From: a virus | Taxonomy: Duplodnaviria > Heunggongvirae > Uroviricota > Caudoviricetes | Strand: one strand, 5' to 3' | DNA: 43,737 nucleotides | Virus record (IMG/VR): IMGVR_UViG_3300005758_000044 | Location: 64,001 to 107,737 of that record | Shown: positions 1 through 43,737 of the stretch, one piece after another | Position numbering within the stretch: the first letter of the stretch is position 1 | How the letters are laid out: every line of letters starts with the position of its first letter | The notes under the pieces: model-generated | The model's database searches: none | The model's input: only the letters and a program-made list of their open reading frames with translations | Told to the model about the DNA's origin: nothing | Made by a program: the position numbers and the translations under genes

Positions 1-7257: not shown

Positions 7258-7421
7258 GGTTTTAGGTTAGTTGAGTCCGATACCTTAGATTAAAAACTCA
7301 ACGGCAGTTTACAAGTTACACGCCAAAAAAAACTTGTCCAGTGATGGGAGATCAATCACCGGTTTTGTGGTTTAACGGCTAAACCACACGGATTTTTTGT
7401 TAGTTCTTTTTGAAATTTAAT

Positions 7422-7498
7422 TGCGGGGTGGAGCAGCCTGGTAGCTCGCTACGCTCATAACGTAGAGGTCGCTGGTTCAAATCCAGCCCCCGCAACCA
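7422..7498 (+). tRNA. tRNA-Met(CAT) with initiator-like body
   Basis: GCGGGGTGGAGCAGCCTGGTAGCTCG 5' half; anticodon stem CTACG/CGTAG lacks the 3 G-C pairs. Confidence 0.9.
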
Positions 7499-7504
7499 AT
7501 TTAT

Positions 7505-7598
7505 GGTCCTGTAGTTTAATCGGTAAAACCCCATACTTATGATATGGTAATCGCTAGATTGGCGTAAATTCTCGGTTCGAATCCGGGCGGGACTACCA
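7505..7598 (+). tRNA. tRNA-Ile(TAT) with ~23-nt variable region
   Basis: CCATA-CTTATGA-TATGG, CTCGG-TTCGAAT-CCGGG, CCA. Confidence 0.75.
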
Positions 7599-7697
7599 CT
7601 TTCAAACACATAGGGACGGGTTCAAGGTCCGTCGCTCTCTCAAATCAATGAGGAGACGTGGTGTAGGTAGGAAGCATAATGAGTTTGATAACAATTT

Positions 7698-7864
7698 GAC
7701 CGTGTAATGGAATTAGACATACGGATGACAGGTAGCATGGAGTACGAGGCTCTGGGTGGTTCCAGAGTACAGTTGAATAAAACCATGTCTGTCAGACGGG
7801 TGCTAGATATAGCCTGACCAGCCTTGAAACTAGTTATAGGTAGCCAATCCTATCACGGTCCACA
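7698..7864 (+). ncRNA. Expanded tRNA-like RNA with large nested insert
   Basis: GACCGTG/CACGGTC acceptor, ATAGG/CCTAT T-like arm, insert with TGACAG/CTGTCA, CATGG/CCATG, CTCTGG/CCAGAG. Confidence 0.5.
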
Positions 7865-7870
7865 ATTTAC

Positions 7871-7954
7871 GGGTATGTGACGGAATGGCAGACGTAGTTG
7901 ACTCAAAATCAACCGCCGAAAGGCGTGGGGGTTCGACTCCCTCCATACCCACCA
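7871..7954 (+). tRNA. tRNA-Leu(CAA), long variable arm
   Basis: GTTGA-CTCAAAA-TCAAC, CCA. Confidence 0.95.
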
Positions 7955-8025
7955 ATTTATATGACAACATGCGAATATACTTCTACTCGTTTTTTATGTA
8001 GGTAAATTCAAGCAATAACGCTTGG

Positions 8026-8421
8026 ATGCCACATGAAAACATGAGAAATCCAAACAAATATTACAGAAACAAAAACGCAAAGAAAAACGCACGCCGTCGT
8101 GCTTTTTCTATTAACGGAGGCGAATTTGCCTATCGAAGCTATATGCCATATTGTTTTTGGCCTGGCTGTAAAGACTATTCACACGAAGAACAATTGAAAG
8201 ATCACATCGAATATATCGAGACTCATTGGGTTCGATCTTTTCTTAATGGTAATCGACGCGGTGCTTTTCACGCACCAAAATGGTTTCGTCAATACATTGA
8301 ACGACGCGAACGTCACATCGTGAATCAAAAAGTTCGGAATGTTTCTAAACTTCACAACGAAGATATTGACGAATACGAGTTTCCAATGTATAAACATAAT
8401 GCTGATTGGGATTGGTTTTGA
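8026..8421 (+). CDS. Basic hypothetical phage protein
   Basis: 131-aa ORF ending ADWDWF. Confidence 0.7.
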   Translation: MPHENMRNPNKYYRNKNAKKNARRRAFSINGGEFAYRSYMPYCFWPGCKDYSHEEQLKDHIEYIETHWVRSFLNGNRRGAFHAPKWFRQYIERRERHIVNQKVRNVSKLHNEDIDEYEFPMYKHNADWDWF

Positions 8422-8425
8422 TGTT

Positions 8426-8512
8426 GCCACCGTGGTGAAATTGGCAGACACATGGGACTTAAAATCCCTCGACCGCAAGGTCATGCCGGTTCAAGTCCGG
8501 CCGGTGGTACCA
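8426..8512 (+). tRNA. tRNA-Leu(TAA), long variable arm
   Basis: GGGA-CTTAAAA-TCCC, CCA. Confidence 0.95.
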
Positions 8513-8522
8513 AATTTCTTAT

Positions 8523-8597
8523 GCCTCATAAACATAGATAGCGATGTGATAGTTTCGTAAACTATAAAGTACAGTGCAAGTCTGTAATGAGGCTCCA
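8523..8597 (+). tRNA. tRNA-Thr(CGT)
   Basis: ATAGT-TTCGTAA-ACTAT, TACAG-TGCAAGT-CTGTA, CCA. Confidence 0.85.
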
Positions 8598-8602
8598 ATT
8601 TT

Positions 8603-8631
8603 GCCCAGAAACTTTGTTTCTGGGTTTTTTT
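8603..8631 (+). terminator. Intrinsic terminator
   Basis: CCCAGAA/TTCTGGG hairpin + T-run. Confidence 0.8.
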
Positions 8632-8691
8632 GTGCATAAGCCAAATGTGTTTTCGATTTATAATTACTATGTATTTGTTCCTACAAAGTGA

Positions 8692-8720
8692 TTGACCTCA
8701 CGGAACTGTTATGGTATAGT
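8692..8720 (+). promoter_or_regulatory. sigma70-like promoter for the OMP gene
   Basis: TTGACC-17-TATAGT with TG extension. Confidence 0.75.
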
Positions 8721-8828
8721 TTAGTCTGAATGTCCGATTGTGTTTTTTGACACTAAGGACGGCAAAGAAATCAATATGTGTTGATGGATTTGTTACAATC
8801 ACTAAAACAAAACGAGAATAAATAAAAT

Positions 8829-9527
8829 ATGAAGAAACTACTAGTAATGCTGACGGCTCTTATTGCTTCCGTCTCTATCCACGCAGCTGACATCGCCAAC
8901 ATTGGTATTGAGGCTGGTTACAACAACCACTATACTGTTAATGGTGTCTCCCGTGCTGAAAACGCTGCATTTGTCGGATTCAATGCTGTCAAGTCACTTA
9001 AGTATGCCGACGTTTATGTTGGCGGCACCCTACTTCCGACTGGCGACGATGATCAGTCTCACTGGGTCGTTGGTCTTGGAAAGACGGTGGACTTCAATAA
9101 GGAATGGTCTGCTCGGTTGACTACCGACGTTACACGTCATCAAGCCGGTGGATTTGGTATTCCTAACTCGACTGAGTTTGGAGTTAAGTTGGCATTGAAT
9201 AATCCATATGTGACACCTTATGTCCGAGGAGCATTCGATATCGATTTGCACCAGAACGGCGTGTTTGTTGGTGCCCAACGTGTTCAGCCGTTGTTTTACG
9301 GTTTTACCGTTACTCCTATTGTCGAGTATGGTTATGTTAATGACTATGAGACTATTAATGTGAAGGGCACTCTCGCTCGTCCATTCACTACTCCTATTGG
9401 AACAGTGACTCCGTTTGTTGAGGTCGGGTGGTTTGATAACAACTTTGACACTGCCAAGTATAATTGGGCAACCCGTGAATTTTCGGGAACAGTTGTTTAC
9501 ACTGCTGGATTGAAGCTTAATTTCTAA
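8829..9527 (+). CDS. Outer-membrane beta-barrel protein with signal peptide
   Basis: Sec signal (..ASVSIHA), amphipathic beta-strands, C-terminal YTAGLKLNF BAM-type motif. Confidence 0.8.
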   Translation: MKKLLVMLTALIASVSIHAADIANIGIEAGYNNHYTVNGVSRAENAAFVGFNAVKSLKYADVYVGGTLLPTGDDDQSHWVVGLGKTVDFNKEWSARLTTDVTRHQAGGFGIPNSTEFGVKLALNNPYVTPYVRGAFDIDLHQNGVFVGAQRVQPLFYGFTVTPIVEYGYVNDYETINVKGTLARPFTTPIGTVTPFVEVGWFDNNFDTAKYNWATREFSGTVVYTAGLKLNF

Positions 9528-9541
9528 TCTGAAAAATTAGG

Positions 9542-9590
9542 TTGACTCAAACCGACAGCAGTGGTAAAACATTGCTGTCGGTATTTTTTT
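9542..9590 (+). terminator. Intrinsic terminator overlapping a sigma70-like promoter
   Basis: ACCGACAGCA/TGCTGTCGGT + T7; TTGACT-17-TAAAAC within the same bases. Confidence 0.75.
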
Positions 9591-9606
9591 GTAAGGAGAT
9601 AACTAT

Positions 9607-9843
9607 ATGGCACATTTTATCAAGTTAAACGTGTTGGATCCGTCGCACGATGTTAATAGTAACAAACGAGAATACATTCCACAATTGATTAACCTAGATA
9701 TGGTAGTATCTGTTGAACCGTCTAAAGTTCACAGTTTGGTTTTTGTAAAAAACAACCAACAACCAATCAGGGTTAAAGAGTCGTTGGATGAAATTCTTTC
9801 TCTTAGTAAGAACTGTAACGAAAAAACAAAGATCAATGGATAA
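9607..9843 (+). CDS. Small FlbD/SwrD-like protein
   Basis: FIKL...INLDMVVSVE...IRVKESLDEIL pattern; SD AAGGAG. Confidence 0.5.
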   Translation: MAHFIKLNVLDPSHDVNSNKREYIPQLINLDMVVSVEPSKVHSLVFVKNNQQPIRVKESLDEILSLSKNCNEKTKING

Positions 9844-9849
9844 AGGTTT

Positions 9850-9872
9850 TCCGCCCACCGGGCGGATTTTTT
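9850..9872 (+). terminator. Intrinsic terminator
   Basis: TCCGCCC/GGGCGGA + T-run. Confidence 0.75.
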
Positions 9873-9939
9873 ATGATCGGGTGTAATACAATTTGTATGA
9901 TAAATGTATGCGTGAATTTTTTCCGGAAATATAATTGAG

Positions 9940-10569
9940 TCACCATATCCATCCGATTTGATATTCGTCGAAATATGGGCTTTTGTTTATATGGTTCATA
10001 TAATCGTTGATATATTTCCCTTTACCTTTTCCATGATCATTATCATCTACAACAATTAGTGTTCCCTTTTTAATTTTTGGAAATATTGCTAATAGTTCTT
10101 TAAAATGATGTAACGAACTATTATGCGGATTATTCCAATCCACATCATACGAATCTAAGTACAAAAAATCAACTAAGGGAAATGTAGGAGAGTTGCTAAA
10201 ATTATGAAGCGTAGTTACGCTATCGGCACAAATAACTGTTGATTTGGAAGACAACATTGGTTTGGTTAATTCACACGCGTCATGGTTTATATCAATTGTG
10301 GTAAACGAACCAGACCGTTTAAAAAAGTGTAGGTATTCATCGATCAATAACGTACTATGACCATCACCCGTATAATTGTTAATAGATCGACTAATACCAG
10401 TTTCAATGATCACTGGGTTTGGAATCGTATCTAAATACCCAAATATTTTTTTGAACGTACTAAATCGATGTGACAACCCTGTGTATATTTCAAAATACTC
10501 AGAATGTCGTTTTGAAGAATTGTTAATGGTTGATTGTTGTTGCTTTTTATAGTCATCGAAATATGCCAT
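9940..10569 (-). CDS. Class I SAM-dependent methyltransferase (Methyltransf_24-like)
   Basis: IIETG, TTIDIN, ICADSV, FLYLDSYD, IVVDDN motifs; only credible minus-strand gene. Confidence 0.8.
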   Translation of the reverse strand: MAYFDDYKKQQQSTINNSSKRHSEYFEIYTGLSHRFSTFKKIFGYLDTIPNPVIIETGISRSINNYTGDGHSTLLIDEYLHFFKRSGSFTTIDINHDACELTKPMLSSKSTVICADSVTTLHNFSNSPTFPLVDFLYLDSYDVDWNNPHNSSLHHFKELLAIFPKIKKGTLIVVDDNDHGKGKGKYINDYMNHINKSPYFDEYQIGWIW

Positions 10570-10627
10570 GATTTAATATATCATTAAAAAAATCGAATTG
10601 ATTGTTTTATTTACTACTTAAAATTGC

Positions 10628-11560
10628 ATGAAATCTAACTCAAAAATTTACGTTGCTGGACATAATGGTATGGTAGGCTCTGCCATCTGGAGATCATTAT
10701 TATCGAAAGGATATGACAATTTGATGGGAGCATCCAGTAGGGATTTGGATTTGAAAGATCAGCAAAAGGTCAACAATTTTTTTGAAATCACAAATCCGGA
10801 GTATGTTGTGGTTGCTGCTGCAAAAGTTGGTGGTATTGTTGCCAACAGTACATATCCAGCGGAATTTATTTACAACAACCTTCAGATTCAAAACAACTTA
10901 ATTGAATCATCTCGACGATATGGTGTAAAAAAATTGTTGTTTTTGGGAAGCAGTTGTATCTATCCTAAGTATGCTCCACAGCCGATTCGTGAAGAACATT
11001 TGTTGACAGGCACTCTTGAACCTACAAATGAATGGTATGCTCTGGCAAAAATTGCAGGAATCAAGATGTGTCAGGCATATCGCAAACAATACGGGTGTAA
11101 CTTCATAAGTGCTATGCCGTGTAACTTGTATGGAGAACGTGATAATTTCGATTTGAATACTTCACATGTTTTGCCAGCGTTGATTCGAAAGTTTCACGAA
11201 GCCAAAGTCTACAACAAGCCACAAGTCGTTTGCTGGGGAACGGGTACGCCTATGAGAGAGTTCCTTTACGTAGATGATTTGGCGGACGCCTGTGTATTTT
11301 TGTTAGAGAGTTACGATGAAGATCAACACATCAATGTTGGATTCGGTGAAGACATTACAATCAAACAAGCAGTTGAAACCGTCCGTGATGTTGTTGGTTA
11401 TGAAGGAGAAATTGTATGGGACACTACAAAGCCAGATGGAACGCCACGAAAGATAATGGATAGCACAAGAATTCAAAACATGGGGTGGAAACCAAAAGTT
11501 CAGTTACGAGAGGGATTGGAAAAAACTTACTATTGGTTCAAAAATTCTGTACGTTTTTGA
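10628..11560 (+). CDS. fcl: GDP-L-fucose synthase
   Basis: AGHNGMVGS, AAKVGGI, FLGSSCIYP, LEPTNEWYALAK, PCNLYG, WGTGTPMREFLYVDD. Confidence 0.97.
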   Translation: MKSNSKIYVAGHNGMVGSAIWRSLLSKGYDNLMGASSRDLDLKDQQKVNNFFEITNPEYVVVAAAKVGGIVANSTYPAEFIYNNLQIQNNLIESSRRYGVKKLLFLGSSCIYPKYAPQPIREEHLLTGTLEPTNEWYALAKIAGIKMCQAYRKQYGCNFISAMPCNLYGERDNFDLNTSHVLPALIRKFHEAKVYNKPQVVCWGTGTPMREFLYVDDLADACVFLLESYDEDQHINVGFGEDITIKQAVETVRDVVGYEGEIVWDTTKPDGTPRKIMDSTRIQNMGWKPKVQLREGLEKTYYWFKNSVRF

Positions 11561-11576
11561 AATTTGCCAATATGTA

Positions 11577-11606
11577 TTGACAGAATGAAGAATCAATCCG
11601 TACAGT
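11577..11606 (+). promoter_or_regulatory. sigma70-like promoter
   Basis: TTGACA-18-TACAGT. Confidence 0.5.
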
Positions 11607-11611
11607 CAAGT

Positions 11612-11727
11612 GTAGTCGCCGGACAATCAAGTCCAGCGCTATTGCCTAGCTTAAGCTAGAACTGACTAACGGTAAATTTGCTAAAGAACAAACCGTTGGT
11701 CCACAAAACCAACGGTTTTTTGTTTTT
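11612..11727 (+). ncRNA. Candidate stand-alone sRNA (3-way junction + terminator)
   Basis: TAGTC/GACTA, GGAC/GTCC, CTAGC/GCTAG, then AAACCGTTGG/CCAACGGTTT + T-run. Confidence 0.5.
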
Positions 11728-11736
11728 GAGCAAGGC

Positions 11737-11764
11737 TTGACTTTTCAAAGAGACGTGGTATAGT
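11737..11764 (+). promoter_or_regulatory. sigma70-like promoter
   Basis: TTGACT-16-TATAGT with TG extension. Confidence 0.7.
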
Positions 11765-11788
11765 GAATGGACAATAAAGAACGACAAT

Positions 11789-11953
11789 ATGGAAAACGAC
11801 ATTGACAATACAACGCAGTTGGATTACCTTAGAAACAAGATGTTGAATGAACGGTATCCAACATACCAATACTACATGGCAATTAAGCAAGTTGCTGATA
11901 GTATTTTTCCTGAACCGGAATACAAGTATTTGAAATTGTTGAATATTGAGTAA
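11789..11953 (+). CDS. 54-aa hypothetical protein (not in ORF track)
   Basis: MENDIDNTTQLDYLRNKMLNERYPTYQYYMAIKQVADSIFPEPEYKYLKLLNIE. Confidence 0.55.
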   Translation: MENDIDNTTQLDYLRNKMLNERYPTYQYYMAIKQVADSIFPEPEYKYLKLLNIE

Positions 11954-12072
11954 AAAAATTTTGGGCTTGAAACTCTATCTGGTGTGCCCTTCGTAAGATA
12001 AAACACTTGATCGGTCAACTGGTGTTATCCTAGTAGAGAACCAGTATGGCGATAAATTGGTACAAATTTAAC

Positions 12073-12147
12073 GGGCGGTTAGCTCAGTGGAAGAGCAGAT
12101 CCTTTACACGGATAAGGTCAGAGGTTCAAATCCTTTACCGCCTACCA
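12073..12147 (+). tRNA. tRNA-Val(TAC)
   Basis: ATCC-TTTACAC-GGAT, canonical arms, CCA. Confidence 0.95.
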
Positions 12148-12154
12148 TTTTTAT

Positions 12155-12232
12155 CGGAGTGTAGCTCAACTTGGCTAGAGCGCTTGCTTTGGGAGCAAGA
12201 AGTTGCAGGTTCAAATCCTGTCACTCCGACCA
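12155..12232 (+). tRNA. tRNA-Pro(TGG)
   Basis: CTTGC-TTTGGGA-GCAAG, CCA. Confidence 0.95.
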
Positions 12233-12238
12233 TTTTAC

Positions 12239-12316
12239 GGTGATATAGACCAACTGGAAGGAGTCGTTACTTTGAGAGAGTAAATAGTGCAGGTTCGAAT
12301 CCTGTTATCACCACCA
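12239..12316 (+). tRNA. tRNA with Leu(GAG) anticodon, short variable loop
   Basis: TTACT-TTGAGAG-AGTAA, 5-nt variable region. Confidence 0.8.
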
Positions 12317-12319
12317 ATT

Positions 12320-12403
12320 CGGCATATGATGTAATAGAAGCCATGCGAGTCTTAGAAGCTCGTGGAGAAATCCGTGGGGGTGCAAGTCCCTCTATGCCGA
12401 CCA
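12320..12403 (+). tRNA. tRNA-Leu(TAG), long variable arm
   Basis: CGAGT-CTTAGAA-GCTCG, CCA. Confidence 0.85.
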
Positions 12404-12410
12404 ATTTAAT

Positions 12411-12488
12411 GGCTACGTAGACCAACCGGAAGGAGTCGTCTATCTCAAAAATAGAATAGTGCTGGTTCGAATCCAGTCGTAGCTACCA
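12411..12488 (+). tRNA. tRNA with Leu(CAA) anticodon, short variable loop
   Basis: TCTAT-CTCAAAA-ATAGA, 5-nt variable region. Confidence 0.8.
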
Positions 12489-12497
12489 ATTTATAAT

Positions 12498-12582
12498 GGG
12501 TGTGTGGACACGGCGAAACTGGAAGAAGCGTCTCATTTAAAACGAGAAGTCCTTGTGAGTTCGAATCTCACCACACCTACCA
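12498..12582 (+). tRNA. tRNA with Leu(TAA) anticodon, short variable loop, enlarged D region
   Basis: TCTC-ATTTAAAAC-GAGA, GTGAG-TTCGAAT-CTCAC, CCA. Confidence 0.7.
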
Positions 12583-12588
12583 ATTTAT

Positions 12589-12664
12589 GGGCTGGCATGT
12601 TCTAAGGGAGCGAGACTGTTTTGCAAACAATCTGTTGTGAGTTCGATTCTCATCTGGTCCACCA
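12589..12664 (+). tRNA. tRNA-Ala(TGC)
   Basis: G3.U70, loop TTTGCAA, CCA. Confidence 0.8.
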
Positions 12665-12784
12665 ATTTTTTTGCTAGTTTGAACGTAACCACATATTCAT
12701 GTGGACGAGGGGACGACCCCGCTTAGACGCACTAAGAAGATTTGTTCTTAGTGGTAAGACGGCTTCAAACGGTACACATTTTAT

Positions 12785-12874
12785 GGAAGGGTGGCTGAGT
12801 GGCTTAAGGCGTCGGTCTTGAAAACCGAAGGGGCCTCAAAACCTCCGGGGGTTCGAATCCCTCTCCTTCCTCCA
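12785..12874 (+). tRNA. tRNA-Ser(TGA)
   Basis: TCGGT-CTTGAAA-ACCGA, long variable arm. Confidence 0.95.
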
Positions 12875-12880
12875 ATTTAT

Positions 12881-12974
12881 GGATGGTAGACGAATAGTTA
12901 GTTAGTCGTATCTGTTTGCTAAACAGACGTGGCCTAAAAAACCACTGTGGGGGCAGCACCCACATCATCCGCCA
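12881..12974 (+). tRNA. tRNA-Ser(GCT), T-loop GGCAGCA
   Basis: TCTGT-TTGCTAA-ACAGA, long arm, G-CCA. Confidence 0.85.
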
Positions 12975-12980
12975 ATTTGT

Positions 12981-13067
12981 GGAACATAAACCGGACAGCC
13001 GTGCCGGAACTGATTCGAAATCAGATTGCACTATGTGTGTGGGGTTGAAGTCCTCTGTGTTCCGCCA
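12981..13067 (+). tRNA. tRNA-Ser(CGA)
   Basis: CTGA-TTCGAAA-TCAG, long arm, G-CCA. Confidence 0.8.
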
Positions 13068-13069
13068 AT

Positions 13070-13157
13070 GGAGAGTAAACCAGTTAGGTACTGGGGTTGA
13101 TTGGAAATCAGCACGCACCTTGAAAGGTGTGAGTTTCGAATACTCTGCTCTCCTCCA
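13070..13157 (+). tRNA. tRNA-Ser(GGA)
   Basis: GTTGA-TTGGAAA-TCAGC, long arm, CCA. Confidence 0.8.
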
Positions 13158-13173
13158 TTTAATAACACTCCAC

Positions 13174-13202
13174 TTGACATTGGAACCGAGAACTGATAGA
13201 TT
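13174..13202 (+). promoter_or_regulatory. sigma70-like promoter
   Basis: TTGACA-17-TAGATT. Confidence 0.7.
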
Positions 13203-13246
13203 GATATCGTTCCTTGAAGAAATCGGAGATTGTCAAAAGATTTTAT

Positions 13247-13338
13247 GGTGAGGTGTCTGAGTGGTCTAAAGAGACAGTTTGCTAAACTGTTGTACGGTTA
13301 ACCCCGTACCGAGGGTTCGAATCCCTCCCTCACCGCCA
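13247..13338 (+). tRNA. tRNA-Ser(GCT), second copy
   Basis: ACAGT-TTGCTAA-ACTGT, canonical arms. Confidence 0.95.
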
Positions 13339-13343
13339 ATTTT

Positions 13344-13417
13344 GCGGGTATAGCTCAATGGTAGAGTGTCAGTCTTCCAAACTGATTATGCGGGTTCAAT
13401 TCCCGCTACCCGCTCCA
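13344..13417 (+). tRNA. tRNA-Gly(TCC)
   Basis: TCAGT-CTTCCAA-ACTGA, U73-CCA. Confidence 0.95.
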
Positions 13418-13427
13418 AGTTTATGAC

Positions 13428-13501
13428 TGGGGATTTGCATAATGGTAGTGCAGGAGACTTTGGATCTCTTAGTGAAGGTTCGATTCCTTCATCCCCTGCC
13501 A
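13428..13501 (+). tRNA. tRNA-Gln(TTG)
   Basis: GGAGA-CTTTGGA-TCTCT, G73-CCA. Confidence 0.9.
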
Positions 13502-13749
13502 ACATTTATATATGTCAGTTAAGGGTCTAACTTTAGAGAAATTGTAACTAGTGATCATATGTTACAAAAGTAAATTCTAGTTGTCGAAAGGCACGTTGAT
13601 CAAACACTGACTGAAATTTTGTTACGATAGATACATGGTAAACACAGTTAAGTGTTCGTGGAATCAAAATAATCGTCTAATAAATATAGGACGATAAATA
13701 CCACCAAGATCGCATGTCGCTATAGCAAACTTTATCGTAACGTTTTTAT

Positions 13750-13825
13750 CGGAGTGTAATGTCAAAAGTAGACGGCCTGTTTTGGAGACAGGAGGTTGAG
13801 ATTGCGAAATTCTCCACTCCGACCA
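13750..13825 (+). tRNA. tRNA-Pro(TGG), atypical T-arm
   Basis: CCTGT-TTTGGAG-ACAGG, CGGAGTG/CACTCCG, CCA. Confidence 0.75.
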
Positions 13826-13875
13826 TTTTAATTTGTCTCGCCGAAAATAACGGTTGCATATCTACCAAGTAAAAT

Positions 13876-13951
13876 CGGGCGTGAGGAAGATAGCTAATCC
13901 GCGCCGTTTGGGACGGCGAGACACCGGGAGCAATACCCGGACGCCCGACCA
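13876..13951 (+). tRNA. tRNA-Pro(TGG), T-loop AGCAATA
   Basis: CGCCG-TTTGGGA-CGGCG, CGGGCGT/ACGCCCG, CCA. Confidence 0.8.
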
Positions 13952-13956
13952 TTTAT

Positions 13957-14030
13957 TGGGGTTTAGTATAAAAGTATTATGGCTCGCTTTGAACGAGAGG
14001 ACGGTGGAGCATTACCATCAACCCCAGCCA
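13957..14030 (+). tRNA. tRNA-Gln(TTG), T-loop AGCATTA
   Basis: CTCG-CTTTGAA-CGAG, TGGGGTT/AACCCCA, G-CCA. Confidence 0.85.
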
Positions 14031-14040
14031 AATTAATAAT

Positions 14041-14144
14041 CAGCGTGTAGACCAACATTAAAGAGTCAATTCCCACAAGGGAACAATGAGTGTGGCTTGA
14101 AAGAGATGTCTATGTGACAGGTGAAAATCCCACTACGCTGACCA
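14041..14144 (+). ncRNA. tRNA-like RNA with collapsed anticodon loop and 25-nt insert in the T-stem
   Basis: CAGCGTG/TACGCTG + A-CCA; TTCCC-ACAA-GGGAA; GTGG[insert]G-TGAAAAT-CCCAC. Confidence 0.55.
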
Positions 14145-14186
14145 TTTATTTAAAATCAAAACTATTTATTGCGTAGGAGTTCAATT

Positions 14187-14411
14187 ATGAATATCAAAAA
14201 CGCAATAAAAATGTTTGTAGTCACAAATTTATGTTTGTTGACATTAACCGCTGCCGGATTTCAAACGGAAAAATCAATTGAGACGTATAGAAAAAATTAT
14301 ACATCGTTGGTTTCTAAATGGAAGAAAGAAAAAAACGTTGAAAAGAAGAAAATTCTTCGTCAACAAATTGAACAGTTGAAAGAAAACAATGTTCATCTGT
14401 TCAAAAAGTAA
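14187..14411 (+). CDS. Small exported/membrane hypothetical protein
   Basis: Hydrophobic N-terminus, basic C-terminus; ATG 14187. Confidence 0.6.
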   Translation: MNIKNAIKMFVVTNLCLLTLTAAGFQTEKSIETYRKNYTSLVSKWKKEKNVEKKKILRQQIEQLKENNVHLFKK

Positions 14412-14416
14412 TTTAT

Positions 14417-14490
14417 TGGGGATTAGTATAAAAGCATTATAACTGACTCTGAATCAGAAGAAGGTGGAGCATTACCATCATCCCCAGCCA
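14417..14490 (+). tRNA. tRNA-Gln(CTG), T-loop AGCATTA
   Basis: CTGA-CTCTGAA-TCAG, TGGGGAT/ATCCCCA, G-CCA. Confidence 0.85.
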
Positions 14491-14512
14491 ATTTTGTTAC
14501 TATTTATACAAT

Positions 14513-14872
14513 ATGATAAAAGCAATCTTAACAAGTATGTTATTGTCCATATCAGTAATGGCATCAGAAAAAACATTGTTGAGTGAGGTTATAGATTTGA
14601 CCAAAGAGAAAATTTCAAATGAAATCATTGTTGATTATATCAAGACGAAACCATTGTTGATTAAGTTATCTGCTCAGAATATAATTGAATTAAAGAAAGA
14701 AAAAGTTGATGATGCGGTTGTGAAATTTTTGATTCAAAAGTCTGAGTATGAAGAGAAGATTAAACTGGTGTTGGATAACTATGACAAAATAGTTGAATAT
14801 AACAACTACATATATTTTCAAAAAACATATTTGGAGCCGAGAGCAAAAGCTATGGCTGTCAAATATAATTGA
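14513..14872 (+). CDS. Secreted helical hypothetical protein
   Basis: Signal peptide ..SVMA; EVIDLTKEKISNEIIVDYI..LSAQNIIELKKEKVDDAVV. Confidence 0.7.
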   Translation: MIKAILTSMLLSISVMASEKTLLSEVIDLTKEKISNEIIVDYIKTKPLLIKLSAQNIIELKKEKVDDAVVKFLIQKSEYEEKIKLVLDNYDKIVEYNNYIYFQKTYLEPRAKAMAVKYN

Positions 14873-14874
14873 AT

Positions 14875-15187
14875 TTGACACAAGTGACTCTACGCTGGTG
14901 TAAATAACACTAGAGGAAGTTCGCTGCTGCACAGCAGATGATTGGGAGGACATAAGTTAACTTCAAATTGCCCACAACGATTAAAAGATTGCAATTCCGT
15001 GGAAGCAAGGAGCAATCCGGTTAACCTCAGTCCGTTAAAACCACAAATTAGCAGTAATCCTAAATAACCCGAGTGTAGTGCTGCACGTTGAAGGGTGAGG
15101 TTGGAGCAGTTGTTTTTAACGAACAACCAGTAGTAATACTGAGAGAAATGTAGGGATAAAACAGAACAGCGGCTATGGCTGTGTCAA
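14875..15187 (+). ncRNA. rnpB: RNase P RNA (phage-encoded)
   Basis: GAGGAAGTTCGCTG (14913-14926) pairs as P4 with ACAGAACAGCGGCTAT (15161-15176); P1 TTGACACA/TGTGTCAA; GAGAGAAATG CR-IV-like; ~313 nt. Confidence 0.8.
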
Positions 15188-15284
15188 AAATCTTGTGGTG
15201 GTTTGACCACGGCGTGAGGGACACGATACACCCCTGTATGTCTGACCCGGACGAAACGACCCGTAAGGGTAGGGTTGAATTTTG

Positions 15285-15494
15285 ATGAAAACATACAAGT
15301 TAACAGAGCTTAAAGCCGGAGAAAAAGGGCGAATTGTTGAAGTTAACATTGATAGTCAACGGTTAAAAGAACTTGGCATTATTCGTGGTGCAATTATAAC
15401 CGTAGTTACAAACAATTTAATTTGTATGATTTGTAATACCCGAATTTGTTTGGGTAAACCGATGACAGACAATATCATCGTTGAAAAGATGTGA
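15285..15494 (+). CDS. feoA: FeoA-family (SH3-like) protein
   Basis: LTELKAGEKGRIVEV...RLKELGIIRGAII...TRICLG...IIVE. Confidence 0.8.
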   Translation: MKTYKLTELKAGEKGRIVEVNIDSQRLKELGIIRGAIITVVTNNLICMICNTRICLGKPMTDNIIVEKM

Positions 15495-15619
15495 TCGTTG
15501 GTGTATAGAATTATAGCACGCTACACGTTGAGAGGGTAGAGGAGATCGAAGTTGACGGGTTAGACATTATCAGGAACGTTTCGTGAAATCCCCGTATATT
15601 CGCAAGTCACGGTCATCCA
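15492..15619 (+). ncRNA. Leu(GAG)-derived tRNA-like RNA with ~55-nt insert in the T-arm
   Basis: TGATCGT/ACGGTCA + T-CCA, GTGT/GCAC D-stem, CTAC..TTGAGAG..GTAG, insert ACGGG/CCCGT. Confidence 0.55.
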
Positions 15620-15717
15620 ATTTCACAAACACCCGATTGGAGGATTCCTTAAGGGTTTGGGCGCATGTGCCGCACAGCTTTTTAGCGTATAATAGCACGG
15701 TTTGTGAATGTTTTCTT

Positions 15718-15746
15718 TTGACAAACACTATATATTGGTGTATGTT
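15718..15746 (+). promoter_or_regulatory. sigma70-like promoter
   Basis: TTGACA-17-TATGTT with TG. Confidence 0.7.
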
Positions 15747-15754
15747 GTTTTTAT

Positions 15755-15829
15755 GGGCTGGTGGTGCTAATGGTAACACAACTCGTTTGCACCGAGTGGT
15801 TAGGAGTTCGATTCTCCTCCGGTCCACCA
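15755..15829 (+). tRNA. tRNA-Ala(TGC), second copy
   Basis: ACTCG-TTTGCAC-CGAGT, G3.U70, CCA. Confidence 0.9.
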
Positions 15830-15839
15830 ATTTTAGAGC

Positions 15840-15913
15840 GCGGGTATGATGTAGTGGTAGCCTGCAACCTTGCCAAGGTCGATGTGCCGGTTCGATTCCG
15901 GCTACCCGCTCCA
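15840..15913 (+). tRNA. tRNA-Gly(GCC)
   Basis: ACC-TTGCCAA-GGT, U73-CCA. Confidence 0.9.
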
Positions 15914-15922
15914 AACTTAACA

Positions 15923-15950
15923 AGGCCTGTATTACACAGGCCTTTTTTTT
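15923..15950 (+). terminator. Intrinsic terminator
   Basis: AGGCCTGT/ACAGGCCT + T-run. Confidence 0.85.
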
Positions 15951-15962
15951 ATGTAAAATGTT

Positions 15963-16709
15963 ATGACATGCGATGTTGGCGCAGTAGCGATAGTTTATCA
16001 AAAACAAGTACAGTCTAGTATCGAAATGATAAAATCATTTCGACAAAACAATCAATCATCTACGATAGTGTTATGTACGGATGGATTGGTTGATGAGATT
16101 GACGATATATGTAAAGAATATTCGTGTTCAGCGGTGATCAATCACAATCAATTGGGTTATCCAGCCAGTCATGATATTGAAATTCCAATCGAATATTTTC
16201 GTAGGTTATTATTGGCGTCACAATTGATATCAGAAAAATACTTCATAAACCTTGAGCCAGATTGTTTGGTAACAGGAAAAATAACGATACCATATGAGGA
16301 TTATGATTTCATCATCAACCAAGATCCAACTGTACAGTGGTTATATTACTTTGAGGGAAAAGACATTCTACGATCTTCAATCATTGATAATGTTTTGAAC
16401 TACTACAAAAATAACAACGTTTATAGCGAACAGCTATTTGACAAAATAATGGGTGGGGGAGGCGACATTTACAACAAGAATATAACGGACAAAATATTAC
16501 ATGAATGGCAATTGTTTAAAACCCGTGCATACGATTTTAAACATTTATGTGAATCTGCACAAAAAGTATGGTATCATGACATGATTGTATCGTTTCAGGT
16601 CCCCTTTCATTGCAAATCAAGATACTGGGGTATAGATTATGCAGAACGAACAAAGGATTTGAATTTGTCAGACAGAATTTTTCATAGGTGTAAGCAGTTT
16701 TACACATAA
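15963..16709 (+). CDS. Putative glycosyltransferase-like protein
   Basis: IVLCTDG, FINLEPDCL (DxD-like), MGGGG, final IFH. Confidence 0.5.
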   Translation: MTCDVGAVAIVYQKQVQSSIEMIKSFRQNNQSSTIVLCTDGLVDEIDDICKEYSCSAVINHNQLGYPASHDIEIPIEYFRRLLLASQLISEKYFINLEPDCLVTGKITIPYEDYDFIINQDPTVQWLYYFEGKDILRSSIIDNVLNYYKNNNVYSEQLFDKIMGGGGDIYNKNITDKILHEWQLFKTRAYDFKHLCESAQKVWYHDMIVSFQVPFHCKSRYWGIDYAERTKDLNLSDRIFHRCKQFYT

Positions 16710-16730
16710 AATTCAATGGAATGAACGATC

Positions 16731-16758
16731 TTGACATCACACAACAAAAGTGTAAGAT
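16731..16758 (+). promoter_or_regulatory. sigma70-like promoter for tmRNA
   Basis: TTGACA-16-TAAGAT with TG. Confidence 0.7.
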
Positions 16759-16816
16759 AGAATTTGAATACGATCCAAATATGTGATAATAGTTATTAAC
16801 GGTTCTTTTACAATAT

Positions 16817-17200
16817 GGGCGTGTACTGGTTTCGATTCAAAAATGTAGGTGTGCTAGGCACGTAGAGGACGATAGTTGGCCTCTTTAATCATCTATCAAA
16901 ATATAACTGCTAACAAGAAGAGCAAAGTAGTAAGCTACGACTTCACTTCCCGTGAGGCCGTTGCTCTCGCAGCCTAAGTTGCTGCACATCTTTTATGATG
17001 ATGTCTGATAATTGTAAAAGATGATAAACATCAGGCTAGATAACAATTTGTTTGGGATTGTTGTTGATCTTCTACCAGACACCATCAACATAAAGTTTGT
17101 TGTTTTAGATTTGTGTTGATGTAACAAAAAACAACTAAGCGTGTAGTCTGGTATACTTTAAGTTTTGAAGACGCGAGTTCGACTCTCGCCACGTCCACCA
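16817..17200 (+). ncRNA. ssrA: tmRNA; tag ANKKSKVVSYDFTSREAVALAA (16909-16977)
   Basis: GGGCGTG..TGGTTTCGA 5' end, G3.U70, GCGAG-TTCGACT-CTCGC T-arm, ACCA end, ATAACT-GCT resume context, LAA end. Confidence 0.95.
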
Positions 17201-17256
17201 ATTTTCTTTATTTTCTGTTTTGGTTATACTAGTTATATCTAGAAAGGTTATTAACT

Positions 17257-17445
17257 ATGGCAAGTTCCAAAGCGGATATACAAAAAAAGGTGTATGAGTT
17301 GACAGAAAAACTCATTTTCACAAAAAAAGATTTTAAGGATGTAGCATCTGGTTACAAAGAAAAAATCAAAGAGTTAGAAAACGAAATTAAAGCGTTGGTT
17401 GAAGAGGCTGAATCAACATCACCAACTTCTACTACATCAAGTTAA
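17257..17445 (+). CDS. Small coiled-coil hypothetical protein
   Basis: 62-aa ORF, SD AAAGG. Confidence 0.65.
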   Translation: MASSKADIQKKVYELTEKLIFTKKDFKDVASGYKEKIKELENEIKALVEEAESTSPTSTTSS

Positions 17446-17645
17446 TTTTAACGATTGATTGTCTCAACAAATGGCCCTAAGTATGGATACATGGGCGCAA
17501 CTTGACAAAAAAAGTAAAAACTTAAGTTGTTTTGAAAGTCGAGTAAGGTGTCTTACACCGAGAGGTAAGATATGAATTTGACGAGATTCAAATAGACAAT
17601 TGATTGTATGCCACAAATGAAAATTTGTGGCTTTATTATTTTCAT

Positions 17646-17918
17646 ATGAAAGAATTTCCAAATCATTATTCTAAATGTGACTGTTCTGGTCATTTGTTAG
17701 AAATTGAAAGATATTATTATACCGATAGTGACAAAGGATTCCAAATAACGACGTGGAATCTAGGTTTATCCACCAAAAAATTGTCATACTTAGAAAGGTT
17801 ACGATGGATTTGGCAAATACTTACCAAAGGAACTCTTTGGACCGATTATGTGATGATTTCGGATGACAGTGCCAAAAAACTAGCACGATTTATCGATGAA
17901 CACATAAATTCCAAATAA
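17646..17918 (+). CDS. Hypothetical phage protein (CxC motif)
   Basis: KCDCSGHLLEIE; ATG 17646 preferred over 17604. Confidence 0.65.
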   Translation: MKEFPNHYSKCDCSGHLLEIERYYYTDSDKGFQITTWNLGLSTKKLSYLERLRWIWQILTKGTLWTDYVMISDDSAKKLARFIDEHINSK

Positions 17919-17926
17919 TTATATTC

Positions 17927-18235
17927 ATGAAAATAGTAGTAAATCGATCAAAGGGAGAAAAAATGGGATACAAACTTTCACAAGAAGCATGTGATATGTT
18001 GGGCGTTAAAGATCCTTACAGTTTTTATCTACAAGAAGACCGAACTAATCCTGATCTGATTAAGATCGTTGAGTTTTTACAAGAACGTGCTAATGGTGAT
18101 ACTGCTGATCTAAGAATCATTGAAGTGCCAGATGAATTAGAAACTAAGGATGATGAAGGACGTAGAGTGCGTCACTGGCATATGAGTGATACTATGGGAT
18201 TTGAGGTCATTCGAGAAAATCATAGATTTTGGTGA
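17927..18235 (+). CDS. Conserved-looking phage hypothetical protein
   Basis: MKIVVN..RTNPDLIKIVE..ADLRIIEVPD..ENHRFW. Confidence 0.7.
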   Translation: MKIVVNRSKGEKMGYKLSQEACDMLGVKDPYSFYLQEDRTNPDLIKIVEFLQERANGDTADLRIIEVPDELETKDDEGRRVRHWHMSDTMGFEVIRENHRFW

Positions 18236-18243
18236 GAATGAAG

Positions 18244-18271
18244 TTGACATTCAAAACATTCGTGGTATACT
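18244..18271 (+). promoter_or_regulatory. sigma70-like promoter
   Basis: TTGACA-16-TATACT with TG. Confidence 0.75.
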
Positions 18272-18321
18272 GTAAGTATAAATCGTAGTAACAACATTAA
18301 CTATAACACAATACAAAAGTT

Positions 18322-18510
18322 ATGTCTGATACAAAAAACAAAAAGTATGTAGTTGTCCGTAGCGGGCTTAGGGTTTCTGATTTGGAGTATGATACTCCGA
18401 GTGATGCAGCCACTGAAGCAGAACATTGGAAGTCTATTATCAAGCGATGGCCAGATGGGTCGGTCATTGAGGTTGTAGAGAAGGACGAAAAGAAGCACCG
18501 CGTATACTAA
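18322..18510 (+). CDS. Hypothetical protein
   Basis: 62-aa ORF downstream of promoter. Confidence 0.7.
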   Translation: MSDTKNKKYVVVRSGLRVSDLEYDTPSDAATEAEHWKSIIKRWPDGSVIEVVEKDEKKHRVY

Positions 18511-18514
18511 AAAT

Positions 18515-18739
18515 ATGGGTCTACGAGAACAAATTAAACAAACGGAATCGGAAGAACAAATTGTAGCCCTTCTTAAGGCTGCTCAAAAATATAAGTTTGC
18601 TTCCGAGCGAACCAAACGGTCATGGAAGTCTACTGCAAAATATCGAATTGCACAATTGACTTCTTCGGACATCGCACAAGAGGCTTCAGCAGAAGCTACT
18701 TCTTCTTCTAAGAAGAGTTCCAAGAAAAAGAACAAGTAA
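18515..18739 (+). CDS. Basic hypothetical protein
   Basis: 74-aa ORF, followed by terminator. Confidence 0.7.
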   Translation: MGLREQIKQTESEEQIVALLKAAQKYKFASERTKRSWKSTAKYRIAQLTSSDIAQEASAEATSSSKKSSKKKNK

Positions 18740-18761
18740 TCAATCAAAATACTACGATTTG

Positions 18762-18792
18762 AAAAACGTCACCCAACGGTGACGTTTTTTTT
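18762..18792 (+). terminator. Intrinsic (possibly bidirectional) terminator
   Basis: AAAAACGTCACC/GGTGACGTTTTT + T-run. Confidence 0.9.
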
Positions 18793-18823
18793 TATTTAAG
18801 CAACAGTAGTTAAGACAATATTT

Positions 18824-19159
18824 ATGTTCGATACTGTTAATATGCCTAGAAAAGCAAAACCAAAACCGTTTGTTCTTCCATCTGATTTCAAAGAATTAAA
18901 TACGTATGTTGTTGATCATAAAAAGGAATTGATGGAAAAGGTGATCTCGTCAATTGAATTTGCTCTAGAAAAAAATATTCCGGTTGTAGAGGTCTTCGGG
19001 TTTACAAACTCAGATTTTGTTGTAGCGATTTCACAAAGCGAATTCCGCAACAACATAACTCATATATACAATTTTTACATTCAAAACGAATGGTATGAAT
19101 TGTGTGGAAGAGTTAAGAAAGTTGAATCGTTATTGGATACCAAACTTAAAAACCGATGA
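18824..19159 (+). CDS. Hypothetical protein upstream of phoH (start may be 18842)
   Basis: 111-aa ORF overlapping the phoH start (ATGA). Confidence 0.7.
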   Translation: MFDTVNMPRKAKPKPFVLPSDFKELNTYVVDHKKELMEKVISSIEFALEKNIPVVEVFGFTNSDFVVAISQSEFRNNITHIYNFYIQNEWYELCGRVKKVESLLDTKLKNR

Positions 19160-19881
19160 AAAAAAATAAAAATCGTGCGGATACGAGTCCAACAGTCCCT
19201 CAGAAACACAAAATCAAAAATGAAATCGACATACATGAACGAGAATTAAACGAAAAACAAAAACAATTTTTAGAACTCACGCTGGATAAAAAAACAAAAC
19301 TGATGTTTGTAAGTGGTCCGGCTGGAACATCAAAAACGTACATGGCGATTTTGTCAGCGTTAAAGTTGATGAATGAAAAAAAGGTAAGTGATTTGTTGTA
19401 TTTAAGAAGTGCTGTAGAGAGTTCGGATAGCAAGATTGGATTTCTTCCGGGAGAGGCTAATGAAAAAATGGCACCATACATTCAACCTCTTATAGAGAAA
19501 CTTACCGAACTTACAAACAAAGCCACTATAGATTGGTTGCAAAAAGAAGAACGTATTGAAAGCATTCCTATTGGTTTTTTGAGAGGATTAAACTGGAATG
19601 CAAGGTGTATTGTTGCAGATGAAGCACAAAATATGACTTACAAAGAACTTGTCACTCTTGTAACCCGTGTTGGAGAGTTCAGCAAAGTCTTTGTGATTGG
19701 AGATCCTGAACAAAGTGATATCAATTTGAAAAGCGGATTTGTTAAAATGATAAGTAATTTCGACGATGAAGAAAGTCGTGCCAATGGAATTCATGTTTTT
19801 GAATTTACAGAGGACGACATCGTTAGAAGCGAACTTGTCAAGTTCATAATCAAGAAACTTAAACAAATACACAAATCATGA
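19156..19881 (+). CDS. phoH: PhoH-family ATPase
   Basis: GPAGTSKT Walker A, IGFLPG, FLRG, VADEAQN, GDPEQSD, DIVRS. Confidence 0.95.
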   Translation: MKKNKNRADTSPTVPQKHKIKNEIDIHERELNEKQKQFLELTLDKKTKLMFVSGPAGTSKTYMAILSALKLMNEKKVSDLLYLRSAVESSDSKIGFLPGEANEKMAPYIQPLIEKLTELTNKATIDWLQKEERIESIPIGFLRGLNWNARCIVADEAQNMTYKELVTLVTRVGEFSKVFVIGDPEQSDINLKSGFVKMISNFDDEESRANGIHVFEFTEDDIVRSELVKFIIKKLKQIHKS

Positions 19882-20354
19882 CTATAACAGATATCTCCCC
19901 GTCCACCGCTGTTGGTGGTCAATGGATTTACATTCAAGGATCTGATTTTGATTTAACAAATACTCAGGTCTATTTTGGAACCGTACAATGTGTGGTATAC
20001 GTCATAACATCAACAAGTACGATTGCCGCGATGGTTCCTGATGGATGTCCTTCGACCTGTAACATTAAGATTGTTGATGGGCTAAATGAAGTTGTCAGTT
20101 CGATGACATTTTCTCTAGCCACTATAACACAACCACCGATCATAGATTCCGTATATATCGATGTGGATACAGATTGGGTTGGTGTGATAGGAGATAACTT
20201 TGTTTGGAACAACACCACAATTACAATTGACGAACAACCTTTTACTGCATCGGTTGATGCTCCATCAATATGTGGCGCTCGAAAGGACATTTCATTAACC
20301 GTGACTTCTGTTGTCATTCAAACACCATATGGATCCGTCACACATTCTGTTTAA
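19878..20354 (+). CDS. IPT/TIG-domain protein
   Basis: TITDISPS..IYIQGSDF..VYFG..TSTSTIAAMVP. Confidence 0.7.
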   Translation: MTITDISPSTAVGGQWIYIQGSDFDLTNTQVYFGTVQCVVYVITSTSTIAAMVPDGCPSTCNIKIVDGLNEVVSSMTFSLATITQPPIIDSVYIDVDTDWVGVIGDNFVWNNTTITIDEQPFTASVDAPSICGARKDISLTVTSVVIQTPYGSVTHSV

Positions 20355-20360
20355 ACAAAA

Positions 20361-20389
20361 TTGACTAATGTCGTATCCCATATTAGAGT
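20361..20389 (+). promoter_or_regulatory. sigma70-like promoter overlapped by an inverted repeat
   Basis: TTGACT-17-TAGAGT; TATCCCATA/TATGGGATA flanks the -10. Confidence 0.6.
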
Positions 20390-20398
20390 GTATGGGAT

Positions 20399-21061
20399 AT
20401 GACAAAAACCTACACAGAAAAACAACTAGCGGATAATTACGAAAAGTTTATAAAGCAACTTTCTACATATTTTAGTGGAGAAAGACTTGCAAAACTACAA
20501 CATCTTTATAGCGAAGATGAGTTTGGATATAGACTTATCATGGCACCAGCAAGTGCTCGTGAGCATTTTCACAACGCATATCCCGGCGGATATCTTGACC
20601 ACATCAACAATGTGTTGACAACGTGTTTCGGTGTTAAAAAGTTATACGAAGTCCGTGGAGGAACAATCGACTTCACAGATGAAGAGTTAGCATTTGCAGC
20701 AATTCATCACGATCTTGGAAAGTTGGGTGACAAGGAGCAAGGTGAATACTACCTTCCACAAGACAGTGATTGGCATCGTAAAAACAAGGGTGAAATTTAC
20801 AAGTTTAATCCATCCTTGCAGTATATGGATGTCACAGACAGAGCATTGTTTATTCTACAACAGTATGGTGTTGTATGTACTTGGAAGGAGACATTAGCAA
20901 TTAAATTATCTGATGGATTGTATCATGAGGCCAACACTTCATACTTAAAGTCATATAATCCAGAACACGAACTGAAGACAAATCTTCCTAGAATTGTTCA
21001 TATCGGAGACTATATCAGTTGTAGGTGTGAATGGGATCAGTGGAAGATTCAAAACGATTAA
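20399..21061 (+). CDS. HD-domain phosphohydrolase-like protein
   Basis: APAS..HNAYPGGYLDH, AIHHDLGKLG, SDGLY, HIGD. Confidence 0.85.
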   Translation: MTKTYTEKQLADNYEKFIKQLSTYFSGERLAKLQHLYSEDEFGYRLIMAPASAREHFHNAYPGGYLDHINNVLTTCFGVKKLYEVRGGTIDFTDEELAFAAIHHDLGKLGDKEQGEYYLPQDSDWHRKNKGEIYKFNPSLQYMDVTDRALFILQQYGVVCTWKETLAIKLSDGLYHEANTSYLKSYNPEHELKTNLPRIVHIGDYISCRCEWDQWKIQND

Positions 21062-21064
21062 AAT

Positions 21065-22360
21065 ATGGAAGACGAATCAATATTTGTACAAATAGCATCT
21101 TATAGGGACCCTGAGTTAGTGCCAACCATAATGGATATGTTTGCGTCAGCAGACAATCCAGAATTGTTACACGTTTGTATCTGTTGGCAACACGACGACT
21201 CTGAAAATCTTGATGTTTTAAAATCGTATTCAAATATTGAAATCATTGATGTTCCTTACTATGAAAGTAAAGGAGCATGTTGGGCACGAAACCAAATTCA
21301 ACGTCGTTATGATGGCGAACGATATACGCTTCAGTTGGATTCACATCATAGGTTTGTTAACGGATGGGATACTATACTGAAGTCGATGTATAACCAATGT
21401 AAGAGTATGGGCAGTGAAAAACCTTTAATTACTGCCTATATTCCCGCTTTTAATCCGTTTGATGATAAAGACTCGTATGAAACAATTCCATGGAAAATGA
21501 ACTTTCATAAGTTTTTACCAGACGGACCAGTGTTTTTTGTTCCATCTCCTATAGATGACCACGAACTGTTGGACGCGCCCATTCCTGCTAGATTTTATTC
21601 AGCACATTTTGCATTTGCTGATGGTAAATTTGCTGAGGAAGTGCGACACGATCCTGAATTTTATTTCTACGGAGAAGAAATTAGCATAGCAGTTAGAGCG
21701 TTTACTCATGGATATGATTTATATCACCCTCACAAAGTGATATGTTGGCATGAATATACTCGATCCGCGAGGTTCAAACACTGGGATGACCATGATAAAT
21801 CTAAACAAGACATGAAGGGTATAAAAAAATCTTGGTGGGAAAGAGATCATCACAGTCAGAAAAGAAATCGTGTGTTGTTTGGTATGGAACAAGACGATGA
21901 CATAAAAATCAAAGAAAGATATAATTTTGGAACGTCACGTACTCTGCAAGACTATGAAAGATATGCTGGGGTAAACTTCAAAAATAAAGAAGTGAGTGTT
22001 TATACATTGATGGGTAAGCCCGCACCTACACCGTATAACGAAAATTATGTACCGGGTGAAGATCCACAATCATTGCAAATTGTTACAATCAACAAAGAAG
22101 TAACAATAGATCTCAATATTCTTCATAACAGTATATTACAAAAAATAACTGTTAATGTGTATGATAAACAAAATCGATTGATCACAACGAAAATGTTCAA
22201 TTCACAAATAATAAACGTTTGGAGACTATCAAAGAATCCAATTTCTTATTTTGAGACGATTGATGTATTATCCAATAATCAAGAATTGACATACGAACTA
22301 GTCGGTTATGACATTTCTAACAGAACTGTTATGTCGATTAAAAAAAATTTTGATGCTTGA
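21065..22360 (+). CDS. GlcNAc-transferase-like glycosyltransferase (Skp1 Gnt1/GT60-like)
   Basis: IFVQIASYRD, SKGACWAR, LQLDSHHRF, FYFYGEEI..RAFTHGYD. Confidence 0.8.
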   Translation: MEDESIFVQIASYRDPELVPTIMDMFASADNPELLHVCICWQHDDSENLDVLKSYSNIEIIDVPYYESKGACWARNQIQRRYDGERYTLQLDSHHRFVNGWDTILKSMYNQCKSMGSEKPLITAYIPAFNPFDDKDSYETIPWKMNFHKFLPDGPVFFVPSPIDDHELLDAPIPARFYSAHFAFADGKFAEEVRHDPEFYFYGEEISIAVRAFTHGYDLYHPHKVICWHEYTRSARFKHWDDHDKSKQDMKGIKKSWWERDHHSQKRNRVLFGMEQDDDIKIKERYNFGTSRTLQDYERYAGVNFKNKEVSVYTLMGKPAPTPYNENYVPGEDPQSLQIVTINKEVTIDLNILHNSILQKITVNVYDKQNRLITTKMFNSQIINVWRLSKNPISYFETIDVLSNNQELTYELVGYDISNRTVMSIKKNFDA

Positions 22361-22470
22361 TTTTTCCGTTTGAACAATATATATTACCGGTGATGAATAT
22401 GTCATCCATTTACGCTCATTATGAGGTAGATGAATAGGTCTATAAAGACTATTAACAAAAGGAATAAAAT

Positions 22471-22929
22471 ATGAATAACATTGAAAGATATTCGTTTGAT
22501 AGAGATGAGTTTTTGACTCCATTCGATAGTTTGTTTGATAGAGTGTTTGGATCACAGATTCCTAGTTTCTCCAAGGAATTCGGTCCCGACTTTTTCCAAA
22601 AGGGATCATATCCGAAGGTAAACGTGATCGATTATAAGAATCACATTGAGATTGTGGCGGAAATTCCCGGATTGTCTAAGGATAATGTAACCGTTAATGT
22701 TCAAGGAAATACGTTGACTATTTCGGGTACAAAGACTAATTCCGGAAAAGAAGAAGGATTGTATATTTTACGTGAATTGAAGCATTCTTCATTTAAACGT
22801 AGTTTCTCGTTGGGGGAGAATATTGATACGGAAAATATTGATGCAGCGTTTGATAATGGTATTTTGAAGGTCACGCTCAAAAAAGTGGTTCCTTCCAAAC
22901 CAGATGTTCGAAAAATTGAAATCAAGTAA
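22471..22929 (+). CDS. Small heat-shock protein Hsp20/alpha-crystallin
   Basis: YPKVNV, AEIPG, F.RSFSL, A.FDNGILKVTL. Confidence 0.95.
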   Translation: MNNIERYSFDRDEFLTPFDSLFDRVFGSQIPSFSKEFGPDFFQKGSYPKVNVIDYKNHIEIVAEIPGLSKDNVTVNVQGNTLTISGTKTNSGKEEGLYILRELKHSSFKRSFSLGENIDTENIDAAFDNGILKVTLKKVVPSKPDVRKIEIK

Positions 22930-22954
22930 ATCAACTAAATAAAGTTATATTCCG

Positions 22955-22985
22955 AAACCCCACCCTAAAAGGTGGGGTTTTTCCT
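22955..22985 (+). terminator. Intrinsic terminator
   Basis: AAACCCCACC/GGTGGGGTTT + T-run. Confidence 0.85.
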
Positions 22986-22987
22986 TT

Positions 22988-24025
22988 TTGTATATATTTA
23001 TTGGTATGAAAAAATATCTATTGAATTTCAATAATCTGTTGGGGTTTTCTGCGTTGTTCGTTGCAGCATGCGCAGCTTTTTTCTCCATATGGGGTATTGG
23101 TCTATTGTTTTCAGGGGCGTCTATATCATCGATGATTATGGCATCGTCTTTGGAGTTGGGTAAATTAGTGGCGACATCGTTTTTGTATAGGTTCTGGAAA
23201 CGAACACAGTCGTTGTTGAAAACATATTTGTGTATTGCTGTTGTTGTATTGATGGGAATTACATCTCTTGGTATTTTTGGATACCTTACAAGCGCATATC
23301 AACAATCATCAGTTCAATATTCAATGATGCAAGATCAAATTATTACTTTGGAATCTCAAAAAAAATCATATGTTGAAAAAATAGATGATGTTAAAAAGAG
23401 AATCGAATCTCTTTCTGTGTTGCGTAAAAATCAGGAAGATCGATTGAGTCAAGTAAATACAAATACGTTATTGGCTCGAAATATTATTCAATTTCGTCAA
23501 GTTCAAGATCAAACAATGGAGTTGATTGATCAAACAGATAAGAACATCAAAACAGAAAATGACAAATCACAAAATTTCCTATCTGAGATAGAAGCAATAG
23601 ATAAGAAAATCAATGATGTTAAATTATCGTCTTCTTCTGCCAAAGATATTCAGACATTTAAGTTTGTTGCTGATGCTATGAACGTGGATCTAAATACTGT
23701 AGTAAAATGGTTTATTTTGATTTTGATTTTTGTATTTGATCCTTTGGCGGTGGCATTAGTTTTGGCTTACAATGTTGCTATGGCTAAAGAATATGCTATA
23801 TATAGTGATACAGATGATGGTGAAATTCCGTCAACCGTTTCATCTTCAGCCATGGATATAAAACCACAAGAAAATACATCTACTCAAACAGAACCGTCTA
23901 CACCACCAGTCCAACCTTCGGTGGAATCCCAATCGACGATTGAATCTCAACAACCGATTGCATCCACTCCTACAGAAAAATCAAAACAGGACGAGTTTTT
24001 TAAGCTCAATTTTGCACATCGGTAA
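22988..24025 (+). CDS. Membrane protein with 3 N-terminal TM helices, coiled coil and C-terminal TM (start probably 23006)
   Basis: SLELGKLV, GIFGYL, IFVFDPLAV motifs. Confidence 0.8.
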   Translation: MYIFIGMKKYLLNFNNLLGFSALFVAACAAFFSIWGIGLLFSGASISSMIMASSLELGKLVATSFLYRFWKRTQSLLKTYLCIAVVVLMGITSLGIFGYLTSAYQQSSVQYSMMQDQIITLESQKKSYVEKIDDVKKRIESLSVLRKNQEDRLSQVNTNTLLARNIIQFRQVQDQTMELIDQTDKNIKTENDKSQNFLSEIEAIDKKINDVKLSSSSAKDIQTFKFVADAMNVDLNTVVKWFILILIFVFDPLAVALVLAYNVAMAKEYAIYSDTDDGEIPSTVSSSAMDIKPQENTSTQTEPSTPPVQPSVESQSTIESQQPIASTPTEKSKQDEFFKLNFAHR

Positions 24026-24104
24026 AAAATTTTGTAGGTTTCTAAAACGAATCACTATTTAAGTACATCTAAATGAGATACACATCATCGGCATTCCCCT
24101 TAGT

Positions 24105-24245
24105 ATGAATCAACAAGAAATTTGTGAAATAGTTGACATGTTAGCTGACGCAATAAAAACCAAAGATTGGGAATTGGTTGATGAAGCTTTAATGTATATT
24201 AAAGACTATTGCCCAGACTATGATGAAGATATAGAAGAGGAGTGA
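24105..24245 (+). CDS. 46-aa acidic hypothetical protein (not in ORF track)
   Basis: MNQQEICEIVDMLADAIKTKDWELVDEALMYIKDYCPDYDEDIEEE. Confidence 0.6.
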   Translation: MNQQEICEIVDMLADAIKTKDWELVDEALMYIKDYCPDYDEDIEEE

Positions 24246-24547
24246 TTATGATTATTTGGTTATGTATTATTGGATTGGTGTTGCTATGTGTTTTGTCGGG
24301 CGTATTAACATATCTTCTTACCATTGCACAAAATAAAATTGACATTTATGAGGAATGGATATTAGAATTCAAGAATGATGTCAATGGTGTTTATCGACAA
24401 TTGAAAAATATTGATGATAAAAACTTATTTGAAAAAGATGATGATGTTGGAGTCATTTTTTCAGAAATGTCCACCTTGATTGATAAATTAAATACCAGAA
24501 TTAAAACCGATGTCAACACTAAAAAAGAAATCCAAGAAAACGAATAA
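24242..24547 (+). CDS. Single-TM hypothetical protein
   Basis: Hydrophobic N-terminus, DDDVGVIF motif. Confidence 0.7.
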   Translation: MIMIIWLCIIGLVLLCVLSGVLTYLLTIAQNKIDIYEEWILEFKNDVNGVYRQLKNIDDKNLFEKDDDVGVIFSEMSTLIDKLNTRIKTDVNTKKEIQENE

Positions 24548-25400
24548 AGGACTGAGTAACATTCTCAAAAAGAAAGTCACACAACCAAAAACTAAATTGG
24601 AGAAGAAATCAAAAAAACTCAAGGAAGACTGCAATCTGAAAATTGAGGAACTTCCAATTCTGGAAGTAGAAAATATAGAAGATGTTGATCTTGAAACTAC
24701 ATCCTCGCCCAAGAAAAAGAAACTCATCAAAGAAAAGATGTACTTCACATCTGTAACAGAGGATGCTATTATTCAATACAATCAAGAAGAAGATGCCAGT
24801 GTTCGTGATGAAATTTACAATACACAGATAAAATTTGCATTTGAAAAATTGGTGGAAAACGTTTTCAACACATTCAAATTCTGTTACTTTGAAACAAGTC
24901 CTATTGAAGTTCAAAAAGAAACCGTAGCTCACTTGGTCGCAAATATGCACAAGTTTGAAAAAGGAAAAGGAAAAGCATTTAGTTATTTTAGCATCATTGC
25001 AAAGAACTATCTAATTTTTCAAAATAACACTAACTATAAACGGTTCAACCAACATGTTGAGATTGGCGAAGACAACGGAGAAAATACGTATAAACTTCAA
25101 CAGGAAGACTCCCACTATAAGGAAGAACAAAGTCGAGAGTTTATTGATCTTATGGTGACATTTTGGGAAAAGAATATCTCTAAAATTTTCACCAAACAAC
25201 GAGACATTAACATTGCAAATGCTGTAATTGAGTTGTTTAGAAATAGTGATCGAATAGATGCTTTCAATAAAAAAGCATTGTATTTGTATATTAGGGAGAT
25301 TTCTTCATGTAAGACTCAACAAATCACCAAAGTTATCAACAAAATGAAAAACTATCAGGCAAATATTACCAGAATGTATGCGGATGAAGGAAGTATCTAA
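24510..25400 (+). CDS. Phage RNA polymerase sigma factor (gp55-like)
   Basis: YFT..TEDAIIQYN, region-2-like KF...KGKAFSYFSIIAKNYLI; Lys-rich N-terminal extension. Confidence 0.7.
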   Translation: MSTLKKKSKKTNKGLSNILKKKVTQPKTKLEKKSKKLKEDCNLKIEELPILEVENIEDVDLETTSSPKKKKLIKEKMYFTSVTEDAIIQYNQEEDASVRDEIYNTQIKFAFEKLVENVFNTFKFCYFETSPIEVQKETVAHLVANMHKFEKGKGKAFSYFSIIAKNYLIFQNNTNYKRFNQHVEIGEDNGENTYKLQQEDSHYKEEQSREFIDLMVTFWEKNISKIFTKQRDINIANAVIELFRNSDRIDAFNKKALYLYIREISSCKTQQITKVINKMKNYQANITRMYADEGSI

Positions 25401-25426
25401 TACACAATCTACAAAATAAAATAAGG

Positions 25427-25453
25427 AAAACCACTCAGTTTTGAGTGGTTTTT
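25427..25453 (+). terminator. Intrinsic terminator
   Basis: AAAACCACTCA/TGAGTGGTTTT. Confidence 0.8.
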
Positions 25454-25477
25454 CTATTTATACCATGAATTGTTGAT

Positions 25478-25855
25478 ATGGACAACGACATTGAGATATA
25501 TAAAAACAAAAAGTTTTCGGATCTATGCAAGGATATTGTATCCAACTCTGAAAGCAGTCGTGATCAATTGGATATATTAATCAGCGACCTACGATTATTG
25601 GTTAAAACTCCAAATGATGCGTTGTTGATTGTACCACTAATCCGAGACTATTTAGATGTAAGAGTAAGAAACGACGAACATTTGGTAAAACTTGCTGCTG
25701 TGATTCAAAAAATCATAACACGTCAATCCGTTAATGTTGACGGATCGATGGAAGGATTTGTTATTACGGAAGAAGAGAAACGACAGATTATGCAAGAGAT
25801 CGAAGGAATTAAAATAGAAGCAGAAAAGCCGGTAAAACCCACTAAAGTAAAATGA
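25478..25855 (+). CDS. Conserved-looking helical phage protein
   Basis: FSDLCKDI..IVPLIRDYLDV.VRNDEHLVKLA. Confidence 0.7.
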   Translation: MDNDIEIYKNKKFSDLCKDIVSNSESSRDQLDILISDLRLLVKTPNDALLIVPLIRDYLDVRVRNDEHLVKLAAVIQKIITRQSVNVDGSMEGFVITEEEKRQIMQEIEGIKIEAEKPVKPTKVK

Positions 25856-27573
25856 CAAATAATAATCCTTTACCAATGGATTTGTCAAAAGATACAAATC
25901 TATTGGCAACAAAAAAAGATGTTAAGTTTCTCTTACAAGATCAACGAGCATGCGTTCAATATGAACCAGCGGTGGTTTTGGATATTATTTTGGATCAGGA
26001 CCATCCAGAATTAACCGATAAAGGACATTACATTGATACCGGACAATGGCCAGAAAACTATATTGGTCAAAAAGCAAATGTAGATGATATCGACTATACA
26101 TGGGTTGGCCGTGCCAAAATACGACTTTTGAATTCACAAACAAGTTTGCCAAAAGAAGGATTGTCATGGGCCATGCCTTTAGAAATTGGTATATCAGAGT
26201 ATCCTTTGGTAAACGAAATTGTAGGTGTAATTGAGTATCAGGGAAATCTCTATTATACACGAAAAATTAATTACAGAAATTTCATCAACAATAACGCTGA
26301 CATAGGTTTTGAATTGACATATGGTGGCGGAATGGGAAATCGTGAGGAATTGTCTGATGAAAAAGACCCACAATTTGTAGACTACAAAGGACCGGTGAGT
26401 AAATTAACGGACGACGGGGGTTATGGATTTGAGGGTGCATTGGGTCGGTACTTTTTACATAATCCAAATATTCGGTCACTAAAACGATTTGAAGGTGATA
26501 CCGTATATGAAAGTCGATTTGGACAATCAATACGACTGGGTGCGTATGATGATAACCGTGAAAATGACAAAGGATACAGCAATGTACCCGAAGAAAATTT
26601 CAACGGATATGATGATTATAACATAGGTAAAGGTAAGAAAAACAACTTCTATAAAGGTAAGTTTTATGTTGGTGGTGGAAATCCAATGATGTTGTTTCGA
26701 AACCGCCAGAGACCATTAAAAAAGAACAGAGATATTCAATTACACCCACGTCTTCCAATTATACACAAAATCGACGAGGATGACAACGATAATCCGGAAA
26801 AAAACGTTGGAGGGTATCTGTTAGAAGACATTAATAATGATGGAACATCCATACACATTACATCAGGATGTACCATTTCTAAATTTGTTACTACGTGTTA
26901 CAAACGAATGTTTGGTGTCATCGGATCTGATACTGGTGAAGAAGTTGATGCGTTTTGTCCACCCAATGCTACGGAGTTTAAATATCCGATACTCAACAAA
27001 GATCAGTTTGTATTGAATACAGATAGAATCATACTCAGTAGTAGATTTGGAGAGACATTTCATTTTTCAAAACGACGATATGCAATTGTTACTGATTCGG
27101 AATATACTCTAGATGCTCATGATCAAGTGGTAATTACCACTCACAAAAAAGCAGTTATTAATGCGCCTGTAATTTTCTTGGGAGAATATAATCAAACCGG
27201 AGAGCCCGCTTTGCTGGGTCAAACCACTGTAGATTGGTTGTTTGATTTGTGTGAATGGCTTAAAACACATGTTCATTGGTACATCCACAGTCATCCTGAT
27301 GCTGGTGGTGCAGATCCTAATTTTACACAAGTTCCAGTTCAGTTACTTGATTTACAAGATTTAGAAAACCGATTAGATATATTGTTAAGCCGACGAGTAT
27401 TTCTTACTGGCGGTGGATATGCTCCGGGTCAAGATGGTGTCCCAATCACTGATGGATCCGATCCTACGGTAATCAACACTATTACAGGTGAAGGTGTTCC
27501 GGGTGGATTCAACGGTGCGGATCGAAGAGGGCGACAAGAAACTGGAGAATTGAATGTCAACAGTACAACATAA
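25852..27573 (+). CDS. Baseplate hub/spike protein (gp5/VgrG-like)
   Basis: OB-like N-terminus (AVVLDII, YPLVNEIV), EGD..YESRFGQSIRLG, beta-helix-like TDRIILSSR, VFLG..EPALLG; next to gp25/gp6-like genes. Confidence 0.65.
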   Translation: MTNNNPLPMDLSKDTNLLATKKDVKFLLQDQRACVQYEPAVVLDIILDQDHPELTDKGHYIDTGQWPENYIGQKANVDDIDYTWVGRAKIRLLNSQTSLPKEGLSWAMPLEIGISEYPLVNEIVGVIEYQGNLYYTRKINYRNFINNNADIGFELTYGGGMGNREELSDEKDPQFVDYKGPVSKLTDDGGYGFEGALGRYFLHNPNIRSLKRFEGDTVYESRFGQSIRLGAYDDNRENDKGYSNVPEENFNGYDDYNIGKGKKNNFYKGKFYVGGGNPMMLFRNRQRPLKKNRDIQLHPRLPIIHKIDEDDNDNPEKNVGGYLLEDINNDGTSIHITSGCTISKFVTTCYKRMFGVIGSDTGEEVDAFCPPNATEFKYPILNKDQFVLNTDRIILSSRFGETFHFSKRRYAIVTDSEYTLDAHDQVVITTHKKAVINAPVIFLGEYNQTGEPALLGQTTVDWLFDLCEWLKTHVHWYIHSHPDAGGADPNFTQVPVQLLDLQDLENRLDILLSRRVFLTGGGYAPGQDGVPITDGSDPTVINTITGEGVPGGFNGADRRGRQETGELNVNSTT

Positions 27574-27613
27574 CTAGTGTTTCTACGTCGTATTTTCATA
27601 TTTATCAATTACT

Positions 27614-28054
27614 ATGACCAAAGAATCTTTAAAACAATTGATCAGAGAGATTGTCCAAGAAGAAATTAAACAAACTCTTCCGACAGTTCTTCCACAGATT
27701 ATGGCTGAAATCTTCACTGGTAAGGGTCAACAGACGACTTCCACGTTAAAGAATGAAGTTAAAAAGCAACAAACAACAAATACTGTTGTTGAGAAGCCGA
27801 AGAAGGAATTAAAAGTATATACAAAAAATGAAATTCTTAACAAGGTTTTGAATGAAACTGTGGGTGGTGTTCCTCAAGAAGGTTCTTTAGTAGCATCGGG
27901 GATGGGTCAATCTACAGTATCCGTTATGGACCACGTTGATAAAGTACCAGAACCCGTATCAAAGGCATTAACCAGAAACTATTCGTCGTTGCTTAAGGCA
28001 ATGGATAGGAAACGAGGGTCTACATCTGGTAGTAACCTAGTCGGAATGATGTAA
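27614..28054 (+). CDS. Hypothetical virion-associated protein
   Basis: LKQLIREIVQEEI, ILNKVLNET motifs. Confidence 0.7.
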   Translation: MTKESLKQLIREIVQEEIKQTLPTVLPQIMAEIFTGKGQQTTSTLKNEVKKQQTTNTVVEKPKKELKVYTKNEILNKVLNETVGGVPQEGSLVASGMGQSTVSVMDHVDKVPEPVSKALTRNYSSLLKAMDRKRGSTSGSNLVGMM

Positions 28055-28055
28055 T

Positions 28056-28445
28056 ATGGCTAACTTGTATCCACTCGGGTTGACTTTACCTATTCAAAAC
28101 GGGTCTGGTGGATTTTTTGCTCAAACAACATATACACTGGAACAGGTAAAGACCAACATAATCAATCTGTTGAATACCCGAAAGGGAGAAAGACGTATGC
28201 AGCCTACGTTTGGTCATTCTCTTAACAAGTTTGTATTTGATCAAAATGATGCTACTTTGCCACAACGTGTAAAACAATCACTTACCAACGATATAAACTA
28301 TTGGGTACCTGTTGCTAATATAGATAATATCGAGATAAAAGTCCTAAAAAAGGAAGATGTGGATATTTATAGACTATACATCAATTTGACCATATCTGTA
28401 AATAATGATCAAGCCTCAATTGAGATGTTTTTGGAAAATAACTAA
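28056..28445 (+). CDS. Baseplate wedge/sheath-initiator protein (GPW/gp25 family)
   Basis: QVKTNIINLLNTRKGERRMQPTFG..INYWVP. Confidence 0.9.
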   Translation: MANLYPLGLTLPIQNGSGGFFAQTTYTLEQVKTNIINLLNTRKGERRMQPTFGHSLNKFVFDQNDATLPQRVKQSLTNDINYWVPVANIDNIEIKVLKKEDVDIYRLYINLTISVNNDQASIEMFLENN

Positions 28446-28447
28446 TT

Positions 28448-30403
28448 ATGGCGTCTACTACACAAAAAACGTTCAAACCCTTGACTAACAAGGACGTGTC
28501 TTATTTGAATCGTGATTTTTCACAGTTCAAGAAGAACCTCATTGATTATACCAAGTCATACTTTCCAAAAAACTATCAGGATTTTTCAGATTCTTCACCG
28601 GGAACGATTTTTATCGACATGGCATCATATGTAGGTGATGTACTTGGTTTTTATTTGGATCAACAGTTCAAGGAAAGTTTGTTTCCATATACAGAAGAAA
28701 AGAAAAATGTAATTGCTCTGGCTAAGTTTTTAGGATACAAACCAAAAGTATCACGACCTTCTCTTACAAATTTTGATGTATATCAGATTATACCATCAAT
28801 AAAAGACAACTCTGGTAATTATGTTCCAGACAATAAATATGCTCTACGCATCAAGGAGGGTATGCAGTTGGTTAATAGCGCGGGATCATACTTTGTTACA
28901 ACTGATTTGATCGACTTTGCTGTAGATAGTGTCAATTCATCAAGAGAAGTGTCTGTAAGTGCTAGAGACGACTATGGAATTCCACAATTCTTTTTGATCA
29001 AAAAGACCGTCAATGGCATATCCGGAAAAATCGTACAAAAAACTTTTATTGTGGCAGAAAATAAACCATACTACAAGTTATACTTGGATGAAAAGAATGT
29101 ATTGGAGATACTAGACGTTCGTGATCAAGACAATACAAAATGGTATGAAGTTGATTACTTGGCTCAAGATGTGGTGTTGACATCATATGAAAATTCATCA
29201 CTAAATGACGACCGTTATATTCAGTATCAGTCGTCGGTTCCAAATATACTAAAACTTTTGCGTACGCAAAGAAAATTTACAACCAACATTAATTCCGATG
29301 ATCTTACGTATTTGGAGTTTGGACCGGGCAATGAAGGAGTAAACGATGAAGTGATTGTTCCATCGGCTGAAATACTAGGTGTTAGTCTTAGTAATCTAAG
29401 AACACTAAATGTTTCCGTTGATCCAACAAATATTATCAATTCAGATTCATTCGGAATATATCCAAAAAAAGACACACAATTTATTGTCAGATATTTGGTA
29501 GGCGGAGGCATCGAATCCAATAGTCAAACAGGAGATATTAAAAACATTGTTAGTGTTGAATACGAAAACGATTTAACTTTATTGACCACCGCTGAACAAA
29601 ACTTGTTTCAGGTGGTGAAGAACTCTTTGGCTGTGGAAAATAATGTTCCAGCTGTCGGAGGCGACGGACCAGAATCATCTGATGAAATCAAACAAAATGC
29701 CACAGCATTTTTCTCTGCACAAAATCGTGTGGTTACAGCGGATGATTATATTTCTCGCGTATATGCAATGCCTGCCAAATTTGGTTCTATAGCTAAAGCC
29801 ACTGTCATATCTGATAATAATTTGAATGCAAATTCAATCGTAAGTGGTGTGTTGACGCAAGAAAATACGGTTAAATCTGATCGTGTAATCAGTGGTAATT
29901 TGAAAAATCCATTTTCAATTAACATATATTTGCTTTCATACGATCAAAACAAAAACTTGACCAAACCAAACGTAGCATTGTTAAACAATGTTAGACAATA
30001 TCTTAGCTTATATAGAATGATGACCGATGGTATCAATTTAATAGAAGGTTATGTTGTTAATGTGGGGGTTGAGTTTAGAATTGTAACATACAATAACTTT
30101 AACAAAAAAGAAGTATTAGTTAATTGTGTAAACGCTGTCAAACAATTTTTTAATATTGATTTGTGGGGTTTTTCACAACCAATCAATTTGAGTCAGTTGG
30201 AGCTTGAGATTGCAAAGGTTGAAGGAGTTCAGTCAGTTGCTTATCTCAAATTGTCTAATTTGACTACAAAAGATGGCGAATATTCTCCTATTGAATACAA
30301 CATTGATGCAGCAACGGTAAATAAAATTGTTTATCCATCGTTGGATCCGTGTGTATTTGAATTGAAATATCCAGACGTAGACATAAAAGCAACAGCAGTA
30401 TAA
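28448..30403 (+). CDS. Baseplate wedge subunit (T4 gp6/J-like)
   Basis: YLNRDF, DFSDSSPG, FIDMASYVGDVL, AQNRVVTADDY, GGDGPES. Confidence 0.85.
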   Translation: MASTTQKTFKPLTNKDVSYLNRDFSQFKKNLIDYTKSYFPKNYQDFSDSSPGTIFIDMASYVGDVLGFYLDQQFKESLFPYTEEKKNVIALAKFLGYKPKVSRPSLTNFDVYQIIPSIKDNSGNYVPDNKYALRIKEGMQLVNSAGSYFVTTDLIDFAVDSVNSSREVSVSARDDYGIPQFFLIKKTVNGISGKIVQKTFIVAENKPYYKLYLDEKNVLEILDVRDQDNTKWYEVDYLAQDVVLTSYENSSLNDDRYIQYQSSVPNILKLLRTQRKFTTNINSDDLTYLEFGPGNEGVNDEVIVPSAEILGVSLSNLRTLNVSVDPTNIINSDSFGIYPKKDTQFIVRYLVGGGIESNSQTGDIKNIVSVEYENDLTLLTTAEQNLFQVVKNSLAVENNVPAVGGDGPESSDEIKQNATAFFSAQNRVVTADDYISRVYAMPAKFGSIAKATVISDNNLNANSIVSGVLTQENTVKSDRVISGNLKNPFSINIYLLSYDQNKNLTKPNVALLNNVRQYLSLYRMMTDGINLIEGYVVNVGVEFRIVTYNNFNKKEVLVNCVNAVKQFFNIDLWGFSQPINLSQLELEIAKVEGVQSVAYLKLSNLTTKDGEYSPIEYNIDAATVNKIVYPSLDPCVFELKYPDVDIKATAV

Positions 30404-30404
30404 T

Positions 30405-32864
30405 ATGCACCATTTCATATTTCCATCAAAAGACACCTACATAACCAATCTCAACGGATTGGAAAATAAAAACTTTGGTATTGATGAAATACTAACTGTG
30501 GCCGGTCAGTCATATACAATCAATTCTATAACCAAATATCAGTCGGCTAGTATTTCATCATCTGGTACGTTTTTGGAAAATCTGATAAACTTCACAGGGT
30601 CCGTTGATGCATATTTTTCGGGCAGTACGGTAAATACTATCATTTCTGATATTTCCACTGAAACTACCGTTGTTAATGGTACGGTTATTGGATATGTAAA
30701 TCCCACAGAAATCTCTCATTCTAACTTTACTACATCCAACTTTACCGGAACTTTTACTGGTAGTTTGTATGGTTATGTATCATCGGCTACAATAAATGGT
30801 ACAACGTACACAAATCAATTGGTGTCCACACTTAATAATGTTAGCGGCAGTGTCACACAATTGTCGGGAAGTCTTTCAGGATCAGCAATTTTAGGACAAA
30901 TTTCTGGTAGTTTGACCGGAGTTGTTCATGAATTTTCTGGTAGCATGAATTTGGTATCAGGAACGTTATTAGGATCGGTTGTCGGGTCGTATTCATATTA
31001 CAACCCAAGATTTAAGACAACAACAAAATCCTCTTTATCACGAACGATGTTAAAGTTTAATATCACATCAATATCAAGTTCGATACGAAATGGTGATATT
31101 CAAGATCCTAAATTTGTTCTGAGACTAAATGTTTTGGAACAACAAGAACTTCCATTCGAATACACCGTTTATGCATATCCGATCAGTCAAAGTTGGGAAA
31201 TGGGCGATGGAAGATTCGCTGAATATGGATCGGATTTGGGTGCAAGTTGGAACTACAGAAACGTAAGTGGTGGTCAATTGTGGCATGGATTGAATCCGAC
31301 CACTATTACGGGTAATTATTTAACCAGTTCTGCATACAAAGAACAAGTATTCAATAATGGCGGGGCTACTTGGTATTACAGTATTCCAAATACATTTGTA
31401 GAACCAACATCAAGTATATCTACATCATTTTTTACCGTAGAATCGTCGTCGCCTACATTCGAACAACAGTATTCCTCAAGTTTATCTTCAAATCTGTCAT
31501 CTAGTTTCAATAACATATTGTCATCGAGTTTGTATTCTGTTATTTCAGAATCAAATGCATATCAAACAAATGTAGACAATGCATATGATTTATTGACATC
31601 GATTGCAGATCCTACATATCAAAATACCTCAAGCAGTATTGCTGATTATTTACTCACTGTCAATACAACCGCGTCGGTCCCATGTAATAGCTGTTCATTG
31701 TATCAACAAGAATACAGTTCAAGCACATTATTTGTAAACCACTTGAGTGCTAGTATTCAAACTATTCTTCACGATTCTTCTTCAGCAAAATCATATGGTG
31801 ATTTGGCATCAACGTATTATTTGCAACTGTCAAGTAGTATGTATGGATCTTCACCGACGACATTTAATCAAGTATACACAATACTAAACGGATGGGTAGC
31901 AAATGCTGATTCTGCTAGTTTGTATGCTACAAATGTTAATAACACATATTTGGATTTTTCATCGAGTCTATCAGATATGTTAGGGACCACGGATCCTTAT
32001 TTGATTTATGTGAGTCAGAGTATGTCACCGTCGTTAGTTACCAGTTCGTTAAGTTTATTGAACGCACAGTTTTCTTCTAGTGCTACAGATGCATTTTCAT
32101 CGAGTCTAATTGAATATATCAACAATCAAATATCTATCGTTGAGACACAAACATCATCAAGTGTTTCCGGGTCACTGACACAATCATTCACGGCGCCATT
32201 TTATGATTCAATTGTAGCAGGTGGGTCATTGATAACCTCTCAAAGTTTTGATTATGAATCATCTGATATTAAGATGGATATTACTCCTATCGTAAAATCG
32301 TGGATTGCAGGGGCAATTCCAAACGAAGGACTGATTTTGCTTACATCCGAAGAACTCACCGTAAATACGTCGTCAAACGGAATGTTGGGATTCTACAGCA
32401 AAGAAACCAATACAATTTATTCCCCTCATATTGATGTAGTATGGGACGACAGTACATTTGTTACAAGCAGTTTACAACCATTGGACACCGATGTTCCTTA
32501 TGTTGTCACCGTCAAAAATCTTAAAAAAGAATATCAACACGATAGTGTTGTCAGAATAAATGTTTTTGCTAGAGACAAATTTCCACTCAAGAATTTTGTT
32601 AAAGCAACACAACAATCTGCACATCTAACACCAAAATATCTACCAGAAACTACTTATTATTCTATACGAGATACAGAAACAGAAGAAGTCATTATTGATT
32701 TCGACGAAGGTACTAAATTAAGCTGTGATTCAAATGGTAACTATTTTATGTTAGACATGACGGGTCTTCCACAAGAAAGATATTTCAAGATTCTCATAAA
32801 GACTGTCATAAATGGAGCCGTCGAAGTGACAGATAACAATACTTATTTCAAAGTTGTTCGATAA
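30405..32864 (+). CDS. Virion structural protein (DNRLRE-like core) with large Ser/Thr-rich inserts
   Basis: FPSKDTYI..NFGIDEIL, SRTMLKF, DITPIVKSW..PNEGLIL, FYSKETNTIYSP. Confidence 0.65.
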   Translation: MHHFIFPSKDTYITNLNGLENKNFGIDEILTVAGQSYTINSITKYQSASISSSGTFLENLINFTGSVDAYFSGSTVNTIISDISTETTVVNGTVIGYVNPTEISHSNFTTSNFTGTFTGSLYGYVSSATINGTTYTNQLVSTLNNVSGSVTQLSGSLSGSAILGQISGSLTGVVHEFSGSMNLVSGTLLGSVVGSYSYYNPRFKTTTKSSLSRTMLKFNITSISSSIRNGDIQDPKFVLRLNVLEQQELPFEYTVYAYPISQSWEMGDGRFAEYGSDLGASWNYRNVSGGQLWHGLNPTTITGNYLTSSAYKEQVFNNGGATWYYSIPNTFVEPTSSISTSFFTVESSSPTFEQQYSSSLSSNLSSSFNNILSSSLYSVISESNAYQTNVDNAYDLLTSIADPTYQNTSSSIADYLLTVNTTASVPCNSCSLYQQEYSSSTLFVNHLSASIQTILHDSSSAKSYGDLASTYYLQLSSSMYGSSPTTFNQVYTILNGWVANADSASLYATNVNNTYLDFSSSLSDMLGTTDPYLIYVSQSMSPSLVTSSLSLLNAQFSSSATDAFSSSLIEYINNQISIVETQTSSSVSGSLTQSFTAPFYDSIVAGGSLITSQSFDYESSDIKMDITPIVKSWIAGAIPNEGLILLTSEELTVNTSSNGMLGFYSKETNTIYSPHIDVVWDDSTFVTSSLQPLDTDVPYVVTVKNLKKEYQHDSVVRINVFARDKFPLKNFVKATQQSAHLTPKYLPETTYYSIRDTETEEVIIDFDEGTKLSCDSNGNYFMLDMTGLPQERYFKILIKTVINGAVEVTDNNTYFKVVR

Positions 32865-43737: not shown

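Follow-up and report, generated by a model that had tools for sequence, protein, structure and literature searches.

The window analyzed here is a stretch of 43,737 nucleotides comprising bases 64001-107737 of a 107.7-kb IMG/VR virus record, the completeness of which is estimated at 31%. Relatives of baseplate-wedge and head proteins are encoded in it, and its RNA genes include 25 tRNAs, a tmRNA, and a GOLLD RNA. Given these structural-protein relatives and the tRNA region, the window is therefore considered part of a large tailed phage. Adjoining the tRNA array, at window 14874-15188 on the plus strand, is an RNA element that folds into the architecture of a bacterial RNase P RNA. RNase P RNA, which is among the few ribozymes found universally, has been treated as a strictly cellular (and organellar) gene.

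The surroundings of the element contain several other features. The GOLLD RNA (4006-4468; Rfam, 212 bits) has a tRNA-Thr gene (4072-4143) nested inside it; CCA is encoded in every annotated tRNA of the window except this one. The tRNA at 3308-3383 carries the anticodon CUA of an amber suppressor (labeled "Pyl" by ARAGORN), and UAG may be read as an amino acid in part of the phage genome. A tRNA at 2454-2524 (Rfam, 49.3 bits), which is not listed by ARAGORN, contains AGCATTA at 2505-2511, the unusual loop sequence to which the initial annotation refers. The tmRNA lies at 16817-17200 (Rfam, 161.7 bits) and specifies the tag peptide ANKKSKVVSYDFTSREAVALAA; tmRNAs near an RNase P-like RNA were also found in the relatives L072, L417, L430, L473, and L234. 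Upstream, an open reading frame (ORF) of 119 amino acids (14513-14872) with a signal-peptide-like start ends one base 5' of the RNA. Its place is taken by a tRNA gene in the relatives L234, L035, L069, and L072, and the ORF therefore looks like an insertion into the array. Downstream, a G+C-rich stretch (15189-15285) with three hairpins (-28.9 kcal/mol) lies directly 3' of the RNA and directly precedes a FeoA-like ORF of 70 amino acids (15282-15494); this stretch has no Rfam family match and is missing from the flanks of close relatives. A scan for promoters and terminators beside the RNase P-like RNA returned nothing clear or convincing.

The initial annotation had placed the element at 14875-15187. 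Its ends are set by P1 at 14874 and 15188, one base wider on each side. Three relatives (L233, L234, and L245) are nearly identical to the window RNA through the end of P1 and diverge completely right beyond it, which fixes the 3' boundary at 15188. Rfam structure-annotated alignments of E. coli rnpB and of a Peribacillus rnpB served as reference maps, and the coordinates of the parts were corrected by hand where short strings recur. The parts are as follows.

14874..14882, plus strand: 5' strand of P1, UUUGACACA, pairing with 15180-15188; its sequence differs in every family member
14888..14893, plus strand: 5' strand of P2, CUCUAC, followed by an invariant GC; pairs with 15150-15155
14895..14913, plus strand: P3 hairpin, CUGGUGU / ACACUAG, by direct reading; covaries with L114 (CUGGGGA/UCCUUAG) and others
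14912..14926, plus strand: CR-I, that is J3/4 GAGGAA and the P4 5' strand AGUUCGCUG with bulged U14921; aligned by Infernal without gaps against GAGGAAAGUCCGG in L453
14927..14930, plus strand: 5' strand of P5, CUGC, pairing with GCAG at 15051-15054
14932..14936, plus strand: 5' strand of the P6 pseudoknot, CAGCA; its complement UGCUG (15079-15083) is partly in the P17 loop and partly beside it
14937..15050, plus strand: reduced specificity (S) domain, 114 nt, with the conserved blocks GGGAG, CGUUA, and ACCACAAAU in the alignment
15051..15057, plus strand: 3' strand of P5, GCAG, and J5/15 UAA (type A consensus, GgaGCAA)
15058..15105, plus strand: P15-P16-P17 arm, with the same architecture in independent minimum free energy (MFE) folds of 17/18 members
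15058-15060 and 15103-15105, plus strand: P15, UCC / GGA, followed by J15/16 UAAAUA
15067-15070 and 15093-15096, plus strand: P16, ACCC / GGGU
15073-15086, plus strand: P17 hairpin
15099-15101, plus strand: GGU of J16/15, in the 3' internal loop of P15/P16
15109..15127, plus strand: additional hairpin, located between P15 and P18 and resembling the P15.1 of type B; each of its 6 pairs shows compensatory changes
15128..15141, plus strand: P18, a hairpin closed by the GNRA tetraloop GUAA (GUAA, GCAA, or GAAA in relatives); compensatory changes are seen in each of its 5 pairs
15142..15155, plus strand: J18/2 block AGAGAAAUG (15142-15150) and 3' strand of P2, GUAGGG; AGA..AAUG is invariant
15156..15176, plus strand: CR-V, that is J2/4 AAAACAGAA and the P4 3' strand CAGCGGCU (15167-15174)
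15180..15188, plus strand: 3' strand of P1, UGUGUCAAA, the 3' boundary of the element

Apart from the S-domain, these parts make up a catalytic (C) domain that is complete by comparison with bacterial RNase P RNA. J5/15 UAA (15055-15057) occupies the position of A248/A249 of E. coli. P15 has only 3 bp, and P6 is short in the lineage of the window, with 3 loop bases and 2 bases that overlap the P17 stem. Two other assignments were considered and dropped: GCAGUAA as CR-III, where covariation shows P5 (4 bp) and J5/15, and a long P5 with the P17 region, where covariation shows the 4-bp P5 and the P6 pseudoknot. The S-domain, which in bacteria is the reader of the tRNA elbow, is present as a 114-nt remnant with no confident mapping onto P7-P14. 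Its block ACCACAAAU resembles CR-II (CcACAGAAA), and neither P12-P14 nor an alignable CR-III was found in it. The size of this domain varies within the family, from the 114 nt seen here to ~39 nt in L234, where ~75 nt of the inner domain is missing relative to the window RNA, and to a short three-way junction in the smallest members.

Both P4 strands named in the initial annotation are indeed present, AGUUCGCUG at 14918-14926 and CAGCGGCU at 15167-15174, and they form eight pairs with a single bulged U. On the outer side, A14918-U15174, G14919-C15173, and U14920.G15172 are followed by the bulged U14921; on the inner side are C14922-G15171, G14923-C15170, C14924-G15169, U14925-A15168, and G14926-C15167. 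The 5' strand is preceded by GAGGAA (14913-14918), which is invariant across 97 elements, while the two bases that follow it depart from the consensus. The 3' strand is preceded by ACAGAA (15161-15166), giving a CR-V of ACAGAA and a P4 strand ending in GGCU.A (15161-15175), with ACAGGA and ACAAAA as variants in relatives. CR-I and CR-V of the relative L453 align gap-free to the type A consensus in Infernal, so that the geometry of P4 is canonical. What marks the phage family is the replacement of the two pairs below the bulge, A-U and G-C, by G-C and U.G. These two positions, A67-U359 and G68-C358 in E. coli numbering (with the bulge at U69), are among the most conserved and differ here from all cellular consensus sequences.

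Searches with this copy itself did not recover RNase P RNA. No RNase P match was obtained in an Rfam scan of the window at the gathering score, in a scan of 14700-15400 at E ≤ 10, with the RF00010 model against the whole record of the window, or in an Rfam scan of six close relatives, so that the search with the bacterial Rfam models suggested as a check in the initial annotation was negative for this copy; this outcome is one half of what the annotation had named as refuting its reading, and it counts against that reading. Likewise, blastn against 50,697 deposited phage genomes gave no match. A plain MFE fold of 313 nt was no better than shuffled sequences (z = -1.05), which is expected because the RNA is pseudoknotted. 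Since the direct Rfam test was negative, the identity of the element rests on family evidence.

Relatives were initially sought by 14-mer scans of viral contigs, the matches of which were mostly due to chance and needed screening by blastn. The relatives obtained in these scans are 215-395 nt long and contain both conserved blocks in the same order. A composite pattern of J18/2 and CR-V recovered 10 viral and 23 metagenome stretches, whereas a search of 185,579 bacterial and archaeal species, each represented by a single genome, recovered none; five metagenome matches (L237, L239, L243, L246, and L248) were chance matches inside a protein gene and were excluded. When the four inner P4 bases were relaxed, at least 119 viral loci were found. 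A control pattern in which the spacing between ACAGAA and GGCUA was one base too long gave 28 chance matches, none of them RNase P-like. The RNA is a member of a large family that is restricted to contigs of viruses and metagenomes and, as a rule, sits in arrays of tRNA genes. Of its 97 or more distinct elements, many are on contigs of 100-500 kb, nearly all lie within tRNA arrays, and some are beside a tmRNA; relatives also lie directly after tRNAs. Because the J18/2 and CR-V blocks were used to retrieve the members, the conservation of these two blocks is partly a matter of ascertainment, which leaves the covariation counts unaffected. The copies in L233, L234, and L245 have unrelated flanks, and the base changes seen among close relatives are structure-neutral, such as GUAA to GCAA in the P18 loop. 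The shortest members of the family are ~190-250 nt. On each of two phage contigs, two RNase P-like RNA copies lie close together according to matches of the covariance model described below (L422:10184-10405 and L476:1894-2511). The tRNA arrays of relatives also have weak, sub-threshold Rfam matches next to tRNAs: one to an HDV-like ribozyme, directly after a tRNA (L088:5656-5725; 24.4 bits, E 2), and one to a Y RNA-like element, YrlA (L464:1299-1413; 37.7 bits, E 1e-4).

In 97 elements, covariation in the long-range helices was assessed by testing every 5' strand for complementarity to the 3' strand of the same sequence and, as a permuted control, to 3' strands from the other sequences. The inner four base pairs of P4 were complementary to the own strand in 96.9% of cases versus 14.6% after permutation, with 27 pair combinations, which bears out the proposal in the initial annotation that P4 has undergone a compensatory change while keeping the bulged U. 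Values for P2 (6 bp) were 92.8% versus 7.1% with 49 different strands, and for P5 (4 bp and YAA) 85.6% versus 19.3% with 29 different strands; P5 followed by YAA was present in 17/18 close members. For P1 (at least 7 bp), the values were 89.7% and 67.8%, a weak control that is uninformative in A+T-rich DNA. Independent MFE folds of the segment from J5/15 to J18/2 gave the same P15/P16/P17 arm in 17/18 members, and the arrangement of J5/15 UAA and the GGU loop was the same in 17/18 folds. The P6 pairing between the loop and the upstream strand has at least five pairs per member, with a different sequence in each (e.g., AACUC/GAGUU, AAACU/AGUUU, GGAAC/GUUCC, GUUUC/GAAAC, and GGACA/UGUCC). In addition, a covariance model built from the 3' half of the phage RNAs only (R1), in which P17 was missed by RNAalifold, was used to realign 20 and then 62 distinct sequences. 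All 17 modeled pairs (P15, P16, the extra hairpin, and P18) showed double-sided changes, and paired cells amounted to 92.3% versus 60.2% when shuffled (20 sequences) and 94.5% versus 52.8% (62 sequences), with 32-49% when the partner was slid (34-49% for the 20 sequences).

Evidence that this conserved structure is an RNase P RNA comes from several searches. Models of the Rfam RNase P clan matched exactly on the element in 9/23 relatives tested, at scores (25.7-94.7 bits) that are all below the gathering thresholds (100 bits for RF00010 and 97 bits for RF00011). The type A model matched L461 (94.7 bits, 1.5e-27), L453 (84.6 bits, 3e-24), L485 (79.6 bits, 1.8e-22), and L426 (49.7 bits, 2.6e-12); the archaeal model matched L454 (1.1e-7), L421 (1e-6), L474 (9e-4), and L463 (0.045); and L255, which has the exact P4 of the window, matched the type B model (E 0.0044). 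R1 ties the window to the Rfam-positive relatives L426, L454, L474, L421, and L463 (E 1e-4 to 1e-8). When R1 was searched against whole bacterial genomes, the 3' half of rnpB was the best match in 3/5 (E 0.0014-0.0026 per genome); rnpB was the second best match in E. coli (E 8.5) and was not the best match in a 4.9-Mb Peribacillus genome. A family profile searched by nhmmer against 0.9 Mb of bacterial loci gave 17 weak matches, and 13 of the 17, including the top eight, were inside rnpB, on the correct strand and at collinear positions (background, 3.1%). Together, the architecture, the covariation, the sub-threshold Rfam matches on relatives, and the reciprocal model search support what the initial annotation had proposed, a phage-encoded RNase P RNA.

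The correspondence with the bacterial consensus extends over the following blocks:

CR-I: bacterial consensus GAGGAAAGUCC; phage family GAGGAAGUUC
J5/15: bacterial consensus GCAA; phage family YAA
J15/16: bacterial consensus AAAUAG; phage family AAAUA
J16/15: bacterial consensus CGGGUA; phage family GGU
J18/2: bacterial consensus CuAGAugAAUG; phage family AGAGAAAUG
CR-V: bacterial consensus ACAGAACCCGGCUUA; phage family ACAGAA-N4-GGCUA

With type A (RF00010; E. coli M1 RNA, rnpB), the phage RNA shares the order of P1-P5, the P4 pseudoknot with its bulged U, GAGGAA in J3/4, YAA in J5/15, the succession of P15, AAAUA, P16, and P17, the P6 loop pairing, GGU in J16/15, the GNRA-capped P18, AGA..AAUG in J18/2, and ACAGAA..GGCU.A in CR-V. 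Unlike type A, this copy has no Rfam match and its relatives all fall under the gathering score of 100; G-C and U.G stand below the P4 bulge rather than A-U and G-C; P8-P14 (including P13 and P14) are absent or unrecognizable, and an extra hairpin lies between P15 and P18; and the gene is phage-encoded, without a linked rnpA. Resemblances to type B (RF00011; Bacillus type) are the presence of two hairpins (P15.1 and P18) in the stretch from P15 to J18/2, a P19-like hairpin that some relatives (L069, L088, L035, and L072) have between P2 and CR-V, a block CCC..GGUAGGGGCA before the next hairpin that is nearly identical in L088 and L247, and the fact that the best bacterial matches of R1 are short type B rnpB genes. 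However, the phage RNA has P16, P17, and P6, which type B lacks, and no recognizable P5.1 or P10.1. The element therefore mixes features of types A and B. We classify it as an RNase P RNA homolog that represents a separate lineage carried by phages; it is not filed under RF00010 or RF00011, whose thresholds it failed.

Reduction of RNase P RNA has cellular parallels. In the archaeal type T RNA (Thermoproteaceae; RF02357) and the 276-nt RNA of Mycoplasma fermentans, the catalytic domain is kept and the S-domain is lost or minimal, and each is the only RNase P RNA of its cell. The phage RNA, in contrast, would be an extra copy brought by a virus, and it has another lineage and signature; the Rfam type T model had no match on the window or on the relatives scanned. 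A full-text search of about eight million papers and preprints found no report of a bacteriophage-encoded RNase P RNA, and the only viral precedent found in the searched literature was an inactive look-alike in orthopoxviruses (PMC3001073). The statement in the initial annotation that such RNAs are unusual in phages thus holds for the searched literature but not for the sequence data, in which the family is frequently encountered on large phage contigs. The orthopoxvirus RNA is likewise virus-encoded and was proposed to resemble RNase P RNA; its structural likeness is loose, it showed no cleavage of pre-tRNA, and a decoy role was once discussed for it (PMC3001073). The phage RNA differs in keeping the whole catalytic core with covariation and in belonging to a bacterial virus, and cleavage is predicted for it. 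Theta (HDV-like) ribozymes are also phage-encoded, lie in tRNA regions, and have been suggested to assume one of the steps in the maturation of tRNA ends (PMC10879173). They are small, self-cleaving, and act in cis on 3' trailers, whereas the phage RNase P-type RNA is predicted to act in trans on 5' leaders.

The putative substrates are next to the element. Among the tRNAs of the window, U at -1 is present in 20/25 (T content of the region, 29%), G at +1 in 21/25, and an encoded CCA in 24/25, and the spacers between the tRNA genes are short and A/T. As judged from their genes, these tRNAs would suit an RNase P-type enzyme. The RNA has kept the parts that build the active site (P4 with its bulge, J3/4, J2/4, and J5/15) and the dock for the acceptor end (the GGU loop); this loop is of the kind that binds the 3'-CCA of tRNA, a predicted pairing here. 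The initial annotation had further suggested an adaptation to the many non-canonical tRNA elbows of this phage, which the data do not support: the T-loops are ordinary UUCRANU in 22/25 annotated tRNAs of the window, and AGCATTA is not enriched (9 found versus 5.5 expected; 12/100 shuffles reach 9). Moreover, a reduced S-domain would read elbows less, not differently. Regarding the protein partner, no RnpA gene (PF00825) was found in the record of the window or in five other phage records that carry the RNA, four of which are at least 98% complete (358-494 kb); because the record of the window is only ~31% complete, its result covers the sequenced part rather than the whole phage. From the lack of RnpA in these phage records, we infer that RnpA of the host is used. 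In bacterial RNase P, it is established that RnpA contacts the regions corresponding to the best-conserved blocks of the family.

Based on these considerations, window 14874-15188 (plus strand) is probably a gene from which the phage makes a functional RNase P RNA of reduced size, a reading to which we assign a probability of about 0.7. The RNA would be transcribed together with the tRNA region during infection and would assemble with host RnpA, and the resulting holoenzyme would cut the 5' leaders off the phage's own pre-tRNAs, with their U-1, G+1, and encoded CCA; the phage tmRNA may be processed too. In this way, maturation of the phage tRNAs would become independent of the expression of host rnpB.

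Other explanations need to be weighed against this one. That the element is a decaying, functionless relic of a captured host rnpB, or a chance likeness in an unrelated structured RNA, might be suggested by the lack of an Rfam match for this copy, by an MFE of the region no better than that of shuffled sequences, and by the truncated S-domain. This is highly improbable and is already contradicted by the covariation, since compensatory changes have preserved all core helices in no fewer than 97 distinct elements; near-identical copies also occur in different flanks, none is found in 185,579 cellular genomes, relatives have significant Rfam matches, and the wrong-spacing control gives none. A genuine homolog could instead have no part in tRNA cleavage and serve as a decoy or regulator: by binding host RnpA or pre-tRNAs, it would damp or redirect host tRNA maturation during take-over. 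Several observations would agree with such a role, namely (i) the failure to find an RnpA gene in the phage records searched, (ii) the protein-contacting J18/2 and J2/4 as the best conserved blocks, (iii) non-canonical bases at two near-universal P4 positions, and (iv) the reduced S-domain, along with the role once discussed for the inactive orthopoxvirus RNA (PMC3001073). However, what ~100 divergent members keep are features of catalysis and docking, not of protein binding (the P4 geometry with its bulged U, the J5/15 adenosines, the GGU loop, and P6), and the phage tRNAs retain the U-1, G+1, and CCA suited to cleavage, which makes a decoy unlikely.

Less probable still is an active RNase P-type ribozyme that acts mainly on other RNAs of the array (the tmRNA, the GOLLD RNA, or orphan tRNA-like elements) or that works with an unrecognized phage protein instead of RnpA. 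The window does contain a tmRNA, a GOLLD RNA, and non-tRNA structured elements between the tRNAs, the S-domain is remodeled, and pre-tmRNA is known to be processed by bacterial RNase P (PMC11143913); yet nothing sets these RNAs apart from the tRNAs here, and the GGU loop and encoded CCA fit ordinary pre-tRNA recognition. A more far-reaching version of the preferred reading, the active RNase P RNA that matures phage tRNAs, would have the stripped-down ribozyme act as a device of host takeover, which captures RnpA or acts protein-free, has lost elbow reading, and prefers the CCA-bearing U(-1) pre-tRNAs of the phage. We regard this as a tentative idea that is somewhat doubtful at present.

If the phage RNA is active, 5' tRNA maturation would be added to the translation functions with which large phages are equipped, next to tRNAs, tmRNA, and ribosomal proteins, and the family would offer ~100 natural experiments in ribozyme minimization, with members of 190-250 nt. 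The two near-invariant base pairs below the P4 bulge are shown to be swappable. Since every member scores below the Rfam thresholds, the family also exposes a blind spot in standard annotation. Should the takeover idea hold as well, phage translation would be supplied despite a shut-off of host rnpB or defense nucleases that attack host tRNAs, and the family would represent the smallest natural bacterial-type RNase P RNAs together with a tolerated rewrite of two near-universal P4 pairs.
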